Shown here: positions 1 through 64,000 of the stretch, in pieces
How positions within the stretch are numbered: position 1 is the stretch's first letter
Layout: each line of letters begins with the position of its first letter
Source: Escherichia phage anhysbys
Sequence record: NC_052656.1
Reading direction: 5' to 3' (one strand)
Length of the DNA stretch: 64,000 nucleotides
Position numbers and translations under genes: made by a program
The notes under the pieces: generated by a model
Database searches by the model: none
What the model was told of the DNA's origin: nothing
Seen by the model: the letters and a program-made list of their open reading frames with translations, nothing else

Positions 1-194
1 AGTATGATGGCAAGTTTCCGTGGGAGAAAGATGTTTGTGCCTGTGATTCAGCAGCACATGCCAAAGCAGCGGGTCAGGCAGTAGTTGACATGTATAACAA
101 CACCCCCTTTGATCCAGAAATGGCAGGTGTTACAATGAGCATGTTCACTTACTATTCTTTTGAGGTTTACTATCACGAAGGAGAGTGGAAATGA
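1..194 (+). CDS. hypothetical protein (5'-truncated at window edge)
   Basis: Frame open from position 3 to TGA at 192-194; stop overlaps next start (ATGA). Confidence 0.4.
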   Translation, partial: YDGKFPWEKDVCACDSAAHAKAAGQAVVDMYNNTPFDPEMAGVTMSMFTYYSFEVYYHEGEWK

Positions 195-511
195 GCGAAG
201 AGCTATTAACATTTTACCGCACGTATTTGGCATGGTTGGAAGCTGGTGCTCCTGAAGGTGAACCGTTCACCCGTTGCACAGGTTTGTGCACGAACCTCTA
301 TGATTTTTACGACATAGGAGAAAGCGAACGATACGAACCTGTACTGGATGAAATGCATGAGCAGTTCTACCTCAAAGGTTTGGTTATGGTGTTGCCTTTC
401 AACAGTAATTTTGGAAAGTACACCTTAGAAGCGGAAAAAGGCCGTTGTCATTTGAATGTGGATCGTGTGAACTGGGTAAAAGAACGTGTAGCAGAAGAAA
501 TAATTGGTTGA
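191..511 (+). CDS. hypothetical protein, paralog family 1 (C-terminal D-R-V-x-W-V-K-E-R-V motif)
   Basis: ORF track 185..511; ATG at 191 follows AGGAG; C-terminus aligns with ORFs at 3029 and 4334. Confidence 0.55.
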   Translation: MSEELLTFYRTYLAWLEAGAPEGEPFTRCTGLCTNLYDFYDIGESERYEPVLDEMHEQFYLKGLVMVLPFNSNFGKYTLEAEKGRCHLNVDRVNWVKERVAEEIIG

Positions 512-565
512 CAGAAGGATCTGTCTTTGTCATAATCGTCTCATCGAAACAGAGAGGAGAAAATC

Positions 566-979
566 ATGAAAAAGTTTATTTGCACCCGTTCCACTAACAG
601 TGATATCCTTGTAGGTAAAGTTATCAAAGGAGAACTCTTCCATGCAAACGGTAAGAAATATATTCTGCTGAAAGATTCTTTCAACGGGGAATATCCGCGC
701 TGCACTTTCTTCAATTACAATACTCCATTTGCTTTAGAAGGAGATGCTTGGGACTGGGCTGAACTTCATCCTTGTTGTGAGGAAGAAGAATCTATGTTCT
801 TAGGTTTAAACGTTTACCGTGTAGATTACACCATGTGCGGAGCGGAATATTCTGTTCGCGTAGAAGCCGAATCCAAACTACAAGCACCTTTCAAGGCGGG
901 ATTGACTTTGGGTCATTGTTTGGCAAACATTGAAGATGTTGTGATCCAAAGAGTTGTTTTAGAGAAAGAGGCTATTTGA
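566..979 (+). CDS. hypothetical protein
   Basis: 137-aa ORF, RBS gagaggagaaaatc upstream of ATG. Confidence 0.5.
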   Translation: MKKFICTRSTNSDILVGKVIKGELFHANGKKYILLKDSFNGEYPRCTFFNYNTPFALEGDAWDWAELHPCCEEEESMFLGLNVYRVDYTMCGAEYSVRVEAESKLQAPFKAGLTLGHCLANIEDVVIQRVVLEKEAI

Positions 980-1031
980 CAGAAGACGGTACAATATTTA
1001 AAATATAAAGATTAACCACAAAGGAGAGAAT

Positions 1032-1331
1032 ATGCAAGTTGAAGACCTGATCCACATTCTGAATAAAGCTAAAGAGAAGGGTGCTATCAAAGACTGGAAA
1101 CGTGAAACAAGTGAAGATTTATCTCATTGTTGCCGAGAATTTTACATCGAAGGTATTGCTGACGATCATTATACTATTGAATGGTATATCAACTTAATGA
1201 CTCTTAAGCACGGTTCATTTGAGGTTTGGTTTGATGATATTGATGTAAATGGTTTCCATCCTGGCTATAAAATCGCTATGCAGTTATCTTATCGTAGAGA
1301 AGTTGTAGCACATTTGGGTTTACATAACTAA
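1032..1331 (+). CDS. hypothetical protein
   Basis: 99-aa ORF preceded by aaaggagag RBS. Confidence 0.5.
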   Translation: MQVEDLIHILNKAKEKGAIKDWKRETSEDLSHCCREFYIEGIADDHYTIEWYINLMTLKHGSFEVWFDDIDVNGFHPGYKIAMQLSYRREVVAHLGLHN

Positions 1332-1341
1332 GGAGAAAAGA

Positions 1342-1665
1342 ATGCAAGCAGTTGTTAACGAAGCTATTATGAACTTATCCTTCTTGTTAGCTGGTTTAGG
1401 AGGTGTTCTCATAGGTTTGGCTCTTATCTGGTGTATTCGTCGATTAATCGGGTACCGACAAAAAGGTGTTTCATGTTTTGTATCTTACAATTTTACAACT
1501 GCTTACAGCAATGAGGTTGGATCTGGCAATGCTCAAGCATTTTTACCAACATATCCTCCTACGGTGGAAGATATTCGAAACTTGGAAGTAGAACTTATGG
1601 GACTAGGTGATAACTATACATCTCTAGTTATTCAAAATATTTTTCGACTAAAACAGGGGGCGTGA
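1342..1665 (+). CDS. hypothetical membrane protein
   Basis: 107-aa ORF; hydrophobic N-terminal segment LSFLLAGLGGVLIGLALIWCI. Confidence 0.45.
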   Translation: MQAVVNEAIMNLSFLLAGLGGVLIGLALIWCIRRLIGYRQKGVSCFVSYNFTTAYSNEVGSGNAQAFLPTYPPTVEDIRNLEVELMGLGDNYTSLVIQNIFRLKQGA

Positions 1666-1878
1666 ATGAAGGTATATTACCCTCATCCGTTTGATCCTAA
1701 AAACAAAGCCGTAATTCTTCGTCAGTGGCAACGGGTTTGTCGTACTAAATGTCCAATCAATAGCCCACACAATGTAGACAAGGACTATCTTGGGACATTT
1801 GTTGAATACACTTACATAGACAAAAACAAGCGTAAACAACATGTCGAGGAATACTGCTTAAGAGTAGAATGGCTGTAA
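1666..1878 (+). CDS. hypothetical protein
   Basis: 70-aa ORF, start overlaps previous stop. Confidence 0.4.
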   Translation: MKVYYPHPFDPKNKAVILRQWQRVCRTKCPINSPHNVDKDYLGTFVEYTYIDKNKRKQHVEEYCLRVEWL

Positions 1879-1890
1879 ATAATAAATACC

Positions 1891-1919
1891 TTGACAAGTG
1901 TTTATTCATTTTGTAAAGT
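1891..1919 (+). promoter_or_regulatory. sigma70-like promoter (TTGACA-17-TGnTAAAGT)
   Basis: TTGACA at 1891-1896, 17-nt spacer, TG-extended -10 TAAAGT at 1914-1919, upstream of recombinase gene. Confidence 0.4.
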
Positions 1920-1948
1920 GAGAATACAGCAATGGTTTAGGAGTGGTT

Positions 1949-2620
1949 ATGAAAAAGTTTGTTGTTTACAGTCGTCTTTCTAAACAGAAAAAAGGCGAGG
2001 CACAATATGGTATGGAGAGCCAAGAGAACGATATCCGTTACTTCTTAGACTCTGTGCCTGATGCGGAAGTTATTGGTCAATTTTCTGAATACTATTCGGG
2101 TAAGGGCGATTGGAAGCAACGTAAGGAACTGGTTAAAGCGGTTGAAATGTGTAAAGCTACCGGAGCAACTTTATTGGTAGCTAAAGTTGACCGCTTGGGT
2201 CGTAACAACGCCTCCGTAGCAACTCTTCTAGAAATGATTGATGTTAAGATAGCCATTATGCCAGATGCAGATAAAATGGTTATACAGCTTCTGTCTGTTC
2301 TGGCTGAACAAGAGGTTAGAGGTATTGCTGATCGTATTAAAAAGGGTCTTGCTGTAGCAAAAAGCAAAGGTGTTTTATTAGGCAGTGCTAATCCTAAAAC
2401 TGCCGCTGCACGTAGAAAAGGAAAAATGGAATACAACTCTGTTAAAGCAGACGCTTTTGCAGAGACATTTCGTGAACGTTTGGAGATCCTGAGAGATTTA
2501 AATACACCTTACAAAACTATTGCTGAAAAATTCAATAGTAAGAAAATAGCAACAGCACGTGGTGGTAAATGGGATGCTAAGACTGTTTCTCGTTTGTGTG
2601 CCAGACTGAACATTAAATAG
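1949..2620 (+). CDS. serine recombinase (resolvase/invertase family)
   Basis: N-terminal VVYSRLSKQ (catalytic Ser region), LLVAKVDRLGRN resolvase core motif, C-terminal HTH-like segment; RBS aggag before ATG 1949. Confidence 0.7.
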   Translation: MKKFVVYSRLSKQKKGEAQYGMESQENDIRYFLDSVPDAEVIGQFSEYYSGKGDWKQRKELVKAVEMCKATGATLLVAKVDRLGRNNASVATLLEMIDVKIAIMPDADKMVIQLLSVLAEQEVRGIADRIKKGLAVAKSKGVLLGSANPKTAAARRKGKMEYNSVKADAFAETFRERLEILRDLNTPYKTIAEKFNSKKIATARGGKWDAKTVSRLCARLNIK

Positions 2621-2628
2621 GAGAGGAT

Positions 2629-3051
2629 ATGAAACAAGAAAATGAATCTGTAGATCACTTAATCATGCTGTCAGCCCTTTTTGCAGGATGGGACGTATTT
2701 TTTGAAAATTTGTTCAATTCTGCTACAGATGGTTCCGATTTTATGCGCCAATTTAAACGACGAACTGTTGAGGACTATACCTTCTATTCAGGTCTGATTG
2801 AAAAAGGTTACGAAGATACAAATACAACACTCACCATTAAAGTTTTAGATGTGATGTTTAGTGTTATAGATGCTATCGACGAAAGTCTTCCGATCCTAGA
2901 CAATTGTAATACGAAAGCCTATGTTTACAAAATAGCTCGTGCTTATGTGTCTGCAAACAGTTGTCTTCTTTCCACCCAGATTGCCGTGAACAATCTTGCC
3001 AACTTGTTTGATGAAGGAGAAACTTTTTATGACAATCGATTTGAAGTGTAA
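2629..3051 (+). CDS. hypothetical protein
   Basis: 140-aa ORF with aggagaggat RBS. Confidence 0.45.
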   Translation: MKQENESVDHLIMLSALFAGWDVFFENLFNSATDGSDFMRQFKRRTVEDYTFYSGLIEKGYEDTNTTLTIKVLDVMFSVIDAIDESLPILDNCNTKAYVYKIARAYVSANSCLLSTQIAVNNLANLFDEGETFYDNRFEV

Positions 3052-3394
3052 GAGGATTCTTTTAGATTTCTATAATAATTGGTTAGAACACCTCCGTCTC
3101 TTTCCAAGAGAAAGTGGTTACGCTGATGTTGGCTTATGCCGAGGTCTGCGTATGTATATAAGCGATGAATTTCGGGCAGAGCATTCTTTAGCATATTCTG
3201 TTTATGGTATGCAATTAGCCAGTTTTGAAAACGCTGGCTTAGATACAACTTTCCCATTTAACACAGCAAAATCTTTTGAGCAAGAGTGTAAGGAAAAACG
3301 TTGTATGTTTAATGAAAAACGTGTACAGTGGGTTAAGGATCGAGTTAAACAACTGGAACAAGAGTTGGATTTCTTTTATGACGAGGCAGAATAA
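3029..3394 (+). CDS. hypothetical protein, paralog family 1
   Basis: ATG 3029 after gaaggag; shares FY..WLE / GLC / KRVQWVKDRV motifs with ORFs at 191 and 4334. Confidence 0.5.
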   Translation: MTIDLKCKRILLDFYNNWLEHLRLFPRESGYADVGLCRGLRMYISDEFRAEHSLAYSVYGMQLASFENAGLDTTFPFNTAKSFEQECKEKRCMFNEKRVQWVKDRVKQLEQELDFFYDEAE

Positions 3395-3666
3395 TGGATA
3401 GACAAACCTTAAAAACAATGGCAGATGCTACTAATTCTCCGTACTTTGAAAAAGTAAGTAAATTGGTAGCTCAAGCCGCAGAGGAAGGATATTATAACAT
3501 AAACATCCACAACCCAAGTCTTATACTAGAAATGCCAAGTGATAAAAAGATACAAGAGAGTATCTGTGAAGGTATTGTTAGTTACTGGCGCGAGCGTGGG
3601 TGTGGTGCAAACATGGCTTTAGACAGTGCAAACATTGTAAGATATATAAATATTTCTTGGGGGTGA
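3394..3666 (+). CDS. hypothetical protein
   Basis: 90-aa ORF. Confidence 0.45.
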   Translation: MDRQTLKTMADATNSPYFEKVSKLVAQAAEEGYYNINIHNPSLILEMPSDKKIQESICEGIVSYWRERGCGANMALDSANIVRYINISWG

Positions 3667-3670
3667 TTTT

Positions 3671-4282
3671 ATGATTCAATGCACTCATATCCAAATTACT
3701 TGGAGAGATGAACTTTACCATTTGGGACAATTTACTGTAGGGGAAACATACCCTATCATTAAACATAATCCTAACATCGCAAACTTTGACAGGATGGTTC
3801 TTGTTGAGGACGATCTAGGTCAAACTTATTCTTTAGATCTAAAATATCCGTTTTCTTACGGCTACGATTGGATCGTTACTTTTGAAGACGCGGAGGAAAA
3901 TAAAACAATGAACGAAAAAAATTCTTGGTATTATCGTTGCGAACTGCCGCCAGTAGGTGAAAAGGTTATCTTTGTTCCCGATTTGGAAAGATATTCTTGG
4001 GATAGTTCTTATTCTGTTCCTAAAGAAGGCACCGAAGTTGAAGTTATTGCACATCGCACAACTTCGCATGGTAACGACGTAGCAGTTGTTTTCTGGGATG
4101 ATGAAGGTGCTGCTTGTGCAGGTGGCTTTGTTGCAGGTAATTTTGAACCCCTGCCAGATCCTCTGAAGGAGGCAATTTTAGGCGTAGCTTCTTTTGGACT
4201 CTCTTACACGTCTGCACAAGAGATTGTAGAAGGTATTTTAAACGGTACCGTTCCAAACGAAATTTTCAAACAGATTAAATAA
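3671..4282 (+). CDS. hypothetical protein
   Basis: 203-aa ORF. Confidence 0.5.
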   Translation: MIQCTHIQITWRDELYHLGQFTVGETYPIIKHNPNIANFDRMVLVEDDLGQTYSLDLKYPFSYGYDWIVTFEDAEENKTMNEKNSWYYRCELPPVGEKVIFVPDLERYSWDSSYSVPKEGTEVEVIAHRTTSHGNDVAVVFWDDEGAACAGGFVAGNFEPLPDPLKEAILGVASFGLSYTSAQEIVEGILNGTVPNEIFKQIK

Positions 4283-4287
4283 CAGTT

Positions 4288-4313
4288 GCACCCCGTTCTT
4301 CGGGGTGTTATTG
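4288..4313 (+). terminator. intrinsic terminator-like hairpin
   Basis: GCACCCCG-ttctt-CGGGGTG stem-loop followed by T-rich tract. Confidence 0.45.
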
Positions 4314-4333
4314 TATACGTAAAGGAGGAGATA

Positions 4334-4672
4334 ATGTATTACACTGAAGACTACATACTGTATAACTTTTTTAAAGGCTGGTTGGAATGGGCGGAAAAAG
4401 CTCCTGTTGGAGATTGTGTTTTTCCTTGGGACTCTCGTCAAGGTTTGTGTCGTTGTTTGGAAGACTGGCTTATAACCACAAGCTACAACTCAGAAACTAA
4501 GAAATCTACATCACAAAGGTTAAAAATTTTATTTGAAGAAGATGGTTTAGATCCAATTTATCCTTTCGGTGAGGAAAGTTTCCACAATGGTCTTTTCCTT
4601 GGCACTCAACATTATGATAAAGATCGTGTAGATTGGGTAAAAGAAAAGGTAGCACAGTATGAATGGGGTTAA
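4334..4672 (+). CDS. hypothetical protein, paralog family 1
   Basis: ATG 4334 after aaggagg; C-terminal DKDRVDWVKEKV motif shared with ORFs at 191 and 3029. Confidence 0.5.
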   Translation: MYYTEDYILYNFFKGWLEWAEKAPVGDCVFPWDSRQGLCRCLEDWLITTSYNSETKKSTSQRLKILFEEDGLDPIYPFGEESFHNGLFLGTQHYDKDRVDWVKEKVAQYEWG

Positions 4673-4862
4673 GAATTATCACCGCTGGTTACAAAGCTAT
4701 CTTAAGAAATGTGAACTTGGTGTTCCAGGTTATACTTACGACACAGACGAGATCCTTGATGAAATGGAAGTTTGGTTTAAAGAACCTCGTGAGCTATTGG
4801 CAAATATTCTAATGGCTTGGGATGGTACGGCACAAAGCATCGAAGGGGGTAGAAATGAGTAA
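4659..4862 (+). CDS. hypothetical protein
   Basis: 67-aa ORF. Confidence 0.4.
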   Translation: MNGVKNYHRWLQSYLKKCELGVPGYTYDTDEILDEMEVWFKEPRELLANILMAWDGTAQSIEGGRNE

Positions 4863-5006
4863 GAAATTGTTTAATATTCGTGAGAATCGTGATGGATCGT
4901 TCTCTGTAGTCAATGAATTTAACGTTTCGGTTGGGACTTTTATTACTAAACGTCAAGCAGAACAAGTAAGAGATACTTTAAACAAGTAAATTTTTAAGGG
5001 GGACTT

Positions 5007-5426
5007 ATGTTAGGTAAGATCAAAGCTTTTTTCAAACGTATTGTTGAAGGAAGTCCAACAGAAGGTGCATTAGGAAGATCTCTAACAGGAGAACCACTTG
5101 CCATAATTTCTATCAGTCGGCATGGCGGATATTCCATTCGACAAACACCTTTAGGTATAAAAGGTAGTATGCTTTCTTGGACAATATCTCAAGTTGGTGA
5201 TAACAGACTTGCAGCTATAGCATTGCTTCGTGGGGAGTATGACTATTGTTTATCAGCATCTTGTAAAAAGCACCTCATAGAGCACATTAGAGACAGAGTA
5301 GAAAGAGAAGGCGGATACTTCTTCGAAACTAAGAGAAACGAACAAGGAACTCTTGACTTCACTAAGGTTTACTGGGACAATCATACTCGTCAAACTGTTG
5401 AACAACTTCTGGAGGAAAGATGTTAA
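5007..5426 (+). CDS. hypothetical protein
   Basis: 139-aa ORF with aagggggac RBS. Confidence 0.45.
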   Translation: MLGKIKAFFKRIVEGSPTEGALGRSLTGEPLAIISISRHGGYSIRQTPLGIKGSMLSWTISQVGDNRLAAIALLRGEYDYCLSASCKKHLIEHIRDRVEREGGYFFETKRNEQGTLDFTKVYWDNHTRQTVEQLLEERC

Positions 5427-5629
5427 AAGCTTTTGCTGTATACTCTACTGTAGGATTCTTTTATTGGATTATAGTTATTGTCGGATGTTGGTTAGGTTCT
5501 TGTGTTGTGATGGGAGAATGGTTAACATACAACGTATTTGAATGGGATGTAGTTTGTAGATCATTACTTGTTATATGGACTGCTATTGTTTGTTGGACAA
5601 CTGTTAGTCTAACATTGGATCTATACTGA
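5420..5629 (+). CDS. hypothetical membrane protein
   Basis: 69-aa ORF, two hydrophobic segments. Confidence 0.4.
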   Translation: MLKAFAVYSTVGFFYWIIVIVGCWLGSCVVMGEWLTYNVFEWDVVCRSLLVIWTAIVCWTTVSLTLDLY

Positions 5630-5638
5630 TTAATAGAT

Positions 5639-5667
5639 GGTAGATAGATGATCATAGTTTATCTACC
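5639..5667. repeat. inverted repeat GGTAGATA / TATCTACC (8-bp arms, 13-nt spacer)
   Basis: Perfect 8-bp inverted repeat directly after the stop of the 5420..5629 ORF. Confidence 0.6.
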
Positions 5668-5797
5668 TTCACTTACGTTTCATACCTCACTATCGTGAGT
5701 AACATGAAACATTATTATATAGAAATCTACTACTCGCTATCGCTCGTAAACATATGTTTAGGGTACCATATTTTTTTGAAAAAGTCAATGCTGATTC

Positions 5798-5867
5798 ACC
5801 TATCAATTATCTGTTTAAGATAAGTCTTACCTATCAATCTAACTCTTAACTAGTATTGCACCTATAG
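5798..5867. repeat. three phased direct repeats ACCTAT(C/A) at about 31-bp spacing
   Basis: ACCTATCA at 5798 and 5829, ACCTATAG at 5860, inside a 360-bp non-coding AT-rich region. Confidence 0.5.
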
Positions 5868-5922
5868 TAAGATTATTCCTATGGTTATTAACCCTCTTCT
5901 TCTATAGAATGTAATTAGATCC

Positions 5923-5952
5923 TTGACAAACTCACAAAACTTGTGTTACATT
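5923..5952 (+). promoter_or_regulatory. sigma70-like promoter
   Basis: TTGACA at 5923-5928, 17/18-nt spacer, TTACAT/TACATT -10, about 40 nt before the ORF at 5990. Confidence 0.45.
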
Positions 5953-5989
5953 GTGTCTCACAGGTGAATAATACCGAACAGGAGGAAGA

Positions 5990-6205
5990 ATGAGTTCCAA
6001 TTTTCTATACAAAGCAAAAGATTCACGAGATGGAGAGAAACATTGGTGGTTGATCACAGGAGATGGTGTTATCATCCTACCGTGGGACGGAGAGACAAAA
6101 GTTCAAATACTGGAGAAAGTAAAAGGTGTTAGTTTTAATGTTAGTCATGACATAACAACTTTCAAAGCTTTTGCAATGAATCCCAGTCTTGTTGCTGAAT
6201 GGTAA
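5990..6205 (+). CDS. hypothetical protein
   Basis: 71-aa ORF with aggagg RBS. Confidence 0.5.
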   Translation: MSSNFLYKAKDSRDGEKHWWLITGDGVIILPWDGETKVQILEKVKGVSFNVSHDITTFKAFAMNPSLVAEW

Positions 6206-6437
6206 TCCAGGAGAAAATATGACTAAAATGTATGCAGCCGTTGATAAGCTGGATGGGTCTGATTCTGTTTTTATTTTGAATAAAATGGGTGTCTTAGTTT
6301 ATGCCCGAACTTCTCAAAACATAGAGCACCAAGTGGAAGCAGCACAAATTTTAGAGCAAATAACCCCTCCATACCTATACTCAAATGTTGAGCGTTTTAA
6401 CGATGCACTTGGTTTGACGTTAATAGCGGAATGGTAA
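6189..6437 (+). CDS. hypothetical protein
   Basis: 82-aa ORF. Confidence 0.45.
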   Translation: MLLNGNPGENMTKMYAAVDKLDGSDSVFILNKMGVLVYARTSQNIEHQVEAAQILEQITPPYLYSNVERFNDALGLTLIAEW

Positions 6438-6637
6438 TAATGGCGAAAATGTTGAAAATTGATAATGTCGTAACAATCACTACGTCTATACCTTGTCCTC
6501 CTATGCCTTGCCCCTATTGTGGTGGTGCAGGATATGTTATGGCGGATGTAGGTCAAATTTACGAGTGTAACCCGTGCAAAACCACAGGTTATATCCAAAT
6601 AGAATCAGAGGAGAAACACTATGAGCCAAAACGCTAA
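6431..6637 (+). CDS. hypothetical zinc-ribbon protein
   Basis: CPYCGG ... CNPCKTTG cysteine pairs. Confidence 0.4.
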   Translation: MVIMAKMLKIDNVVTITTSIPCPPMPCPYCGGAGYVMADVGQIYECNPCKTTGYIQIESEEKHYEPKR

Positions 6638-7070
6638 AGAAAAAGAAGTAATCACGGTAATCCGTCAGATGGAAGGTGCCGAAAACAATGCTTTTGTTAC
6701 TAAGATTCTTCTTAATATCTTTGAAGATGTTATTTTAAACAACCCTGGTCATAAAGATTATCAGTATGATGTTATGATGGGTGCTTTACTTGAGATTAAC
6801 AAAAACACTTTTGCTGAATATGAGCAACACATGCTTTTACCAGAGGAAGATCAGGATTATTTGTTATCTGGTGCTTTAAGTGCACAAGAAAATTTCTACC
6901 ACGTTCTTAATATGGCTTATGCAGATGAACTTGCTGTTTCCCTTGAAGAGCGGATTCAAATGGTTCGTGACGTAATGAATGAACAAATCCAAGAAGTTGA
7001 AGACTTGGTAGCAGAACCTTTAGCAGAAATTCGTGCAGCTATTGAAAAACAAAAAGGAACTCAATCATGA
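6621..7070 (+). CDS. hypothetical protein
   Basis: 149-aa ORF. Confidence 0.5.
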   Translation: MSQNAKEKEVITVIRQMEGAENNAFVTKILLNIFEDVILNNPGHKDYQYDVMMGALLEINKNTFAEYEQHMLLPEEDQDYLLSGALSAQENFYHVLNMAYADELAVSLEERIQMVRDVMNEQIQEVEDLVAEPLAEIRAAIEKQKGTQS

Positions 7071-7234
7071 TGCAAGTAGGTGATGTGGTTTGTCTTAAAG
7101 GTGCAAACAAACAAATGACAGTAATAGAAAGTTATGGTGAATCTTGTAAAGTAACTTGGTTCGATGAAAACGGGGAATTGCAACACGCCATATTCGATCA
7201 AAAAGCTTTGAGGAAGGTTGAAGAAAAAGAATGA
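7067..7234 (+). CDS. hypothetical small protein (55 aa)
   Basis: ATG 7067 to TGA 7232-7234, below the ORF-track size cutoff; fills the gap between flanking genes. Confidence 0.35.
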   Translation: MMQVGDVVCLKGANKQMTVIESYGESCKVTWFDENGELQHAIFDQKALRKVEEKE

Positions 7235-7494
7235 GCCATCCGTCAATATTTTTCTGTTTTGTAGATCTTGAAAACGAGTCTTTAATCGTTGATAGTGAGG
7301 GTTACTTCACTTATTGGGAATCCGAGCACGAAACTATAAGTGTAGTGAAAGAAATTATGCAAACCAATCCAAGCCTACCAGCGCATAAGTACGGTATTGC
7401 AAAAGTGTTTGTTACTAAAACAGAGTACACAAAAGAGCGAAGCACTTTGTACCATAATATTGAAGTGATTCACTATTTCAAAGATGTTATTTAG
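7231..7494 (+). CDS. hypothetical protein
   Basis: 87-aa ORF. Confidence 0.45.
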   Translation: MSHPSIFFCFVDLENESLIVDSEGYFTYWESEHETISVVKEIMQTNPSLPAHKYGIAKVFVTKTEYTKERSTLYHNIEVIHYFKDVI

Positions 7495-7502
7495 GAGGTT
7501 AT

Positions 7503-8111
7503 ATGGAAGAGAAGATTTGGGATGGTAAAGATCCTTTAGAAGTTGGACACGTAGCGCGTGTCAAAAAATCTACTACAGGTCCTGGTTTTTCTGGTTTGTA
7601 TCATATACCAGAAGAAGGTCAGCACGTTACAATTTTGGCTCGTGACAAACAAAACGGAGCAACGCCTGTGTGGATTGTTCGTTGGTATGACAAAGATCTT
7701 AACATTTGCTTGTCACCTATTATGGCTCATTTGCTGGAAGCCCCTTGCTCTGAAGAAGCTCTAATTTTTGTTTCGGCTTTTCAGAAAGCCACAGGTTTAA
7801 CATTAGATGCAAAAGATGTGCAAAAAGCATTTGACATTATTCAGGAAGACAACGATACTACATCTAACGACGAACTGGTTGAAGTTACAATCTTATCTTC
7901 AGCAGATATCCGAGAGATTGATAATTGTGATTTTCCAATCACATTTAAAATGTCGCAGAAAGACATGCAGTCATCTGGAAGTTGTTTTGGTATACCTCGT
8001 TGGTTTTTTGATTCTATCAAAAATTCTACTACAGAGGGATCAGACTATGATCAAGATGACGTGCTTTGGTTCTTAAAAAACCGAGAGATTGTTCTCTCAC
8101 CACTTAAATAA
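7503..8111 (+). CDS. hypothetical protein
   Basis: 202-aa ORF with aggagg RBS. Confidence 0.5.
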   Translation: MEEKIWDGKDPLEVGHVARVKKSTTGPGFSGLYHIPEEGQHVTILARDKQNGATPVWIVRWYDKDLNICLSPIMAHLLEAPCSEEALIFVSAFQKATGLTLDAKDVQKAFDIIQEDNDTTSNDELVEVTILSSADIREIDNCDFPITFKMSQKDMQSSGSCFGIPRWFFDSIKNSTTEGSDYDQDDVLWFLKNREIVLSPLK

Positions 8112-8231
8112 GGAGAAATAATGGTTTCATTTATCGTAGGTGTAGTTGTAGGCTATCTTATTAACAAATATCAAGACGTTATCACGGCAAAAGTAAAAGA
8201 CATTTTAGACTCATCTAAATAATCTATCAAA

Positions 8232-8259
8232 GCTGCATCTTCAATAGGTGCAGCCTTTT
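8232..8259 (+). terminator. intrinsic terminator
   Basis: GCTGCA ... TGCAGC stem-loop followed by CTTTT. Confidence 0.45.
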
Positions 8260-8274
8260 AAAAGGAGATATGGC

Positions 8275-8448
8275 ATGACTAAACGCACTGATTTTAAATG
8301 TATGCATTGTGGGAAATCTTTTGGGGATCATCAAGCTCGCACATTCAACTGTCCACGTAAAGGTCGCGGAAATTTTAAAGGTTTTAATCCCGCACATGTT
8401 TATTCTCCAGATTACGATAAGCCAGAAGAAGAAAAATTTGTTATTTAA
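8275..8448 (+). CDS. hypothetical Cys-rich small protein
   Basis: ATG 8275 after aaaggag; CMHCG ... FNCPRKG. Confidence 0.45.
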   Translation: MTKRTDFKCMHCGKSFGDHQARTFNCPRKGRGNFKGFNPAHVYSPDYDKPEEEKFVI

Positions 8449-8460
8449 TAAGGAGGTCAT

Positions 8461-8742
8461 ATGGAACTCGTTCAAGAATTGTATAATGCTTTAGGAGCAA
8501 AAGGAAAAGATTGGCCCGAACATGCGCTTATTGCTATAAGAGACTCCGATGGTGAGATTAAGTTTTCAAGCGTAAGTAAAGAGCACATCGTAGAAACAAA
8601 ACTGGGTATTTACATGCGTGGAACTTATTGCTTATTCAACACCAGAATGGTAGAAGCCCCTGTTATCGAGGATGGAACAAAAGATTGCCCCACAATCGTA
8701 ACAAAATCTGAATATGAGAAGTTTTTCTACGCTAAGGCTTGA
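8461..8742 (+). CDS. hypothetical protein
   Basis: 93-aa ORF with aaggagg RBS. Confidence 0.5.
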   Translation: MELVQELYNALGAKGKDWPEHALIAIRDSDGEIKFSSVSKEHIVETKLGIYMRGTYCLFNTRMVEAPVIEDGTKDCPTIVTKSEYEKFFYAKA

Positions 8743-8787
8743 CACAGAAACAATACTATAGGATAGTGATCCTATCGTAGCAATAGA

Positions 8788-8808
8788 ACCCGCTTCGGCG
8801 GGTTTTTT
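8788..8808 (+). terminator. intrinsic terminator (UUCG tetraloop)
   Basis: ACCCGC-TTCG-GCGGGT followed by TTTTTT. Confidence 0.7.
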
Positions 8809-8833
8809 CATATCTGTAGCAATAGGAGGTCGT

Positions 8834-9064
8834 GTGTTAAATAAAATCGAAGAAGGTTGTATGGCATTTTTGGTAGATAACCCGTTTCCCTTTATGGTTA
8901 AGGTCCATGTAGGAGAGTATTTAGGTTATGACGAATGGGATTGTAGTATCAATAGTGAAATGCACCACTACCAACCAACAATACTTAAGACGGATCAAAT
9001 GGCGCGTATTACAGTAGAGGATGAATTGATCATTGAGTTATACGAGAGAGCACTACACAAGTAA
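8834..9064 (+). CDS. hypothetical protein
   Basis: 76-aa ORF, GTG start after aggagg. Confidence 0.45.
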   Translation: MLNKIEEGCMAFLVDNPFPFMVKVHVGEYLGYDEWDCSINSEMHHYQPTILKTDQMARITVEDELIIELYERALHK

Positions 9065-9105
9065 GCTAGAACCCACCTAAATCGAACAGAGACGCTCTAA
9101 AATAG

Positions 9106-9135
9106 AAAAGGCACCCACTTGGGTGCCTTTGTTTT
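9106..9135. terminator. bidirectional intrinsic terminator at the convergence of plus and minus blocks
   Basis: AGGCACCC-ACTT-GGGTGCCT hairpin flanked by A-run upstream and T-run downstream. Confidence 0.65.
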
Positions 9136-9406
9136 ATTCTTCGTTAGATTGCGTCTCAGACGCGTTAAATTCGGTTTCAGTACAACTTGCTAAGTAACTT
9201 ATATTTTGCATCACTACAACTACAGGTGTTTGAAGTTTATCTTCTAGCCCCGCAGCCACTTGAGCCAAGGCATTATCAATATTTGATTTCCTAACGCCTG
9301 TTCCATGTCCTGTTGCCAAGTAAAGATTACCTTCCCCTTTTTGTGTAGCATTGGCAAAGTAGTAAACGTAATGTGCAAGGTAGTAATCACGGATTTCTTC
9401 AGTCAT
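9134..9406 (-). CDS. hypothetical protein
   Basis: 90-aa ORF. Confidence 0.45.
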   Translation of the reverse strand: MTEEIRDYYLAHYVYYFANATQKGEGNLYLATGHGTGVRKSNIDNALAQVAAGLEDKLQTPVVVVMQNISYLASCTETEFNASETQSNEE

Positions 9407-9449
9407 TTTATTCTCCTAATAAGAAAGGGGCCGAAGCCCCTTGAGTGGT

Positions 9450-10265
9450 TTATTTGTTTAAGTGGTCTTCGACCATTTTAATGAAACCTTCATTGCTGAA
9501 GGCTGTTGCAGCTTTTTCTCGGTAAACAAAAACTCCACGATCTTCATAGAGAAGTGTTTCTTCGTAATTAACTCCAGGGTTAACTACAACCATTTTTGTA
9601 CCCATACTAAGTGCAGGAAATAATTCCCAATTAAAATTGATAATTTGGTTTGAACATCCTACTACTACAACCAAATCTTGCATGGTCAAAGTATCGAACA
9701 AGTGAGCCATATCTGCATACAAAGGTGCAGCCTCACCAAAAAATACAACATTAGGCTTCACCCAGTTATAATCATCTATGTTTATACTATTGTAACCAAT
9801 ATCTACCAGTGTTTTGTAATCTCCAGGATGCATACGGTAAACTACTTCAGGAAGATAGCCGTGTACGTGAATAACAGAATCTCTGTCTACACCTGCTCGC
9901 TCTAGTAGATCATCAACGTTTGTTGTCAAGTTTACTATTTGGTTAGGATATTCCTTAAACCACTTTGCTATTTGAATATGTGCAGCATTAGGTTGTACAT
10001 CTTTAAGCTCAACACGTCTTTTGTTATAAAATTCGTGTGTTTTGGCATACAAATCCATACCGTTCTCGTCTACACCACCGACCACTGGAAGATCTGGAGA
10101 TGTTCTAACACGATAACCTGCTTGGAAAGCTCCAATATCGCAGACCTCTTCTAAATCATATTCTTCCCATAAAGCACGACCACTATCTGTGTCTGTTCTA
10201 AATGTTCGAATCCCACTGTCTGCACTTAAACCTGCACCGCTTACAAAAATCACTCGTCTTGGCAT
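9450..10265 (-). CDS. SIR2-family (sirtuin-like) NAD-binding protein
   Basis: GAGLSADSGIRTFR, TTNVDDLLERAG, VIHVHG, NVVFFGE and VVVVGCS match sirtuin core motifs; no Zn-ribbon cysteines. Confidence 0.7.
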   Translation of the reverse strand: MPRRVIFVSGAGLSADSGIRTFRTDTDSGRALWEEYDLEEVCDIGAFQAGYRVRTSPDLPVVGGVDENGMDLYAKTHEFYNKRRVELKDVQPNAAHIQIAKWFKEYPNQIVNLTTNVDDLLERAGVDRDSVIHVHGYLPEVVYRMHPGDYKTLVDIGYNSINIDDYNWVKPNVVFFGEAAPLYADMAHLFDTLTMQDLVVVVGCSNQIINFNWELFPALSMGTKMVVVNPGVNYEETLLYEDRGVFVYREKAATAFSNEGFIKMVEDHLNK

Positions 10266-10735
10266 TCTTCCTCCTCAAATGGATCATAAGAATTGTACTC
10301 GTAAGTATCATCTTCTGAAAATTCTACTTCGAAATAAATATCAAACTCTGCAAACAGACGTAGGATGTTAGACATGCTGTAATAATTATCGTAGGCAGAT
10401 TCAGCTTCATAGTAAACATAAAGCAAATGGTTAGCCTTATCATCTTCCAAATATTTCCCGTCTGCATACGCATAGTCTGCATATGCTTTACCTGCATCTT
10501 CCACAAGAGAACGATCAAGCAGAGTAGGAAATGGTTTCTCTTTTTCTTTTAGTTTGCTCACTAACCAATGTGCAATATCATTCCATTCTGCATCCATACC
10601 ACTAAAGCAACTTGCTTCTTCTCCAAAAGAAGCTTCTCCTAAATCGCCACTAATACGAATAACATTAGATGAATTATAGCCACACGTTTCACAATCAGAG
10701 TAACTATTATGCACATTGACATTTACTTGAAACAT
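10250..10735 (-). CDS. hypothetical acidic protein
   Basis: 161-aa ORF rich in D/E/Y. Confidence 0.45.
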   Translation of the reverse strand: MFQVNVNVHNSYSDCETCGYNSSNVIRISGDLGEASFGEEASCFSGMDAEWNDIAHWLVSKLKEKEKPFPTLLDRSLVEDAGKAYADYAYADGKYLEDDKANHLLYVYYEAESAYDNYYSMSNILRLFAEFDIYFEVEFSEDDTYEYNSYDPFEEEECQDE

Positions 10736-10793
10736 ATTCCCTCCTATAAAAGAAAAGCCCCCTGAAACAGGAGGCTTTGTTCAGATGCTGGCA

Positions 10794-11447
10794 CTATACC
10801 AGACTTTGTAGGTATTTGTCAAGGGCTTCTTGATCGCCTTGACAAACATAGCAACGGAAGTCTTGAGCCGAAGGTTGTTTATTTTCATCCCAGTCCCAAT
10901 AAACATTACCCTTATAACGTGAACCAGGAAACTCAAAAGAGGCTGTATGTGTAATGTATCCTGGGCCACCAGTGAAATCACAGAATGAGAATTGGGGGTA
11001 TGCCGCCTTTACTGCCTCAATAAACCAAGCTTTACGATCTAAAGCTTCATTGATGCTATACGCATGTCTCTCCATTTCTTCCCACGTTTTCCAGACACTT
11101 CTCTCATCAGGAGAAAAGACAAGCCATTCTGGAAGGTATAGAGTGTCATAGTAATCATCATATTCGATCTCGGAGGCGCACGAAGCTGACTCCTCCAGTT
11201 TTGAGTAATCAAAAGCAGAATATACCCACCAACCATCTTCCAGTAACGCTTTGATAGGGACGAAGCCTTTATCAGCATATTGATCGAATTGTTTGACACG
11301 GTGGCTTGTGCAGTCTTCAAACTCACATTCTAAACGATATGCACCTTTTCGACGAGCCTCAAGACCGTGTGTACTGAAAATAACAACACTTCCTTCACCA
11401 TCATTACGATCTACTTGATAAGCAACCACTGGTTTTGAATTTGACAT
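10794..11447 (-). CDS. hypothetical protein
   Basis: 217-aa ORF. Confidence 0.5.
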   Translation of the reverse strand: MSNSKPVVAYQVDRNDGEGSVVIFSTHGLEARRKGAYRLECEFEDCTSHRVKQFDQYADKGFVPIKALLEDGWWVYSAFDYSKLEESASCASEIEYDDYYDTLYLPEWLVFSPDERSVWKTWEEMERHAYSINEALDRKAWFIEAVKAAYPQFSFCDFTGGPGYITHTASFEFPGSRYKGNVYWDWDENKQPSAQDFRCYVCQGDQEALDKYLQSLV

Positions 11448-12130
11448 TATTTCTCCTTATCTAGAAGATTGTTAGACAAAAACACTGCACGAGCAAAACC
11501 ACGTGCGGTTAGTGATCTAAGTTGTTTTGTTTTTGCACTAGCTCCACCTAAGCTTTTCCAACCCCAGAAGCAGCCTATATGATCTACTGGTTTCTTAACT
11601 GGTTGAACAAAACCATTGCCGTGCCAAATACAAGTTTTCTTTGTATACCCATCACGGGTAGGCATTTTAGGATGAAAGCTTCCTTCCTCTTCAAACAAAT
11701 ACCCACCATACTCATAAGGATCAAAGTAAAAATCGGGTTTACGCCATAAGGTTGAAAGTTTACCTACTGGGTTCTCAATCATCCAAGGAACATTATATTT
11801 GTTACCCAAAGCTTCCACTACACGAATATTAGCTAAAGCTTCATCCAATTCCTCTGTGCTGCGTTCGTGTTTGCTACCACTACCTGCTAACATAGTGCAA
11901 GGTGGAAATCCAAAAATAATATCGGGTTTAGGTATCCCATGATCTTCAGGGTTGAATGTAGAATCTATCCAGGCATTCACATAGGTTATGTTTGGGTGCT
12001 CCATCCTAACCTCGTATTTACCGTGATCCCCTTCATCAGCGTTTACACAAAAACACTTGTGACCTGCTTCGGCATAACGTAACACCATGATCCCAGATCC
12101 GTCAAACATAGACAAAACTGTTTTACTCAT
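11447..12130 (-). CDS. putative methyltransferase-like protein (C5-MTase-like FDGSG and GFPPC motifs)
   Basis: Start moved to ATG 12130 after GGAGGGG; SMFDGSG and FGFPPC resemble motifs I and IV of cytosine-C5 MTases; protein is short for a full MTase. Confidence 0.35.
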   Translation of the reverse strand: MSKTVLSMFDGSGIMVLRYAEAGHKCFCVNADEGDHGKYEVRMEHPNITYVNAWIDSTFNPEDHGIPKPDIIFGFPPCTMLAGSGSKHERSTEELDEALANIRVVEALGNKYNVPWMIENPVGKLSTLWRKPDFYFDPYEYGGYLFEEEGSFHPKMPTRDGYTKKTCIWHGNGFVQPVKKPVDHIGCFWGWKSLGGASAKTKQLRSLTARGFARAVFLSNNLLDKEK

Positions 12131-12536
12131 TACCCCTCCATTCAAGACAAGCCATAACTTTACGCCAATCACTTTCTGTAAGAAAAATCTCGTTTGCTTT
12201 CTTCCACAAATCTAAATCGTGAAGGGTTGGAATACGATATGTTAGTTCACAGAATCTATGCTCTTCTTCTGTAATATAACCAAAATGCAGAGCCACATCG
12301 TGAAACCAACACCAACCATGCATCTCTCGAACAACATGGTCATGTTGAGACATTATTTTATGCCGTAAACCTAACCAACAAGGAACAGATACTTTAGTAG
12401 TCTTTAATCTGTGATCAACAGTATTAGAGTATTCAATAATAGCTGTCAGTTTCAATCGTGCTTTTTCTAAATCCTCATGCGTCACTTTGAAATAACTTTC
12501 TGAAAGATATCCACACATATTAATAACCTCCTTCAA
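12123..12536 (-). CDS. hypothetical protein
   Basis: 137-aa ORF. Confidence 0.45.
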   Translation of the reverse strand: MKEVINMCGYLSESYFKVTHEDLEKARLKLTAIIEYSNTVDHRLKTTKVSVPCWLGLRHKIMSQHDHVVREMHGWCWFHDVALHFGYITEEEHRFCELTYRIPTLHDLDLWKKANEIFLTESDWRKVMACLEWRGNE

Positions 12537-13461
12537 AAGGCTTTACTACATGTTGATTAGCTTTAAAACGTTCAACATAGTCGTTTTCGCCCATGTTTTC
12601 ATATAGCTTAATAACAACATAAAAGTTTTCCCAAGCATATTCCCTAAACCAACCACTAGTGATGGATGTGCAGACTTTAGATAAAGCCATTATAAAACTT
12701 TGCTTAGGGGTTGGACCTCCGATCTCTCCACCGAAAGGAATTTGTGAACGTTCCAAAGCCAAAACACACGCTTCTTCATAAACACCTAACAGGCGCACAT
12801 GTTTTGGTTGAGCAAAAAACTTTTCTTTGCTGGTCATAACTTCACTTCCATCTTTCATATAAGATTTATATGCTGGGGCATCCATTACCGCGATTGCTTC
12901 ATGGATAGAATCATGATCATAAACATACGGAACCTCATCACCTTTAAAAAAGTCTTTACTTTTTACGTTTAAGTTCGGATGAGAGTAAGTGTATGTTTCT
13001 TTCTCACGCAACTCATAAATACTCTTAAGATTTTCTGGGATCTTTGCGCCAAGTGACCGCATGAAATGAATATCTTTCATAGTTTTAAAGAAGTGAGGAC
13101 TATCCTTTTTAAAACGATGACTCATTTTAAGAAGGTAGAGCACATCTAAAGGAGCAACAACATGTCCAGCATAAGTTCGACGAACATCATCAGAATCTTC
13201 ACAATAACTAATCAAAGCTTCTGTGCTATCTCCTTGAGAAGCAATATCGTATTCCAAATGTGCACCAGCTATCATTTTGACATGGCCTTTGTTCCCTTTA
13301 CGTTCTACAAGTTCAACAAACTCATCTTGAGAGAACATTTTTGATAATTCTTCCCACTCTTGTTCTGTACACAGGTAATCTAAATCTACACAAGGGCGAT
13401 ACAAGTCTTTTCCCATGTCCATAGCATGAATTTGTAATGCACGGCTACCAATTAACACCAT
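12520..13461 (-). CDS. hypothetical protein (313 aa)
   Basis: Long ORF; N-terminal GS...DLD pattern is only weakly nucleotidyltransferase-like. Confidence 0.5.
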   Translation of the reverse strand: MVLIGSRALQIHAMDMGKDLYRPCVDLDYLCTEQEWEELSKMFSQDEFVELVERKGNKGHVKMIAGAHLEYDIASQGDSTEALISYCEDSDDVRRTYAGHVVAPLDVLYLLKMSHRFKKDSPHFFKTMKDIHFMRSLGAKIPENLKSIYELREKETYTYSHPNLNVKSKDFFKGDEVPYVYDHDSIHEAIAVMDAPAYKSYMKDGSEVMTSKEKFFAQPKHVRLLGVYEEACVLALERSQIPFGGEIGGPTPKQSFIMALSKVCTSITSGWFREYAWENFYVVIKLYENMGENDYVERFKANQHVVKPFEGGY

Positions 13462-13519
13462 AATATTTCTCCTCTATTGGTTGATAGGTTAAGTTTATCA
13501 AGCTTCCAGATTCCTGTCA

Positions 13520-13545
13520 ATAAAAAACCCGCCGAAGCGGGTTAT
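13520..13545 (-). terminator. intrinsic terminator (UUCG tetraloop) on minus strand
   Basis: Minus-strand CCCGC-UUCG-GCGGG followed by UUUUUU. Confidence 0.7.
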
Positions 13546-13551
13546 TATTTA

Positions 13552-13824
13552 CTAACACATTGAGGAAGAAGAGATCCAAACACCTCTTGTGGTTAAACCA
13601 TTTTCATCCAACTCTACACCATAATCTTCACAAATGAAATCAATATAGTGATCTGCGGCTGGCGTTCCTGTAGGGTAATAAGTTTCTCCGTTACCGTAGT
13701 CACCTATCCAAGCTTGTTCCTGAAACTGTTCACAAAGTTCTTCAATTTCCTTACGAAACTTTCTTTGTGCTTGTTCCATCTCTTTAACTTTCTTTTTTAT
13801 CAGCAGTTCGCCTTCAGACTCCAC
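13552..13824 (-). CDS. hypothetical acidic protein, paralog family 2 (C-terminal GVWISSSSMC)
   Basis: 90-aa ORF; GTG start after AAGGAGAG overlapping upstream stop. Confidence 0.5.
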   Translation of the reverse strand: MESEGELLIKKKVKEMEQAQRKFRKEIEELCEQFQEQAWIGDYGNGETYYPTGTPAADHYIDFICEDYGVELDENGLTTRGVWISSSSMC

Positions 13825-13833
13825 AATCTCTCC

Positions 13834-14052
13834 TTAACAGCTACTACTGTGCCAAACGCCTTGAGAATTAACGACGAAACCATCATCACCTTCACCATAA
13901 CAAGAAGAGGATTGCCAATCTTCAAAACAGATTGCGTCATTTTCTAAACTAAGACCAAAACCAGCATCTTCAGCTTCTTTTGTAAGTTCGTCCACTAAAG
14001 CCATAATAGCTTGGGCTTTTTCAGTTAATTCTTCAACATTACGATCACTCAT
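13834..14052 (-). CDS. hypothetical acidic protein, paralog family 2 (EDWQSSSC and C-terminal GVWHSSSC)
   Basis: Start moved to ATG 14052 (aggaga RBS, ATGA overlap with upstream stop). Confidence 0.5.
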   Translation of the reverse strand: MSDRNVEELTEKAQAIMALVDELTKEAEDAGFGLSLENDAICFEDWQSSSCYGEGDDGFVVNSQGVWHSSSC

Positions 14053-14321
14053 TAGTATTTCTCCTCTGGTTGGAAAACTGAACGACAGGCCCACATAGAA
14101 GCTTCTTTCAACTTAGTCTTTGCTATTGAAATTTGGTCAAGGCGGGTGGATATATTGGTAGACTCTTCCAAATCTTCACAATCATCCAGTTCAGCCCACA
14201 ATTCAGACATTAGAGCATCAAAGATTAATCCTAATCGAACTTCAGCATCTTTAATAGCATTCACTTTACCAATTTTGTCATCGGTATGCGGTTTATAACC
14301 TTTGATATCTTCGATTCCCAC
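14052..14321 (-). CDS. hypothetical protein
   Basis: Start moved to GTG 14321 preceded by AGGAGG. Confidence 0.4.
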   Translation of the reverse strand: MGIEDIKGYKPHTDDKIGKVNAIKDAEVRLGLIFDALMSELWAELDDCEDLEESTNISTRLDQISIAKTKLKEASMWACRSVFQPEEKY

Positions 14322-14332
14322 TTTACCTCCTA

Positions 14333-14530
14333 TTAACAACTTAAAGAAGATGGATGCCAATTTGTTCCAGTATTCTCATTTTCATCTTCTGGATCATAAT
14401 AACCTCCCATCCCATATTCAGGGGAGAAACTGAAACCTTCACCAGTCTCGTCTGCTAACTGTTCTGCTTCCGCTAAAGCCTCATAAGCTGCTTTTACGGC
14501 TTCTTCTACTGTTTTAAACTTGGTCGTCAT
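14333..14530 (-). CDS. hypothetical acidic protein, paralog family 2 (C-terminal NWHPSSLSC)
   Basis: 65-aa ORF. Confidence 0.5.
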   Translation of the reverse strand: MTTKFKTVEEAVKAAYEALAEAEQLADETGEGFSFSPEYGMGGYYDPEDENENTGTNWHPSSLSC

Positions 14531-14804
14531 AAAATTTCTCCTCTCCTAAAGACATGTTGACATGAAATGCACGATATGTAAATTCGTTGTCCGTTGTGTT
14601 TGAATAAAACTCAAATTGAACAACACCGTCTTGAGAAGACAGATACATGCCAATTTGAACTGTTCCTTCTGGTACCAGGTAAGCATACTCTGGACGTAGT
14701 GTTACATTGTAAAAATAAAGTTCCCCAACACCCATTTCATCCCAAGCTTCCCAAGCGGTAACGAAGTTACTTTCAAAACTTGTTACTGATCCGAACTCTG
14801 CCAT
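14514..14804 (-). CDS. hypothetical protein
   Basis: 96-aa ORF. Confidence 0.45.
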   Translation of the reverse strand: MAEFGSVTSFESNFVTAWEAWDEMGVGELYFYNVTLRPEYAYLVPEGTVQIGMYLSSQDGVVQFEFYSNTTDNEFTYRAFHVNMSLGEEKFYDDQV

Positions 14805-15295
14805 AAAACCTCCTCAATCTTGTAGTTTGACTCCATCTCCAACACATTTCCACGAACGTCTCTCCGAAGAAAGGCATAAGCTTTATTAGGTATTGTAGAC
14901 TCATATTTAACCATATCTGGCACAGCAAAAGATACTACTACTCCTGCTGGGCTTCTGTCAAGAGCCTTATTAATATTTCTAAGGATATCGTTAGCCAAAA
15001 TTTCTGCCAATTCTCCAAGAACGGTTTCGGTTATATCTTTATATCCCATTAAGTATTTGTTGATATCTTTCATCTCTGTATTGTTCAGAGTATAATCCAA
15101 AGGATAGAAATTCAAAGCGGAGTCACTTTTATGTGTCCACATGAAATGCACCCGATCCGAGCAGAATCGTAACCCTCTTTGAAGAATATCTTCTACAACA
15201 GGCAGAATTTCTTTTGTCACATCATTAACCATGTTGTAATCTAAGATTTCTGCCAAGTTTGTTCTTTGTTCACCACGTTTACGTTTAGGAATCAC
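14783..15295 (-). CDS. hypothetical protein
   Basis: 170-aa ORF. Confidence 0.5.
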   Translation of the reverse strand: MIPKRKRGEQRTNLAEILDYNMVNDVTKEILPVVEDILQRGLRFCSDRVHFMWTHKSDSALNFYPLDYTLNNTEMKDINKYLMGYKDITETVLGELAEILANDILRNINKALDRSPAGVVVSFAVPDMVKYESTIPNKAYAFLRRDVRGNVLEMESNYKIEEVLWQSSDQ

Positions 15296-15866
15296 TTGTT
15301 ATTGCCCTCATTACCAAAGGTCGTAGAAAATCGTAAATCTCTTGTTTTGTTTTCCCACGAATGTTTAAACAAGGAACATTATTGGCTTTAGCTATCTTCC
15401 AAGCCGTAGCTGTTCCACCTTTTGCATCTCCATGTTTATCAGTATTAGCACAAGCCAACAAGAAACATGATGGAGCAGGATTCTCCAAATCTCTACCTAA
15501 CACTTGATGCACATTACGTTGGTGCAATTTTCTAGCACCCTGCTTAAGCTTTTCATAGGCTGGGTGAACATCTTTGATCCATTGCACAGAGATAGCATAG
15601 TTCATTGTATCTGGTTTTGCAAGAACAATAACATCCCCTGGAATCTGATTACCTTTGAAATTTTCCCAAGGAACATAAATCTCCTTGTTAGTAGGATTTT
15701 CAGACTCTTGGACACCTGTTTCAAAAGCAGAATCACTACCCTCTGCCTTCCCAGACCTTAATTTAAACCCAAGGTTTGAAAGCCATTTCCCTATGCCTAC
15801 CATCAAAGCCCACTCTTCTTCGGATATGTCTCTACTTCCAACTCCCGTATAGAACAGTTCTGCCAT
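15285..15866 (-). CDS. DprA/Smf-like Rossmann-fold protein (SLOG superfamily)
   Basis: GVGSRDIS ... GFKLRSGKAEGSDSAFETG resembles the DprA/SLOG nucleotide-binding motif; start moved to ATG 15866 after GAGGTG. Confidence 0.4.
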   Translation of the reverse strand: MAELFYTGVGSRDISEEEWALMVGIGKWLSNLGFKLRSGKAEGSDSAFETGVQESENPTNKEIYVPWENFKGNQIPGDVIVLAKPDTMNYAISVQWIKDVHPAYEKLKQGARKLHQRNVHQVLGRDLENPAPSCFLLACANTDKHGDAKGGTATAWKIAKANNVPCLNIRGKTKQEIYDFLRPLVMRAITSDS

Positions 15867-15873
15867 AATCACC

Positions 15874-16182
15874 TCAACAAGTAATTTCAAAAGGTGTATA
15901 GGGTTCCGTATTTCTCATGATCCAAGGACTGCTAGGATTGCTCGGATCATAAGGGCCAAAAGGTTTTATGGTAGGTTGTGTTTCTTTCTTCTGAATCTCT
16001 TCAAAAATACGACGAAGTTCAGAATATTCTTGATCCACCATAAGATTCGGTGCATCTGATTCTACAGCTTGCAGGTTATCTTCCTTAAGAACAATCTCAC
16101 GAACAAGATTAACATCTTCTGTTTCTAAGATAACTTCTTTACGGATATTACCTACACTTTGAATAATTGTAATCTTATACAT
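15874..16182 (-). CDS. hypothetical protein
   Basis: 102-aa ORF. Confidence 0.45.
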   Translation of the reverse strand: MYKITIIQSVGNIRKEVILETEDVNLVREIVLKEDNLQAVESDAPNLMVDQEYSELRRIFEEIQKKETQPTIKPFGPYDPSNPSSPWIMRNTEPYTPFEITC

Positions 16183-16925
16183 TAATCCTCCTCAAGAGTT
16201 GAATAAAATTGAAGACCACCGTCCATATCGAAATAAGCAAATGTTAAGTTATTATTGAACACAGATCCAGTATCCATATAAACACGATTCGCATTGATAA
16301 TAGGTGTTTTTACATAAGAGTGTCCATGAAACACATAATCCACACCCATCACAACAGGAAGTTTCATTCCCTCTTTAGCACAATCCACCATATCTCTGTC
16401 CCACATAAGTGCTTCAGCAAAACGGTTTTCCTGTGTTTTTGTCATCTTCGAAGTGTATTCTGGAATATCTGTTACAGGGAGATATTCCAAAGAAGACGGA
16501 TACCCACCATGAATAAACGCAAGTTTCATGCCTCTGTAGTTAACAATGAGAACAACAGGTAAATCTTCTGTCATCATTGCTAAGGCTGTAGCTCCTTCTT
16601 CACCACATTCTTCAAAGACCGTATATCCTCCATTTTGATACCAACACTCGTAGTAGCTACGATCTCCTTCCAGCATACCTTTAATCATCATGTCTTCATG
16701 ATTGCCACGAATAGCGTAGCGATTGTGTTTACGAGTAAATTCTAAAACACAACGAAAATTTTGCTTTCCACGGTCAGTAAGATCTCCTAGAGATACAACC
16801 ACATCTGTATCTCGGATACCTAACTTTGCCTTTCCTTTTTCATACAAATTATAACAACCGTGTAGATCTCCAATTATAAAAAGATCTTGATCGCTTTTAA
16901 CAGTAATTTCTCTGTGTATGATCAC
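16182..16925 (-). CDS. Ser/Thr protein phosphatase (PPP family, lambda-PPase-like)
   Basis: GDLHG, GDLTDRG and GNHE metallophosphatase motifs. Confidence 0.85.
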   Translation of the reverse strand: MIIHREITVKSDQDLFIIGDLHGCYNLYEKGKAKLGIRDTDVVVSLGDLTDRGKQNFRCVLEFTRKHNRYAIRGNHEDMMIKGMLEGDRSYYECWYQNGGYTVFEECGEEGATALAMMTEDLPVVLIVNYRGMKLAFIHGGYPSSLEYLPVTDIPEYTSKMTKTQENRFAEALMWDRDMVDCAKEGMKLPVVMGVDYVFHGHSYVKTPIINANRVYMDTGSVFNNNLTFAYFDMDGGLQFYSTLEED

Positions 16926-17251
16926 TTATCCTCCTCAAAATCTAAGAAAATAAAAATATTCACCTTTCCTTCAATCTCTTGTTCTAAAACAAGATCGGCA
17001 AATTCTGCATAAGCTTTCTCTTCAACTTTTTCAATATGTTCTGCGGCATCTTTAAAAGGCGTATCCCCATCCACCTTTACTAATAAGAAAAGAGATCGCA
17101 TTTCGACGTTTTTACTGTTACGAGGAAGGAAATCTACAGCTTCAACAATTCTCCAACCCAAATAGCCAGGGGTTTTATGAATCTCCCCTAAATACTTTTC
17201 TAAGATTTTACGACCCTCGTCGATAAGGGCTTGTTCTGTAGTAATTTCCAT
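16922..17251 (-). CDS. hypothetical protein
   Basis: 109-aa ORF. Confidence 0.45.
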   Translation of the reverse strand: MEITTEQALIDEGRKILEKYLGEIHKTPGYLGWRIVEAVDFLPRNSKNVEMRSLFLLVKVDGDTPFKDAAEHIEKVEEKAYAEFADLVLEQEIEGKVNIFIFLDFEEDK

Positions 17252-17261
17252 TCCTTCCTCC

Positions 17262-17852
17262 TCAAATTATTAACGAAACCGCATGACTAAATCTTGGTTC
17301 AGATATAACCTCTGCTACAGTCACATATGTATCGTGCAGCCAAAAAGATTCTACTCTACAAACACAAATACCGTTGATAATGAAATCTACACAGGCTTTA
17401 TTATTTTCGCACACTTGTTGACTATAAACAACCCCTAAAGAGTCATAAAGTGATCTCACTGTTGCTACCATTTCATCTGTTTCGTCTTCCTGTGAAACAA
17501 AGAAAACGAATACAGACAAGTTATTAGCGAAAGTATTGCTATTCTCTACTTCAACCGACTTACAAGGTAAAAAGGAGTAATATTTACCGTTAGGTATCAA
17601 TTTCGCCTCAACCTGGTTAAGTATGCTTTGAGATGGTTTTGTTACATAAAAAAGATTTTCTGTTGGGTTTTCAACATTGCTCCTTACTATGCAACGAGTG
17701 GGGTTCGAAGGATCAAAAACATGATCGAAATCGACACACACAGGTAAGTTAACAACTTTAAACTTTTTGCTAAGAATGCTTACTGCTGTAAAAATCAAAC
17801 CAGCATTTATTTTGCCAGTGAAAGTTGAACGCATAACTACTCCTCGGATCAT
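17262..17852 (-). CDS. hypothetical protein
   Basis: 196-aa ORF. Confidence 0.5.
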   Translation of the reverse strand: MIRGVVMRSTFTGKINAGLIFTAVSILSKKFKVVNLPVCVDFDHVFDPSNPTRCIVRSNVENPTENLFYVTKPSQSILNQVEAKLIPNGKYYSFLPCKSVEVENSNTFANNLSVFVFFVSQEDETDEMVATVRSLYDSLGVVYSQQVCENNKACVDFIINGICVCRVESFWLHDTYVTVAEVISEPRFSHAVSLII

Positions 17853-18043
17853 TCTACCAAAGAGAATTCCGCCTCTTCTAGGTAGATTACAGACCTTGTT
17901 GCATGATATTTAACGCTCCAGAAATTACCTTCGCGCCGTAAAAGTATCTCATTCACATCAAGATTGCTTAGAAAAACCATATAACTTAAAGCTTGTTGAC
18001 GCGTTGAGAATTGTTTCTCTAAAAGTTCTTCTCCGCTCTGCAT
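17849..18043 (-). CDS. hypothetical protein
   Basis: 64-aa ORF. Confidence 0.4.
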   Translation of the reverse strand: MQSGEELLEKQFSTRQQALSYMVFLSNLDVNEILLRREGNFWSVKYHATRSVIYLEEAEFSLVE

Positions 18044-18089
18044 AATCCCTCCTTAAAAATACTCCCTCCGAAAAGGGAGTATAAGTATA

Positions 18090-18293
18090 TCACGTAGTTG
18101 TTATGTTGTCTTCTTGGATACTAGAATCCACTTCTGCAAACATATCTTCTGCACTGTAATTATTTCCAGTCCAGCGTGATAAAAGGATAGCACCAATCTC
18201 TTTTGCATGAGATTCGGACTCCGCATAAACGTTAGTCCCAGTGTCACCTTTTTTCTTTTCATGTGCATAAATGCAGTAATAATTGTAAGCCAT
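18090..18293 (-). CDS. hypothetical protein
   Basis: 67-aa ORF. Confidence 0.4.
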   Translation of the reverse strand: MAYNYYCIYAHEKKKGDTGTNVYAESESHAKEIGAILLSRWTGNNYSAEDMFAEVDSSIQEDNITTT

Positions 18294-18529
18294 TAATCTT
18301 CCCAGTCATTGCCCTCGGTAGAGTGAACTAAAGCTCGCACGATACCACCGTAATCTACTGCCTGATTTGCAGCATGTTCGGCATAAACTTCAATGGCTTT
18401 TTTGAAGAAAAGAGCAGTAGCTGCTTCAATATTATCCATTTCGCCATCTACGTCAGTAGAAAGTGAAAGGTTGAGGCTTTCATCTACTTCATCAAAATCA
18501 ATAGCCACTGTCATAATTAGTTTACCCAT
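18293..18529 (-). CDS. hypothetical protein
   Basis: 78-aa ORF. Confidence 0.4.
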   Translation of the reverse strand: MGKLIMTVAIDFDEVDESLNLSLSTDVDGEMDNIEAATALFFKKAIEVYAEHAANQAVDYGGIVRALVHSTEGNDWED

Positions 18530-18541
18530 AGTTCACACTCC

Positions 18542-19051
18542 TTAAACAAAATAAAATGGTTGAGAGAGGCCCAAACGATTCTTTGGGTCGTATACATACC
18601 AAGCGTATGCTGTTTTATCTGTTCCACCTGCAACAAACGAAGGCCGTTCTGAAAGGACTATAAGGTTTGTTGGTGGATTCTTTTGATGGAACTCTCGTCG
18701 TTTCTTTGACTCCAAGAAGCCCAACCGAAGAAGATAAATACAAACATCCGCCTCTTTTAAGCTCTTTTCCAAGAACTCCATTGCTAACTTAAATGGAGGA
18801 TTTGTGATTATAATGTCGGGACGATTTTCCCATTCATGACTAAAATAATCTTTACCTTCTTCAAGTTCGCAATATTCTGAACCTTCAGGAAAATGGCGAT
18901 AAATCGCTTCAGCTTCACCTCTGCAAGGTTCTGCAAAAACCCAACCTTCTTCCTTTAGATTTTTGAAATCTATAACACTAAACAAACTATTGATTGCTTT
19001 TTGCGGTGTCGGATAATAATCGCTCGTTGGGCGATCATAATCTAATGCCAT
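18542..19051 (-). CDS. putative DNA N6-adenine methyltransferase (NPPF motif)
   Basis: DYYPTP and IIITNPPF motifs typical of small amino-methyltransferases. Confidence 0.5.
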   Translation of the reverse strand: MALDYDRPTSDYYPTPQKAINSLFSVIDFKNLKEEGWVFAEPCRGEAEAIYRHFPEGSEYCELEEGKDYFSHEWENRPDIIITNPPFKLAMEFLEKSLKEADVCIYLLRLGFLESKKRREFHQKNPPTNLIVLSERPSFVAGGTDKTAYAWYVYDPKNRLGLSQPFYFV

Positions 19052-19469
19052 CTAAAATCTCCTCTTTTGTAATATTATCCAACTCTTTAAAGGATGAAAT
19101 CTCGTTTAATAATCCTATTTGATCAGCTTCTAGAGGATAAGTGTTTTTATCTGTTTTTCTAGACAGAATATCTTCAACAAACTTATCAATAGCCAAAGAA
19201 GAATCATAAAATTTTAAAAGTTGGTAATCCATAGGAGATATTTTGTCATCTCTTAGAAATATTTCTAACATGTTTTCAGGAGTATCATGGTTTAGTTTAT
19301 GTTCACCAAAAATATTAACTTCGTAAACATCTTTGCCAAACCAACGTTTCTTCTTTTCAACAGTATAGGTTTTTTCCACCAGACCATCTAAACAGTTTCT
19401 TGCCCTCTTACATGTTTGACGGTAAGAGTGGATAGCGCCTTCAACAAACTTAGCAGGAACTTGTAACAT
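19035..19469 (-). CDS. hypothetical protein
   Basis: 144-aa ORF. Confidence 0.45.
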   Translation of the reverse strand: MLQVPAKFVEGAIHSYRQTCKRARNCLDGLVEKTYTVEKKKRWFGKDVYEVNIFGEHKLNHDTPENMLEIFLRDDKISPMDYQLLKFYDSSLAIDKFVEDILSRKTDKNTYPLEADQIGLLNEISSFKELDNITKEEILDGIRL

Positions 19470-19514
19470 TATTAATCTCCTATGTTTAAGAAATGCCCCC
19501 GAAGGGGCAGTTTG

Positions 19515-20207
19515 TTAAATAGCGGTTCCTTCGAAATCCGCCACATTTACGAGATTAATATTTTCAGATTTAGAAGTCAAGTTGTTTTCTGCAACAGATT
19601 TTTCTTCAGTATCCGCCTCGTTACCTGCCACGTTACGAGGTTCTTCTTCACCGTAGGGATTACCGAATTTCAAAAGATTGATCAATTCTTCTTTGGAGAA
19701 GTTTTCTAAATCATCATCTGTTAATTCAATAATCTCGTCTTGTTCTTCAATAAATGTTTCACCACCAGAAAAAGCATCTCGCTTTTTAGCTACTTCCATA
19801 GCCTGTTCTGGTGTTGCTCCTGCATCAAGAGCAGCTAAAGCAAAGTCTGACCCGCTTCCTACCGCATAATATTCTTCATCAATCGGATATGCACGTGTTG
19901 GGTTGTTACCTTCGTGCAGGAAAATACGTCCGTCTGGATGAACAACAAGTGCAATAAACTCTTCATCTTCTTTATCTGGATCAGAGTGAATCATCAAACC
20001 AGGGACAGCATCACGTGCTGCTTCGCACTGTAGATTTTGTTCAAACCATTGAAAGAAAGAAAGCACGGAGGTCAGACGACCAGCACCACCTACAAGGTAA
20101 TCTCCAATTTTTCGGACCTTTTTGAAATTAATAGAATCTACACGTCCACCAAAAGTTACCTTACCGTCACTCAAAATCTTATTTTTGGTCGCAATAATTG
20201 TCGTCAC
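19515..20207 (-). CDS. HslV / proteasome-beta-like Ntn-hydrolase peptidase
   Basis: N-terminal MTTIIATKNK (Thr nucleophile after Met), KVRKIGDYLVGGAG and AVGSGSDFALAAL align with HslV motifs; acidic C-terminal extension. Confidence 0.65.
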   Translation of the reverse strand: MTTIIATKNKILSDGKVTFGGRVDSINFKKVRKIGDYLVGGAGRLTSVLSFFQWFEQNLQCEAARDAVPGLMIHSDPDKEDEEFIALVVHPDGRIFLHEGNNPTRAYPIDEEYYAVGSGSDFALAALDAGATPEQAMEVAKKRDAFSGGETFIEEQDEIIELTDDDLENFSKEELINLLKFGNPYGEEEPRNVAGNEADTEEKSVAENNLTSKSENINLVNVADFEGTAI

Positions 20208-20710
20208 TATTCTTCCTCCTCTGTTAATGTTTTAAGAACCGCTTTCCCGCCATTCACATATTTGCAGATGTATTCTATCGCACGTAGTGTCTCTTTGTCA
20301 ACAAAAATTTGATCAGACGTTGCGAGCGGGTTATTAAGAAGATCACTGCAATCACGAACAAGCAGTGCTTTCTTATTAAACAAATTACTTAAGAACAGTA
20401 ACTTCGCCTCTTCTTCTGTTATGTGCAGAAGGCTAGGATCGGAGCCAGCTATTCCTATTATACAATCAAACAAGCTTTCTTTACTATCAGAAAGTTCTTG
20501 AAAATGGTTTAAAAGCCAATCTTCTCCTAGACACCAACATTTAAACATTTCCAGTTTATCTCGGAGGGTCATATTCTCTAAAGTAAGAGCAATCTCTTTT
20601 TCAATATGGTTTACACAAATTTGACGAAATTCGTTAGGTTTTACGAGTCCCGTTTGATAGCACTCATCTATACCGCTTCTTCCGATAGCTATTGTTGCTA
20701 CACCCATCAA
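20207..20710 (-). CDS. hypothetical protein
   Basis: 167-aa ORF. Confidence 0.45.
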   Translation of the reverse strand: MMGVATIAIGRSGIDECYQTGLVKPNEFRQICVNHIEKEIALTLENMTLRDKLEMFKCWCLGEDWLLNHFQELSDSKESLFDCIIGIAGSDPSLLHITEEEAKLLFLSNLFNKKALLVRDCSDLLNNPLATSDQIFVDKETLRAIEYICKYVNGGKAVLKTLTEEEE

Positions 20711-20742
20711 TCCTCCTTATAAATGGCTTCCCTGCCACATTA

Positions 20743-21501
20743 TTAAATAAACACTTCAGTAATCAGTTTAGACAAACGTCCACGTTTATTATCGTCCGTT
20801 GTCAGTTCAACATATCCAATAAAATCTACAATTGGCTCACGAACACCTTCTTCATTCTCTGGATATAAAAGTTCCAAAATTTGATGCAGACCATTGCTAC
20901 GTTTTTTAATTGCATATGTCTGGCGAACATCGCCTAATACAATAACATGCGTATTAATACCTGCACGTTCAATAAGAAGTTTAAGTGTTTCTGTTGACAT
21001 AAGTTGTGCTTCGTCAATAATGACGATTGTATTATCCAGGGTAGCCCCCAACAAATAGTTAGGAATATTCAATTCGATCTTACCTGATCCAATATCGTTT
21101 TCCAATTTGTTGGCTGTCATGAATTGCTGGAAAATACGTTTTGTAGATTCATAGTGTGCTGCTAGTTTATCTGTTTTATCCCCAGACAAGAAACCAATCT
21201 GGTCATCTCCGACTTCAGTAGGGTTCTTGATAAAAAGTAGTTTACGGAAGTCTCCTGAACGAAGCATCTGCAAAGCTTTCCATAAAGCAACAGAGGTTTT
21301 ACCAGTCCCTGCCGGAGCATTTACAACAGTCAGATCATTCCAAATCATGCTTTGAACAATCTTATTTTGGTCCCCTTCAGGCATAAATTCATCTAAACGG
21401 TAATCGTCATTACCTACCGCTTTTGCTGCATAACGGCTTTCAATCTTTGCTGAATTAGCCAGTTTCTGCCGTTGTGTTTTAGCTGCGGTTTTATTTCCCA
21501 T
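20743..21501 (-). CDS. phoH: PhoH-like ATPase
   Basis: Walker A NAPAGTGKTSVAL and PhoH-like core; start moved to ATG 21501 after AAGGAG. Confidence 0.8.
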   Translation of the reverse strand: MGNKTAAKTQRQKLANSAKIESRYAAKAVGNDDYRLDEFMPEGDQNKIVQSMIWNDLTVVNAPAGTGKTSVALWKALQMLRSGDFRKLLFIKNPTEVGDDQIGFLSGDKTDKLAAHYESTKRIFQQFMTANKLENDIGSGKIELNIPNYLLGATLDNTIVIIDEAQLMSTETLKLLIERAGINTHVIVLGDVRQTYAIKKRSNGLHQILELLYPENEEGVREPIVDFIGYVELTTDDNKRGRLSKLITEVFI

Positions 21502-21520
21502 AGTAGCACTCCTTTTAGAA

Positions 21521-21540
21521 GGGGCCGAAGCCCCTTTATT
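21521..21540 (-). promoter_or_regulatory. intergenic GGGGC-CGAA-GCCCC stem-loop between lysozyme and phoH
   Basis: Same hairpin as at 9427 and 25813; minus-strand U-tract is weak, so it may be a processing/stability element rather than a terminator. Confidence 0.4.
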
Positions 21541-22039
21541 AGTTGTAAGCATCTAAAGTTCCAGAAGTCAGAACTTTAATTACTCGTTCAGCACGGTTTG
21601 GCGTCTGGCTATACCATCGGCTTTTACGCATGTTTTTACCTGCTTGAGTATAATATGCATTGCTGATTAAAGTCAAGCTATTTTGAAACCCTTCAGCACC
21701 TTTTAACCCCAACTGGAAAACCATGTTGATTATTCCCAATTTACGAGTATCACTAACCTTATCATAGATTGGTGATAAGATAGTACTGTTTTTTATGTCT
21801 CTCTTCACTTTTGCAACATCGTCAGCAAAGATTTGACGGGCTTCTTTTTCTGTGATAACTCCATTAGTCTTACGACCAAGAAGATTATCTAAGATTTGAA
21901 TAGCCTTTGCTTTATCTTTTATTTTAGTCAGAAGGTGTCCTATGCCGACTGTCCAATAACCAAGATGGTCTTGATAAACAGTAAGCTTCAGTCCTTCATC
22001 GACTCGTAGCATATCAAACTCATCTACTACTTTAGCCAT
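21539..22039 (-). CDS. T4-type lysozyme (endolysin, GH24)
   Basis: FDMLRVDEGLKLTVYQDHLGYWTVGIGHLL closely matches the T4 lysozyme N-terminus including the catalytic Glu/Asp/Thr positions. Confidence 0.9.
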   Translation of the reverse strand: MAKVVDEFDMLRVDEGLKLTVYQDHLGYWTVGIGHLLTKIKDKAKAIQILDNLLGRKTNGVITEKEARQIFADDVAKVKRDIKNSTILSPIYDKVSDTRKLGIINMVFQLGLKGAEGFQNSLTLISNAYYTQAGKNMRKSRWYSQTPNRAERVIKVLTSGTLDAYN

Positions 22040-22046
22040 TTACTTC

Positions 22047-22196
22047 CTACTCGTCGTCTCCTACTCCGTGATCCAACTCGTTAAACAACAGATGTTCTGG
22101 AGAAGTTTCACGTTTTGGTTTCGTTTTCTTTATGTTGGACTTCAGCTCATTTGCCAAAGCACGAGAAAAGATCTTACGTTTCTGTTTACTTTTCAT
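22047..22196 (-). CDS. hypothetical small basic protein (49 aa)
   Basis: ATG 22196 after GGAG, between glutaredoxin and lysozyme genes; below ORF-track cutoff. Confidence 0.3.
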   Translation of the reverse strand: MKSKQKRKIFSRALANELKSNIKKTKPKRETSPEHLLFNELDHGVGDDE

Positions 22197-22201
22197 AATT
22201 G

Positions 22202-22462
22202 TTACTCCGCAATTTGAGCCATGAGATCACGCAGTTCGGTAAAACCGCCTACGTATGTTACCTCCCCGTTCACTTCAGACAGAATTTGTGGAAATGTGCG
22301 TGGAGGAACTCCGGTAAGATCAACAACTGTTTTAGTCATTGATTCTAAATCATAGTCTTGATCAAGACTTAAATATTCAAACTGTTTATTGCGCATGGTT
22401 AATAGTTGTTTTGACATTTCGCAAAATTGACAGTTAGGTTTACCAAAAATTACAAATTCCAT
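22202..22462 (-). CDS. glutaredoxin/NrdH-like redoxin
   Basis: N-terminal FGKPNCQFCEMSK (CxxC) thioredoxin-fold signature; sits near nrdAB. Confidence 0.6.
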   Translation of the reverse strand: MEFVIFGKPNCQFCEMSKQLLTMRNKQFEYLSLDQDYDLESMTKTVVDLTGVPPRTFPQILSEVNGEVTYVGGFTELRDLMAQIAE

Positions 22463-23304
22463 TACCTCTCCTTATTAAGTAATACTGCTAAAGACTGTTC
22501 AATACCTTTATTTAAATCTGATTTTGTAAGATAGTGACTGGTTACTAATTGTGACTTCACCGGACGTGCTGCTGGAGCATTATAGGTTGAAGCTGATACC
22601 GCCGATATCTTAACAGGTTCTGGCATCTGTGTCAAGATCTTTTCCGCAAACTCCGCCCAAGAAATAAAATGGCTTCCTGCAAAATGGTAAGTCTTAACAG
22701 ACCTTGACCAACCTGTTTTTAATACTTCAAAAATAGCTTCTGCTAAATCTGGAGCATATGTTGGACAAGAGAACTGATCAGCAACAACAATAAAATCACG
22801 TTGTCCATCATTATAGCGAGACAACATGGTTTTTAGAAAGTTATTTCCAAATTCGCTATATACCGAGGCTGTTCGAATAATATATGCATTTGGGTTAACT
22901 CCTCGCACCATTTTTTCACCGAGTTCTTTCGTATACCCATAATTGTTTATTGGGTTAGGTGTAGTATCTTCAAAAATAGGATGAGAATAATTAAAAATAT
23001 AATCTGTAGAAATATGCACAAAATCAATTTTAAGTTTGCTGCACACTGCCGCAATATTTGCAGGTCCATACGCATTAACAGCCAAAGCAGTAGCAAAATC
23101 ATGTTCTGCTTTATCTACAGCCGTATAAGCAGCGCAGTTAATAACACCGTCTACATAATCTTCAACAATAGCGTTTCGCACAGCTTCAAAATTTGTAATA
23201 TCTACACGTTCTTTAGGATAAATTAAAGATACATTCGAAGGAACCACTTTACGTAAAGCTTGTCCCAGTTGTCCATTACCACCTAATACCAGATATGTTA
23301 GCAT
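22462..23304 (-). CDS. rmlD: dTDP-4-dehydrorhamnose reductase
   Basis: LVLGGNGQLG NAD(P)-binding N-terminus, AAYTAVDKAE, STDYIF, YGYTK, FSCPTYAPDLA characteristic of RmlD. Confidence 0.8.
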   Translation of the reverse strand: MLTYLVLGGNGQLGQALRKVVPSNVSLIYPKERVDITNFEAVRNAIVEDYVDGVINCAAYTAVDKAEHDFATALAVNAYGPANIAAVCSKLKIDFVHISTDYIFNYSHPIFEDTTPNPINNYGYTKELGEKMVRGVNPNAYIIRTASVYSEFGNNFLKTMLSRYNDGQRDFIVVADQFSCPTYAPDLAEAIFEVLKTGWSRSVKTYHFAGSHFISWAEFAEKILTQMPEPVKISAVSASTYNAPAARPVKSQLVTSHYLTKSDLNKGIEQSLAVLLNKER

Positions 23305-23864
23305 ACACCCTCACTACGTAGCTGTTGAAAAGATTTAGCCATTGCATCTTTTGTTGATAAAATAGGTTTAAAATCTTCATCAAAAATCATATCAAAGCCC
23401 CAATCGATCCCTATATCAGGATCATCCCAACGTAAACTTTGTTCACTAGAAGGGTCGTATGGAGTTGTGCATTTGTATTCAAAGATAGCATCCATACTCA
23501 AAACTATAAAACCGTGTGCCAAACCAGGTGGAAGCCAAAACTGCGTATGGTGTCGTGCACGAAGAACAACACCGTCCCAAGCACCGTAAGTTGGACTATC
23601 TTTACGTAAATCTACAGCGAAATCCAATACTTCTCCACTTACACAACGAACAAGCTTACCTTGCGGGTTGTTTGTTTGGAAGTGCATTCCTCGCAAAACA
23701 CCGAAGTTTGATTTAGACATGTTATCTTGAACGAAAGTTTGTCTACCAATAATATCTTCGTATTTTTGTTCATTGTATGTTTCTAAAAAGAAACCACGAT
23801 CATCTTTATAAACGTCTGGTTTGATAATTACCGCACCTTCAATTTTTGTTTTTTCTACTTTCAT
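23298..23864 (-). CDS. rmlC: dTDP-4-dehydrorhamnose 3,5-epimerase
   Basis: DDRGFFLETYN, LRGMHFQ, AWDGVVL, PPGLAHGF characteristic of RmlC cupin. Confidence 0.8.
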   Translation of the reverse strand: MKVEKTKIEGAVIIKPDVYKDDRGFFLETYNEQKYEDIIGRQTFVQDNMSKSNFGVLRGMHFQTNNPQGKLVRCVSGEVLDFAVDLRKDSPTYGAWDGVVLRARHHTQFWLPPGLAHGFIVLSMDAIFEYKCTTPYDPSSEQSLRWDDPDIGIDWGFDMIFDEDFKPILSTKDAMAKSFQQLRSEGVC

Positions 23865-23873
23865 TTTCTCTCC

Positions 23874-24200
23874 TTACCAGACATGTTGAGAAATAATAGT
23901 TTCCGTTTTAATGTTATATTTTTCAAGTAGCTCTGCATAGGCTTCTTTTGCATTCTCATTTAATTGCTCAAGATCTACAGCTACGCTTCCTTCTCCGCCT
24001 TCTAAATAAATACCATATATGCAATAAGACTCATCAGCATCGTAGAAAGGAGAGATGCGACTTAAGTCCAGACCTTCTTGTAAGAACCAGTTAAAATCTC
24101 CGTCAAATTCTTCTTCAATTCTAGGATCTTCTCCTACAGCCTCTTCCCACTTATTAAAAGGTGCACCCTGTAACATACGCCATTCGATATCAATACCCAT
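23874..24200 (-). CDS. hypothetical protein
   Basis: 108-aa ORF. Confidence 0.45.
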   Translation of the reverse strand: MGIDIEWRMLQGAPFNKWEEAVGEDPRIEEEFDGDFNWFLQEGLDLSRISPFYDADESYCIYGIYLEGGEGSVAVDLEQLNENAKEAYAELLEKYNIKTETIISQHVW

Positions 24201-24495
24201 TTTTCATCTCCTCCTCTTCTTGAGCAGCTTTAATAATTGCTTCATAAATATCGTAAGCAATGCCTCCACAACATCTAGCTTCGAAAGCTATTGCTTCTGC
24301 AATGTGGTCTGTTAATTCTCGTGGAATTCGGACATACTCTTTTTCACTCTCCATCTTCTACCTCCGACCCTGCTTTTTCAAATACTACTACTCGTCCTTC
24401 ACCATGACAATTCAGGCAAGGAAATGTTACCATAATTTCCACTTCCATCTGTCCAGTCCCACCACACACAGGACAAAAAATAAGTTTTTCAGCCA

Positions 24496-24705
24496 TTATT
24501 CCTCCTTAATTATTTCAAACTTGGCAACACCATTTACAATAATATGACCACAAGACATAACTCCTAGCCAAGGATCGCCGTTTTTCTTCAGGCGTTTACC
24601 GAATACATCACAAAAACCATTCTTCATTTCGGAGGCTTCATAAGAAGCCCCTTTGTCAAAAACGTCTTTGAATGTGTCGATTATACCAACACATCTCAAA
24701 ATCAT
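24496..24705 (-). CDS. hypothetical protein
   Basis: 69-aa ORF. Confidence 0.4.
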   Translation of the reverse strand: MILRCVGIIDTFKDVFDKGASYEASEMKNGFCDVFGKRLKKNGDPWLGVMSCGHIIVNGVAKFEIIKEE

Positions 24706-25790
24706 TAGAAGTCAAGCTCCTCATCATCAGAGAGATCTTTGTTAGCTGAATTCAATTTGTAATTAGTTAACTGAATCTCTTGGGCTGCTGACTGAATCAA
24801 ATCAGGATTCAACCATTTTTCCATCCAAGCTAAAGGACTATGTTTAGGTGCTTTAAACTTGGCTTTCATTTTCAATCGACGATAAATAGGAGCAGCATTG
24901 AAATAAACCCACTGTTTAGACAATTCGGCGTTAAGACCTACAATAAAACGACCTTCACTAAACAGGTAGTCACACCACTGTTCCTCTTGTTCAACAACAG
25001 TGTCGAGGATCAAAGTCAACTCTTCAATATTGTCTTCGTAAATTTTACGCCAAATTGGGTCATGCATCAATGCATCAATTACAGCATAATCCATCTTAAC
25101 ATGCAAGATTTCATCTAGCATAATTTTCTGGATCAGCTTACAAGCCCCAACAAACAATTGTTGTTCTGCCATAGCAAAAGTAGCAGAGAAGGAAGATATA
25201 AACTGAATACCTTCTAATCCAATCAGGGCTACCATCCCTTTAAGAATCAGCAATCGAAGTTCATCGTTAGCTTCAATCAATCCTAGAGCATACTTATGAC
25301 CAGCTTCTTCCAACTGACCCATGATATCAGCAATGATACCCATACGATTGAAAATTTTATCATTAATCATAATCTGATTGATGACTTCAATTGGATCTGG
25401 AGTACATTGACGGATTATTTCAGAATACGTTAACGCATGGAGAACTTCCATTTCACTCTGCTTCATCATCATAGCACAGGCTTCATTGTTACTCAAGAAT
25501 GGAGAGAACAAAGTGATGATTGATTTTGCAAGAGAATCATTTTCCCATTGGAACGATAAGTTTTTAATCATAACATCATAGTTGTTTTTAGAACAAGCTA
25601 CGAAATCTTTACGTGTCTGATCCAAGTTAACTTCGTTTTCATCCCAATCTTGTGCTTTTTGAAGTTTGTAGAGTTTGTGCATTTCTGGATAAGTTACGTT
25701 AACAGAATCAAAGATCCCTAATTGCTCCCCCAAAAATACTGGATATTTTCCTGTTTTGTAAACTTCGTTGTGTAAATTAATTGCTGCCAT
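24705..25790 (-). CDS. nrdB: ribonucleotide reductase class Ia beta subunit
   Basis: 361-aa ORF with ferritin-like R2 features (EVLHALTYSEIIR etc.) directly downstream of nrdA. Confidence 0.85.
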   Translation of the reverse strand: MAAINLHNEVYKTGKYPVFLGEQLGIFDSVNVTYPEMHKLYKLQKAQDWDENEVNLDQTRKDFVACSKNNYDVMIKNLSFQWENDSLAKSIITLFSPFLSNNEACAMMMKQSEMEVLHALTYSEIIRQCTPDPIEVINQIMINDKIFNRMGIIADIMGQLEEAGHKYALGLIEANDELRLLILKGMVALIGLEGIQFISSFSATFAMAEQQLFVGACKLIQKIMLDEILHVKMDYAVIDALMHDPIWRKIYEDNIEELTLILDTVVEQEEQWCDYLFSEGRFIVGLNAELSKQWVYFNAAPIYRRLKMKAKFKAPKHSPLAWMEKWLNPDLIQSAAQEIQLTNYKLNSANKDLSDDEELDF

Positions 25791-25807
25791 TTAAAATTCT
25801 CCTCAAT

Positions 25808-25828
25808 AAAAAGGGGCCGAAGCCCCTA
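25808..25828 (-). terminator. intrinsic terminator/attenuator between nrdA and nrdB
   Basis: Minus-strand GGGGC-UUCG-GCCCC followed by UUUUUUAUU. Confidence 0.55.
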
Positions 25829-25834
25829 GTTTCA

Positions 25835-28075
25835 TCACATCTTGCAAGCTTCACAACCACCATCAGAATCTTCTTGTGCTAAAGAGTCTGCTGATTTTGT
25901 TCTACTATTAAGGTAATACAACGACTTACCACCCAGTCTAGCAAAATTCAGAATAAACTGCATCTCAGCTTTCACTGATAAACGTCCACCTACCAATTTA
26001 GAATAATCTAGCCAAGAATCACAAGAAATTCCTTGGTCCGTAAACTTGGTAAAGATACCATACATTTCTGCAAGGTCTTTAGCAGGAGTGTCCCAGGCGG
26101 ACTGGTAGAACATTTTCAGTTTTTCGTAGTCTGGAACAATAAATAATACACTACCTTTCTGACTTTGTTTATACATAATAGTATCACGAACAGGATACAG
26201 AGAGTTAGTAGTATTGCTTACCAAACTGCTGGACTCATTAGGTGCGATAGCAGCCAAGACACTGTTACGGATACCACCTTGTTCAATGATTTCAGCACGT
26301 AAGCCTTCCCAATCCATTTTAAGATCAAAATTACCGATACTATCTACTGTTTTAGCATAAGTGTCAATTGGTAGCCAACCTTGAGGCCATTTGGTCTTAT
26401 CGATCCATTCCGCATTACCTTTTTCCTTAGCCAGACGCAGAGAGGCTTTTGCCAACCAAAAGTAATGACGTTCTGCAAGTTCATGCATTAATTTTTTAGC
26501 ATAAGCATCTGAATAATTTACAAAATTACTTGCCAAGTAATGTGCTAAGTTTGTAATACCTACACCAATAGATCTACGTGCTTTAGCAGTTATTTCGTTA
26601 TGTTTAAATGGATAATCCATTGTTTCAATAACGTTGTCAATTGTCAATACAGTGTAGTATGCAACATCCTCATATTCTTCAGGTAAGACACGACCAGCAA
26701 CAATAGAAGATAAGAAGCATAAAGCCAATTCTTGATCTTCTGTATTCTCACCAGTAAAGAGATCCGGCATACTGTGGAAAGCTTTAGTTGGTAAGAAGAT
26801 CTCTTGACACAGGTTTGATTGATACACCGTATCCAGGAAAGGTGTATGGTTGTTAACGTTGTCCGCAAAGAACATGTAAATACGTCCTGTTTCTGCACGT
26901 TGAACAATAATCTCTGTCAGAAGATCACGAGCCTTAACAAATTTTTTCTTAATGCGACGACGGCTTACTTTGTCATAAACTGCATCAAACTCTTCTTCAC
27001 TTTTATACAAAGCTTCATAAAGTTCAGGAGCATCATCACAACTAACTAACATCCAATCTTCGTTTTTTGCTGCTCGACGCAAGAACGAACGGTTAACAAC
27101 AATAGAATAATCCAGTTTGTCTACTCGTTTATCTATAGGTGTTGTTGGATTCTTCAGTCGAATCAGATCGTCGAAGTCTGGTTCAAGTATGGTAAAGGTA
27201 ACTGTAGCACTACCTCCACGGCTTGCTTGCTTCGAAGCTCCAACACTATCTTCCATCCATTTCAGATACGGAAGAAGACCACCATGAATAATACGATTAT
27301 TCTTAACACCTTGACCTGTGGCACGAGTTTGAAGATTAACACCAATACCTGCGTTATTCAACGTATACTCATGAGCTAAGTAATTAGCAATGGCTAAAGA
27401 CTCTGCTGTGTCATCTGCACGGAATAAACAACAAGACGCACTTCCTTTGATTGGAGTTCGTAGAGTTGTCAGATATGGTGATGGCAGATTAATCTTAAGA
27501 TCGCTAACATAAGTATACAGTTTTTTAATATCTTCTATACGGCGTTCTTTTGGTTGGATCTCCATAACCTTCATTGCGATACCAATGAAAAGAAACTGTG
27601 GAGACTCATGCACCACATCGTTTACTGCATCTCGGATAAGATATTTATCCACCATCTGACGTAAAACAGAATAGCCATAAGTTAGATTTTTATTATGCTT
27701 TACAATCTTACCAATTTCTTTGATCTCTTCATCAGTATAATCCATTTTAGCCCAATGTCCACGTTCTACCATATCATGATAAAAGGTATTCAGTGAAGGG
27801 ATACTGTGGTATCCCCCATGAGCCTGTTTGTAAATCATACCCAGAAGAAGTCTTCCTGCCATATCACTGTAAGCTTGTGTTTTCTTGTCAATACACGCTG
27901 CAATCATTGCTTTATGCAGATCACGTGTAGACACACCGTCATAACACCGCTTCACAGCTTCTAATTCAATTTCAGACCAGTTTAGTTTACCTGCTGCAAA
28001 TTCAGACCACTTGCGAAGTTTTTCTGGATTAAACTCCTCTATCTTACCGTTAGATTTAGTTACAAAACGAATCAA
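25835..28075 (-). CDS. nrdA: ribonucleotide reductase class Ia alpha subunit
   Basis: 746 aa; N-terminal ATP-cone-like segment, NLCQEIFLPT active-site region, C-terminal Cys pair (CEACKM). Confidence 0.9.
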   Translation of the reverse strand: MIRFVTKSNGKIEEFNPEKLRKWSEFAAGKLNWSEIELEAVKRCYDGVSTRDLHKAMIAACIDKKTQAYSDMAGRLLLGMIYKQAHGGYHSIPSLNTFYHDMVERGHWAKMDYTDEEIKEIGKIVKHNKNLTYGYSVLRQMVDKYLIRDAVNDVVHESPQFLFIGIAMKVMEIQPKERRIEDIKKLYTYVSDLKINLPSPYLTTLRTPIKGSASCCLFRADDTAESLAIANYLAHEYTLNNAGIGVNLQTRATGQGVKNNRIIHGGLLPYLKWMEDSVGASKQASRGGSATVTFTILEPDFDDLIRLKNPTTPIDKRVDKLDYSIVVNRSFLRRAAKNEDWMLVSCDDAPELYEALYKSEEEFDAVYDKVSRRRIKKKFVKARDLLTEIIVQRAETGRIYMFFADNVNNHTPFLDTVYQSNLCQEIFLPTKAFHSMPDLFTGENTEDQELALCFLSSIVAGRVLPEEYEDVAYYTVLTIDNVIETMDYPFKHNEITAKARRSIGVGITNLAHYLASNFVNYSDAYAKKLMHELAERHYFWLAKASLRLAKEKGNAEWIDKTKWPQGWLPIDTYAKTVDSIGNFDLKMDWEGLRAEIIEQGGIRNSVLAAIAPNESSSLVSNTTNSLYPVRDTIMYKQSQKGSVLFIVPDYEKLKMFYQSAWDTPAKDLAEMYGIFTKFTDQGISCDSWLDYSKLVGGRLSVKAEMQFILNFARLGGKSLYYLNSRTKSADSLAQEDSDGGCEACKM

Positions 28076-28091
28076 CTTCTCCTCCCTATTA

Positions 28092-28346
28092 TTAATGCAT
28101 ATTCAAAACATCTACATCATAACCGAACTTCATTTCATTAAAAAGTCCATTAGCATATAGAAAACCTTCAAAATGAGTTATGTCATCAAACCCTTTTGCT
28201 TTTGCTCGACGGTCTGCTTCTTGTCTTTTAGGAGATAAACGTTTTGAAGTGTCTAGAATTACAGTTACATTACAACCAACAGTTTCATCAAAATAGACTT
28301 CGATTTCACAGCCTTCATATTTATTATCAGTCATTGTCCCTCTCAT
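28092..28346 (-). CDS. hypothetical protein
   Basis: 84-aa ORF. Confidence 0.4.
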   Translation of the reverse strand: MRGTMTDNKYEGCEIEVYFDETVGCNVTVILDTSKRLSPKRQEADRRAKAKGFDDITHFEGFLYANGLFNEMKFGYDVDVLNMH

Positions 28347-28786
28347 TGATTAGTATCATCTGCTTTCGCAGGATCATAAGAGTTACCGAAATCATCCATC
28401 TTAATATGTGACGCACCCCAACCTGTAAATTCTTCATCACCAAAATGAAAAATATCGTTTTCTTGATAGATTCGTTTAAAACCACAATTAGGTGAAACAG
28501 GGAAAGTGAAAAGCGTTGTATTTGCAAACACTACTCGCTTATCGTTATTGCTTCGGATATTCACATTACGCTCAACAGAATAGTGTGAATCTTCAGCCAT
28601 ACCCAGCATTACAAGCGACGCTCTAATAACAGCATTTTGTTTCTCGTGTGGGATATTGCCATTGTGTTTATTTGATTCTAGTTTCCAGATAGGGGTAGAC
28701 ATTACAGTAGACATGCTTACGGTAGCCCAAGTTGTAGTATTTACTAATGACATATTTTCTCCTTCATTTTGAATGGGAGGACTCAC
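28343..28786 (-). CDS. hypothetical protein
   Basis: 147-aa ORF. Confidence 0.45.
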   Translation of the reverse strand: MSPPIQNEGENMSLVNTTTWATVSMSTVMSTPIWKLESNKHNGNIPHEKQNAVIRASLVMLGMAEDSHYSVERNVNIRSNNDKRVVFANTTLFTFPVSPNCGFKRIYQENDIFHFGDEEFTGWGASHIKMDDFGNSYDPAKADDTNQ

Positions 28787-28851
28787 CTCCTCCCAGTATT
28801 GTGCTATATTATACTAAAACTAATACTAAAGTCAATAATTATTTAAACAGA

Positions 28852-29850
28852 TCACCATTTAGTATGATTTGTTAAAAGTTGACGATGTTGAATCCAGCCT
28901 TTGAAATTGCCAGACCAAAACTTACCATTACGATCTACATGGGTAATACCTGGTTCCCAAGAGTTAAAATCCCAAGGAGCATTGATAAACAAATCTTCAA
29001 AACAGTTCTCCCCATATTGTTCGCATGTTTCTTGCATTGGGGTGGCTTGATGTTCAAACGGAGAAGCATGAACCTTGCGCCCAGTCAGCAAACGACCATA
29101 GATATCTAAAGCTTTATCTTTAGTTGCATTCAAACGACGATAGCTAACCTGTGCACAACACGAAGCTGAAATAGCTTTGGCTTCTTCCAAAGTAAGCACA
29201 ACAACTTCTCCAGATTCATCTTGAACATAGTATCCACCAAAAACAAAATGATCGTCACCTTCTGTGCCAATATTATCATAGAAATGGTCTACATAAGGTG
29301 TGTGCCATTGCCCTGGTTTCAGCACTTCTGGTGTAGATTCTTCATACTCTTTGTGCATCTCTTTAGCCAAAGCTTCGATAGTAGGATCGGCTTCTTTGTC
29401 ATCACGTAGCCACCAGAAATTTTCATATTCTGTTGCTGTCAGAACTGTTTTAATTCGTTGGAAAGGTTCCAGAAGACGGTTTGCAACTTGTTTGTGGTAC
29501 CCTGCCAAAGAGAATTCTTCTGCAAAACGTGCTGCACTAAGCGCGGCAAGATCCCACCACTCTTGAGCAGTATAACCTGCATCAATAAGAGCATCATGGT
29601 CAACACCTTTGTCCTGCATACCAGGTTGGTTAGCCCCAAAACGATAAGGACGAGCAGGCTGATTTCGAACCATTTCGATCAGTGTTTTAACAGGTATAGC
29701 ACGGCTAGAAGCAGCATTACGACTGAACAGGCGGTGAGTCATCAGTTCTGAATGAATAATACGTGGATATTCAAGTTCGAAAGTTACAATCTCTTTTCCG
29801 TCTTCAGTGATGGAATGCGCAATAATACTAGCCGAAATCTGTTTTGTCAT
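28852..29850 (-). CDS. thyX: ThyX-like flavin-dependent thymidylate synthase
   Basis: LMTHRLFSRNAASSR resembles the ThyX RHR...S...SxR signature; longer than typical ThyX. Confidence 0.6.
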   Translation of the reverse strand: MTKQISASIIAHSITEDGKEIVTFELEYPRIIHSELMTHRLFSRNAASSRAIPVKTLIEMVRNQPARPYRFGANQPGMQDKGVDHDALIDAGYTAQEWWDLAALSAARFAEEFSLAGYHKQVANRLLEPFQRIKTVLTATEYENFWWLRDDKEADPTIEALAKEMHKEYEESTPEVLKPGQWHTPYVDHFYDNIGTEGDDHFVFGGYYVQDESGEVVVLTLEEAKAISASCCAQVSYRRLNATKDKALDIYGRLLTGRKVHASPFEHQATPMQETCEQYGENCFEDLFINAPWDFNSWEPGITHVDRNGKFWSGNFKGWIQHRQLLTNHTKW

Positions 29851-29859
29851 TTTTTCTCC

Positions 29860-30468
29860 TTAGTTTTTAAAATTGTTCAAAGTGTTAAAAACATCCAAAC
29901 ATGTTAGCCACTGATCTTCTAAACCTGTGATCACAACATTTGGTTTTTTCTTTAGTTCTTCTAGATGGTTATCTTTATAAGGCGTATTAAAATATATTTT
30001 AACCACTTCATCTGGAAAATATAGTAGGTTATCAGCCCTGTCATCTATTGCTATATCACAAGGCAATAAGTATTTTTCTTTCGTAGCAAAAAAGCCGTTG
30101 CCAGATCCTTTGCTAAAATCAATCGTATCTAATGTTCTTAAAACATGCTTATGTTTAGAACTTAAGTGACCACCTTTTGTCACACTTGCGATCAAAAGAT
30201 TGCTACCTTTCCTTGAAACATACTTTAAGAAATCTGGCATACCTGGAACAAAACCCATTGTATCATAGAGATGAGGATTATCCAGAAATCCGTAAGGATC
30301 TATATTGAACTCCTCCCTGAAACCAGGAAAGTAGTTGGTAAGATCATAGTCTGCATTTTTTGTGAATGTGTCTATCTTAACACCAAGTCCACTAATCTTA
30401 TTCAACCATTCTAACCAAGCAACATCTAATGGAGCCACAACTAAATCCCAATCACATACTATCTGCAT
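29860..30468 (-). CDS. putative HAD-like 5'(3')-deoxyribonucleotidase
   Basis: N-terminal CDWDLVVAPLD (DxD) and C-terminal CDIAIDDRADN resemble HAD motifs I and IV; weak. Confidence 0.35.
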   Translation of the reverse strand: MQIVCDWDLVVAPLDVAWLEWLNKISGLGVKIDTFTKNADYDLTNYFPGFREEFNIDPYGFLDNPHLYDTMGFVPGMPDFLKYVSRKGSNLLIASVTKGGHLSSKHKHVLRTLDTIDFSKGSGNGFFATKEKYLLPCDIAIDDRADNLLYFPDEVVKIYFNTPYKDNHLEELKKKPNVVITGLEDQWLTCLDVFNTLNNFKN

Positions 30469-30504
30469 AAAACCTCCTCTCTCTTTTAGTATAGTTATCT
30501 TATA

Positions 30505-31080
30505 CTAACTTTCAATTTCCTGCAATAGGATTTTGACTATTTGTTTACGGCGTTTTGCTACTGTGCTTTCAGGTTCTATTTTACGCTTCTTCAGCCATGC
30601 TTTATCTTTCTTAGCTCTGCACAAAGCTATCGCTTCTTTTTCAGCTTTCGCTTCTTCAAAAGATATACCTTGTTTATCTGCATAAGCAAGAATAGAGTTG
30701 CACAATTTACAAACCATTCGCAAATCTTCTTCTTTCACATAGATTAAACGGAAAACAAAAAGAGGAATATCATCAAAACATTGAAGTTGTTTTGCTGCGT
30801 GAATATGATCCACTTGGAAGTCTTTCATTCCTCCTCTATGTCCACATATTTCGCACTCACAATTCCAAACTTGTTTTGGTTTTCCAGTTTTCTTGTCTAT
30901 CATCACATTGCCGTCTTTATCTACTCGATCAACTTTAAAACGCCTTGCATTGATAACCTTAATTTTATTAGGGTGTCTCATCCATGCTTTTCTAAAACAT
31001 CCCCTAAGATAAGTATAAAATTCAGCTTGTGTTTTCCAGGGTGTTCCTTCACCCCACATTATTTTTGGTTCACCTGCCAA
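30505..31080 (-). CDS. HNH endonuclease
   Basis: CECEICG ... VDHIHA ... CKLCN: HNH motif flanked by Cys pairs. Confidence 0.6.
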   Translation of the reverse strand: MAGEPKIMWGEGTPWKTQAEFYTYLRGCFRKAWMRHPNKIKVINARRFKVDRVDKDGNVMIDKKTGKPKQVWNCECEICGHRGGMKDFQVDHIHAAKQLQCFDDIPLFVFRLIYVKEEDLRMVCKLCNSILAYADKQGISFEEAKAEKEAIALCRAKKDKAWLKKRKIEPESTVAKRRKQIVKILLQEIES

Positions 31081-31136
31081 TATTGCTCACCTTTTTAGCT
31101 GTATATTCCCCTGGTGGGATATTGTGTTTAAAAAAC

Positions 31137-31167
31137 AAAAGGCGGTCTAACCCCGCCTTGCACATTG
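31137..31167 (-). terminator. intrinsic terminator on minus strand
   Basis: Minus-strand GC-rich hairpin (AAGGCGG...CCGCCUU) followed by UUUUGUUUUUU. Confidence 0.6.
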
Positions 31168-31247
31168 TTTCTGGAATAGTCAAAGTTAGTAAAAGTTTAT
31201 CACCTTTTCGGTTGAATATTTTATAAACTTCTCCTGCTCCATATTGT

Positions 31248-31649
31248 TTAGTATTGCTCGCCACTAATACGTTCCTTAAGTTGTTTAATAGCTTCGATTG
31301 CATCTACATAAGAAGAGTTATACATGTGTTTCAGTGCTACTCGTACTAAAGGATCTTTTGTGAAGAAATCAATAAGAAGCATAGCTTGATCATGTTTAGC
31401 TGCATTTGTCATAGATGGATAATTTTCACGAACCATATACGTGTTATTTTGCATAAGGGTTCTTTCTAGTTCAATACAATGAATAGCTTTATCTAGGTTA
31501 ATCTGACGTTCACCTTTAATACGTGTTGCGTATTTTGCCAATTTGCAAAAACAAGGTGTGCCACCAACCAAATAAGCTAGTTCAATAGGTTGCATTGCCA
31601 TTTTTGTGTAGTGATCACCGTCAACCTGATTATCAAAAGCATTAGACAT
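31248..31649 (-). CDS. hypothetical protein (possibly DUF3310-like)
   Basis: N-terminal NQVDGDHYT resembles the DUF3310 start often found near phage nrd genes; tentative. Confidence 0.4.
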   Translation of the reverse strand: MSNAFDNQVDGDHYTKMAMQPIELAYLVGGTPCFCKLAKYATRIKGERQINLDKAIHCIELERTLMQNNTYMVRENYPSMTNAAKHDQAMLLIDFFTKDPLVRVALKHMYNSSYVDAIEAIKQLKERISGEQY

Positions 31650-31914
31650 AATTTTCCTCCTGAATTCCTACTGCGCCTTCTTCTGGGTAATCTGTATAAT
31701 AAGCTACCCTACCTTGATAGATAACATCACCATCATCATTGTAGATTGCTGTATCTTCTTGAATTGTTATTTCAACGTCAAGTAAATCTGGGTCTTTCTC
31801 GATGGTATAGTTTAAACCTAACATTTCAAACAGTTCGAAAATTTCGTTACCTGTTAATGTAATGCTCATATTTCCTCCTTTTATTGTGGTTAGCAGAGTA
31901 TACACTAATATCAA
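31642..31914 (-). CDS. hypothetical protein
   Basis: 90-aa ORF. Confidence 0.45.
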   Translation of the reverse strand: MILVYTLLTTIKGGNMSITLTGNEIFELFEMLGLNYTIEKDPDLLDVEITIQEDTAIYNDDGDVIYQGRVAYYTDYPEEGAVGIQEENYV

Positions 31915-31955
31915 ATTTTTGTCAATAAAAAAGGGAGCAATAAGCTCCCTGATTA

Positions 31956-32915
31956 TTAGATTCCAATAATAGTTGCTGCTCGTTTATCTTTGGATCTGGT
32001 GTTTGCTCTACTACGTGACAAACCTCCACAAGATTCACAACGAATGATATCGAAAGAACTTACCGCAGTGTGGTATTGCTTACCAGTAACAACGTGAACA
32101 TGATCACTGCCGCAACGAGAACAACGGACTTTCTCATCTGGGTAATAAGCGGATAAGTTAGGATGCTGTGGAATCCACGGAAGGATTTTCATATACAAAT
32201 CACGAAGTGAAACAACATCACCATCATTGTAAATCTGCATACGTTCAAAAGCATCACGATCACCTTCACAACATGCTTTCCATAAAGGGAACCCCTCGTT
32301 ATCCAGTTTTTCACTTTCTGTTTCAAAATACGCTCCCATCTCTTTAAGAGAATTGGAAGGAAGTGCAAACTGTTTCTTAGCTGCCTTCAAGGTATCAACA
32401 ACTACATAGTTAGAAGGTGGAGCCATATCATGATATGCGAAGCGTTGGTTAATGTATGCACGGTCAAACTTGTACCCATTGTGAGCCACAACAACATCAG
32501 CTTCATTCAGAAGATTCCAAAGATCTTGGCAAAGTTCCCAATCATCTGTATGATCGATATCGAAAAGAGGATAAGAAGATAAATTCTTACCTTCTACTTC
32601 ACCTGTATACAAATCAGCAGAAGAGTAAGATAACAAATAACCCCTACGAATTACCTGGTCTGGAGAAATGAAGGCTTTGAATCGACGGAAAGTATATGCA
32701 ATCTCTGGTGCAGTTTCAACATCAATAATTTTAATAACTGGTTGTTTCTTTTTAACTGGCTCTTGTTTACTTGCACCGAAACGTGCAAGAAAATCATTTA
32801 CTGTGCTTTTTCTTGTTGGACTACCTAAAACAATTGCTGCAATATTGCGAGAAGACATACCCTCTGCACTCATACTAAGGATATCTGCTTTCTGCTCTTC
32901 TGTTAATCTGCTCAC
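31956..32915 (-). CDS. DEDD-family 3'-5' exonuclease with N-terminal HTH and C-terminal zinc ribbon
   Basis: IIDVETA (Exo I), VAHNGYKFD (Exo II), YNDGDVV (Exo III); CSRCG ... CESCG at C-terminus. Confidence 0.6.
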   Translation of the reverse strand: MSRLTEEQKADILSMSAEGMSSRNIAAIVLGSPTRKSTVNDFLARFGASKQEPVKKKQPVIKIIDVETAPEIAYTFRRFKAFISPDQVIRRGYLLSYSSADLYTGEVEGKNLSSYPLFDIDHTDDWELCQDLWNLLNEADVVVAHNGYKFDRAYINQRFAYHDMAPPSNYVVVDTLKAAKKQFALPSNSLKEMGAYFETESEKLDNEGFPLWKACCEGDRDAFERMQIYNDGDVVSLRDLYMKILPWIPQHPNLSAYYPDEKVRCSRCGSDHVHVVTGKQYHTAVSSFDIIRCESCGGLSRSRANTRSKDKRAATIIGI

Positions 32916-33601
32916 TCTGCCTCCTGTTGTGAGATGTATGACTGAAGCATACTCTCAAATGTTGTATCGTCATTATCCCAGCGTTTCATGTATACCAACT
33001 GGAAAATTGTTTCTATCCATTCATCTGTTGTCATATGGACTTCTTCTCCATCCCAAGAAGTAAAATTAACGCCATCTGGGAACCACGAGTAGTAAGTATC
33101 TTTAACTGTTTGGAAAAGTTCTGCTTGAGTTTTACAAGCTGAAAGAAGATTAAAACAAGTAATATCTCCGAACTTAATATCAAAATCTTGATAAGGTCGG
33201 ATACTATCTGTTTTATCTCCCATTAGCATCTGATAGGCTAACCAATAACTTCCCCAACCTTTAACTTCTTTCTTTTTACCTTTATCTACGATCCATATGT
33301 CGCCAATAGACTCGTCAATAAGAATTATATCTGGATTTTTAAATACTCCATCCTCTTTGTAGAAATTAAAAAGGATACTAGGAGTATGTAAACTATCTTT
33401 ATCTATAGACACTACGATATAAGAAAATTTACCCGTCCTTTTATAATCTTTATAACCTTGGAAACCATACTTCTCTAACTCATCGTCAGCCTCTATTACA
33501 GTAACAACATCACCATTGTGGAACTCCACAAGATAATCTTTGGTTTCTGAAAGCTGAAGTGGTTTGATATCTAATCGTTCAGATTTATATTCTACAGGCA
33601 T
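32912..33601 (-). CDS. hypothetical protein (possible PD-(D/E)xK-like nuclease)
   Basis: 229-aa ORF; IILIDESIGDIWIVDKGKK resembles a D...E.K core; ATG 33601 has only a weak RBS. Confidence 0.45.
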   Translation of the reverse strand: MPVEYKSERLDIKPLQLSETKDYLVEFHNGDVVTVIEADDELEKYGFQGYKDYKRTGKFSYIVVSIDKDSLHTPSILFNFYKEDGVFKNPDIILIDESIGDIWIVDKGKKKEVKGWGSYWLAYQMLMGDKTDSIRPYQDFDIKFGDITCFNLLSACKTQAELFQTVKDTYYSWFPDGVNFTSWDGEEVHMTTDEWIETIFQLVYMKRWDNDDTTFESMLQSYISQQEAE

Positions 33602-34038
33602 TTTGAAGGCGTGTCTGAAAGTTTTTCCTACGCCAATAACTCCGCAATATTTTTCTAAACGTAGATGTTTTAGAATACCTAAGACTTTTGTTTTAGCTGC
33701 TTGGAAGGTGTGTCCGATATCTTCTGGCGGGTATTGCTTATCAATAATTTCGAACTCTTCCTTTGTGAAGGGACGTTTGTTTTTGGAGGCTCTTTCTGCA
33801 TTTGTATCTCCTAGCCAACCTCCAATTTTAGTCTTACTTTTACCCCAAAACTCTGTCTTATTTTTAAATTCCTTTTGAGCACCTGAAGGGATGTGCTTCG
33901 CAATGATTGTTCTTTTCTCTAATGCAGACGCTGCTTGGAAAGCGATCTGATCATAATCAATTGCAGCTATTGTTTCTTCGTTGACATATAAATGAAGATC
34001 TTCAGGTTTAATTAAAATATAACCGCTAATATTTCCCC
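33595..34038 (-). other. 148-codon stop-free open frame lacking any ATG/GTG/TTG (possible non-canonical start, recoding, or pseudogene)
   Basis: Minus frame read codon by codon from TAG at 34039-34041 to TAG at 33592-33594 with no stop; K/E-rich protein-like translation; different frame from both neighbours. Confidence 0.35.
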
Positions 34039-34042
34039 CTAA

Positions 34043-34252
34043 TTATTCATCGTCATCCTCTGTTGAGAATGTTTTAGTATACGGACATTGACGACTTTTC
34101 GGGATTGCTATAACTTCATCTTGGTTAGCGTTAGAATAGTAGCAATATTTTGTGTTGCCATTAACTTCAGAATCAGACAAGATTAAAGTAATTTGACCTG
34201 CTGCTACTGTGAAACTAAAAGCTAAAAGAACGACTGTCAGAATCTTTTTCAT
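34043..34252 (-). CDS. small secreted/lipoprotein-like protein
   Basis: N-terminal signal-peptide-like MKKILTVVLLAFSFTVAAG; own promoter and AGGAGG RBS. Confidence 0.55.
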   Translation of the reverse strand: MKKILTVVLLAFSFTVAAGQITLILSDSEVNGNTKYCYYSNANQDEVIAIPKSRQCPYTKTFSTEDDDE

Positions 34253-34260
34253 AACGCCTC

Positions 34261-34291
34261 CTAAAAAGCCTACCTCATTAAGTAGGTAGGC
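34261..34291 (-). terminator. intrinsic terminator overlapping the downstream promoter
   Basis: Minus-strand GCCUACCU-ACUUAAUG-AGGUAGGC followed by UUUUUAG. Confidence 0.55.
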
Positions 34292-34320
34292 ATAATATCA
34301 TAACTAATCCCGCAAGTCAA
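34292..34320 (-). promoter_or_regulatory. sigma70-like promoter (TTGACT-17-TATTAT)
   Basis: Minus-strand TTGACT (34315-34320), 17-nt spacer, TATTAT (34292-34297); predicted start falls inside the terminator 5' arm. Confidence 0.55.
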
Positions 34321-34324
34321 GAAC

Positions 34325-35203
34325 TTATTTAAGGATTGTTGCTTTGGTTAAATCTTCCATCAGACCTCGAATCTCATTGAAGCACAGAAGGACTGAAGCT
34401 TCAATACTACCTTCTTCGTCTGCAAAATATTTCGGAAAACGTAGTTTAGAAAGTTTAAACTCTTTATCCACTACAAAATCTACAACACCATCATATTCAA
34501 GACCGATTGCAACCACATCTTTACCATCTTCTTTTAGTTCGACAGCTTTAGACTCGTATAGGGATTCTTTACTCCAAACAACAACGCCCTCGCTATCCTC
34601 CATTTTGATATAATTTCCGAGAGTAATACGATCTGCTTCGTGATTCTCCAACAATTCGCCAAAACCTTTTACAATAGCTTCTTCGTGCACACTAAAACCT
34701 ACCGAAGGGAAAGTCCCCAGAACGGAACGGAGGAAAGAAGTAATCTCTTCTGCAACCTTTTTACTTCCATTAAGAACATAAAGAAGATTCGTAGTTTTAT
34801 CCAAGACAACATAGTTAAAGAAATCTTCAGGTTCTGTTTCAGGCAATAGTGCAAATTCAATATCTTCCTTCATTGCTTTGACTACTTCTTTATCAACATA
34901 AAACTCTTTACCTTCGCTCCCCATGTCCTGACGCATTTCTTCTAGACGTTCATTCAGAATACGTTTAACTTTCTTTTTATCTACTTTCTTCACAGATTGA
35001 CCTACATTAAGTAGTTCAAGATCTGAAAACTCTTTTACAAATTTAGAGTCATCTTCGAAACGAACAAGACCGATAGTGTGTGACTGGGAGCCTTCTGCCG
35101 TTACAAATTCCAGAGGAATATCTGTAATGCTGTTAAGGGATGCTACAGAAGCATTGTCACCAACAACCATAGGCAGAGCGGATTTAAAAGATTTTACAAA
35201 CAT
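34325..35203 (-). CDS. putative RdgC-like recombination-associated protein
   Basis: 292 aa; overall pattern resembles RdgC from memory only. Confidence 0.35.
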   Translation of the reverse strand: MFVKSFKSALPMVVGDNASVASLNSITDIPLEFVTAEGSQSHTIGLVRFEDDSKFVKEFSDLELLNVGQSVKKVDKKKVKRILNERLEEMRQDMGSEGKEFYVDKEVVKAMKEDIEFALLPETEPEDFFNYVVLDKTTNLLYVLNGSKKVAEEITSFLRSVLGTFPSVGFSVHEEAIVKGFGELLENHEADRITLGNYIKMEDSEGVVVWSKESLYESKAVELKEDGKDVVAIGLEYDGVVDFVVDKEFKLSKLRFPKYFADEEGSIEASVLLCFNEIRGLMEDLTKATILK

Positions 35204-35259
35204 GTTTCCTCCTATTTAATACATCTCACATTACCGCCCATAAAGGGCGGCTTACAACA

Positions 35260-35985
35260 TTACTTGTTAATAATACCTGCAATATTAGGTTTGACAAAGG
35301 TCGATGGTTTCATGATCTTACCTTTATCATCAAAGAATACATACACTTTCTGTTTTTCATTATAAACAGCATGAACACCAGTGTATGCCCCTTCTGGACG
35401 ATTGGCATTTCGTTCTTCAATTGCAGCGCATTCTTGTGCAATTGCTGAATCGATATCTGAAGTTTTCCAGGTTTTCAGCAACTGTTGTTTAGTTGGATAC
35501 TTGGAATCATTACTTTTCAATACCTCTTTAATAACTTTCTTTTCTGGATATTTTGAACGGATTAGAGTGTCACGAGACATACGCATAATACCAGCAGCCA
35601 TTAGTGCCATTTGAACTGGCTCTGTAAATGTTTGTTCCAAAGCATCGAAATCGGTATACACAGTTGGAGTAAAAACATCGCCTACAGCATAGTCCAAGAA
35701 ATTCATCGTATGTTCTTCACCAAAGAACATGTAAGTCAGATAACTGGATACTACAAAAATATCCGCTGCTGCATCCAAGAGTTCTACATGATCGTTTACT
35801 TTCGCGGCTGTTTCATACTCTTTAAGCTCTTCACGAACGAACCCGATTTGGGACATAAATAGCTCTTGAGTGAATTCAGGTTGTTCACCACCTCGTGCTT
35901 TGGCATTCCAATCAATCACGTGCTTTGCTGCATTTTTGAAAAATTCAGTATCGAATTTAATATCTTTAAAAAAATTCTCGATCAT
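35260..35985 (-). CDS. putative MazG-like nucleotide pyrophosphohydrolase
   Basis: REELKEYETAAKVNDHVELLDAAADIFVV resembles the MazG EExxE...D helix motif. Confidence 0.4.
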   Translation of the reverse strand: MIENFFKDIKFDTEFFKNAAKHVIDWNAKARGGEQPEFTQELFMSQIGFVREELKEYETAAKVNDHVELLDAAADIFVVSSYLTYMFFGEEHTMNFLDYAVGDVFTPTVYTDFDALEQTFTEPVQMALMAAGIMRMSRDTLIRSKYPEKKVIKEVLKSNDSKYPTKQQLLKTWKTSDIDSAIAQECAAIEERNANRPEGAYTGVHAVYNEKQKVYVFFDDKGKIMKPSTFVKPNIAGIINK

Positions 35986-35994
35986 TATAACTCC

Positions 35995-36177
35995 TTATTT
36001 AAAATAGCTTTCTAGAAAGTTGCTAATATTTACTACAGTCTCACCCATGTAAATTCCTGCGAAACCGAAAACAAGCATACGTGGAATATTGAAATACCAT
36101 TTATCCGCCGGAAAAGATGCCAGAATTACAATAGCAATTGCTATCAACATCATAAGAATTGTTGCTAAAATTATCAT
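35995..36177 (-). CDS. small membrane protein
   Basis: Start moved to ATG 36177 (ATGA overlap with upstream stop); two hydrophobic helices. Confidence 0.4.
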   Translation of the reverse strand: MIILATILMMLIAIAIVILASFPADKWYFNIPRMLVFGFAGIYMGETVVNISNFLESYFK

Positions 36178-36368
36178 AAAAATGCCTCCAGGTATTTTGC
36201 ACAATGGTAAGCTAAGAAACAAGAAACTACCGCATACCCAACTCCAGACATACATGAATCAATCGCAATACATACGGTTCTTTTCTTTGAATTCTTAGGA
36301 AAGCTTTCCGAAGCATTCATACAATAAAAAGAAAGCACACTGAAAACGATTAAAATGGCTAAGAACAT
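36174..36368 (-). CDS. small membrane protein
   Basis: 64-aa ORF with hydrophobic segments. Confidence 0.4.
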   Translation of the reverse strand: MFLAILIVFSVLSFYCMNASESFPKNSKKRTVCIAIDSCMSGVGYAVVSCFLAYHCAKYLEAFL

Positions 36369-36377
36369 TTTTCCTCC

Positions 36378-37505
36378 TTATTCTGCTGGTTCCCAAGTAC
36401 CTGGGATCATTTCTCGAATACGAACACCAACAGGTTTTGTTGGAATACCTTCATCTGAAAATTCTTCATACTCTATTTCAACGAACTGATTAATCAAGGT
36501 AGAAGCATTCTCTGCTTTACGATAATTGATAGTCTCATGAGCATCTTTACGCATTAAGAATTCGACTACTTTACCATTTTCCATCTCACCTGTCAACACT
36601 CCATCACCATTTTTATCACTTTTTGAATTTGTTACTTTAACTTCAAGGGTGTGGCGAGGCTTACGTTTAATAACGTCATAAGAACGTTTATCAAATTCGT
36701 AAACTCCGTGAGCATTACGATATACTACACCTTCAGCTTTCTCAAGTAAAGCTTTTTCATAGAAAGCATCAAACTGTTCTTGGTTTTCAATATACTCTGT
36801 ATGAACTACGCAAATAAGCTCGTCAAGACCATAATCTTCAACTACTGCCTTAAGAGCAGTAAGAACATCAACACGTTTTTCAAACGGTAGATCTGGAACT
36901 GGAATATCATATACGTAATAATTCAGCAAAGGTGTATTTGCATTATGCTTCTTCCAGGCACTGTTAATTTGTTGCAGACTAAGGACACCTAACCCAGCAA
37001 ACACTTCACCATCAAGAGGATGACCAACAACTTCACTAATAAAGTTTGGAATACCTTTCCAATGAGGTGGCAGGTTATACACTTCCCCAGCTTTTGATAA
37101 ACACTCCCCTTTCATGTTAATCATAGAACGTAACCCGTTCAGTTTGTATTGTGCATAACCAGGGAACACAACCCTTTCAGGATAATCTTTATAATCCTGG
37201 CATTTCATTGGTGTAGAAGGAACATGGTTTTCAGCTTCTTCTTTTGTTTTATAATAGCCATTCTTTAACTGTTTTGTCCATTTGGCAAAAGCTTCAAGTT
37301 CAGCTTGTTCTTCTGGTGTTGTTTCATTGGAACGACCGATGTTTTTTGCTTCTGCTGTATAAGATTTTTCTGTGATTTTTCCACCTACCCTTCCATGAGC
37401 TACAGTAACAACTGCACCATCTGTATACACTGTCCACTGTTTAAGTTTTCCTTTTGAATCTTTACCATACAGCGTTTGATTTGTTTGTTGCATTAGTCCT
37501 CCCAT
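36378..37505 (-). CDS. ATP-dependent DNA ligase
   Basis: YKLNGLR (motif I KxNGxR), DGEVF (III), EGVVYR (IV), DVIKRK (V). Confidence 0.7.
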   Translation of the reverse strand: MGGLMQQTNQTLYGKDSKGKLKQWTVYTDGAVVTVAHGRVGGKITEKSYTAEAKNIGRSNETTPEEQAELEAFAKWTKQLKNGYYKTKEEAENHVPSTPMKCQDYKDYPERVVFPGYAQYKLNGLRSMINMKGECLSKAGEVYNLPPHWKGIPNFISEVVGHPLDGEVFAGLGVLSLQQINSAWKKHNANTPLLNYYVYDIPVPDLPFEKRVDVLTALKAVVEDYGLDELICVVHTEYIENQEQFDAFYEKALLEKAEGVVYRNAHGVYEFDKRSYDVIKRKPRHTLEVKVTNSKSDKNGDGVLTGEMENGKVVEFLMRKDAHETINYRKAENASTLINQFVEIEYEEFSDEGIPTKPVGVRIREMIPGTWEPAE

Positions 37506-37714
37506 TTAAAAACTGAAATTTTCAATCTGTTACACACTTCATCCAAATCTGCGTCGAGTAACGTTGTAGATGTTGCCAACATATAATCAATGCTTGTGAA
37601 ACCTTGCCCTTTGGCATAGTCAAGCATATCTTCATACATATCTTCAAGATCACCGTCATCAAAAGTAGCTAGAAAATCCTCGTCCCCGCTACGAACATAA
37701 AATGCAGTACTCAT
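37493..37714 (-). CDS. hypothetical protein
   Basis: 73-aa ORF. Confidence 0.4.
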   Translation of the reverse strand: MSTAFYVRSGDEDFLATFDDGDLEDMYEDMLDYAKGQGFTSIDYMLATSTTLLDADLDEVCNRLKISVFKWED

Positions 37715-37902
37715 TCATCTTCATCCCAAGATTCAAAAACGCAGCAATCATCGGTTTCTATAATACCAACACGTCCGCAGGTATTGCAAGTGATTTTATC
37801 ACCGTAGAATAAATAATTTTTATCACCCTCTGTGTTTACAGTTATGTCATTACTACCACAAGGGCAAGTCAGCCAACCAACAACAACGATATCTTTTTTC
37901 AT
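37711..37902 (-). CDS. hypothetical zinc-ribbon protein
   Basis: CPCG ... CNTCG cysteine pairs. Confidence 0.4.
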   Translation of the reverse strand: MKKDIVVVGWLTCPCGSNDITVNTEGDKNYLFYGDKITCNTCGRVGIIETDDCCVFESWDEDE

Positions 37903-37911
37903 AATCCCTCC

Positions 37912-38238
37912 TTAAGCGTTCAGTTCGTTGTTGAGTTCGTAAATCTCTTCTTGAAGAGCATCAATCTCTTCCTCCAAACGGGAGATCTCTTCTTTTAGAT
38001 ATACCATTTCTGATTCTTTCTCTTCTAATTCATTTTCAAATTTTACTTTATTCGCCTCATTTTCATAATGCAGTTCAGCGTAATCATCACGCATTTGTTC
38101 AATAAGATGAATCAGAGATAAGATATAGTTATCCCCAGTTTCATCTCGCCACTCTTCCCCGTGGCGCAAGATTGTGATTCGTCCCGTGTTTTCATCTAAA
38201 ATTGTCTCATATTTACGATCATCTGTATAAATCTGCAT
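37912..38238 (-). CDS. hypothetical coiled-coil protein
   Basis: 108 aa with heptad-like E/L-rich C-terminus. Confidence 0.45.
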   Translation of the reverse strand: MQIYTDDRKYETILDENTGRITILRHGEEWRDETGDNYILSLIHLIEQMRDDYAELHYENEANKVKFENELEEKESEMVYLKEEISRLEEEIDALQEEIYELNNELNA

Positions 38239-38247
38239 TATTACTCC

Positions 38248-38652
38248 TTATTGAAGTTTAAGTGAACCACGAAGACGTTTCTCTTGCTGATCACGAATAT
38301 ATTGTGGAACCTCGTGAATTGAATCATTACCGTGCCTATTTTCAACAACTAAAGAGATAACTTGATAACCAAACTCTTCAGCAAGAGTTAGATAAGGTTT
38401 AAGTTCTTTCTCTGTGGTTGAAGTGTTAGAAACAATAATCTTGTTAAGATTAGATGCCATAGCATCACGAACAATACTCTGACACCATGCGTGTGCTTTA
38501 CCTACATTTTCTGGCTTCCAATCGTAAACACCACTTTCTGTATAATGATATTGATCTGCCTCACAGATAGGCCAATAACCTTCAGAAATAATTTCTGCTA
38601 CCGTAGATTTACCAGCACCTGAAACGCCACGTAAAATGATAAGTTGTTTCAT
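38248..38652 (-). CDS. P-loop kinase (polynucleotide-kinase-like)
   Basis: Walker A ILRGVSGAGKST at N-terminus; adjacent to RNA ligase and phosphoesterase genes. Confidence 0.55.
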   Translation of the reverse strand: MKQLIILRGVSGAGKSTVAEIISEGYWPICEADQYHYTESGVYDWKPENVGKAHAWCQSIVRDAMASNLNKIIVSNTSTTEKELKPYLTLAEEFGYQVISLVVENRHGNDSIHEVPQYIRDQQEKRLRGSLKLQ

Positions 38653-39585
38653 TTATCCTCCAAAGAAGTTTTCGATTTTTTCACGTCGCTCTTGCTGATT
38701 TAAAGCAGCCCATTGAGTCTTCGTAAAATTATTTCGAATCCATTCTAACAAAGCGTAATATTCTTCGTCAACAATTTGTTTGGCATTTTTCGGATTATCC
38801 CAAATCAGATCCCACTTTTTATCTCCACCACGCATAAGAAACTTCTTAGTAAGATAGTGTGGTGATTTAATTTTTAAAAGTAAGTTGAACGGATAGTTTG
38901 TTTCACGAACTACAAACCCTTCGTGTTTACAATGTTTAGACATTTCAACAACATCTGAAAACTTAACCATTGGATGAACTTCAGGACGCTTAAATTTGGT
39001 GACAGAAGCAATTCCATCAAGAGCACCTTCAGGTAACATAAAACTTGTCCCATCAGGATTTTGAATTCTGGCACCAATTAAGTATGCACCTGGTTCTTCT
39101 TCGACAATATGTGGATCAGAAGGATCACAGATTTCAAACAGGAAAGTTGCTTTTGCACTCTCTGCCCATTTGATGAAATGTTCTATGTCATCGCACTCTG
39201 AAACAATATGATTCTTTGCAATACTTGCAAAATCTGATTCAAGGCTTCCTGTTGTCGATACAATAAGTTGACCTTTATATACACCTACAGAGGCCATAAA
39301 ACCATTTACTTTACGAACCACATCTACAAGTTCATCCGCTGGTAGATCTGTGCCATTCTCAAAACGATTAAAAATCTTAGTGAAAGGCCAAATAACAACA
39401 TTGTCATCAGCATCAACAACGATTCCGCGACATTCTAGAAGACGAGAATCAATGCTCCATAAATTATCCCAGAAAACTTTGTTCTTATACTTAAGAACAG
39501 ATAGACCAGAATACTCTCCTTCTTTATATGTTTTCTTATGAACTAAACCTTTTTCAACCAAATCGTCGCAATTAAATTTAGCCAC
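38653..39585 (-). CDS. RNA ligase (nucleotidyltransferase superfamily)
   Basis: RKVNGFMA (motif I KxNG), HEGFVVRE (motif IV), LLLKIK (motif V). Confidence 0.6.
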   Translation of the reverse strand: MAKFNCDDLVEKGLVHKKTYKEGEYSGLSVLKYKNKVFWDNLWSIDSRLLECRGIVVDADDNVVIWPFTKIFNRFENGTDLPADELVDVVRKVNGFMASVGVYKGQLIVSTTGSLESDFASIAKNHIVSECDDIEHFIKWAESAKATFLFEICDPSDPHIVEEEPGAYLIGARIQNPDGTSFMLPEGALDGIASVTKFKRPEVHPMVKFSDVVEMSKHCKHEGFVVRETNYPFNLLLKIKSPHYLTKKFLMRGGDKKWDLIWDNPKNAKQIVDEEYYALLEWIRNNFTKTQWAALNQQERREKIENFFGG

Positions 39586-39586
39586 A

Positions 39587-40138
39587 TTATTCTCCTTTGA
39601 TTATTTTGTGATGGTCTACAGTCACGATATCTCGTTTACTCATCATAGAAATTATCTCATCAAAATGCAAGATTTTTCCGTGTGCATCCCAACCCACATC
39701 TAACATTTTACCATAAGCTTCATCAGGGAAAGATCCGTGGGAATGCCCGTGTAGCATGATTGATCCACGACCTTGTTTATTCCAGGAGGCCATAGGGTAA
39801 TGGCTTAAGACGAAGAACAGCTTCTGATATTTCACTTCGTCATAATACACCACTTCTCCATACTCTGCAAGCACTTCTCGGTGTTTGCTGTAGTCATGGT
39901 TCCCAACACAGTAGGTGATATCTCCTTGGAGACGGGAAGCAATTTTACGGGTATCTTCTTCAGTTCCGAAACAGAAGTCGCCCAAATGCCACATCTTAAC
40001 ACCAGGAGTAGTAGCACATTTGTTCCATGCTTCGATCAAGGCTTCTGTCATGTGGTCCATATCTTCCCACGGACGATATTCAGGAGCAAACTCTCGAATG
40101 CGTTTATGCATAAAATGCAAATCGCTTGTAATAAACAT
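39587..40138 (-). CDS. calcineurin-like metallophosphoesterase
   Basis: SDLHF (DxH), HLGDF (GD), VGNHDY (GNHD) motifs. Confidence 0.7.
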   Translation of the reverse strand: MFITSDLHFMHKRIREFAPEYRPWEDMDHMTEALIEAWNKCATTPGVKMWHLGDFCFGTEEDTRKIASRLQGDITYCVGNHDYSKHREVLAEYGEVVYYDEVKYQKLFFVLSHYPMASWNKQGRGSIMLHGHSHGSFPDEAYGKMLDVGWDAHGKILHFDEIISMMSKRDIVTVDHHKIIKGE

Positions 40139-40494
40139 TAGTATAATCCCTCGCTAAATAATTCATGGTCGTGACCATTACGCTCATGGTCGATCTGGTC
40201 AGCATTTTCCGCGATGATGTAAGCATCCGCACGACTCCACCAATTGTAATACTGATCGATAAAGCCTTGATTATCTGGTGTGCACAAAGTTTTGTTGATT
40301 ACACCTGCTTCTTTCAACACGTTTAACTGTGCATATAGTACAGGATTTGCATGTCGAACACAAGGAATAATTAACTCTTCGCCATTATTCAAAATATACT
40401 TATTTGCAGCACAGACAATAACACGTTGCGCATAATGACCCTCACCCATCCAGGTAAGAGGTTGGTAACAAATGTTGTTTTCAATACCACTCAT
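40138..40494 (-). CDS. hypothetical protein
   Basis: 118-aa ORF. Confidence 0.45.
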   Translation of the reverse strand: MSGIENNICYQPLTWMGEGHYAQRVIVCAANKYILNNGEELIIPCVRHANPVLYAQLNVLKEAGVINKTLCTPDNQGFIDQYYNWWSRADAYIIAENADQIDHERNGHDHELFSEGLY

Positions 40495-40653
40495 TGTTTC
40501 CTAATCCTCCTCTCTTAAATTATCCTCGAAAAAACTAGTATCTGGAAGTAAAAGATCATTGCTTGTGTCGGGCCAATCCTCTTCTTCTCTGTAGATAAAG
40601 TAACCTTCGTCCTCTTCTTGTTCCGACCAAACCGAATGATGCATGTTCTCTCC

Positions 40654-41010
40654 TTAGTAGTGCACACGAATCATTTTAATACCATAACGCTGCATGGATT
40701 CTTTTGCAAGCATGAATTTATCCCCAGCGGCGGGATTAGAAGTATGCACGAAAATGGTAGGTGAACCAAAGCAAGGTTTACCAAACACCAGAAGTTCTTC
40801 CAGGTGCAGGAAAACATCATACCCATCTTGGTCTGACTCCATACCTAAATCGTTGTCAAAATGCCACTCGTCTACAAAACGATAACCCTTCTGCACCTCA
40901 TTCATGTAACGAGAGGCAAGAAGTTCCTGTGAGGTTTTAAACCAGATTGCATCTGGACAACCATAATCTTTTGGATCACGTAAATCATCAAGCCAAATAA
41001 TAGTACCCAT
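40654..41010 (-). CDS. hypothetical protein
   Basis: 118-aa ORF. Confidence 0.45.
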   Translation of the reverse strand: MGTIIWLDDLRDPKDYGCPDAIWFKTSQELLASRYMNEVQKGYRFVDEWHFDNDLGMESDQDGYDVFLHLEELLVFGKPCFGSPTIFVHTSNPAAGDKFMLAKESMQRYGIKMIRVHY

Positions 41011-41020
41011 ATAACCTCCT

Positions 41021-41491
41021 CTAAGCTGGCATGATTAAAAAAGAACTCTCCACTTCAAAATGCCAATCATCCACAAGCCCTGATTCCCAATCCTTCTCTT
41101 CATGGAAAGAGCAAATCCAACGGTACATACCTGGCGGTGTATTCTCAACATCTTCTGGCAACCCATAATCCAAAGCTGTCTTACCGTTCTCTGTAAAACC
41201 AGGATGGAGATTAGGAGCTTTCAGTACAGAAACCATACCTCCAACATCCACAGCTACGATCCACTCTGTCATGTATGGGCTGTCATATTGAGGCTCATCA
41301 GAACCTACCTCAACAGCCTCTGTGCGTAAGATGATAATAGCCTGCTCTGTGATTGGGGCTTTGACAATATACCCGTGATCCTCAAAAAGATCGATAACCT
41401 CGAACTCATCACCGTTTTCTACACCATAGCTCTTATTCAAAGAGATAAACTTCGGGTTATCATCGTAAGCTTTAGTTACTTTAATTTTCAT
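41021..41491 (-). CDS. hypothetical protein
   Basis: 156-aa ORF. Confidence 0.5.
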   Translation of the reverse strand: MKIKVTKAYDDNPKFISLNKSYGVENGDEFEVIDLFEDHGYIVKAPITEQAIIILRTEAVEVGSDEPQYDSPYMTEWIVAVDVGGMVSVLKAPNLHPGFTENGKTALDYGLPEDVENTPPGMYRWICSFHEEKDWESGLVDDWHFEVESSFLIMPA

Positions 41492-41712
41492 TTTTCCTCC
41501 TTCACTTTAACCTCAAATTCTACAGGCTTACCCTCAATGTAAAAACATTGATACTCTGCCTTATCATCCTCATCACGAGGCCAAGTTACCAAGGAGTTAT
41601 AGCAATCTTCTGGTGCTTTGAAGATGGTTTTAGTCTCCACAGTAACATTCCCATTAAGTGTTGCCAATACCACCCACCCAGCTATAGGGATCATAGTGCC
41701 TCCACTTTCCAC
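41488..41712 (-). CDS. hypothetical protein
   Basis: 74-aa ORF. Confidence 0.4.
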   Translation of the reverse strand: MESGGTMIPIAGWVVLATLNGNVTVETKTIFKAPEDCYNSLVTWPRDEDDKAEYQCFYIEGKPVEFEVKVKEEK

Positions 41713-41873
41713 GTTTTACCCTTATCAACCAAGGTCTTTGCTACAGCATACTCCTTCCCATTAACAAGGAAATAATAAACGATAAAAGATTTCCCGATTG
41801 TTACTGTCTTAGTAACCTCTACACGTTTAACACCTTGCATGTATTTTGCCTTACCGGAATAGAGTAAAATCAT
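41691..41873 (-). CDS. hypothetical protein
   Basis: 60-aa ORF. Confidence 0.3.
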   Translation of the reverse strand: MILLYSGKAKYMQGVKRVEVTKTVTIGKSFIVYYFLVNGKEYAVAKTLVDKGKTWKVEAL

Positions 41874-42151
41874 TTTGCATTCCTCTTGTTGTTGATAACA
41901 TCCATAGCAGTATATGGTTTATTAGTGCCATGATACTCCAGAATCATTGGAGAGCCTTCTTGCACTACTTCAAAGATACCATAAACAGAACTTTCAGCAA
42001 ATACCATTTGCTTCGTTCCTTCATCATTTACAACAAGAGAAAACTTCTTGCCTGTTCCGTTGAGGATCTCGTATTTCTTGCCAGCAGTGAATAATCCAGA
42101 GTACCACTCATTATCTGTTGCTTTTACACACTTCAGAAAAGTCTTGATCAT
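41870..42151 (-). CDS. hypothetical protein
   Basis: 93-aa ORF. Confidence 0.45.
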   Translation of the reverse strand: MIKTFLKCVKATDNEWYSGLFTAGKKYEILNGTGKKFSLVVNDEGTKQMVFAESSVYGIFEVVQEGSPMILEYHGTNKPYTAMDVINNKRNAK

Positions 42152-42501
42152 TTCTTTTTGCTCCTCTTTTTAGATTTCTCATACAAACCTAACACAGCCG
42201 CTTCTTTTGCACAAGTAGGAACTGAAGTCATTCCTCTTCTTTTTGCTTCTGGCAGTTGCAAAGTCCATATTCCCCACCAATAAATTTGGTCTGCCGTGAG
42301 TGGTTCAGCCATTGGATCTGCCTCCTGCTCCTCAAGACGTTGCAACGCTTCTTCAATCTTCTCGATTGGTGTGTCAAAGACGAATGCCTCCGTATCAAAT
42401 TTATCTTTCTTAGGAACTGATTTGGCTACTTTGAGAACCTCGTTTTTCGGTTTCTTAGTAACGTTCTTTGGCTTTGATAACTTCTTCGGTGTTTTCGCCA
42501 C
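42148..42501 (-). CDS. hypothetical basic protein
   Basis: 117 aa, Lys-rich at both termini. Confidence 0.45.
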   Translation of the reverse strand: MAKTPKKLSKPKNVTKKPKNEVLKVAKSVPKKDKFDTEAFVFDTPIEKIEEALQRLEEQEADPMAEPLTADQIYWWGIWTLQLPEAKRRGMTSVPTCAKEAAVLGLYEKSKKRSKKK

Positions 42502-42694
42502 TTACTACCTCCATACGATCTAAAAAGTCATTCACAAATCTCCAGTAACGTTGACCTGTTCTAAGATCTTCATAGATAACCACAGGATCAAACACTTTAG
42601 ATATTCCAGCAGGTTTTGGAAATTCCACTACCGTATATAAACCACCTTTTGCTACACAAGAATAGGTTACGCCTGTAATTGGATAGTTGCTCAT
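42455..42694 (-). CDS. hypothetical protein
   Basis: 79-aa ORF. Confidence 0.4.
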   Translation of the reverse strand: MSNYPITGVTYSCVAKGGLYTVVEFPKPAGISKVFDPVVIYEDLRTGQRYWRFVNDFLDRMEVVSGENTEEVIKAKERY

Positions 42695-42885
42695 TTCTTT
42701 ACGTACTCCATGATTGGGGTATGGTCGCCAGTAAGCGTAACACGGCTGTAGGACACATCTTGTGTCTTCAGTGTATCAATCCACTCTAAGAAGTGTTCTT
42801 TCGCTTCTGTGTAGTTCTGTGTGCCTTTAACAACGTGTATACCATCTAGAGTTACACGGAATACCATTTGAATAACGTCTTTCAT
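42691..42885 (-). CDS. hypothetical protein
   Basis: 64-aa ORF. Confidence 0.4.
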   Translation of the reverse strand: MKDVIQMVFRVTLDGIHVVKGTQNYTEAKEHFLEWIDTLKTQDVSYSRVTLTGDHTPIMEYVKK

Positions 42886-42981
42886 TTCTTACCTCCTTTG
42901 TTGTCAAAATAACTTACCAGAACATCGTGAACCACACACATGGCAAAAATCAGAACAATTGTTGTCAGGACTGGATTCTCA

Positions 42982-43305
42982 CTAATTAGTGCTATCATCT
43001 TTAACCACCTCCAATTGCCTTTCGAGTTTGACTTTGTTTGAGAACTGATAATGACACAACTTACATTGCATGTCAACAATCTGATCGTGATTTAACCCTA
43101 CAATTTTAACTTCCTTTGCACCATCCCATTCCAAATACTCAAAGCCATCCAAATGATTACTCTTGTCCAACAAGAATGCTATCTGCTGCCATTCAATCTG
43201 AATGTCATTTAAATGATATGCTGCACAGAAGATATCCTCGTAGTAAAAGACGATCATTGTCATTGCTTCGTCCAGCACAACTACCTCTTGTCTTGTAAAT
43301 CTCAT
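42982..43305 (-). CDS. hypothetical protein (first gene of the minus-strand block)
   Basis: 107-aa ORF with taggaggcta RBS. Confidence 0.45.
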   Translation of the reverse strand: MRFTRQEVVVLDEAMTMIVFYYEDIFCAAYHLNDIQIEWQQIAFLLDKSNHLDGFEYLEWDGAKEVKIVGLNHDQIVDMQCKLCHYQFSNKVKLERQLEVVKDDSTN

Positions 43306-43536
43306 TCTAGCCTCCTAAACGCGTCTCTGACGCACTTTTTATATATAAGATGATAAATCACCTTACCTAGTAAGTAAACTTGCTCTACGAGCCTCTTATG
43401 AAGCTTGTGTTATAGGCTATACTATTGCTACCTGTTTAAGCAAGGTTTTTGCGCACAGAAAATAATTTTTAATAAAACTCTTGACTTTTGTGTTCGAAGT
43501 ATGCTACCCTAGAAATCTATTAACGAGCGCAGCGAG

Positions 43537-43562
43537 TTAAGGTTTTAAGGTTTTAAGGTTGT
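43537..43562. repeat. tandem repeat, about 3 copies of AAGGTTTT
   Basis: ttaaggttttaaggttttaaggtt read directly. Confidence 0.8.
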
Positions 43563-43569
43563 TGATGTA

Positions 43570-43601
43570 GTACTCTGTACTCAAGTACTGTACTCCGTAC
43601 T
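43570..43601. repeat. cluster of five GTACT pentamers
   Basis: GTACT at 43570, 43577, 43585, 43590 and 43597. Confidence 0.7.
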
Positions 43602-43604
43602 AGA

Positions 43605-43618
43605 TTAATAATTATTAA
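43605..43618. repeat. perfect 14-bp palindrome TTAATAATTATTAA
   Basis: Read directly; sits in an AT-only tract. Confidence 0.7.
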
Positions 43619-43735
43619 ATATTAATAATAAATAATTATTAGATCTAACAAACAGGTATAGTGTATCAGAACTGGTACGTACAGATCAACTTCTATCAAT
43701 TAAAAATAAAATAATAAATTATTATAAATAATACT

Positions 43736-43749
43736 TGATCTATAGATCA
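43736..43749. repeat. perfect 14-bp palindrome TGATCTATAGATCA
   Basis: Read directly, about 45 bp upstream of the first plus-strand late-block ORF. Confidence 0.7.
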
Positions 43750-43795
43750 GTATGAAGTACAGTACGGAACATCTTAACAAGAATGGAGGTGTGCA

Positions 43796-43981
43796 ATGAT
43801 TAGTGAGAATCCGTGCAAATGGCATCATGTGCCTATTAAAGATTGTATGTCTTGTAATCCACGTTCTATTTATAACATTGCATCTTATGATGACGACAAT
43901 GTGTTAGACGATGATGAAGGCTGGGAGGATTTAGATTGGACTGGTTATGAAACCAAAAAGGATAAAATTATTCCTAGTTGA
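43796..43981 (+). CDS. hypothetical Cys-rich small protein
   Basis: 61-aa ORF with ggagg RBS. Confidence 0.45.
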   Translation: MISENPCKWHHVPIKDCMSCNPRSIYNIASYDDDNVLDDDEGWEDLDWTGYETKKDKIIPS

Positions 43982-44018
43982 CTTAAGATATCCTTCGTGC
44001 TAAACTAGAAGTGAGGAG

Positions 44019-44270
44019 ATGCCGATCACTCCCCATTTGGGGTTCGAAGGATATATGCAAAATAGCTTTTATTTTAGGTGCCGTGCTTGTAATAGGCATT
44101 TGACAAACCACTCCAGACGTGATAAAAATGGAGTCATCAAGGAATCAGACCTCTGTTCTATTTGCACAGGTTTGGCTTTTGATGATAGTCCCGAAAGGGT
44201 TTATCAGCATCAATGTATAACAGACGTTCTCGTGTCAAACTTGGTAGAGGACGAACAACTAACAGATTAG
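44019..44270 (+). CDS. hypothetical Cys-rich protein
   Basis: 83 aa; CRACNRH ... CSICTG. Confidence 0.45.
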   Translation: MPITPHLGFEGYMQNSFYFRCRACNRHLTNHSRRDKNGVIKESDLCSICTGLAFDDSPERVYQHQCITDVLVSNLVEDEQLTD

Positions 44271-44278
44271 GAGGAACA

Positions 44279-44527
44279 ATGTCTCTATTAGAAAAACACG
44301 TGTTTGAAGATGGTAACGGCAACGCAGTTTTTCTTTTCCATCCAGAAAAATACACATCTGAAAACAATGGTACAACTTCTATTGTAATCACTAAAGATGT
44401 TAAAGTTATTGATTTCTTGGCTCTGATGCGAGAGATGGATCTTGAAATTAATACTTTTAACGCAGAAGCTTTGGTTGTTGCTCTTCTGGAAAAGAAAGAT
44501 AGTGAAGAAGTAGCAGAATATGCTTAA
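44279..44527 (+). CDS. hypothetical protein
   Basis: Start moved to ATG 44279 after aggagg. Confidence 0.45.
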   Translation: MSLLEKHVFEDGNGNAVFLFHPEKYTSENNGTTSIVITKDVKVIDFLALMREMDLEINTFNAEALVVALLEKKDSEEVAEYA

Positions 44528-44534
44528 ATAACTA

Positions 44535-44564
44535 TTGACAAACGTATCCTTCATATGTTAGGAT
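44535..44564 (+). promoter_or_regulatory. sigma70-like promoter (CTATTGACAA family)
   Basis: TTGACA at 44535-44540, about 18-nt spacer, TAGGAT. Confidence 0.4.
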
Positions 44565-44773
44565 ACGTTCATCAAGTGTGGTAACAGGGTCGTTGACTTT
44601 TGTTAAGAGGGGCTTGCACTGCGGTAGTGTTAGAGACTACTTCTTCAGAGGTTAGCTACCAAAGAGGAAAAGGAATAGTCTCGGCTCAAGAACTTTTACG
44701 CTGAAAGTTGGGCTTGGTCTTAGAGAATGTAGCGGTTCTCTACAATCGTCAGCGTCTCTGTTACCACATTTAT

Positions 44774-44848
44774 GGCCCTGTAGCTCAATGGGAGAGCTGT
44801 CGGCTCATAACCGATAGGTAGCTGGATCGAAACCAGCCAGGGCCACCA
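44774..44848 (+). tRNA. tRNA-Met (anticodon CAT)
   Basis: Manual cloverleaf: acceptor GGCCCTG/CAGGGCC, loop CTCATAA, T-arm GCTGG-ATCGAAA-CCAGC, encoded CCA. Confidence 0.8.
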
Positions 44849-44850
44849 AC

Positions 44851-44925
44851 GTCTTTATGGTGTAATGGATAGCACAGGAGTCTTCTAAACTCTTAGTCAA
44901 GGTTCGATTCCTTGTAAAGACACCA
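44851..44925 (+). tRNA. tRNA-Arg (anticodon TCT)
   Basis: Acceptor GTCTTTA/TAAAGAC, loop CTTCTAA, T-loop TTCGATT, encoded CCA. Confidence 0.8.
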
Positions 44926-45120
44926 GAACATTTTAACATGAATTAGCTCAAGTGATTTGAACCCACTACTGATCATGGTGGCAGAGAATGAGGCAAGTAT
45001 GTCAGACATTATAAACAAAGGCCACGGTTATATTAGAAGACATAAATGCTCGAAGAGCACCGTTCGTTGAGAACGGGGGTTGGTGGAGTCACCATTCATG
45101 GTAAAATGTTTTAAAAACTA

Positions 45121-45150
45121 TTGACAACTAACATTATTTTATGTTAGATT
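45121..45150 (+). promoter_or_regulatory. sigma70-like promoter (CTATTGACAA family)
   Basis: TTGACA at 45121-45126, 18-nt spacer, TAGATT. Confidence 0.4.
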
Positions 45151-45158
45151 ATAAGTAT

Positions 45159-45249
45159 GGAAGGGCAAATCGACGTGGCGACGAAAACGGTCTTGAAAAC
45201 CGCCGAGCTTGAAAGAGCCTTGGGAGTTCGACTCTCCCTCCTTCCGCCA
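45159..45249 (+). tRNA. tRNA-Ser (anticodon TGA), class II
   Basis: Acceptor GGAAGGG/TCCTTCC, loop CTTGAAA, long variable arm, T-arm GGGAG-TTCGACT-CTCCC, encoded CCA. Confidence 0.75.
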
Positions 45250-45254
45250 GATTA

Positions 45255-45340
45255 GGTAGATTGGTGAAATGGTAGCCACAACAGTTTGCTAAACTGTAGT
45301 CGGAAACGGCGTGTAGGTTCGAGTCCTACATCTACCGCCA
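45255..45340 (+). tRNA. tRNA-Ser (anticodon GCT), class II
   Basis: Acceptor GGTAGAT/ATCTACC, stem ACAGT/ACTGT with loop TTGCTAA, long variable arm, encoded CCA. Confidence 0.8.
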
Positions 45341-45470
45341 AGTTCTTTTTAATATAGCTTACTTTAATAGAGTAAACTTTCGGCAGATGGCCTCCACCAT
45401 CTTACCGATAACTCATAGTTAGTGGTGTGAACACTGGCTATTTTAAAAAGAATTTAAATATTAGTATTTA

Positions 45471-45558
45471 GGTGAGTTAATTCCGTAGGGGTAGCGGGGC
45501 AGACTGTAAATCTGTTATCATTGCGATTCGGGTGGTTCGACTCCATCACTCACCACCA
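45471..45558 (+). tRNA. tRNA-Tyr (anticodon GTA), class II
   Basis: Acceptor GGTGAGT/ACTCACC, loop CTGTAAA, long variable arm, T-arm GGTGG-TTCGACT-CCATC, encoded CCA. Confidence 0.75.
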
Positions 45559-45564
45559 AATTAA

Positions 45565-45650
45565 GATGAGTTGGCTGAATGGTTTAAGCGGCGGACTGTT
45601 AATCCGTGTTCGAAAGAACGATATAGGTTCAAATCCTATACTCATCGCCA
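45565..45650 (+). tRNA. class II tRNA with anticodon GTT (Asn-decoding by anticodon, isotype uncertain)
   Basis: Acceptor GATGAGT/ACTCATC, stem GCGGA/TCCGT with loop CTGTTAA, variable-arm hairpin GTTC-GAAA-GAAC, T-arm ATAGG-TTCAAAT-CCTAT, encoded CCA. Confidence 0.6.
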
Positions 45651-45657
45651 GAATTAT

Positions 45658-45734
45658 GGACTTGTAGAGTTAAGGTAAACCCCCAGTCGCCAAGAGGCTT
45701 CTGGAATTGCAGGTATCGAATCCTGCCGAGTCCC
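45658..45734 (+). tRNA. tRNA-like element with non-canonical anticodon arm (possible pseudo-tRNA)
   Basis: 7-bp acceptor GGACTTG/CGAGTCC and T-stem GCAGG/CCTGC with 8-nt loop TATCGAAT, but no standard 5-bp/7-nt anticodon stem-loop; no CCA. Confidence 0.3.
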
Positions 45735-45740
45735 AGCTTT

Positions 45741-45815
45741 GCTCCTATAGTATAATGGCTATTACAACGGTTTTGTAATCCGTGGATCTCTGTTCGATTC
45801 AGAGTGGGAGCACCA
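45741..45815 (+). tRNA. tRNA-Thr (anticodon TGT)
   Basis: Acceptor GCTCCTA/TGGGAGC, loop TTTGTAA, T-arm CTCTG-TTCGATT-CAGAG, encoded CCA. Confidence 0.75.
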
Positions 45816-46088
45816 ACACAACATTAAGGGCACTGTGATTGATCGTCGTATCCTGTGCACAAGGTCTGTTCGAAAGACAGTGTTCTTAGTATTGTGTTGA
45901 TCACACAAAGAGTCACCTGAAACTTGACCGGAGTAGGGTTGGATGGGGCAAAAGAAGAAGCGGCTCTCCCATCGACAGCAACGAAGAATAATATTTGACT
46001 TTGGTTTTGTATTATTTTAAGTTAGCTTACCGAACGTAGGGCTAGTCACCCAATGGGATACTCGTCACTGTCCCACTCAATAAAACTA

Positions 46089-46118
46089 TTGACAACCAAT
46101 AGTAAAATGTAGTATAGT
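46089..46118 (+). promoter_or_regulatory. sigma70-like promoter (CTATTGACAA family)
   Basis: TTGACA at 46089-46094, 18-nt spacer, TATAGT. Confidence 0.45.
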
Positions 46119-46129
46119 AAAGATGTAGG

Positions 46130-46203
46130 GCGTTCTTGGTGTAGCGGTAGCATTCCGTCCTTCCAAGTCGGCGGCACGAGTTCGATCCTCGTAGAACGCT
46201 CCA
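46130..46203 (+). tRNA. tRNA-Gly (anticodon TCC)
   Basis: Acceptor GCGTTCT/AGAACGC, loop CTTCCAA, T-arm ACGAG-TTCGATC-CTCGT, encoded CCA. Confidence 0.75.
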
Positions 46204-46301
46204 AATTATTTAATAAAGGGTTGCCAGAAAACTTTCTCTTTTACTCATGGTTTTCTCCTTCTCTCACACCTCTTCTGGTTGCCCTTCATTAAATGATTTA
46301 T

Positions 46302-46376
46302 TGGTTTGTAGTGTAGTCCGGTAGCACACGACACTTTGACTGTCGTAGGTTTGGTTCAAATCCAGACAGACCAGCC
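46302..46376 (+). tRNA. tRNA-Gln (anticodon TTG)
   Basis: U1-A72 acceptor TGGTTTG/CAGACCA with discriminator G, stem CGACA/TGTCG with loop CTTTGAC, encoded CCA. Confidence 0.8.
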
Positions 46377-46382
46377 ATATAA

Positions 46383-46459
46383 CGGAATTTAGCTCAGTTT
46401 GGTAGAGCATACGCTTTGGGAGCGTAGGGTCGCAGGTTCGAATCCTGCAATTCCGACCA
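46383..46459 (+). tRNA. tRNA-Pro (anticodon TGG)
   Basis: C1-G72 acceptor CGGAATT/AATTCCG, stem TACGC/GCGTA with loop TTTGGGA, T-loop TTCGAAT, encoded CCA. Confidence 0.8.
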
Positions 46460-46465
46460 ATCAAA

Positions 46466-46539
46466 TGTTTCGTAGTTCAATGGTAGAACCCACGACTGAT
46501 AATCGTGAGACACAAGTTCGATTCTTGTCGAAACAACCA
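46466..46539 (+). tRNA. tRNA-Ile (anticodon GAT)
   Basis: Acceptor TGTTTCG/CGAAACA, stem CACGA/TCGTG with loop CTGATAA, T-arm ACAAG-TTCGATT-CTTGT, encoded CCA. Confidence 0.75.
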
Positions 46540-46541
46540 GT

Positions 46542-46611
46542 TTCCCGTTAGACTTACAGGATAAGAGTTCCACAACTTATTGTGATGCTGGTTCGAATCC
46601 AGCACGGGATA
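46542..46611 (+). tRNA. tRNA-like element with non-canonical anticodon arm (possible pseudo-tRNA)
   Basis: Acceptor TTCCCGT/ACGGGAT (1-72 mismatch) and canonical T-arm GCTGG-TTCGAAT-CCAGC, but middle folds only as CACAA-CTTA-TTGTG; no CCA. Confidence 0.3.
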
Positions 46612-46617
46612 CATAAT

Positions 46618-46696
46618 AGCGGGATAGAGGAGTCTGGTCGTCCTCGCCAGTTTCATATGCTGGAGATCATCGGTTCAAATCCGATTCCCGCCTCCA
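46618..46696 (+). tRNA. tRNA-Met (anticodon CAT), second copy, initiator/Ile2 not excluded
   Basis: Acceptor AGCGGGA/TCCCGCC with A1.C72 mismatch, stem CCAGT/GCTGG with loop TTCATAT, T-arm ATCGG-TTCAAAT-CCGAT, encoded CCA. Confidence 0.65.
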
Positions 46697-46811
46697 AATA
46701 TCGCTTGCCAGCGGTATCTTTGAAGACCTTGCCTGGTTCCTTCTAAGATGGAGGGGTGCGACTCCTTAACGCACAATTATAATAAAGCATTTCAAATTAA
46801 CAGTATTTATT

Positions 46812-46835
46812 AGCCTCCTTATTGGAGGCTTTTTG
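46812..46835 (+). terminator. intrinsic terminator closing the tRNA cluster
   Basis: AGCCTCC-ttatt-GGAGGCT followed by TTTTT. Confidence 0.7.
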
Positions 46836-46853
46836 CTATCTATTGAATAAAAC

Positions 46854-46882
46854 TTGACTTATTATTTTTTATATGTTAAGAT
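46854..46882 (+). promoter_or_regulatory. sigma70-like promoter
   Basis: TTGACT at 46854-46859, 17-nt spacer, TAAGAT. Confidence 0.35.
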
Positions 46883-46903
46883 AAAGTTTAGGAGGATTTT
46901 ATT

Positions 46904-47200
46904 ATGCCTAAACTAAAACGTGGTCGTGGAAGACCAACAGCCGAAATGCAACAGATCTACGCAATGGATGCGGCGCAAGCAAGTGTAAAAGAATTATTTG
47001 CAGAGCATTATTTAGAAGCTATGCGATATATTGTTGAACTTGTTAATGATAAGGATGCAGCAAAACCTCTCCGCTTCCAAGCAGCTAAAGCTATTAAAGA
47101 GCAAGTAGAAGAATGGTTAGAAGAACATTATGAAGCTATGGAAGAAGAAACCCCTGCCGTGCAGAATACAGATGACGTTCCTAAAAAGATCGTAATCTAA
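46904..47200 (+). CDS. hypothetical DNA-binding-like protein (small terminase not excluded)
   Basis: 98 aa; N-terminal KRGRGRP (AT-hook-like); strong taggagg RBS. Confidence 0.45.
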   Translation: MPKLKRGRGRPTAEMQQIYAMDAAQASVKELFAEHYLEAMRYIVELVNDKDAAKPLRFQAAKAIKEQVEEWLEEHYEAMEEETPAVQNTDDVPKKIVI

Positions 47201-47214
47201 TCCCTCTCCTCTCT

Positions 47215-47282
47215 TGGGGCTTTGCCCCTCCTCCTTGTTATTTTTAACACCCCTCTCCGAAAGGTTAGGGGCTTTTTTATTT
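47215..47282 (+). terminator. tandem hairpins ending in a T-run (intrinsic terminator)
   Basis: GGGGC-ttt-GCCCC, then CCCCT...AGGGG followed by CTTTTTTATTTTT. Confidence 0.6.
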
Positions 47283-47340
47283 TTAATGCTTGCAATTGTA
47301 TATCATTTTGTGATAAGATCAGATATGAGGAGGATAAAAT

Positions 47341-47511
47341 ATGCGCAATTTTGTAGTTAAAAATGATTTTAACCGTTCTTCTTATCATAAAGATAAAAAG
47401 AATGATTACACACGGGCTTGGAACTTGGAGGAAGAACTTTATGATGACAGAGAAGACGTGGGAAGAGATCCTAGCGGAGGCTCAACCGATGGAAGTGAAG
47501 AAGATAGTTAA
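47341..47511 (+). CDS. hypothetical small protein (56 aa)
   Basis: ATG 47341 preceded by GAGGAGG at ideal spacing; below ORF-track cutoff. Confidence 0.4.
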   Translation: MRNFVVKNDFNRSSYHKDKKNDYTRAWNLEEELYDDREDVGRDPSGGSTDGSEEDS

Positions 47512-47578
47512 CAACGCCCCTTCTCTTCCTAAAATAAAATTTTATGAGGAAGTAGAAGATAATGAATCTAAAGACTAA
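47441..47578 (+). CDS. hypothetical small protein (45 aa), overlapping in another frame
   Basis: ATG 47441 preceded by GGAGGAAG; lies inside ORF-track entry 47363..47578. Confidence 0.35.
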   Translation: MMTEKTWEEILAEAQPMEVKKIVNNAPSLPKIKFYEEVEDNESKD

Positions 47579-47948
47579 AACTGTATTAAGTTTTGTTTTA
47601 ATTGTTATTCTTGCAGGAATGTTTGCTTATAACAAGATACGTGAGTCTGGCTACAAAGATGGTGTTGCCTATCAAACACAAGTATATCAAGCAGCCCAAG
47701 CAAAAGCAAAACAAGATTTTGATGTTCTTCAAAAAAGAGCAGATGAAGAAAGAGCATTATTAAATACTCAAATAAACAACTTGTCTAAAAACAATGCACA
47801 ATTAAAAGCAGATTTAGAGAAGAAGAAACAAACGATCAATGAGGATACAACGAATTATGCAAAAACTAATTCTGGCAGTATGTCTTGCTTTGCCCCTAAT
47901 GATGACGGGTTGTTCATCATCAACAAAAGTTTCCCCAGTTCTTATTGA
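47562..47948 (+). CDS. i-spanin (Rz-like)
   Basis: N-terminal TM segment TVLSFVLIVILAGMFAY followed by coiled-coil periplasmic domain; o-spanin gene embedded at its 3' end. Confidence 0.6.
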   Translation: MNLKTKTVLSFVLIVILAGMFAYNKIRESGYKDGVAYQTQVYQAAQAKAKQDFDVLQKRADEERALLNTQINNLSKNNAQLKADLEKKKQTINEDTTNYAKTNSGSMSCFAPNDDGLFIINKSFPSSY

Positions 47949-48183
47949 TGAGTGTAAGGCTGTAGCCATAGAAAAGGTTAAAGGTCCAGATTCGGACTTG
48001 ATGGATAAAGTATCGACACCTGTGCCATACACTAAAAATCAAATTGCAAAAGGGGTTAGTAGATCTGAAGTTGTTAACAACCAAACTCAAAACAATGCTC
48101 TTTGGGAGCAAGATAGACGAAAGGTTCTAGGTTTACAAACATATATTAAAACACTGCAAGAAAAAGGTATTATTGCTGAATAA
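47839..48183 (+). CDS. o-spanin (Rz1-like outer-membrane lipoprotein)
   Basis: Lipobox LALPLMMTGC; starts inside the i-spanin gene in a different frame and extends beyond it. Confidence 0.55.
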   Translation: MRIQRIMQKLILAVCLALPLMMTGCSSSTKVSPVLIDECKAVAIEKVKGPDSDLMDKVSTPVPYTKNQIAKGVSRSEVVNNQTQNNALWEQDRRKVLGLQTYIKTLQEKGIIAE

Positions 48184-48192
48184 GGAGGGAAT

Positions 48193-50268
48193 GTGGCAAA
48201 GAAAAAGGCAGCAGGTAGTTTAGCTGGAGTAGATATTGAAGTAAAGGCTCAACCAGGTAAACAGACTCTTGCAATGGATTTAATGCCAGAAGTTATGATT
48301 TATGGTGGTGCCGCTGGATGTGTTTCTGCTGAAACGGAATATCTTACAAAAGATGGTTGGAGGCAGATTAGTGAATATTCGGGAGAGGATATTTACCAAT
48401 ATAATCCTAAGAATAAGCGTTTAGAATTGGTAACACCTTATTTTGTAGAATACGATTTAAATGGAGATAACCTATACAGAATAACAAATGGTGTAGGATT
48501 ATTCCAAGAACTTAGTATGGAACACCGTTTTGTATTCTATAAGAAAAAGAAATCAAAGAAACATTTCGAGATTCTTGTAGGAGATCTTATTGCATTACAG
48601 CAAATAGGAAAACCCCTGCAAGGTTATGTAGAAAATCCATTCGGTAAACGTGTTCCTTTTAACATACCTGGTAAAAAGAGCACTTACTTAAAAATACACG
48701 AGGTTATTTCAACAGATGATAAGAAATATTGTTTTGAGACTCCAAGCAGCTATATTGTCTTTAGACGTGGCGATCACTGCTTCGTTACTGGGAATAGCGG
48801 CAAGTCTCGTCTGCTATTGCTGAAAGCTTTAAAATACGCCTACAAAGACCCTTTGTTTGGTGGAATACTTTTCCGTAAGAACACCACTGCTCACCGTAAA
48901 CCAGGTGGTCTGTTTACAGAAGCAAAACGTTTGTATCTTCCTTTACAACCACACGTAAAAGAAAGTACAATGGATATCATTTTTGAAGCCACTGGTGGTG
49001 GAACCCTCAAATTTGACCATTTGGAAAATGATAACGTAACAGCAGAAACAAACCATCAGGGTACCCAGTATTCAATGGTAGGTTTTGACGAGTTAACCCA
49101 CTTCACACAATATGAAATGCTATATCTTCTGGGACGTATGCGTTCAGAGTCAGAAACAAGTTTCATGTTGTGCACATGTAACCCTGACGCAGATAGTTGG
49201 GTTTTGAATTGGGTGTTACCTTATCTTGATGAGGGTGGTTATCCTAGAGAAGATATGTGTGGTAAACAAAAATATTTCATCATTGTTAACGATGAACCTG
49301 TTTTTGCTGACACACCTGAAGAACTGAAAGAAAAATATCCAGAAAACTGTTTCATGGAAAACCCTAATACAGGGGAGACAGTTGTTATTGAACCACAAAC
49401 TTTCGTATTTATTGGTGGGACAATATTTGATAACCCAGAACTCATTAGGCTTAACCCTAATTACTTAGCACAGCTTAAATCACAAACAGCGATCAAAAGA
49501 GCACAGCTTCTGGACGGTTGTTGGTTTGCACGTATCCAGAAAGAATCTTTCTTTCAACGTGAATGGTTACATAAAATATCTTATAAAGATGTTCCTAACA
49601 ATCTTAAACTAATGCGAGCATGGGATAAAGCTGTTTCAGTTCCTACAGAAACTTACCGTTATCCAGACTATACAACATCTGTCAAAATGGGTAAAGATCA
49701 AGATGGTAATATCTACATCTTTGGCGACTATGATTATGATGCTGTGGATGAGAAAAGTAAAATTTTCGGAAGGTTTCGAAGACTACCTGGGGAAAGGGAT
49801 AACCTGATTCTAAATCAATGTAAGATTGATGGACCAGAAGTTACAGTAGTGCTTCCTAAAGACCCATCTGGTGCTGGGACAATAGAATACACAGAGTCTG
49901 CAAAGAAACTTATTCTAGAAGGTTTTGTTGTTAAACCAGATGCTATGCCAGGTAACAAGAAAAAGCTTCAGCGTTTTATGCCTTTTAGTAGTGCGTGTCA
50001 AAACGGTTTTGTTTATATTGTTGAAGATTCTTTCCCTAATGTGGAAACTTTAACCCACTTTTATAAAGAATTGGAATCTTTCAATGGTGAAAGATCTACA
50101 GCCACTATTAAAGATGACATTCCCGATGCTGCTGCCTCTTGTTTTAATACTCTGTCAAAAGAGAATACTTTCAAAGCAGTAGCTATCCCTACAACAACAA
50201 ATGCTCCTACAGGATACAGTAGAATGAACAGCGGATTTCACCAGCCGTATAGTGTCCGTAAAAGATAA
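48193..50268 (+). CDS. terminase large subunit (intein-containing)
   Basis: Walker A GAAG|SGKS split by the insertion, Walker B MVGFDELTH, C-terminal nuclease-size domain; GTG start after AAGGAGGG. Confidence 0.8.
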   Translation: MAKKKAAGSLAGVDIEVKAQPGKQTLAMDLMPEVMIYGGAAGCVSAETEYLTKDGWRQISEYSGEDIYQYNPKNKRLELVTPYFVEYDLNGDNLYRITNGVGLFQELSMEHRFVFYKKKKSKKHFEILVGDLIALQQIGKPLQGYVENPFGKRVPFNIPGKKSTYLKIHEVISTDDKKYCFETPSSYIVFRRGDHCFVTGNSGKSRLLLLKALKYAYKDPLFGGILFRKNTTAHRKPGGLFTEAKRLYLPLQPHVKESTMDIIFEATGGGTLKFDHLENDNVTAETNHQGTQYSMVGFDELTHFTQYEMLYLLGRMRSESETSFMLCTCNPDADSWVLNWVLPYLDEGGYPREDMCGKQKYFIIVNDEPVFADTPEELKEKYPENCFMENPNTGETVVIEPQTFVFIGGTIFDNPELIRLNPNYLAQLKSQTAIKRAQLLDGCWFARIQKESFFQREWLHKISYKDVPNNLKLMRAWDKAVSVPTETYRYPDYTTSVKMGKDQDGNIYIFGDYDYDAVDEKSKIFGRFRRLPGERDNLILNQCKIDGPEVTVVLPKDPSGAGTIEYTESAKKLILEGFVVKPDAMPGNKKKLQRFMPFSSACQNGFVYIVEDSFPNVETLTHFYKELESFNGERSTATIKDDIPDAAASCFNTLSKENTFKAVAIPTTTNAPTGYSRMNSGFHQPYSVRKR
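48319..48795 (+). mobile_element. putative mini-intein (159 aa) in the terminase P-loop
   Basis: Insertion begins with Cys and ends ...FVTGN immediately before Ser; excising it restores GAAGSGKS; too short to carry a homing endonuclease domain. Confidence 0.6.
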
Positions 50269-50271
50269 TTG

Positions 50272-50300
50272 TTGACAAAAGTCACTTTAAAGTGTATTAT
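50272..50300 (+). promoter_or_regulatory. strong sigma70-like promoter (TTGACA-17-TGnTATTAT)
   Basis: TTGACA 50272-50277, 17-nt spacer, TG-extended TATTAT 50295-50300, upstream of portal gene. Confidence 0.55.
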
Positions 50301-50369
50301 AACTAGATAGGTGAGGTTGTATATAATACAGCCTTGCCTTAACGATTTTATACCTGACTGGAGGAACAA

Positions 50370-51935
50370 GTGTCAACAGGAAAAAGAACGTACACTAAAA
50401 AGTCAGAATACTGGGACAAAGGTGCTGCAAATAAAGCTGCTCTCTCTCCAACAAAAGAGGCAGAGAAAGAGAAAACGTTACTCCTGTCACCTGAAATAGG
50501 AACGATCGGATTAAACTCAATCAAAGCATTTACGAATTTCATGCAACCCTATGAGACTCGTTTCCCAGAATGTATTCGCACTTTTAAAGAGATGGGTGAA
50601 GACCCTGATGTAGCTACTGCTCTTGACGCTACATATATCTTTGTAGATAGAGCATTCTTTGATTTCAAGATAAAATACAATGTAAACTCGGCAAAGTCAA
50701 GAAAAGCTGCTAAGTTTATTGATTACATGTTACGCAATATGCAAGCCCCTCTACGTCAATATGTTAGATCACTTTTGACATATAAGCAATATGGTTTTGC
50801 ATTCGCAGAGAAAGTTTATGAGTTGGATGAAGATCCTAAAAGTCCTTACTTTGGGTATTGGCGATTGACCAAATTGGCTTTTAGACCACAAGACACTCTT
50901 CACATGGCTCAACCTTTTACATATTCGGCAGACGGACGTTCTATTCTATCTGTTAACCAGAATATCACCAATACGATGTTAGCTCCAGGTAATACAACTT
51001 TAGAAACGGGTATTAAAGAAATTCCTTTCAGTAAAGTTTTATTTGTTGGTAGCAACATTACAGAGAATAACCCATTAGGAGTTAGTCCGCTTTTAGCTGT
51101 ATATCGTAGCTGGCGTGAAAAATCTCTTATTCAGGAATTTGAGGTTATTGGGGTATCTAAAGATTTAGGCGGTATGCCAGTTCTTAAGGTTCCAAGTGAC
51201 ATTCTAAACAGGGCATCTTTAGATCCTGCGGGGGATGAAGCACAATCTCTTCGAGTTCTCCAAGCCAACATCGCTAACCTGCACTCTGGTGAGCAAGCCT
51301 ACATGGTGTTGCCTTCAGACGTTTATGAAGGCACAGTGATGCGTCAATACGATCTTGTATTCCAAGGTGTTGATGGCACGGGTAAACAGTTTGACACTCA
51401 AGCACTAATCAAACAACGTAAACTGGATATTTATAACCGCTTTGGTGCGGGTGTGTTGATTATGGGTGATGGTGACGCAGGAAGTTTTGCGCTTTCTGAC
51501 AACAAACAAACACTATTGTCTCATTTTATTGAGCGAGATGTAGATATTGTTGTAGAAGCTATAAACTCTCAACTGATCCCTCAAACACTACGACTAAACA
51601 ATATCTTCCTTTCTGATGAAGATATGCCTAAGTTTGTCAGTGGTGAAATGGGTGATCCTGATATTGAAGTAAATGCTAAAGCTATTCAGCAGTTGGTAGC
51701 CTCTGGTGCAATACCTTTAACCCCAGAAGTTATTAACGAGTTTCTTGAAAAAATTGGTTTTGAATATCGCATCCCTGATGATATTGTTGCCAATAAAGAG
51801 AAATTCTTTGAATTCATGGATAACTATATGCCTGACAAAACTTCACGATCAGGAGATGGTTTAGCTACAGCGGGAACTGGAACGTCTGATACTGTTTCTG
51901 CTCTAGATCCTTCAGCACAAAACCTGTCGAATTAA
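50370..51935 (+). CDS. portal protein (putative)
   Basis: 521-aa ORF immediately downstream of terminase; GTG start after GGAGGAACAA; call is positional. Confidence 0.55.
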   Translation: MSTGKRTYTKKSEYWDKGAANKAALSPTKEAEKEKTLLLSPEIGTIGLNSIKAFTNFMQPYETRFPECIRTFKEMGEDPDVATALDATYIFVDRAFFDFKIKYNVNSAKSRKAAKFIDYMLRNMQAPLRQYVRSLLTYKQYGFAFAEKVYELDEDPKSPYFGYWRLTKLAFRPQDTLHMAQPFTYSADGRSILSVNQNITNTMLAPGNTTLETGIKEIPFSKVLFVGSNITENNPLGVSPLLAVYRSWREKSLIQEFEVIGVSKDLGGMPVLKVPSDILNRASLDPAGDEAQSLRVLQANIANLHSGEQAYMVLPSDVYEGTVMRQYDLVFQGVDGTGKQFDTQALIKQRKLDIYNRFGAGVLIMGDGDAGSFALSDNKQTLLSHFIERDVDIVVEAINSQLIPQTLRLNNIFLSDEDMPKFVSGEMGDPDIEVNAKAIQQLVASGAIPLTPEVINEFLEKIGFEYRIPDDIVANKEKFFEFMDNYMPDKTSRSGDGLATAGTGTSDTVSALDPSAQNLSN

Positions 51936-51963
51936 AAATATTTAATATTTTTTAATTTTTCTA

Positions 51964-51992
51964 TTGACAAAACAACAAATATCCTGTAGACT
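51964..51992 (+). promoter_or_regulatory. sigma70-like promoter (CTATTGACAA family)
   Basis: TTGACA 51964-51969, 17-nt spacer, TAGACT. Confidence 0.4.
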
Positions 51993-52028
51993 AAGATTTA
52001 TGGGATATCTGTTTTTAAGAGGTTTCAA

Positions 52029-52508
52029 ATGGAACTCAATAAAGATACACTGTGGGAACTCTTCAAAACCTTCGCTGGTTTTAAAGAGAATTCTGAATCC
52101 CAACAAGATTCTATACCATCTCAAAAACCTGAAACTCTAGTCAAACAAAATAAATTTGATGAAGAAAAGATGCAGGTTATTGAGGTCTTGTATTGTCCAC
52201 CTGAAGAAGACGATCTCCACGGAGAGCGCATGTCTGATTTGGAAATCAGGAAGATGGTTGACAACTTCAATGAGAATATTACCAATATTAGCGGTAATCT
52301 TGGTCACATGAAGAACACCGATAAGTTTGCTCCAATTAAAGCTTGGGTAAATGAAGTCGATTGTTACATTGGTGACGAACTCGTTGTGGAAGGAACTCCC
52401 CTCGTTAAAATCCAATTCAACGACCCTGAATTATATCAAGCTCGTAAAGACGGCGTTCTTAAAGGTTTGAGTATAGGCGCAATGGGCGTTAAAGTCAAGA
52501 AGGACTAA
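52029..52508 (+). CDS. putative head morphogenesis / prohead protease-like protein
   Basis: 159 aa between portal and scaffold genes; assignment is positional. Confidence 0.35.
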   Translation: MELNKDTLWELFKTFAGFKENSESQQDSIPSQKPETLVKQNKFDEEKMQVIEVLYCPPEEDDLHGERMSDLEIRKMVDNFNENITNISGNLGHMKNTDKFAPIKAWVNEVDCYIGDELVVEGTPLVKIQFNDPELYQARKDGVLKGLSIGAMGVKVKKD

Positions 52509-52510
52509 TC

Positions 52511-53626
52511 GTGGCAAATACATATTTAACTAACGTAGACTTTTCAGGAAAAGCTACGGAAGAGTCACTAGGTGCTCATATTGCTTACACTTTTGATTTT
52601 CAAGGTGGAGCGGCATCTGGTTATAATACCCCCCTTTTATTTAAGTCAGACGGATCTCCAGACATAACTTTTGAAAAGTTAGAAGCTCTCACTAAAATGG
52701 GAGAAGATGTTACAGAGTTACGTAAAAGCTATATTCAACAAGTGATGGATCGCATTTCTGAAAAAGTGCGTGAAAAATTTGAAGCTGGTTGGGATTGGGT
52801 TTACGTTATTGATGCTGACTTCGATGCGAACGTTGCAATTTTCTGTTCAGATAACGGTATGTTCTCTGTTGGCTTTAAAGTTGACGGACTGAATGTTGAA
52901 GTTGAAGAGGTTGCTAAACCTGTTGTTCGTGTTACTGATTATCAAGTTGTTGATGGTGATGTAATGATCTCCATTGATTTCTTTGAGGACGTTTTAGACG
53001 ATGCTTTGAGTAATCTCGTTAAGAGTTCCTTGAAACAAAGTCAAGTTAAAGATTATTTAGTGAAAGCTCACGCTAAAGCTAATACAAACTCTGTGGATGC
53101 AGAGGCTAACCCCGCAGGTGATAAATCTGCAAACACAACTGGAATCAATAAAGGAGAAACCCCTTTGGAAAATATCAACAAAGAAGAATTCCTGAAATCT
53201 GCTGAATTCCAAGAACTGATGAAAGCACAGATCGCTGAAGCTGTAGAAAAAGCAGCAGCAGATGCACGTGCAGCCGCAGAACTTGAAGCACAGGAAAAAA
53301 TCGCTAAGGCAGAACAGGAAGCAGAAGAACTTCGTAAAGCTGAACAAGCTCGTATCGAAGAAGAATATACAACTGTTGTTAAATCCTATTCTTTCGTAGA
53401 AGAAGACAAAGTTGAAGCTCTCGTTAAATATCTGGTAGACAATAAAGATATCGCTGAAACTATCGTCAAAGCATTCGAAAAAGCACGTGCAGAAGTGGAC
53501 GCAGTTAAGAAAGAATTTGGAACAGAACGTGGTGTTGACGTGATCAATACTCAACCTGTAGCTAAATCTTCTTCTGAACTGATTAGTCAGAAAGCTGCTG
53601 AACTTAAAAAAGCCCAGAAACAATAA
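52511..53626 (+). CDS. putative capsid scaffolding protein
   Basis: 371 aa with long A/E/K-rich coiled-coil segment, directly upstream of decoration and capsid genes. Confidence 0.5.
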   Translation: MANTYLTNVDFSGKATEESLGAHIAYTFDFQGGAASGYNTPLLFKSDGSPDITFEKLEALTKMGEDVTELRKSYIQQVMDRISEKVREKFEAGWDWVYVIDADFDANVAIFCSDNGMFSVGFKVDGLNVEVEEVAKPVVRVTDYQVVDGDVMISIDFFEDVLDDALSNLVKSSLKQSQVKDYLVKAHAKANTNSVDAEANPAGDKSANTTGINKGETPLENINKEEFLKSAEFQELMKAQIAEAVEKAAADARAAAELEAQEKIAKAEQEAEELRKAEQARIEEEYTTVVKSYSFVEEDKVEALVKYLVDNKDIAETIVKAFEKARAEVDAVKKEFGTERGVDVINTQPVAKSSSELISQKAAELKKAQKQ

Positions 53627-53645
53627 TCTTAGGAGATTAAATTAA

Positions 53646-54044
53646 ATGGCTAAAGGAATTACTTTATCTAACTCTCGCCAGGAATTCGGACACCTGGTTC
53701 TGGGTGGAGTGTTTAGCTCTGACCTTGGACACTGTGTACGTGAAGTTAACCTGGTTAAAACAGCAACCATGAAAATTGGTTCTATCCTGAAAGCTGACAA
53801 CACTGAAGCTGCTAAAGCTGAAGCTGCCGATGCTGCTAAAGTTCTGATTTGGACTGATGCTCTGTTCGGTATTGACGATGTAGCAGTAGGTGACACTTTC
53901 ACCGCAGTTGTTGGCGTACGTGATCTTACTCTGAACCGCTTTGCAGTATACTACAAAGATGGCTCCCTTGTAGATGAAGCTGGCGTAGCAGCACTGGAAA
54001 CACATGATCTGAAACTGACCGAAAAAGTCGTTTTCACTTCTTAA
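53646..54044 (+). CDS. putative head decoration protein
   Basis: 132 aa, strong taggagatta RBS, immediately upstream of major capsid gene (lambda D/E-like arrangement). Confidence 0.45.
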   Translation: MAKGITLSNSRQEFGHLVLGGVFSSDLGHCVREVNLVKTATMKIGSILKADNTEAAKAEAADAAKVLIWTDALFGIDDVAVGDTFTAVVGVRDLTLNRFAVYYKDGSLVDEAGVAALETHDLKLTEKVVFTS

Positions 54045-54065
54045 TTTTAATAGGAGATTAATATA

Positions 54066-55067
54066 ATGCCAGCAGTAATTTTAGATCAGGTTGTAGATTT
54101 CAGCCCTATGATCGAACTTCAGGATTCCCCTGATACACTGATTGCCAGCCTGAATCTGTTCAGTGTTGACTATCATTCAACTACCGCTATTGAAATCGGT
54201 AAAGAAAAAGCTGAAGATGCTCTGATCTCCGCTCGTGAGCGTGGTGGTGAGCGTAACTTCCTGAGCATGAAAAATCCAGAACTGAAAGCGTTCCGCATTC
54301 CGTTCTTCCCTCTGGATAAAAACATCAAAGCTCAAGATATTCAATCTTTCCGTAGCTTTGCAATGGCAGGAATCAATGACTCTCTGCGCACAGACGCTGA
54401 AGTTGTTAACCGCTATATGTCCCAGATTCTGCGTGACGTAGCAAAAACCAAAGAGAAAATCTTTGCAGAAGCAGTTATGGGTCGTGCCTATAACGGCGTA
54501 GGTGGTGCAGCTAACTCTGCATACAACTGGTATACAGAATGGGGTGCTACCCAGAAATCTGTTGCTGTAGACTTTGCTTCTACCACTGTTTCTCCAGCAG
54601 CCACTATCGAGAAAGAAGCTCGTGCTTACATCATCGATACTAAACAAGATGGCTCTACCGCTACTCGTATCGTAGCTCTGTGTTCTCGTGAATTTTTCGC
54701 ATCTCTGGTTAACTCTCCATTTGTTCGCCAGGCATATCAGTATTTCCAGGGAACTCCTAACCTTCTGCGTGATCGCCTTAGCGGTAACATGGATGTTCAG
54801 GTGTTCGAATGGAACGGTGTAACTTACATTGAAGATATCCACGGTAACATCCCTGCTGGTGAAGCATATGTTCTGCCTATGGGTATCGAAGGTATGTTCC
54901 AGGCGCACTACGCTCCTGCGGATACTCCAGAACTGGCTAACACCCAGGCTCGTGAACTGTATACCTTCATGATCAGCCAGCACCGCACTATTCAGCTTCA
55001 GTCTGAATTCTCGCTGCTCGCAGTTAACACCCGTCCAGAACTGGTAGTTAAACTGACTACGGCTTAA
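54066..55067 (+). CDS. major capsid protein (lambda gpE-like)
   Basis: 333 aa; ELANTQARELYTF resembles the lambda gpE NTQARGL segment; strong RBS and terminator right after the gene. Confidence 0.6.
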   Translation: MPAVILDQVVDFSPMIELQDSPDTLIASLNLFSVDYHSTTAIEIGKEKAEDALISARERGGERNFLSMKNPELKAFRIPFFPLDKNIKAQDIQSFRSFAMAGINDSLRTDAEVVNRYMSQILRDVAKTKEKIFAEAVMGRAYNGVGGAANSAYNWYTEWGATQKSVAVDFASTTVSPAATIEKEARAYIIDTKQDGSTATRIVALCSREFFASLVNSPFVRQAYQYFQGTPNLLRDRLSGNMDVQVFEWNGVTYIEDIHGNIPAGEAYVLPMGIEGMFQAHYAPADTPELANTQARELYTFMISQHRTIQLQSEFSLLAVNTRPELVVKLTTA

Positions 55068-55088
55068 TAGAACTCTGTTAAGATTAGA

Positions 55089-55120
55089 GGCTCGTCCGTG
55101 ATGGGCGAGCCTTTTCTGTT
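55089..55120 (+). terminator. intrinsic terminator after major capsid gene
   Basis: GGCTCGTCC-gtgat-GGGCGAGCC followed by TTTTCTGTTT. Confidence 0.7.
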
Positions 55121-55151
55121 TACAATAAGAGTTTACAACGAGGAGATTGAT

Positions 55152-55496
55152 ATGTCAAACCCAGAATTGAAACGTTACTTTAGTTATCACGAAATGATTC
55201 GTGATTTCGAATCGCTTTCACCACTGATCGATGCTGATAAAACATTAGTATCTGCGCCACCAATGTCTTTCTATCTGAAAGATGGTCGTGTTGCATTAGG
55301 TGGAAACTTCATTCACTTCCTCACGCGTTTGAGAGAAGAAACAGGTATTCTTGTGCATCCTTTTGCAAGTGAAGAACACATGGGTTACTATCTTGTAAGT
55401 TACGAAGATTATGCACCTGTAAAAATCAAAGAAGAAGTTTTAAAAGTAGAAGCGGTAGACACTCCAGCTAAAAAACGTTCCCTTCGTAAAAAATAA
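55152..55496 (+). CDS. hypothetical structural protein
   Basis: Start moved to ATG 55152 after gaggag so it does not overlap the terminator. Confidence 0.45.
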   Translation: MSNPELKRYFSYHEMIRDFESLSPLIDADKTLVSAPPMSFYLKDGRVALGGNFIHFLTRLREETGILVHPFASEEHMGYYLVSYEDYAPVKIKEEVLKVEAVDTPAKKRSLRKK

Positions 55497-55505
55497 GGTG
55501 GGTTT

Positions 55506-56054
55506 ATGCTGAATGCGGTAGAGTTGGCACCACTGATCCGAATTCTTGTTTATAACCCTTCTCAAGAAGTATTGCCAGATGCAATGCTGATTCAGATCAT
55601 CCAAACTTGGATTGATATTATAGGGAATGAAGATAAGGATAAGTGTGCAGTATTGTGGAACAGCTTGATTTCTGTTTTAGAGTATTTATGGAACAACGAT
55701 GTTCTTAACAACAGTACTCAAACAGGAGGAGCTATGTCCCGCAGAGAGAAGATGGGTGAAGTCGAAGTTGAAGTTAAATTTAACAACGGTCAAGTAACTT
55801 ATAAGTCTCCGTGGGAAGATATCTATCATAACTATTTAAATGGTCTTATGGTCATTCCTGGGTGCACGGCAGGACGAGGGGCAACCAGTAAAGTTCTTAT
55901 TGGCGGTGTTGATGCTCGTGAGATTGATCGAGTAAACAGCGATCCTAACTCTGTGAATGGTCTTGGTAATGTTGCAAGTGTTGATCGTAATACCCGCAAC
56001 GTTAATTATTTGCGAAATTACGGACCTGTTTCTTTTTATCGTAGGGACAAATAA
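55506..56054 (+). CDS. putative head-tail joining protein
   Basis: 182-aa ORF in the head-to-tail module. Confidence 0.4.
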   Translation: MLNAVELAPLIRILVYNPSQEVLPDAMLIQIIQTWIDIIGNEDKDKCAVLWNSLISVLEYLWNNDVLNNSTQTGGAMSRREKMGEVEVEVKFNNGQVTYKSPWEDIYHNYLNGLMVIPGCTAGRGATSKVLIGGVDAREIDRVNSDPNSVNGLGNVASVDRNTRNVNYLRNYGPVSFYRRDK

Positions 56055-56542
56055 TGGAAAGTGAGATCTTACCAGGTGACGATACAGATTGGGAAACCAT
56101 TATCAAAAAGATGATGGACCTTGAACAAGTTCAAATCGAAGCTGGTTTTTTAACAAACAAAAGGCATCCTGAATCAGATCTCACTATTCCTGCAATAGCA
56201 GCTATTCAACAATATGGTAATGAAACAAATAACATACCTGCTCGCCCTTTTATAACAGATGGTGCTGTTATCTCACAGAACAATATCGCTAAAAAGATGA
56301 AGCAGGTGTTTGCAAATTACTTACTGAATAATGTCGGGTTAGCTGTTTTTGAGCCTATAGCGAGAGCCTCTAGAGAAGGAATAGCTCAAGCGATTGCAAT
56401 GCAACGTTATCGTCCTTTATCTCCTGTGACAATTAAGATACGACAAGATAAAGGCAACTATTCTAATCATATCTTAATAGATACGGCACACATGATAAAT
56501 GCAATCGAAACAAAAATCACAAAAAGCAAGTCTAAAAAATAA
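56054..56542 (+). CDS. putative head-tail joining protein
   Basis: 162-aa ORF, ATGA overlap with previous gene. Confidence 0.4.
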   Translation: MESEILPGDDTDWETIIKKMMDLEQVQIEAGFLTNKRHPESDLTIPAIAAIQQYGNETNNIPARPFITDGAVISQNNIAKKMKQVFANYLLNNVGLAVFEPIARASREGIAQAIAMQRYRPLSPVTIKIRQDKGNYSNHILIDTAHMINAIETKITKSKSKK

Positions 56543-56587
56543 CTTGCATAAACTTTGTTTTTGATGTATACTAAAAAGGAGATACAA

Positions 56588-57004
56588 GTGTTACTAGATC
56601 AATTTACTCTCCTTGATCTAACTGAATACCAAGGTCGTAGACGAGTCTACAAAGAGGCCGTTGGTTCAGTTATTGCTAACTTAGAAAGTAGTGTAGAATA
56701 TGAACCATTTACTATTGAAGCGGCAAGCTTACAACCGATATCTGGTAAAACACTGAATGCACTACCCGAAGGTTACAGATCTAAGGCTCAATATAGTTTC
56801 TGGACTAAAACAGAAATGAAGGGGTTACAACAAGGAACAGAACAGTTATCAGATCAAATATTGATAGATGGTAAATGGTATTCTGTTTATTCCCTTAAAG
56901 ATTGGACCAGAACATCTTTCTTAGTCCATCATCATTGTGTTGCAATATTAGACGATCAAAACAACTCCTGGTCTTATGGAACAGAAGGAGGAAACTTTGG
57001 CTAA
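56588..57004 (+). CDS. hypothetical structural protein
   Basis: Start moved to GTG 56588 after aaaaaggag. Confidence 0.4.
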   Translation: MLLDQFTLLDLTEYQGRRRVYKEAVGSVIANLESSVEYEPFTIEAASLQPISGKTLNALPEGYRSKAQYSFWTKTEMKGLQQGTEQLSDQILIDGKWYSVYSLKDWTRTSFLVHHHCVAILDDQNNSWSYGTEGGNFG

Positions 57005-57635
57005 TATTTACCAACAAATAGAAGCATACGAAAATGCCATCTACTTAAATATAGGTGGCTTCCTTCAAGAATTAGTGGGGTTGCCAGTCTATGTTATGGA
57101 TAAGCCATTCATTAAACCGGATACTCCTTACCTAGCACTACGTATTATCACTTCCAGCGATTCTGGAGGTTGGTCTTACCGAAGCTCTATTCAAAATGAT
57201 ATGTATTCCTACGAGATGGATAATACCTACGAGATTGAACTTGTAGCCTATCGTGGAAGACCTACCACTTTGATGAGCTATGTTCTGGCTGCTCTCCGTG
57301 GTGCAGAGGAATTAAAATACAAACATCTCTATTCTAAAGGTCTTGGTTTTTTAGGAGCCTCCAATATAGCTCAAGCCAATACAATTGTAGACGGAGATAA
57401 GACTGAATTAAGAGCGCGTATGGTTATGACGTTCAACACTCGTATGAGTATTGAAGATATTGCTACTACACCAATAGAAGCAATCAACATGCACATCCGT
57501 TCATTCAGAGATAGTTACAATGATCCTATCCCTTTAGATTTAATTCTAAACAGGGTTTATGCAATTACTTTGGTTCCAGGCGAATACTCGTCAGTCAATC
57601 AAAATGGATCATTATTTAACAACCCTACCGAATAA
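56997..57635 (+). CDS. hypothetical structural protein
   Basis: Start moved to TTG 56997 after GGAGGAAAC. Confidence 0.4.
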   Translation: MANIYQQIEAYENAIYLNIGGFLQELVGLPVYVMDKPFIKPDTPYLALRIITSSDSGGWSYRSSIQNDMYSYEMDNTYEIELVAYRGRPTTLMSYVLAALRGAEELKYKHLYSKGLGFLGASNIAQANTIVDGDKTELRARMVMTFNTRMSIEDIATTPIEAINMHIRSFRDSYNDPIPLDLILNRVYAITLVPGEYSSVNQNGSLFNNPTE

Positions 57636-57669
57636 ACTCATTGGAATTAAGTTTCTAACAGGAGCATAA

Positions 57670-59043
57670 ATGGCAACTTTTCGTGAAAAGGTAGCAACCG
57701 TAACTTTACTGTATGGTGCTACATCAATTCGTGAAACCCAGTTCGATATTCCCCTGATCCTTACAGGTCAGAACGTAACTGGCGAAGCGATTCAATATTA
57801 CTCTTCTTCCGATGCACTTTTGGAAGCAGGTTATGGATTAAATGATCCAGCGTATATTATGGCAGTCAAACTGTTTAACGGTTTGTTCCCACCAGATCAA
57901 GTCATGGTTGGTAAGCGTGAAGTTACAAACTTTACTCTAACTCCAATCGTAGAAGATAGTGCAACTTACACAATTACCATCAAAAATGGTACCAAGAAAA
58001 AAGAATTTAAATTCATTGCTGATGACACTGCAACTGCACAAGAGATTGTAGTTGGTCTGACTGAAATGATCAATGCAGATCTTGTTTATGGCCCACTGTT
58101 TACAGTAGCTAACAACGGCGCTGCAATGACTTTCACTCCAGTAGAAGGTAAGTTTGGTTCTATTGACAGCACAGGTTTCACTCAAGAAACTGTCTATGCT
58201 AATGCTATTACGGAAGATATTGCTGCTCTGCATGATATTGATAGTAGCTGGTTCTGGACCCTTTCAGATTCCCATGAAACAGAAGATGTTCTAGCTTTGG
58301 CTGCATGGGTAGAAGAGAATGATAAAGTTTACTTCTTCTCTAGCTCTGAACCTGGAATTAAAACGAAAGCAGAAGATAACGTTCTGGAACGACTGAATGA
58401 CCTCGGTTATAATAACACTTGCTTTGCTTTGTGGATGACCGATGCAGATTCTGTATTCCCAGAAGCGGCAGTTGTTGGTGCAATCTGTTCTCGTCAACCT
58501 GGTTTAACTACTCTTCACGGTAAAACACTGGTAGGTGTAGAGATCGAGAAACTGGATCAGACTTCGGAAAACAATATTGTTCAACAGAACGGTAACATCT
58601 ATCGTAAAGAGCATGGAACTCTGTTCTATCGTGATGGATTGATGGTTAGCGGTTTCTTTGTTGACTATGTTGTTCATGCTTTGTGGTTTAAAGCTCGCAC
58701 AGAAGAATCACTGTTTACACTGTTTAAACAACAGTCTATGCTGGGTGGTGGTGTTCGTGCTACTTCAAACGGTCTGGCTTTGATTCGACAAGCTGTTCTG
58801 GCTAACCCGATCCAAGTAGGTATCCTCAACGGTTCCATCGCTAATGAAGTTGTTACTTCTGAAGAGACTGGTTTGCGTGTCGATCTGAAACCTATTGTTT
58901 ATATTCCTTCTCGTGCCGATATGACTGATGCGCAAATCAATGCTCGTCTGGTCGATGGGATGAAGATTGAATATGTTTACGCTGGCTTCTTCCATTACGT
59001 TAAAGTTCAGGTCAACGTCCTGACTAACCGTACTGCAAACTAA
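57670..59043 (+). CDS. putative tail sheath (or major tail) protein
   Basis: 457 aa, followed by a 159-aa protein, chaperone pair and tape measure; assignment is positional. Confidence 0.4.
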   Translation: MATFREKVATVTLLYGATSIRETQFDIPLILTGQNVTGEAIQYYSSSDALLEAGYGLNDPAYIMAVKLFNGLFPPDQVMVGKREVTNFTLTPIVEDSATYTITIKNGTKKKEFKFIADDTATAQEIVVGLTEMINADLVYGPLFTVANNGAAMTFTPVEGKFGSIDSTGFTQETVYANAITEDIAALHDIDSSWFWTLSDSHETEDVLALAAWVEENDKVYFFSSSEPGIKTKAEDNVLERLNDLGYNNTCFALWMTDADSVFPEAAVVGAICSRQPGLTTLHGKTLVGVEIEKLDQTSENNIVQQNGNIYRKEHGTLFYRDGLMVSGFFVDYVVHALWFKARTEESLFTLFKQQSMLGGGVRATSNGLALIRQAVLANPIQVGILNGSIANEVVTSEETGLRVDLKPIVYIPSRADMTDAQINARLVDGMKIEYVYAGFFHYVKVQVNVLTNRTAN

Positions 59044-59089
59044 TACGGCGGGGGTTAAGCCCCCGTTATCAAAATAAAGAGGATCTATA

Positions 59090-59569
59090 ATGGATAAAAT
59101 GCTTACTGGCGTAATGGCCTACGACCCATCTCAAGTTATCCTTTCATTAGGTGGTTGGGAACCGTGGGGTTTTGCGGCTGATACTAAAATCGTTATTGCT
59201 AAATCTAACGATATTATCAACCCTTATTCAGGGACTGATGGTGACGTTTCACTAGCTTTGAGTCGTAACCGTTTGGGAACACTCACAATGTCTTTGCAAC
59301 GCACATCTCCAGCTAACGAAGTACTTGCAACATATGCACAAACAATGTATTCTACTCGTCAAGTAGCATTCAGCGTTTACTTGGAAGACCCACGTGGCTA
59401 TTACATTAGCACGATTGGATGGATTCAAAGTCAGCCTGAAGATACTATTGGCGAAATGATTACAGAGAACCAATGGGTTATTGGTCTTAAAGATGCAAGC
59501 CTTCTGCGTAATGAAGTTGGTGTAGGTTTGAGCACCCTTAACTCAATCTCTGCTCTGACAATTCAATAA
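59090..59569 (+). CDS. putative tail tube protein
   Basis: 159 aa, directly upstream of the frameshifted chaperone pair. Confidence 0.4.
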   Translation: MDKMLTGVMAYDPSQVILSLGGWEPWGFAADTKIVIAKSNDIINPYSGTDGDVSLALSRNRLGTLTMSLQRTSPANEVLATYAQTMYSTRQVAFSVYLEDPRGYYISTIGWIQSQPEDTIGEMITENQWVIGLKDASLLRNEVGVGLSTLNSISALTIQ

Positions 59570-59581
59570 TAAATAAAGGGC

Positions 59582-59602
59582 AGAAATGCCCTTTTTATCA
59601 TT
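59582..59602 (+). terminator. intrinsic terminator
   Basis: AAGGGCA-gaaa-TGCCCTT followed by TTT. Confidence 0.6.
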
Positions 59603-59614
59603 AGAGAGGAAAAT

Positions 59615-60097
59615 ATGTCACAAGAACAAGATAACACAATTCAAAAATATGCTCGACCAGAAGAAGTAGTTGAGATTCCGTTAGATGGAAACAGATCTGT
59701 TACTTTCCGTATTATGAAGTGGAGTCCATCTAAAGTGTTTGACAGGATTCCAGAATTGGGTAGTGTTCTGGTTGTTCCTATGACTATGTACAGCACAGCA
59801 ACAATGTCCGCAGACGAAGACCTTGAGTCACGTATTGCTATGGCACTGATCCAACTTTTTGCAGGTTTGGAAGAAAAGAATTTAACTGTCTTTTTGCGTA
59901 AAATTTTAGATGAGGTTTATACTCAAGACGGTTATAACGTTGCAGAAAATTTTGATGAATTATTTATGGCTCACCCAGAACTAGTGTTAGATCTTACGGC
60001 TAAAGTTCTGGAGGTAAACTACGGCCCTTTTTTCAAACGAGGTTTCGGAAAACTGTTCACACAGCTTCAGGCGATGACGAGTTTAGCAGCAAATTAA
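59615..60097 (+). CDS. tail assembly chaperone (G-like)
   Basis: 160-aa ORF immediately upstream of tape measure; contains a slippery heptamer near its 3' end. Confidence 0.55.
   Translation: MSQEQDNTIQKYARPEEVVEIPLDGNRSVTFRIMKWSPSKVFDRIPELGSVLVVPMTMYSTATMSADEDLESRIAMALIQLFAGLEEKNLTVFLRKILDEVYTQDGYNVAENFDELFMAHPELVLDLTAKVLEVNYGPFFKRGFGKLFTQLQAMTSLAAN
60028..60034 (+). promoter_or_regulatory. -1 programmed frameshift slippery site T_TTT_TTC
   Basis: Zero-frame codons CCT TTT TTC; the -1 frame is open from 60004 through 60363. Confidence 0.5.
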
Positions 60098-60144
60098 CAC
60101 CTGCGATTGAACATGCTATCGACACAGCAACGAAAACCCTTACT

Positions 60145-60363
60145 TTGAAGTGGTATGAGGTTATTCTTTGCAAAGTCGTTAAAGATACCTCGGAAACACT
60201 GAAAACATTGGATAACTACGGTGTAGATTATCTTTTAAAACTATATGAGTATTTAACATACGAAGAGTATGTTGAAGCCATGTATGTTAAAGACACTTCA
60301 ATAAAGAGAAAACATCAAAACCAGACAAATAAAATGTCAGATTTGTTTAAGAAACTTGTTTAA
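60145..60363 (+). CDS. -1 frame extension of the tail chaperone (GT-like product)
   Basis: ORF track shows a TTG-initiated ORF with no RBS; frame is -1 relative to 59615..60097 and open back to the slippery site. Confidence 0.5.
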   Translation: MKWYEVILCKVVKDTSETLKTLDNYGVDYLLKLYEYLTYEEYVEAMYVKDTSIKRKHQNQTNKMSDLFKKLV

Positions 60364-60383
60364 TCCAACACGAGGAACATACT

Positions 60384-62372
60384 TTGTTAGAAATTAACGC
60401 CTCCAAAATTAGTAACGTGGTTACGTTTAAGGTGGACAAGAACAGTCTCAAGGAAGCAAAAGATGCCGTGTTGAGTGTTCAGAAGTTTGCAAATAAAATG
60501 CAACCCACTATGAACATGACCAAGTTTAGACAACAAATGAAAGAGATTGAGCGTGAACTTAAGAAAGCTCAAACTCAAAGTCAAAAACCTATGCGAGCAC
60601 CTACTCCCGCTGGAGCGGGTGCTCCTGTAGGTGGATCTGGCAGACCAAGAACTCCTAAAACCCCGCAAGGAAGAGAAGAAGAAAAAGCTCGTAAAGCGGC
60701 TGAACGCGAAGCTAAAGCAGCAGCACGTAGGGAAGACTTAGGTAATCTTCGTTTGCAAAACTTTAACTACCGAGCAAAAGCGTTTAGTAAAGCCAGCCCT
60801 GGCGCTATGCAAGAAGCTAGAGACGTTATGGGTAAAGCTGTAGAGCAATACAAAAAGGGTGAAATAACTCTTCAACGTATGAACCAAGCTCTTGCTCACC
60901 AGTTAGATGCCTTACGCAGATCTCATCGTGAAAAGAATGCTGAAATAGAAGACGAGGTTCGCGGTCGTCGCCGTATTCGTAGAGAGCTAGAAGCAGAAGC
61001 TAAAATGCGTATACGTATGCGAAATCGTGAACTTAGAGATATAGAACGCAACCGTAAGCGTGAATTAGCTCAACAAAAACGTGATCGTGATCGTCGATAT
61101 GGACAATTAAAAGAAGGTGCAGCAGGTCTTAATCCACGTATGATTGCATCCTCTTTGATAGGTGCTGGGCTGTTTGCAGGTGGTTCTGTAGTTGGTAACA
61201 CTTTGATGAATACTAACGAAAGAATTAAAATGGTTAGTCGCGGTGCTGAAAACGTCCAAACAAATGCTAACTCTATTTTAACAATGACCGCATGGGGTGA
61301 ACAAAACGGTGTAGACTCGGCAAATATTATTAAAGCAATAGATAACATTAAAGACGTTCGTGAACGTCTAGGTAATACCATGATGAACACCAAATGGAAC
61401 GCAAAAGAAGGGAAATGGAAAGGTGGTGATAACGGTATTACTGATATTATGAATGCTTTTGGTTGGAACCCCGATCAAATAAAACATTTGCAAAATGACC
61501 CGTTAGCTTTTATCCAAGCCACTGTTAATGAAGGCGAACGTCGAGGCATGAACTCTGCTCAAATCGGGCGACTTCTTGAAAACCTTGGTGATGACCTTAT
61601 GCACTACCAACGCATGTTTAGTAAAAATGGCGAAGGTTACAATGAAACATTGAAAATGCTTCAAAGAACAGGTGCAACATTAACTCAAGAACAAATAGAT
61701 GCTTCTAAAGAGTTTACTCGTTTTGCTGCAACAGTTCAGCTTGTAGGTCAAGGTATGCAGAACCACTTCTTAGAGGGTTTTGTGAAAGCGTTACCTAAAG
61801 ATGATTCTTGGTTGGATAACGTTAAAGTGCTAGATCAGTTTGCCAAAGATTTAGGTGAAGAACTCGGTAAGACAACAGTTCAATTAGGAGGTTTTGCTAA
61901 AGAATTGGGAGATGGTTTCGGATCTTTTACCAATTGGCTTAAAGAAACATTCCCAGATACATTCGGAGACAACACAGATCCTAATAAATCTATGGCACAA
62001 AAAGCATACGAGGCAACGCAAAGTGGAGACAGCAATCCTGTAGCAGATTGGTTGTATAATTTAACAGGTATTGATACACAAGATATTGGTCGTATGTGGA
62101 GAGGAGAACAAACAAGGACACGTGCTTTTGGATTTGGTAATCCTCTTGAAGATTTACGTGAATCAGCCTATACACCTAACGTAAGTTTGGCTCGTAATCA
62201 ACCTGTTGTTGAGAATACGGTAGCAATACCAAGTGATCTTATCAAAGTTACGATCAGTCCTTCTTCCGAGTTTGGAAATATTCTTGATGCAAGAATTCAA
62301 AATAGCGGAAATAGCATTTTCCAACGTTTATCTCTTTCAACTCTAAGTGGACAATCTAACACTGGTGGTTAA
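60384..62372 (+). CDS. tail tape measure protein
   Basis: 662 aa; N-terminal coiled-coil/charged repeats, Gly-rich hydrophobic segment, located after the chaperone pair; TTG start. Confidence 0.65.
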   Translation: MLEINASKISNVVTFKVDKNSLKEAKDAVLSVQKFANKMQPTMNMTKFRQQMKEIERELKKAQTQSQKPMRAPTPAGAGAPVGGSGRPRTPKTPQGREEEKARKAAEREAKAAARREDLGNLRLQNFNYRAKAFSKASPGAMQEARDVMGKAVEQYKKGEITLQRMNQALAHQLDALRRSHREKNAEIEDEVRGRRRIRRELEAEAKMRIRMRNRELRDIERNRKRELAQQKRDRDRRYGQLKEGAAGLNPRMIASSLIGAGLFAGGSVVGNTLMNTNERIKMVSRGAENVQTNANSILTMTAWGEQNGVDSANIIKAIDNIKDVRERLGNTMMNTKWNAKEGKWKGGDNGITDIMNAFGWNPDQIKHLQNDPLAFIQATVNEGERRGMNSAQIGRLLENLGDDLMHYQRMFSKNGEGYNETLKMLQRTGATLTQEQIDASKEFTRFAATVQLVGQGMQNHFLEGFVKALPKDDSWLDNVKVLDQFAKDLGEELGKTTVQLGGFAKELGDGFGSFTNWLKETFPDTFGDNTDPNKSMAQKAYEATQSGDSNPVADWLYNLTGIDTQDIGRMWRGEQTRTRAFGFGNPLEDLRESAYTPNVSLARNQPVVENTVAIPSDLIKVTISPSSEFGNILDARIQNSGNSIFQRLSLSTLSGQSNTGG

Positions 62373-62379
62373 TAAAATA

Positions 62380-62402
62380 CCTCGCTTCGGCGGGGTTTTT
62401 TC
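62380..62402 (+). terminator. intrinsic terminator (UUCG tetraloop) after tape measure gene
   Basis: CCTCGC-TTCG-GCGGGG followed by TTTTTT. Confidence 0.65.
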
Positions 62403-62498
62403 GTTTCCCTTGACACGAAGTTTCTATATGTGTTACAATAATCAATATGGGAAGATCTTGCGTCTTCCTTTTGGCATTATCATTACCACGAGGTTATC

Positions 62499-63206
62499 AT
62501 GGCAGCAATGACTCCACAACAGTCGGTGAGAGCCGTCTACAAGGCAGAACAGGAAATCAACTCTACCGAGAATAAAAATACCTCGGCATCTACCGTAAAG
62601 GGTGATAATGGTTTCTGTATTTTAGCAAGTGTTTATAATAGTTCAAGCGATCAATACATTCAAAACTTTAAAGCAATTACTTTCGATTCAGTCCCTGAAA
62701 TAGGTGTAACTCGTGAAGCAGATGTTACAAGTTTTCCTGTGGAATCAGGATCGGATGTAAGCGATCACGTTCAGATAAAAAATAACAGATTTAAACTTTC
62801 AGGTATAATTACCGAAACACCAATTCGACTTATGCGAGATCAATTATACAGTGCAGGTGTAAATGGAGCGAGGATTTCTCAAGCAATAGAATATCTGGAC
62901 CAAATATTTGAGTCAAGACAACCAATAGTCCTTTTGACAGAACACAGAACTTTTGAAAATGTTATTCTCAAAGGCTACTCTTATGATTATAAATCTGAAT
63001 TTGCTATGCAATTTGATTTAGAGTTCGAACAAATCCGTCTAGTCTCTAAGGCCACTACTAACGCTATCGCTGTAAAAACAGCACCAAATAAGTCAACTGG
63101 TGGTGATGTGAAAGGACAGGTTCCATCTGGCGGTCCTAAAGTGGATAACCCAATTACAAGAAACACTGCGTCATCTACTGGAACACCAACTAATACGGGG
63201 AATTAA
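62499..63206 (+). CDS. hypothetical tail protein
   Basis: 235-aa ORF downstream of tape measure. Confidence 0.45.
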   Translation: MAAMTPQQSVRAVYKAEQEINSTENKNTSASTVKGDNGFCILASVYNSSSDQYIQNFKAITFDSVPEIGVTREADVTSFPVESGSDVSDHVQIKNNRFKLSGIITETPIRLMRDQLYSAGVNGARISQAIEYLDQIFESRQPIVLLTEHRTFENVILKGYSYDYKSEFAMQFDLEFEQIRLVSKATTNAIAVKTAPNKSTGGDVKGQVPSGGPKVDNPITRNTASSTGTPTNTGN

Positions 63207-63208
63207 TA

Positions 63209-63622
63209 ATGGCAACATATTCTAAGACAACCCGATCTACAAGCAATTCTGGTTATAGTGCAGTATATTTAGAAGATCATTCAACATACTTTGCATGGTA
63301 TTTGAAAACAGAGGAATATCCAGACCAAACCTATACAGTAACTTTAGATGGTGTTGATTACGATATCCGTTTAAGGTGGAATACAAGAGATGAATCTTGG
63401 CAATGCCAAATAGGATTGTCTGGGGGTGATCCAAGTATAAGTTTCAAAGTTACAAATGGTTTAGATCTTCTTAAACCTTATAAATATCTTGAAAGTGTGC
63501 CAGATGGTCAATTGTATATAGTAGATACAGTTAAGATTAATGGTCGTCCTGGGTATACAACTACAGGTCGAGATAAACGTTTTGTATTGGTTTATATTGA
63601 TAATAAACCTAATCAGGCGTAA
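63209..63622 (+). CDS. hypothetical tail protein
   Basis: 137-aa ORF. Confidence 0.45.
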   Translation: MATYSKTTRSTSNSGYSAVYLEDHSTYFAWYLKTEEYPDQTYTVTLDGVDYDIRLRWNTRDESWQCQIGLSGGDPSISFKVTNGLDLLKPYKYLESVPDGQLYIVDTVKINGRPGYTTTGRDKRFVLVYIDNKPNQA

Positions 63623-63631
63623 GGAGATAAT

Positions 63632-64000
63632 ATGGCAGAAAGAGAGTATACAAAAGCTCCTGCCCCTAATTTAAACAGGGCATACAAATTATTAATTGGT
63701 TCTGCCACAAACACAATACAGAAGAGAACTAAGAACTCGGCATTTAAATCTACAGTAGATTTGGATACCAAGTTAGGGACAACAGAAAAATCCTCTTCTA
63801 ATTTGTATTTGTTGCAAGACCATCAAATAACCTTCAGTATTAAGAAAGATAATAACAAAGATCCTAACCAAGCAGAGATTGTAGTTTATAACCTTTCGGA
63901 TGATACTGTTAACTATATAAACCGTGGTATCCGAAATAACTTGGCTGTTGCTTTAGCGGTAGGATACGAAGGTGAAGAGTTGGTTATGATCTTCAAAGGA
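63632..64000 (+). CDS. hypothetical tail/baseplate protein (3'-truncated at window edge)
   Basis: ATG 63632 after aaggagataat; frame open to end of window. Confidence 0.45.
   Translation, partial: MAEREYTKAPAPNLNRAYKLLIGSATNTIQKRTKNSAFKSTVDLDTKLGTTEKSSSNLYLLQDHQITFSIKKDNNKDPNQAEIVVYNLSDDTVNYINRGIRNNLAVALAVGYEGEELVMIFKG

Follow-up and report, generated by a model that had tools for sequence, protein, structure and literature searches.

A proteasome-like N-terminal-threonine peptidase with a hairpin-and-acidic-tail extension, predicted from the genome of Escherichia phage anhysbys

The 64,000-nt stretch of the genome of Escherichia phage anhysbys analysed here as a single window (sequence record NC_052656.1) contains, on the minus strand of positions 19515..20207, a complete coding sequence for a proteasome-like N-terminal-threonine peptidase of the PPH/HslV type, as judged from the list of open reading frames and the matches to PF00227 and PHROG 1040. 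The frame opens with a GTG codon and closes with a TAA at 19515-19517, and its 230-aa product begins with (M)TTIIATKNK. A previous sequence-only reading had already pointed to the threonine that follows the initiator methionine, to which it should be added that the gene lies on the minus strand, as well as to the GGAG and GSGS segments, which the translation places at residues 40-43 and 117-120, respectively. Direct reading of the sequence reveals a Shine-Dalgarno motif (GGAGGA, 20214..20219, minus strand) 6 nt 5' of the GTG, which in turn overlaps by one base the TAG stop codon (TAGTG) of an upstream frame of 167 aa, hereafter ORF X (20207..20710, minus strand; open reading frame list and match to PHROG 14834). 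The assignment of the GTG start is well supported by this Shine-Dalgarno motif and stop/start overlap. An M-T-T N-terminus is present in every peptidase homologue compared.

The flanks of the gene carry two further candidate elements. A consensus scan detected a sigma-70-like promoter sequence (TTGACA-18-TAGAAT, 11 of 12 matches; 20272..20301, minus strand) within the 3' end of ORF X, about 65 nt ahead of the peptidase start codon, which should be regarded as a candidate only, since the total of promoter-like sites found by the scan across the region was not above that of shuffled controls. On the other side, a terminator scan together with inspection of the sequence revealed a GC-rich hairpin (TGCCCC-TTCG-GGGGCA, followed by the T-rich TTTCTTAAAC) at 19494..19509, listed on the minus strand and scored on both strands, which begins 5 nt past the peptidase stop codon. 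This element, whose GC-rich stem of 6 bp is perfect and closed by a UUCG tetraloop, occupies the 45-nt gap between the stop codon and the Shine-Dalgarno motif of the next gene, and as a match to the consensus could be a terminator or attenuator, or else an mRNA-stability element.

The peptidase gene belongs to a long leftward cluster that also encodes PhoH, a T4-type lysozyme, glutaredoxin, rhamnose-pathway proteins, NrdAB, thymidylate synthase, methyltransferases, a ligase and exonucleases, neighbours from which a pre-late ('early') expression can be inferred. In the surrounding 7 kb, many Escherichia phages classified in Phapecoctavirus (Stephanstirmvirinae) are 99.1-99.6% identical to the window, which belongs to a phAPEC8-like member of this genus, and the peptidase itself is 99.6% identical to Phapecoctavirus products that have been named 'peptidase HslV family', 'ATP-dependent protease subunit' or 'putative 20S proteasome', with phAPEC8 gp175 and phi92 gene 058 (77% identity) as examples from the databases. 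The same coliphage backbone occurs under other host names, as in 'Acinetobacter phage vB_AbaM_ABPW7' (99.4% identity over 7 kb), 'Pseudomonas phage PsgM04F' (86% protein identity) and several 'Campylobacter' phage records, the host labels of which look doubtful. Also in this cluster, at about 23300..24700, RmlD-like and RmlC-like genes are found without the RmlA/RmlB pair of about 1.9 kb present in phAPEC8 (38.5-40.4 kb), BI-EHEC and SKA64, which is an indel polymorphism in the dTDP-rhamnose cassette.

Three genes of these phages were considered as potential partners of the peptidase. The pairing of ORF X and the peptidase recurs in phi92, FBKp34 and a metagenomic relative (29-65% identity), and ORF X, for which no Pfam or PDB match was found, would be a possible co-translated partner or regulator, judging from this arrangement. 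As a general conserved partner it was discarded, given that the overlap is confined to Stephanstirmvirinae-like phages and that unrelated genes lie upstream in Vibrio and Aeromonas phages. PhoH is encoded one to a few genes upstream of the peptidase in phages of E. coli, Klebsiella, Vibrio and Aeromonas, all of them sharing a syntenic lysozyme-PhoH-...-peptidase backbone, and it is not found beside the short forms of the peptidase in Caulobacter, Rhizobium and Rhodobacter phages, a distribution that we read as shared ancestry and not as a functional partnership. Finally, the only classical AAA ATPase of phAPEC8, gp014, with a weak similarity to Rix7/VCP (E ~1e-3), was rejected as an unfoldase partner because its distribution, which includes Herelleviridae and other phages lacking the peptidase, does not track that of the peptidase. 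The gp014 gene (PF00004), which maps at 139.0-141.4 kb of phAPEC8, outside the window, adjoins a zinc-finger 'endonuclease' with a CapR-homology domain, and the pair is common in part to Herelleviridae and jumbo phages.

With regard to the family of the protein, Pfam PF00227 (Proteasome) matches it with 25.6 bits, above the gathering score of 22.4, and PHROG 1040 ('peptidase HslV family') covers residues 1-229 with E=1.6e-63. HslV chains of the PDB were recovered with E=4.9e-9 from the single sequence and 1e-14 from a profile of 38 homologues, the alignment of which runs from Thr1 of T. maritima HslV to its C-terminal end and stops at about residue 155-160 of the phage protein. The same profile also matches 20S beta5 subunits through residues 113-169 (~1e-10), and HslV and 20S beta chains together fall between 1e-14 and 1e-8, so that the similarity to the proteasome/HslV family is, as far as sequence comparison goes, far above chance. 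An AlphaFold2 (AF2) model built from an 83-sequence alignment reached a mean pLDDT of 88, with values >90 through residue 180 (38.6 for the single sequence), and shows the alpha-beta-beta-alpha sandwich typical of Ntn hydrolases. Profile and fold searches thus agree in placing the protein among the proteasome/HslV Ntn hydrolases (MEROPS T1), as the sequence-only reading had proposed, and not in an unrelated family.

The catalytic Ntn core, residues 1-155 (19743..20207, minus strand), carries the set of residues expected for such an enzyme: Thr2, the nucleophile after removal of the methionine, Asp14, Lys30, Gly43, Gly117-Ser118-Gly119 and Asp144-x-x-Ser147-Gly148-Gly149. In the alignments these correspond to proteasome Thr1, Asp17, Lys33, Gly47, Ser129 and the support residues of the Asp166/Ser169 type, which includes the Thr/Lys/Asp alignment that had been anticipated. 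The 38 homologues (26-80% identity) show no variation at T2, T3, I4, D14, K30, G117, S118 and G119; in a set of 83 sequences, each representing a 50%-identity cluster, K30, G43, G117 and G119 are invariant, and T2, T3, D14, S118, D144, G148 and G149 are conserved in >=90%. Moreover, the core is under purifying selection, with a dN/dS of ~0.08-0.10 with respect to phi92, ECGD1 and FKP3. Both the conserved catalytic set and this low dN/dS argue that the phage protein is almost certainly an active enzyme, and not a decayed copy.

Beyond the core, residues 156-230 form an extension of 75 aa with 27% D/E and a net charge of -15. The D/E-rich extension of roughly 80 residues beyond HslV that had been described is therefore real, but its first ~30 residues correspond to a conserved helical hairpin and not to a plain acidic stretch. 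This proximal part, an acidic linker plus a two-helix hairpin (residues 156-185; 19653..19742, minus strand), was delimited from the AF2 model, motif conservation and divergence. The hairpin itself (about residues 160-182) is predicted as two helices at 164-169 and 172-181 with a pLDDT of 91-94, and 57 long-form representatives share in this region the motif L-T-(R/K)-E-x-(L/A)-x-x-(M/L)-(S/T)-K-E-E-L-(L/I)-x-x-(L/I)-(F/L)-(G/P), or in a simpler form L-T-x-E-x-L-x-x-(M/F)-(S/T)-K-E-E-L-(L/I)-x-x-L-x-(G/P), with acidic runs on its flanks. Synonymous divergence is saturated in this part, and the non-synonymous divergence lies far below it. On the other hand, the acidic distal tail (residues 186-230; 19518..19652, minus strand), defined by pLDDT, dN/dS and charge conservation, is predicted to be disordered (pLDDT 53-56) and evolves in an almost neutral way, with a dN/dS of ~0.7-1.5, which is why part of it could be dispensable. 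The tail is nevertheless net negative in 55 of the 57 long-form lineages (median charge -15, 26% D/E, length of 25-195 residues), and within Stephanstirmvirinae it contains small recurring islands, such as R-x-(L/V)-A-G-(E/N) and a (V/I/L)-N-L-like hydrophobic patch. No known domain was detected by Pfam with either the tail alone or the long-tailed relatives as queries, and remoter relatives carry longer and partly structured C-terminal regions, also without a Pfam match.

A second feature of the long forms is an insertion of 10-12 residues at positions 61-75, that is, at the end of helix H1 and the following loop, whereas the short forms lack it. The loop shows the conserved residues P69, L71, I73 and P76. 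Because the insertion and the hairpin co-occur, the latter probably packs on the remodelled H1/loop face, next to the insertion and where helix H2 of other family members would lie. As a separate observation, the synonymous divergence of the distal tail (19518..19652) with respect to phage PsgM04F is 0.19, compared to 0.76-1.0 elsewhere in the gene, a value that comes from a small sample of 44 codons and suggests either a within-gene recombination breakpoint or some constraint at the DNA level.

The family is widespread among phages. A homologue is present in 232 phage records, and the clade has diversified deeply in phages of Escherichia, Klebsiella, Vibrio, Aeromonas, Caulobacter and Rhizobium. 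Exhaustive comparison with 1.84 billion cluster representatives yielded 2,334 relatives at E<=1e-3, the best of which, after the long-form orthologues, are proteins of 130-160 aa that align over the whole core with 36-41% identity and ~60-80 bits, compared to 39 bits for the best HslV. At the structural level, 46 viral clusters with the peptidase fold were found in BFVD, one of them being a 131-aa protein of CcrColossus that superposes at a TM of 0.89. Among 185,579 bacterial genomes, each representing a species, a pattern scan revealed no close relative except for one contig of 425 bp, the remaining hits being distant members of different proteasome-like families, such as a Ser-start protein in a bacterial context. 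The exceptional contig (JAPMLR010000072.1, 'Lysobacteraceae bacterium JHOS43') is 100% identical to residues 68-208 of the phage peptidase and is almost certainly a phage contamination of the bacterial assembly.

Two groups of proteasome-like proteins defined bioinformatically by Fuchs, Alva and Lupas in 2021 (PMC8665760) are relevant for the classification of this protein: the proteasome homologs of phages and their hosts (PPH) and the RPC proteins. PPH, with WP_042125023.1 as reference, occur in tailed phages and prophage regions and are proteins of ~140 residues with neither helix H2 nor a propeptide (PMC8665760). RPC proteins, with WP_140207863 as reference, have been reported only from Proteobacteria and combine a PPH-related core with a C-terminal region of unmatched structure; they are more divergent from PPH, and their outward-facing C-termini have been suggested as interaction sites (PMC8665760). 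As with PPH, the phage gene described here belongs to a tailed phage and encodes a protein with a Met-Thr start, and hence no propeptide, a compact core and no H2. It also falls within the group I of proteasome-like proteins, together with HslV and the beta-proteobacterial proteasome homologue BPH, and its best non-orthologous matches are the PPH-type proteins of 130-160 aa. In contrast to the ~140 residues of PPH, however, the phage protein has 230 aa, with a core of 155 residues, 10-12 of them extra at the end of H1 and its loop, and a C-terminal hairpin plus acidic tail of 75 residues. The short relatives, with a median core of 144, fit the size of PPH, and the long phage protein is an extended form, which fits with PPH by its features rather than by clustering with the reference sequences. 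The absence of H2 and the extra C-terminal region with no match to known structures are shared with RPC, a comparison made by description, but unlike RPC the protein belongs to a phage, and its scores against PPH-like proteins are good. Finally, BPH (PDB 5ovs) is also a stand-alone peptidase with no known unfoldase partner, and it is likewise acidic outside its core, in the functionally important pore loop.

A protein whose closest solved structure, either by sequence or by fold, is HslV could be taken for an HslV orthologue captured from the host, which would dock host HslU as a hybrid ATP-dependent protease, or would titrate or poison HslUV, re-targeting proteolysis. The MTTI... N-terminus, identical to that of E. 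coli HslV, the availability of HslU in the E. coli host and the database names already mentioned are all in line with this idea, which seems unlikely in view of the remaining data. Identity to HslVs is only 20-34%, and the small phage proteins score higher. In the AF2 model, a long helix H1 (residues 45-67) leads to a coil (residues 68-83, pLDDT >90), so that, where HslV has the two apical helices H1 and H2, the phage protein aligns a Pro-containing loop to the H2 segment, on the apical, HslU-facing side; H2 is a helix that we take to help form the HslU-docking face of HslV. Compared to HslV, the S1-S2 hairpin lacks 4 residues and the H3-H4 region ~9, and the C-terminal hairpin and the acidic tail are extra. 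Lys28 of E. coli HslV, which reportedly sits in the pocket that receives the C-terminal tail of HslU, aligns to Ser25 of the phage protein, in a variable column with Ser in 46% of the long forms, and the loss of this lysine, presumably a contact with the HslU C-terminus, weakens the case for an orthologue. Moreover, the phage family conserves a D-x-x-S-G-G motif that 20S beta subunits also have and that HslV replaces by unrelated residues, and the deep diversification of the family in phages points to a long phage residence over a recent capture. No HslU- or Clp-like gene was found adjacent to the peptidase or across the annotated phAPEC8 genome. The original proposal of an HslV or proteasome-like peptidase thus holds in its proteasome-like half, but not as an HslV orthologue, in view of the H2 segment, the missing Lys28, the D-x-x-S-G-G and the absence of an encoded HslU; sequence and model agree on a proteasome-like protein of a phage-resident clade and not a true HslV. 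In any case, some residual interaction with host HslU may occur, HslV being the best match in the PDB.

Another function to be considered for a phage peptidase is that of a prohead protease for capsid maturation, or of some other virion-assembly protease. Large myoviruses need a maturation protease, and none of the phAPEC8 products is called a head protease in RefSeq. However, a 159-aa frame of the Peptidase_S78_2 (XkdF-type) family (52029..52508, plus strand; Pfam, 44.9 bits), which also matches PHROG families of 'head maturation protease', directly follows the portal gene and precedes the scaffold-like, decoration and major capsid genes; from family and position, it is the expected prohead protease. 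The threonine peptidase gene, in turn, maps to the nucleotide-metabolism and replication cluster, amid lysozyme, PhoH, Nrd and methyltransferase genes, ~32 kb away from the head module and on the other strand, just as its short relatives in Caulobacter, Rhizobium and Rhodobacter phages are encoded outside head modules too. A role as head protease, which the sequence-only reading had already considered improbable from the distance to the head genes, is in this way effectively refuted. The remaining alternatives concern what the Ntn fold is used for. It is conceivable, though not what we would expect, that it serves a different chemistry, as in a connectase-like sequence-specific transpeptidase or ligase, an amidase with a small molecule or a protein modification as its substrate, or an enzyme that processes a single site, and it might do so as a monomer or small oligomer. 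Even more speculative would be an autonomous 'activator-in-cis', in which the hairpin fills the H2 site and substitutes for the docking of an unfoldase, while a ring of 12-14 outward-pointing polyanionic tails mimics nucleic acid and captures basic DNA/RNA-binding host proteins for degradation, such as nucleoid proteins, restriction and other defence nucleases, or RNA polymerase factors. If true, the phage would have built its own ATP-independent degrader of selected targets, to be used in host takeover or counter-defence. As for the S78-type frame itself, its best PHROG (1530) and the RefSeq record of phAPEC8 (gp117) carry the label 'DNA methyltransferase', which is probably a propagated mis-annotation.

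The explanation that we consider probable as a whole is that of a phage-resident, PPH-like N-terminal-threonine (Ntn) peptidase, independent of HslU, with a two-part tail and a pre-late intracellular role. Its maturation would start with the removal of the initiator methionine by the host methionine aminopeptidase, which would expose Thr2 as the nucleophile; Asp14 and Lys30 would complete the triad, with Gly43 as the oxyanion hole and Ser118, Asp144 and Ser147 supporting the site. The protein is expected to self-assemble into a ring or barrel enclosing the active sites, because every characterised relative does so, and activity would be expected only after this assembly. The resulting particle would most likely work without host HslU, since a loop takes the place of H2 at the HslU-docking face and the phage annotation lists no gene of the HslU or Clp type. 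The helical hairpin would act as a structural or docking element, whereas the disordered polyanionic tail would point away from the assembly and serve in interactions or regulation. Finally, the location of the gene in the nucleotide-metabolism and replication cluster, and not in the head module, indicates that the peptidase most likely acts inside the cell before the late phase, with proteins or peptides of the host or the phage as substrates, rather than in capsid maturation.

Phage 'HslV' genes without HslU have been mentioned in genome papers (PMC7823757; PMC12210895), and the gene described here was already annotated and its phage clade already surveyed, so that its identification is correct and already known. 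What can be added is the anatomy of the extended form, together with the grounds for discarding the obvious partners and a head-protease role. Hundreds of phages carry a proteasome homologue, and the literature searched contained no experimental study, either biochemical or genetic, of any phage HslV/PPH member. When lytic phages encode proteases away from the head module, host takeover and anti-defence are candidate functions for them, and the present one offers a tractable model, as a strongly conserved gene of an E. coli phage with a mutable Thr2 and a modular tail that can be deleted piecewise. The loss of H2, the co-occurring insertion at the end of H1, the hairpin motif and the compositionally conserved acidic tail provide both constructs and hypotheses for such work.

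A last observation is related to Aeromonas phage 4L372D, which contains two proteasome-like genes in tandem (3432-3983 and 4001-4885 of the sequence compared). The first one encodes a divergent protein of 183 aa with a (M)TCIIAL start, its own Thr/Asp/Lys, a G-C-G loop and a match to PHROG 1040 (E=1e-25), and the second one a long-tailed form of 294 aa, a tandem pair that hints at a possible two-subunit assembly in some phages.

Follow-up and report, generated by a model that had tools for sequence, protein, structure and literature searches.

The window analyzed here, a 64,000-nucleotide stretch of the genome of Escherichia phage anhysbys (NC_052656.1), carries adjacent rmlC and rmlD genes for the final two steps of dTDP-L-rhamnose synthesis, whose products are predicted from their sequences to be active enzymes, and it has lost the genes of the first two steps, rmlB and rmlA, through a precise deletion. 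The half of the pathway that the phage retains is the half that varies among its hosts, and the first two steps most plausibly come from the host. Taken as a finding, the gene pair is ordinary and already known: the window belongs to a Phapecoctavirus (a phAPEC8-like myovirus) and shares approximately 99.5% identity with published genomes where both genes are annotated, annotations of rmlC and rmlD stand in dozens of GenBank records, Olsen et al. 2020 (PMC7552041) have discussed the rml genes of these phages, and Nicolas et al. 2023 (PMC10269720) have reported the state lacking rmlA and rmlB for phage ESCO37. The interest lies in the purpose that a 6-deoxyhexose donor serves for a virulent coliphage, and phages of this kind are components of cocktails for therapy and biocontrol (isolates of the ESCO, AV and BI-EHEC type).

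The rmlC-rmlD pair and its setting

The rmlC gene (23298..23864, minus strand; 567 nt) encodes a dTDP-4-dehydrorhamnose 3,5-epimerase of 188 aa, which scores 225.4 bits against the NCBIfam equivalog TIGR01221 (cut-off 155.75; model positions 1-174 of 176) and 224.1 bits against Pfam dTDP_sugar_isom, PF00908 (cut-off 27; E 1.1e-66). Residues 3-178 align with Salmonella RmlC, 1dzr (E 4e-56), and in this alignment His61, Lys70, Tyr130 and Asp173 of the phage protein correspond to Salmonella His63, Lys73, Tyr133 and Asp170, which are the catalytic His63/Asp170 dyad, the substrate-binding Lys73 and the acid Tyr133 of RmlC. The top solved matches are bona fide RmlC enzymes (E ~1e-56), with mono-epimerases of the NovW and ChmJ type far behind (E 1e-30 to 1e-26). 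The rmlD gene (22462..23304, minus strand; 843 nt) encodes a dTDP-4-dehydrorhamnose reductase of 280 aa, for which the match to Pfam RmlD_sub_bind, PF04321, is strong (E 1.5e-73), and the closest solved structures are the RmlD entries 3sc6 and 1vl0 (E ~1e-44), aligned over the full length. The protein keeps the G8xxG11xxG14 motif, Thr100 within STDYIF and Tyr122-xxx-Lys126 within YGYTK, i.e. the Thr/Tyr/Lys triad of the SDR enzymes. It clears the NCBIfam equivalog TIGR01214 by a narrow margin (239.5 bits, cut-off 224.05), and as this margin is only 15 bits, the stereochemistry at C4 (L-rhamnose versus 6-deoxy-L-talose) is not fixed by homology; against the enterobacterial-type model NF007440 the protein falls below the cut-off (118.6 versus 308). 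Both reading frames lie within 22462-23864, where the original prediction had placed adjacent RmlD and RmlC homologs, with equivalog cut-offs passed and catalytic residues kept. In fold, full-length alignment and catalytic residues the pair resembles bacterial RmlC and RmlD (Salmonella 1dzr, Bacillus anthracis 3sc6, E. coli rfbC/rfbD), whereas the phage genes sit in a nucleotide-metabolism operon and their bacterial counterparts in the O-antigen cluster.

The stop codon of rmlC and the ATG of rmlD share a 7-nt overlap (ATGCTAA), and the rmlD stop in turn overlaps the start (TAATG) of a glutaredoxin gene (22202..22462, minus strand; PF00462, E 1.8e-9), which puts the three genes in one translationally coupled string. 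The order of rmlD followed by glutaredoxin is common to phi92 and the relatives L024, L025 and L026. On the other side, the upstream neighbor orf108 (23874..24200, minus strand; 108 aa) belongs to phrog_15453, of unknown function, and has no Pfam match; it is conserved 5' of rmlB in phAPEC8, phi92 (gp069) and L026, and 5' of rmlC in L025. The overlapping start and stop codons argue for co-expression inside the gene string that runs from nrdB to PhoH. A terminator-like GC hairpin between nrdA and nrdB (25812..25827, minus strand), found by a pattern scan as AGGGGCTTCGGCCCCT followed by a T run and representing a consensus match only, is the nearest putative upstream punctuation of the co-directional block comprising nrdB, small ORFs, rmlC, rmlD, the glutaredoxin gene, lysozyme and PhoH. 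The same scan returned 50 promoter-like sites against 38 expected and says nothing on a dedicated rml promoter. The nucleotide-metabolism setting described in the original prediction is borne out by the presence of NrdA, NrdB, glutaredoxin, a ThyX-like protein and PhoH.

Both rml genes are intact in 17 of 17 genomes, and their dN/dS ratios (0.03 for rmlC, 0.10-0.18 for rmlD) are the same with or without rmlB and rmlA, indicating purifying selection. A scan of IMG/VR with RmlC yielded 2 loci, and the population analysis used 16 GenBank loci instead. The closest E. coli DNA match, to rfbC, is 66% identical over 19% of the query (blastn). Homologs of RmlD descend from 99% to 51% identity, many of them on contigs of 110-157 kb, the size of a whole phage genome, after which the nearest cellular enzymes follow at ~42%. 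This divergence from E. coli, together with the purifying selection, excludes the reading of the pair as a recent, non-functional fragment of host origin.

Loss of rmlB and rmlA

The absence of RmlA and RmlB from the window, claimed originally, holds when the phAPEC8 proteins are used as tblastn queries: RmlA has no match there (best E 0.096), and RmlB matches only the paralogous RmlD (E 2e-5). A search for the two in the rest of the genome had been suggested; neither is present in ETEC-TG, a near-identical complete genome of which the window corresponds to positions 21,757-86,522. At the syntenic site, phAPEC8 (gp166-169) and the sister-genus phage phi92 (gp067-064), both Stephanstirmvirinae, carry rmlB-rmlA-rmlC-rmlD, as does the metagenomic relative L026. 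The surrounding order in phAPEC8 and phi92 (nrdA, nrdB, small ORFs, rml, glutaredoxin, lysozyme, PhoH) is that of the window, which differs from them by being without rmlB and rmlA. Over rmlC-rmlD the DNA of phAPEC8 is 97.9% identical to the window, and the phi92 proteins are 62% (RmlC) and 54% (RmlD) identical to those encoded here. The ancestral phage operon would have been of this four-gene form.

Comparison with phAPEC8 locates the scar of the loss in the GGAGA Shine-Dalgarno sequence of rmlC (23869..23873, minus strand), which adjoins the stop codon of orf108. In phAPEC8 a GGAGA precedes rmlB and another precedes rmlC, and the two copies are separated by 1,876 bp in all seven of seven genomes that have rmlB and rmlA; the window retains a single copy in the context TGGTAA-GGAGA-GAAAATG. 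The allele of the window is a precise deletion of 1,876 bp between two ribosome-binding sites, with that of rmlC preserved. Approximately one third of the records carry this allele, always with the same junction, which is identical in each of the ten genomes examined that have only rmlC and rmlD. The phapecoctaviruses concerned (ESCO37, ETEC-TG, dw-ec, ZCKP1, nepoznato, Mt1B1_P17 and others) match the window in junction and gene content and at 98-99.5% identity over a 3.5-kb region, with essentially no difference. Genomes with and without rmlB and rmlA interleave in three local NJ trees, and a single clade of phages having the deletion is rejected. In DIJ07P2 a separate, frameshifting deletion of 811 bp has removed part of rmlB/rmlA, and the divergent lineage L025 has rmlC and rmlD only. 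In all, rmlA and rmlB have been lost at least three times independently, and rmlC and rmlD are intact in every genome examined.

Probable host supply of the missing steps

Nearly all complete E. coli genomes (5423 of 5426) have loci of the RmlA/RmlB type (annotated rffG and rfbA/rffH). By contrast with this near-universal half, rfbD was found in 2364 of the same 5426 genomes (44%), a lower bound at the sensitivity of blastn with an E. coli rfbD query; this query replaced the phage rmlCD sequence, which matched 14 genomes and was too insensitive for a count of host rmlC and rmlD. Functional substitution of rfbB and rfbA by rffG and rffH is established, reportedly since the work of Marolda and Valvano in 1995. 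Repeated loss of rmlA and rmlB, constant retention of rmlC and rmlD, a universal host rffG/rffH and a host rfbD in less than half of strains together form a clean, testable case of a virus trimming a pathway to the steps that its host cannot reliably supply.

With no RmlA or RmlB anywhere in the near-identical complete genome, it is reasonable to postulate that the phage depends upon its host for dTDP-4-keto-6-deoxy-D-glucose. Essentially every E. coli would provide this intermediate through RffH and RffG, which make it for enterobacterial common antigen (ECA), and many strains would provide it through RmlA and RmlB as well. The phage RmlC and RmlD would then convert the intermediate into dTDP-L-rhamnose, also in those E. 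coli strains, the majority, that lack an rmlC or rmlD of their own, and the product would most probably be used by the phage's own glycosyltransferase cluster on an acceptor during lytic growth. To this explanation as a whole (active RmlC and RmlD, host intermediate, own glycosyltransferases) we assign a probability of about 0.6. Two observations count against it: dTDP-rhamnose is already produced by K-12 and by other hosts whose O-antigen contains rhamnose, such that the phage genes look redundant there, and the relative L024, which has rmlD only, is not explained by the logic of host supply.

Glycosyltransferases and possible uses of dTDP-L-rhamnose

No glycosyltransferase was recognized in the original prediction, and this stands for the window and fails for the genome: in ETEC-TG a cluster of four glycosyltransferases occupies 117,160-120,304, approximately 30 kb past the end of the window. 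RmlC, GT3 and GTa co-occur in the same ~130 genomes of the Stephanstirmvirinae type, a link by co-distribution within one phage lineage that is phylogenetically non-independent and that suggests, accordingly with some reserve, that the cluster uses the rml product. The core GTd-GT3-GTb module is also found in temperate phages without rml on the same contig, where it sits in the late region of the prophage, with lysis and terminase genes, a position that fits a function in the lytic cycle. In fold searches GT3 is a GT-A enzyme whose closest solved fold is STIV A197, and GTa is a GT4 enzyme of the GT-B fold whose neighbors use UDP- or GDP-D-sugars, with no known rhamnosyltransferase ranked high among them; neither search discriminated donor or acceptor. 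The occurrence of the module on contigs without rml and the sugars used by these neighbors of GTa count against a link between rml and the cluster.

Several accounts of the gene pair must be weighed against that of host supply followed by phage glycosyl transfer. It might be supposed that the loss of rmlA and rmlB left rmlC and rmlD without a function and on their way to decay, for the phage encodes only part of the pathway and the rmlD-only state of L024 can be read as progressive decay. We regard this as very improbable, given that both genes are full-length in DIJ07P2, in L025 and in ten of ten genomes, originating in several countries, that have rmlC and rmlD only, that dN/dS within the genomes lacking rmlB and rmlA is low (0.03 for rmlC and 0.10 for rmlD, at synonymous diversities of 0.09 and 0.03, respectively), that every catalytic residue is kept, and that the deletion preserved the rmlC ribosome-binding site exactly. 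An equally improbable account dispenses with glycosyl transfer altogether, and holds that dTDP-L-rhamnose serves to feedback-inhibit the host glucose-1-phosphate thymidylyltransferase, sparing dTTP for phage DNA. RmlA is inhibited by dTDP-L-rhamnose, the rml genes lie between nrdB and glutaredoxin in a nucleotide-supply operon in all relatives, and the loss of rmlA and rmlB would fit; however, the four-gene operon, ancestral and still common, contains an RmlA that consumes dTTP and is under purifying selection (dN/dS 0.13), the account presumes that RffH is sensitive to dTDP-rhamnose, and it leaves the co-distributed glycosyltransferase cluster unexplained.

Among uses that do involve transfer of the sugar, the original prediction had named phage DNA, phage proteins and host surface polysaccharide, and of the three DNA is the least likely, although Olsen et al. 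2020 proposed it by analogy with T4 (PMC7552041). Under that proposal a modified base would be rhamnosylated from dTDP-rhamnose, in the manner of the glucosyl-hydroxymethylcytosine of T4, whose alpha- and beta-glucosyltransferases likewise belong to sugar-handling genes lying near DNA-metabolism genes (PMC7552041), and whose donor is UDP-glucose in place of the dTDP-6-deoxyhexose that would serve here. The rml genes stand among nucleotide-metabolism genes, the glycosyltransferase cluster adjoins genes for primase/helicase and DNA polymerase, and GT3 weakly resembles TAGT (PF20691, 19.5 bits) and the T-even HMC-glucosyltransferase family phrog_842 (E 7.6e-6). The TAGT match, however, covers 37 residues only and lies under the 27.5-bit cut-off, a profile match that gives no significant homology to DNA glycosyltransferases, and the structural neighbors of GT3 are generic minimal GT-A enzymes and not DNA glycosyltransferases. 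Unlike in T4, the 315 annotated features of ETEC-TG include no dCMP/dUMP hydroxymethylase, nor any TET/JBP enzyme or hmU kinase, and the sole thymidylate-synthase-like gene is of the ThyX type. The core glycosyltransferase module occurs in ordinary lambdoid prophages too. What places DNA last is that phi92-like phages, the BASEL isolates JohannJBalmer and EmilieFrey included, carry the same rml and glycosyltransferase genes and are exceptionally susceptible to restriction-modification systems (PMC8594841; PMC10844046), and we consider a role in DNA modification distinctly unlikely. Remodeling of the host envelope, which we think unlikely, would have the phage alter LPS, O-antigen or ECA, either by making dTDP-rhamnose or by diverting dTDP-4-keto-6-deoxyglucose from ECA, for example to block superinfection or to keep progeny from adsorbing to debris. 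The intermediate on which RmlC and RmlD act is also the precursor for ECA synthesis, and nearly every E. coli has the rffG/rffH locus; the GT4 fold neighbors of GTa include the lipid-linked-glycan enzymes PglA and PimA, those of GT3 include the phage-encoded TarP, a modifier of wall teichoic acid, and surface glycans are receptors for the multiple tail fibers of this phage group (PMC8594841). Against it, membrane, flippase and polymerase components are missing beside the glycosyltransferases in the ETEC-TG annotation, conversion of the surface is usually the work of temperate phages, which express it in the lysogen, whereas this phage is virulent, the temperate homologs of the module lie in the late lytic region, and the ancestral possession of rmlA and rmlB argues for making more sugar and not for mere diversion of an intermediate.

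Returning to host-supplied dTDP-L-rhamnose used by the phage's own glycosyltransferases, our favored guess for the acceptor, a speculative one, is virion protein. A further reading, of rather low probability, is that the Stephanstirmvirinae, this phage included, employ phage-completed dTDP-L-rhamnose with GTd, GT3, GTb and the lineage-specific paralog GTa to place a rhamnose-containing glycan on their own virion proteins. A search of capsid and tail proteins for Ser/Thr-rich C-terminal tails, a hint of O-glycosylation, gave nothing distinctive, and a literature search gave nothing relevant on glycosylated phi92 virions or on the function of phage-encoded dTDP-rhamnose genes. A parallel exists with the cluster-F mycobacteriophages (Che8, Rita), which, according to PMC11256854 citing Freeman 2023, carry capsid glycans and, as here, a phage-encoded set of several glycosyltransferases. 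GT3 is distantly related to glycosyltransferases of these phages (25-27% identity over ~130 aa; E 1e-7 to 1e-8; ~330 mycobacteriophage records), a homology confined to the nucleotide-binding half of the GT-A fold. The present case differs in having a Gram-negative host and a glycosylation that is predicted from genes. Were the reading correct, phages of Gram-negative bacteria would have their first described virion glycosylation system, and a phage-made virion glycan could change how antibodies recognize the phage and how it binds mucus, as well as its pharmacokinetics, as has been shown for mycobacteriophages. The core glycosyltransferase module would, moreover, be one that is also widespread in temperate prophages of enterobacteria.

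The rmlC and rmlD genes of the window

Homologs of RmlD and RmlC had been predicted at 22462-23864, and these coordinates prove exact: two overlapping minus-strand ORFs encode RmlC (23298-23864, 188 aa) and RmlD (22462-23304, 280 aa). The shorter product is recognised by PF00908 (E 1.1e-66) and scores above the cut-off of the NCBIfam rmlC equivalog TIGR01221 (225.4 bits vs 155.75); the longer is recognised by PF04321 (E 1.5e-73) and likewise passes the rmlD equivalog TIGR01214 (239.5 bits vs 224.05). Both align end to end with solved structures, RmlC with Salmonella 1dzr (E 4e-56) and RmlD with 3sc6/1vl0 (E ~1e-44). In the former alignment His61, Lys70, Tyr130 and Asp173 are kept, equivalent to Salmonella His63, Lys73, Tyr133 and Asp170, and RmlD keeps GxxGxxG, Thr100 and Tyr122-xxx-Lys126. 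Start and stop codons interlock on both sides of rmlD, whose ATG shares ATGCTAA with the stop of rmlC and whose own stop shares TAATG with the glutaredoxin ATG, so that the three genes are translationally coupled. Both rmlC and rmlD are real genes, conserved and intact, and very probably encode a functional half of the pathway. We reject the possibility, raised with the original prediction, that they are a recent, non-functional host-derived fragment: RmlD homologs grade without a break from 99% down to 51% identity, many of them on contigs of whole-phage-genome size (~110-157 kb), and a gap then separates these from cellular RmlDs (Bacteroidota, Halobacteriovorax, Erwinia) at ~42%; no close DNA match is found in E. 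coli genomes (the best being 66% over 19% of the query).

The window's rml allele is itself already known, from many GenBank copies and mention in the literature. The 3.5-kb rml neighbourhood is 98-99.5% identical to many genomes of Phapecoctavirus (phAPEC8-like E. coli myoviruses, subfamily Stephanstirmvirinae), with dw-ec and ETEC-TG the best matches; ETEC-TG is collinear with the whole window over 21,757-86,522 (98.5-99.4% identity). Dozens of these records already carry rml annotations. Olsen et al. (2020) recorded that phapecoctaviruses and phi92-like phages have the complete dTDP-rhamnose pathway, and speculated upon DNA glycosylation (PMC7552041); the absence of the thymidylyltransferase and dehydratase genes from ESCO37 was pointed out by Nicolas et al. 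(2023; PMC10269720). What is added here is the exact deletion mechanism and population frequency of the allele that has rmlC-rmlD only, the recurrent and one-sided nature of rmlA/rmlB loss together with a counted logic of host complementation, and the presence of a glycosyltransferase module, with its folds and its occurrence elsewhere; only the question of what the sugar does biologically is of real interest.

Two other minus-strand genes of the window encode proteins of putative assignment. At 28852-29850 lies a 332-aa ThyX-like protein, far longer than a typical ThyX and conserved in the divergent metagenomic relative L026, whose weak Pfam Thy1 match (35 bits, model 59-191) suggests a divergent flavin-dependent thymidylate synthase or related enzyme. 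The 230-aa product of 19515-20207 goes under "peptidase HslV family" in relatives, and Pfam gives it no more than a faint Proteasome match (25.6 bits, residues 11-61); this putative phage-encoded proteasome-like subunit is conserved in phi92, L026 and another metagenomic relative, L025.

Loss of rmlB and rmlA

As originally predicted, RmlA and RmlB are absent from the window, where tblastn with the phAPEC8 proteins finds neither, and rmlA and rmlB were likewise not found in the complete genome of ETEC-TG, which is also rmlCD-only. In phAPEC8 the order is rmlB-rmlA-rmlC-rmlD, and the same operon occurs in phi92, of a sister genus, at the same syntenic position and in the 151.5-kb L026; this four-gene order is therefore ancestral. 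The pentamer GGAGA, a ribosome-binding site, stands ahead of rmlB and again ahead of rmlC in phAPEC8, while the window holds one copy (TGGTAA-GGAGA-GAAAATG) and corresponds to a clean 1,876-bp deletion relative to the phAPEC8 form. The junction is identical in 10/10 rmlCD-only genomes examined, whose countries of origin include Indonesia, France, Egypt, Denmark and Thailand. Megablast, with RefSeq/GenBank duplicates counted on both sides, places window-type rmlC-rmlD in 63 records, ~42 of which also have phAPEC8-type rmlB-rmlA, such that about one third are rmlCD-only. In neighbour-joining trees built from either flank (upstream or downstream) or from rmlC-rmlD itself, genomes with and without rmlBA interleave, and the rmlC-rmlD nearest to that of the window (99.9%) belongs to BI-EHEC, a phage with rmlBA; the indel therefore behaves as a recombination-shuffled allele, in keeping with REC, a documented recombinant of ESCO5 and ESCO37 (PMC10269720).

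Mosaicism of the operon is seen in LC739533-LC739539 (phiWec179/181/186/188/190) and OR584014 (PsgM04F), where phAPEC8-type rmlB-rmlA is present at 86-94% DNA identity. RmlC protein is only ~64-65% identical in the two phiWec phages checked, and the rmlC-rmlD DNA match is 43 bp only in phiWec179, phiWec186, phiWec188, phiWec190 and PsgM04F, which makes the operon mosaic, its recombination breakpoint falling between rmlA and rmlC. In the nearby ribonucleotide reductase operon, an HNH homing-endonuclease gene lies between nrdA and nrdB in ETEC-TG (47,586-48,292) and phi92 (L022:272-928); the window is without it and ~0.7 kb shorter at 25827-25863, and another small ORF occupies the site in phAPEC8. 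A mobile endonuclease is thus variably present within this operon.

The host may account for the one-sided loss. The enzymes RffG and RffH do the same work as RfbB and RfbA, and yield dTDP-4-keto-6-deoxy-D-glucose for enterobacterial common antigen (ECA). By blastn with phage rmlBA, a locus of RmlA/RmlB type is present in 5423/5426 complete E. coli genomes, the matched features being annotated rffG + rfbA (the ECA-cluster pair) or rfbB/rfbA, and the rfbD reductase is detected with an E. coli query in only 2364/5426 (44%, which the sensitivity of blastn makes a minimum). It may be, then, that the host reliably provides the substrate of RmlC and that the last two steps vary among hosts; these two steps are precisely the ones that the phage never loses. 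Both alleles have been isolated on K-12 MG1655 (nepoznato without rmlBA; tuntematon, nieznany and ukendt with it), consistent with rmlBA being dispensable on this strain.

Two other losses of rmlBA, both independent, came to light. In the phapecoctavirus DIJ07P2 (OZ035771.1, 117,794-122,467), a third allele at the locus has an out-of-frame internal deletion of 811 bp, possibly an assembly artefact, that removes the 3' end of rmlB (RmlB truncated to 306 from 330 aa) and most of rmlA and leaves rmlC (567 nt) and rmlD (843 nt) intact. In L025 nothing but orf107-rmlC-rmlD is present, and the two enzymes stand closer to their counterparts in the full-operon L026 (RmlC 75%, RmlD 61% identity) than to the window's (64% and 53%). 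Outside this logic of host complementation stands L024 (Logan SRR22936719), a 12.3-kb contig of a divergent relative, where a lone rmlD (6340-7167; 51% identity) that keeps its catalytic motifs is set directly between nrdB and a glutaredoxin gene; rmlC, rmlA and rmlB are absent from the contig, and rmlC may lie elsewhere in that genome. That rmlC and rmlD are a relic is a minor rival reading. Both are full-length in 17/17 phapecoctavirus loci, and dN/dS (rmlC 0.03, rmlD 0.10-0.18) is the same in genomes with and without rmlBA, part of the diversity among the latter perhaps being older than the deletion given that the alleles recombine; rmlB and rmlA are constrained where present (0.11 and 0.13).

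A glycosyltransferase module and possible uses of the sugar

No glycosyltransferase had been recognised in the window, and tblastn with four phage glycosyltransferases finds none there. The proposed search of the remaining genome, run in ETEC-TG, locates four adjacent glycosyltransferase genes at 117,160-120,304 (17160-20304 of segment L005), ~30.6 kb past the window's end and flanked by primase/helicase and endolysin genes. In transcription order these encode GTd (187 aa), GT3 (227 aa), GTb (315 aa) and GTa (314 aa; 41% identical to GTb). GT3 has an invariant DDD motif and a confident AlphaFold model (pLDDT 87.7) with a minimal GT-A fold, its nearest solved structures being STIV A197, vaccinia H3, the phage-encoded TarP and the LH3 GT domain (TM-scores 0.41-0.50). 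The GTa model (pLDDT 93.3) is that of a GT4-type GT-B enzyme, nearest to PglA, BshA/MshA, PimA, GtfC/Gtf3 and SdgB; in these structure comparisons neither fold fixes donor or acceptor.

The ~130 genomes that encode RmlC (Phapecoctavirus, Justusliebigvirus and a few Klebsiella or Citrobacter relatives) are also those with GT3 and GTa, and Vequintavirus is apparently missing from the matches listed, judging from counts and sampled rows. Distant relatives of GT3 are found among the glycosyltransferases in ~330 cluster-F mycobacteriophage records (25-27% identity, E ~1e-8), and the cluster-F members Che8 and Rita carry capsid glycans (PMC11256854). A Serratia HK97-like prophage has GTd-GT3-GTb in the same order between lysis cassette and terminase, and lambdoid metagenomic contigs have GT3-GTb between the Q-antiterminator region and lysis genes. 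These contexts, represented by L027:5589-7670 and L028:9394-10969, suggest a phage-specific module whose glycosyltransferases act in the lytic cycle, and as rml genes are absent from the contigs concerned, phage rml is not strictly required by it. The core is GTd, GT3 (GT-A) and GTb (GT-B), in the late region; GTa is an extra paralog specific to the rml-carrying lineage and for this reason a speculative candidate rhamnosyltransferase.

On indirect evidence, we favour glycosylation of the virion, or another phage-intrinsic use, on account of the late-region context of the module, the mycobacteriophage homology and the viral neighbours of the GT-A fold. Rhamnosylation of DNA, in line with the earlier idea that the phage glycosylates its own DNA, is disfavoured: no hydroxymethylase or TET-type gene is annotated in the complete ETEC-TG genome, the resemblance to TAGT is sub-threshold (19.5 vs 27.5 bits), and the module is also found in ordinary lambdoid prophages. 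Furthermore, relatives with the same gene sets are sensitive to restriction-modification (PMC8594841; PMC10844046), among them BASEL phi92-like isolates recovered in our RmlC matches, and Maffei et al. (2021) remarked on the exceptional sensitivity of these phages despite a "putative dTDP glycosylation machinery" (PMC8594841). Remodelling of the host envelope is possible, and a role in nucleotide-pool feedback is a minor rival to the virion or phage-intrinsic use.

Several records that share these genes bear non-enterobacterial host labels which look doubtful, perhaps through contamination or mislabelling. Campylobacter phage B15 (MG065650) and Acinetobacter phage ABPW7 (OP562383) are 98-99% identical to E. 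coli phapecoctaviruses, Campylobacter phage C3 (MG065656) has the phi92-type RmlC and GTa proteins, and Pseudomonas phage PsgM04F (OR584014) shares only the rmlB-rmlA segment (~94%).

Follow-up and report, generated by a model that had tools for sequence, protein, structure and literature searches.

Conserved near-cognate start codons are very rare in enterobacterial systems. The E. coli examples of AUU-type starts cited in PMC5499595 are infC, which encodes the translation factor IF3, and pcnB; infC starts with AUU or AUC in all bacteria and is subject to IF3 autoregulation (PMC5499595). Starts of the AUU type are discriminated by IF3 and give ~1–2% of the output of AUG in E. coli reporters, and AUU, AUC, AUA and CUG are near-cognates reported to initiate at ~1–2% of AUG in this organism (PMC5499595).

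For the protein encoded at the locus described here, the comparators are the 5'-nucleases of the FEN superfamily, namely the T5 D15 exonuclease, T4 RNase H, E. coli ExoIX/Xni and the 5'-nuclease domain of Pol I. T7 gene 6-type exonucleases are also grouped with the FEN-superfamily 5'-nucleases. A full-length orthologue is present in rV5 and other Vequintavirinae as a 'putative exodeoxyribonuclease', with 37–43% identity and the same geometry between the Shine-Dalgarno (SD) sequence and the start.

Here, we analyzed a 64,000-nt stretch of the genome of Escherichia phage anhysbys (sequence record NC_052656.1; hereafter the window), in which a long open frame on the minus strand lacks a canonical start codon (ATG, GTG or TTG). 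This frame very probably represents residues 1–143 of a 372-residue FEN-type 5'-3' exonuclease, the translation of which starts at the AUU at 34030–34028. As with E. coli infC and pcnB, no canonical start precedes conserved residues, an SD lies at a functional spacing, and the near-cognate start behind it is conserved across relatives; by analogy with these two genes, a weak, IF3-discriminated start would be expected. Unlike infC, the gene encodes a phage nuclease and not a translation factor, hence there is no obvious autoregulatory loop. Unlike both infC and pcnB, AUA and CUG are also used in the phage clade, and the gene is directly preceded by another ORF, such that coupling may contribute. 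The protein differs from the FEN 5'-nucleases listed above in its length (372 aa vs. ~250–300 aa, with insertions) and in missing the Pfam thresholds, and its nuclease activity is a prediction. The rV5 orthologue starts with TTG, ATG or GTG, whereas the phAPEC8/phi92-like clade, to which the window belongs, has ATT, ATC, ATA or CTG.

A long open frame without a canonical start codon

Translation of the three minus-strand frames revealed a run of 147 sense codons (34042..33602) that is free of stops and of ATG, GTG and TTG codons; K and E together account for 21% of its translation. The first-pass annotation of this DNA had reported a long, stop-free, start-less and K/E-rich minus-strand run, and such a run does exist; however, the 148-codon frame that it had placed between TAG 34041–34039 and TAG 33594–33592 contains eight internal stops, and the real run lies one base out of register. 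The only ORF in that TAG-to-TAG frame is a 40-aa ORF starting with ATG (33679..33801), which was considered and set aside as almost certainly spurious.

The upstream border of the real run is the TAA at 34045–34043, which is the stop codon of a 69-aa ORF. At its other end the run has no stop of its own, and continues in frame through the ATG at 33601 to the TGA at 32914–32912, giving 376 open codons in total. It is an in-frame 5' extension of the listed 229-aa ORF (32912..33601) and shares its frame with both neighbors, the 69-aa and the 229-aa ORFs, with no overlap between separate ORFs. The earlier statements that the run lay in a different frame from both neighbors, and that it overlapped the downstream ORF by ~30 codons, are therefore incorrect. 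The frameshift fusion proposed at the same time rested on the mis-assigned frame and loses its basis, as the run and the downstream ORF share one frame without any shift.

A run of this kind had also been judged unlikely to arise by chance, and the statistics bear this out. Base composition gives P ~3.7e-5 for 147 stop-free codons, and the probability of finding no ATG, GTG or TTG in 146 codons is ~6e-4, calculated from the 4.97% of such codons in the long ORFs of the window. No other open frame in the window has a start-less prefix as long as this run, and the runner-up among frames of at least 150 codons has a prefix of 57 codons. The frame carrying this shorter prefix (54177..55154, minus strand) was examined as a second non-canonical candidate and rejected, being the antisense shadow of a plus-strand gene (54066..55067).

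The codons that follow the TAA in this frame are TTA GGG GGA AAT ATT AGC GGT TAT (Table 1). Full pairing of the AGGGGG with the anti-SD is possible, including one G·U pair, and the TAA of the 69-aa ORF ends 12 nt ahead of the ATT. A non-canonical start after AGGGGG was among the options raised at first pass, and is the option supported here, with ATT at 34030–34028 as the codon. No ATG, GTG or TTG occurs from the TAA at 34045–34043 to Met144, a stretch that holds D25 and the first core strands of the predicted protein. The RNA structure predicted around the start (MFE −15.9 kcal/mol, z = −1.26) did not differ significantly from that of shuffled sequences.

The minus-strand block is ordered as follows: an rdgC-like gene, a terminator-like hairpin with a promoter-like site, the 69-aa ORF, the FEN-like nuclease, and a DnaQ-like gene. 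Judging from its sequence, the promoter-like site probably drives a transcript of the 69-aa ORF and the nuclease. The record of phage ASO2A has a terminator annotated at the same place as the hairpin.

Table 1. Features of the nuclease locus, in coordinates of the window
Feature	Position	Strand	Remarks
Full-length 5'-3' exonuclease / flap-endonuclease-like gene (predicted)	32912..34030	-	372 codons plus TGA, read from ATT as fMet
ATT, proposed near-cognate initiation codon	34028..34030	-	First in-frame near-cognate codon past the upstream stop
Shine-Dalgarno-like AGGGGG	34035..34040	-	4 nt upstream of the ATT
Start-less stretch	33602..34042	-	4 codons ahead of the ATT plus nuclease residues 1–143
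Internal Met144 codon ATG	33599..33601	-	First canonical start in frame
Upstream 69-aa ORF	34043..34252	-	Hydrophobic, signal-peptide-like N-terminus; phrog_4641, E=7e-27
Promoter-like TTGACT-17-TATTAT	34320..34292	-	Consensus scan only
Terminator-like hairpin with T-run	34291..34268	-	Abuts the promoter-like site; consensus scan only
Downstream 3'-5' exonuclease-like gene (RNase_H_2 / DnaQ-like)	31956..32915	-	Its GTG start and the stop of the nuclease share bases in GTGA
Predicted N-terminal tryptic peptide			ATT read as fMet: (f)MSGYILIKPEDLHLYVNEETIAAIDYDQIAFQAASALEK or des-Met form

The extension is coding and belongs to a FEN-type nuclease

Searches against PHROGs matched the 372-aa conceptual protein to phrog_107 'exonuclease' (E=1.4e-55, residues 10–367), and the N-terminal 143 aa alone also matched this family (E=5e-7). 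A tblastn search with the nuclease returned 1231 phage records, 899 of which cover at least 80% of the protein, and 63 of which have at least 99% protein identity over all 372 residues. In an alignment of six sequences (covering Phapecoctavirus, Justusliebigvirus, a Klebsiella phage, Mydovirus Ro1 and rV5), D25, D27, Q28, E38 and R40 of the extension are invariant. Across 46 homologs, D25 is invariant, as are E180, D182, D183, D210, D212, D272 and D275, while D27, E38 and K211 are at least 90% conserved.

Nei-Gojobori comparison of codons 2–143 with seven relatives gave pS values of 0.65–0.82, which are saturated, and pN values of 0.16–0.26. For codons 2–24 alone, pS was 0.70–0.90 and pN 0.11–0.27, the low pN indicating that purifying selection begins directly past the ATT. 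Given these values over the extension, and a frame that is intact in all relatives examined, a pseudogene or decaying 5' remnant was rejected. The recently inactivated gene suggested at first pass is likewise contradicted by the strong purifying selection and by the presence of an intact, full-length gene in the 63 phage records of at least 99% protein identity.

AlphaFold2 modeling with the homolog alignment gave a model with pLDDT 96.1 and pTM 0.89, in which residues 16–25 form a core strand ending in D25; a product starting from Met144 would lack D25 together with the strands that open the fold. A Foldseek search of the model against the PDB returned E. coli ExoIX and the T5 D15 flap endonuclease (prob 1.0), and the predicted PIN-like alpha/beta 5'-nuclease fold superposes on solved members of the FEN superfamily. 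As in that superfamily, there are conserved clusters of carboxylates, predicted to serve two metal ions and including an Asp near the N-terminus. The carboxylates presumably map to T5 D26/E128/D130/D153/D155/D201/D204.

The window protein gave no match in Pfam, missing the threshold for PF02739 (5_3_exonuc_N), and PDB sequence searches with it returned no significant match. PF02739 is matched at E≤1 by 24 of the 46 homologs (best 1.7e-6), and several database homologs carry a precomputed PF02739 assignment; because the homologs match and the window protein does not, the link to PF02739 is only transitive. Profile comparison with the Taq 5'-nuclease was weak (E=0.12), with alignment of the FRH..YK, EADD, DKD and GDxxDN motifs. 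The equivalent of Taq 'VFDAK' reads 'GVxGxG' in this alignment, so that the nuclease may lack one of the classical carboxylates or carry it elsewhere. The family assignment therefore rests on PHROGs, the transitive Pfam matches, and the predicted fold taken together.

Start codons across relatives

The homologous start position was read in GenBank relatives, in IMG/VR and metagenome loci, and in contigs encoding database homologs. A canonical codon was found in none of the 26 distinct relatives with at least 48% identity, the codons being ATT (10), ATC (10), ATA (4) and CTG (2). These four codons coincide exactly with the near-cognates that initiate at ~1–2% of AUG in E. coli. By contrast, all 13 relatives with at most 43% identity (rV5, Ro1 and other Vequintavirinae-like phages) have ATG, GTG or TTG. 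The check proposed at first pass, of whether homologs have an ATG, was informative: the rV5-like phages have ATG, GTG or TTG at this position, and the closer clade never does.

AGGAGG or AGGGGG lies 4–5 nt ahead of the start in 26/26 near-cognate relatives, with the same spacing in the ATG/GTG/TTG orthologs, and the extension is stop-free in all 26 of these diverged sequences. In four loci (L014, L073, L074 and L075), an in-frame TAA stands directly ahead of the ATC (ggaggagTAA ATC ggt tac), and the ORF cannot therefore begin further upstream. The next canonical start in L014 lies past the conserved DYDQ motif, and L021 has 200 codons without a canonical start. In L062 (55% identity), translation could instead begin at an ATG located 9 codons past the SD-proximal ATT.

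In a neighbor-joining tree the near-cognate sequences all fall in one clade, and the switch from a canonical to a near-cognate start therefore counts as one event. A Fitch count gave 13 start-codon changes over the whole tree, of which, by our own reading of the tree, ~6–7 occurred within the near-cognate clade, none of them to a canonical codon. Two close pairs (L064 with ATT vs. L063 with CTG, and L076 with ATA vs. L112 with CTG) differ by two nucleotides at the start. These two-nucleotide switches plausibly passed through ATG, in which case ATG would arise without being kept. Retention of near-cognate codons through the ~6–7 later changes is suggestive of selection for a weak start, although the argument is not statistically strong.

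In-frame ATG, GTG and TTG codons within the extension number 0–5 in the near-cognate clade vs. 2–9 in the canonical clade. Selection against internal canonical starts in the extension was considered and rejected, since the rest of the gene is also depleted, and phages alia and phiWec181 have five such codons.

Alternative readings of the locus

The exact start position was assigned from the SD spacing and the comparative data, and initiation at a different non-canonical codon slightly downstream, such as the ATT at residue 5 or residue 7, is improbable. Three in-frame ATT codons do lie within the first 7 residues of the nuclease, and the clade with 55–57% identity is called from a start 8–9 codons further in. 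However, the SD is 16 and 22 nt away from the two later ATT codons vs. 4 nt from the first, the 4–5 nt spacing to the first matches that in the ATG/GTG/TTG relatives, and residues 2–8 are conserved as protein while synonymous sites vary.

Less likely again is a start at the ATG at 33601, which would give a protein of 229 aa and make the 147 upstream codons an untranslated remnant of a longer gene. This ATG is the first canonical start in frame, and is the one used in the records of phAPEC8, ASO2A, EF1-1, ESCO25, iGC_PHA_EC001 and phAPEC8_ev052, as well as in that of Klebsiella phage phi1_175008. Against this, the sequence upstream of it, cacgccttcaaaATG, contains no purine-rich SD, and the residue corresponding to Met144 is internal in the canonically started homologs and is Ala in Ro1. 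Nor do the upstream codons behave as a remnant: purifying selection on them is strong, pN being far lower than the saturated pS, they hold the invariant D25 and the first core beta-strands, and they are stop-free in the 26 diverged relatives.

Fusion of the nuclease to the upstream 69-aa ORF, by readthrough of the TAA or by programmed frameshifting, is highly unlikely. In the window and in phAPEC8, the two ORFs share a frame and are separated by a single TAA, but the upstream one is in the +1 frame in alia and phiWec181, relatives of the L014 type have two in-frame stops (TAG then TAA), and L062 and L063 have a methyltransferase or HNH gene upstream instead. A fixed frame relation with a conserved recoding site was not found among the relatives compared. 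The 444-aa database protein P0005 resembles a fusion of the upstream ORF and the nuclease; it is, however, a gene-calling artefact, as its contig has TAG where the protein shows 'Q' and does not translate to the query. Furthermore, a DNA nuclease would hardly be expected to be fused to the upstream product, given the signal-peptide-like N-terminus of the latter.

The possibility that an error in sequencing or assembly, whether an indel or a substitution, destroyed a normal ATG start can be given practically no weight: nothing favors it beyond the unusual look of the region, and the same ATT and context are found in independently sequenced genomes, including the 63 phage records mentioned above, while divergent metagenomic relatives carry a near-cognate start as well.

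Proposed mechanism of initiation and its possible role

From the comparisons above, we infer that initiation of the full-length nuclease at the AUU takes place in vivo, and that its expression is low. In the mechanism we propose, initiator fMet-tRNA would pair with the AUU, with a third-position mismatch, on a 30S subunit strongly anchored by the SD, and proofreading by IF3 would hold the nuclease output low. Synthesis of the nuclease would be slow, and its rate might respond to IF3 or to host physiology. Ribosomes terminating on the upstream ORF would probably assist its initiation. In the window, the 12-nt distance from the TAA of the 69-aa ORF to the ATT makes translational coupling to the nuclease possible. 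In all near-cognate relatives, an upstream ORF stops 1–13 nt before the start, often with a TAG that shares bases with the SD (TAGGAGG). IF3 overexpression lowers re-initiation in a phage-derived coupled system (PMC2268962), which is consistent with IF3 sensitivity, although not specific to this gene.

That the start codons have stayed weak behind an SD that is strong throughout suggests that a low or conditional nuclease dose has been selected for. More tentatively, and at odds that we would place on the low side, selection may have kept the weak start as a means of control, and not merely tolerated it as an accident, throughout this clade of large virulent phages, which reaches down to ~48% protein identity; the nuclease gene would then have a phage equivalent of the AUU switch of infC. 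If so, the nuclease dose would be throttled and tied to the availability of IF3, to the physiological state of the host (ppGpp, temperature), or to the supply of ribosomes from the upstream ORF. Candidate reasons for a weak start include nuclease toxicity, operon stoichiometry, and sensing of the host's translational state. The near-cognate clade and its canonical sister clade form a natural pair for studying what selects for weak, IF3-discriminated starts.

A phage-encoded, initiator-like tRNA was also considered as a helper and rejected: although positions 1 and 72 are mismatched in the second tRNA(CAT), it is without the three G:C pairs that initiator anticodon stems have. tRNA-Met genes like this one occur in many unrelated phages, and no link to the start was established.

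Database records and annotation

More than 60 phAPEC8-like Escherichia phages (Phapecoctavirus, Stephanstirmvirinae) match the region at 99–99.9% identity. The near-identical records checked were that of ESCO13 and the six Escherichia phage records named above as using the internal ATG. In the ESCO13 record (KX552041.2), a 372-codon CDS is annotated exactly from the ATT at 34030–34028, with an RBS feature in front, while the ESCO13 announcement makes no mention of an ATT start. The other six records contain only the 229-aa CDS, labeled 'putative exonuclease', and annotation from the internal ATG leaves a gap of ~440 nt, which in the phAPEC8 record holds the 40-aa hypothetical ORF (33679..33801). 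We conclude that the near-identical records other than ESCO13 wrongly place the start at the internal ATG.

As a consequence, a core replication/recombination nuclease of widely isolated, therapeutic-candidate coliphages (phAPEC8-, phi92- and ESCO13-like) is ~40% truncated in nearly all of the near-identical records checked. The truncated version is without the invariant, predicted catalytic Asp, and spurious small ORFs are sometimes annotated in the gap left behind. Gene callers limited to ATG, GTG and TTG will repeat this error.

Near-cognate initiation in general is already known, as is this ATT start, in one GenBank record. Literature searches found no paper describing this start codon, and no N-terminal peptide, toeprint, start-site profiling or IF3 sensitivity for it. 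The contrast between clade-wide near-cognate starts and a canonically starting sister clade, and the systematic mis-annotation of the nuclease gene, for neither of which a paper was found, appear to be new. In the more distant Klebsiella phage phi1_175008, where the internal ATG is used too, the gap is filled with antisense ORFs. The more distant orthologs in PAK_P5, Barba30A and Amme-3, for which two features had been listed beneath the match, are each annotated as one ordinary full-length CDS.

Annotation of the nuclease gene and its relatives

One database homologue of the nuclease, the 444-aa protein P0005 (relative locus L053, 1501-2835, on Logan SRR30397360 contig), spans both the upstream small ORF and the nuclease, with the TAG stop between them read as Gln. 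We rejected this protein as a genuine fusion: because the contig DNA has TAG at that stop, the fusion is a product of the gene call and not of the sequence, possibly of a call made with an alternative genetic code. In locus L062 (ENA ERZ1524533 contig), a relative of 55% identity, the start region at 574-600 contains an ATT close to the Shine-Dalgarno sequence (SD), with an ATG 9 codons further on. This ATG, which gene callers use as the start, has no SD; the L062 lineage may be in transition between the two start sites or may use both.

Public records also place spurious small CDSs in the 5' portion of the nuclease gene, which is left un-annotated, as in phAPEC8 and Klebsiella phage phi1_175008 (see the table). 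Matches to the region included records labeled Campylobacter phage B15 (MG065650.1), Campylobacter phage C3 (MG065656.1), and Acinetobacter phage vB_AbaM_ABPW7 (OP562383.1). The B15 and ABPW7 records share 99.0-99.4% DNA identity with the window, and C3 is a Justusliebigvirus-like relative with 77% protein identity; the host labels of all three look doubtful. A second frame, at 54177-55154 (minus), opens with 57 codons that include no ATG, GTG, or TTG, the second-longest such prefix among the long frames of the window; it was dismissed as a gene, because it is the shadow, on the opposite strand, of 54066..55067, a plus-strand gene, and its translation is not protein-like.

Features in the window and in relative locus L006
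Feature	Position	Strand	Remarks
phAPEC8 40-aa hypothetical protein G377_gp266	33679-33801	minus	spurious CDS
Two antisense CDSs, Klebsiella phage phi1_175008	L006 475-840		spurious
Promoter-like site	within 34268-34320	minus	TTGACT-17-TATTAT, upstream TG; 10/12 matches
Terminator-like hairpin	34291..34268	minus	with T-run
tRNA cluster	44774-46696	plus	10 tRNA genes
First CAT tRNA	44774-44848	plus	acceptor stem GGCCC
Second CAT tRNA	46618-46696	plus	79 nt; A1xC72 mismatch

Flanking signals and tRNA genes

Downstream, the DnaQ-like 3'-5' exonuclease gene starts with a GTG that overlaps the nuclease stop as GTGA (32912-32915, minus), and AGGAGG lies within the nuclease coding sequence, 4 nt upstream of this GTG; a weak nuclease start could thus also influence coupled translation of the DnaQ-like gene. 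Upstream, the terminator-like hairpin begins exactly at the end of the promoter-like site in the window sequence. Transcripts initiated from this promoter would have their 5' end within the hairpin's 5' arm, and could escape the terminator that halts transcription coming from the rdgC-like gene.

The tRNA cluster includes one tRNA-Ile(GAT) and two tRNAs with anticodon CAT. The acceptor stem of the first is typical of tRNA-Ile2, which carries lysidine and reads AUA. The mismatch in the second is an initiator-like determinant. This second tRNA, whose anticodon stem is without the three G:C pairs found in initiators, is conserved in Stephanstirmvirinae and gives weaker matches to tRNA-Met/fMet genes of many other phages.
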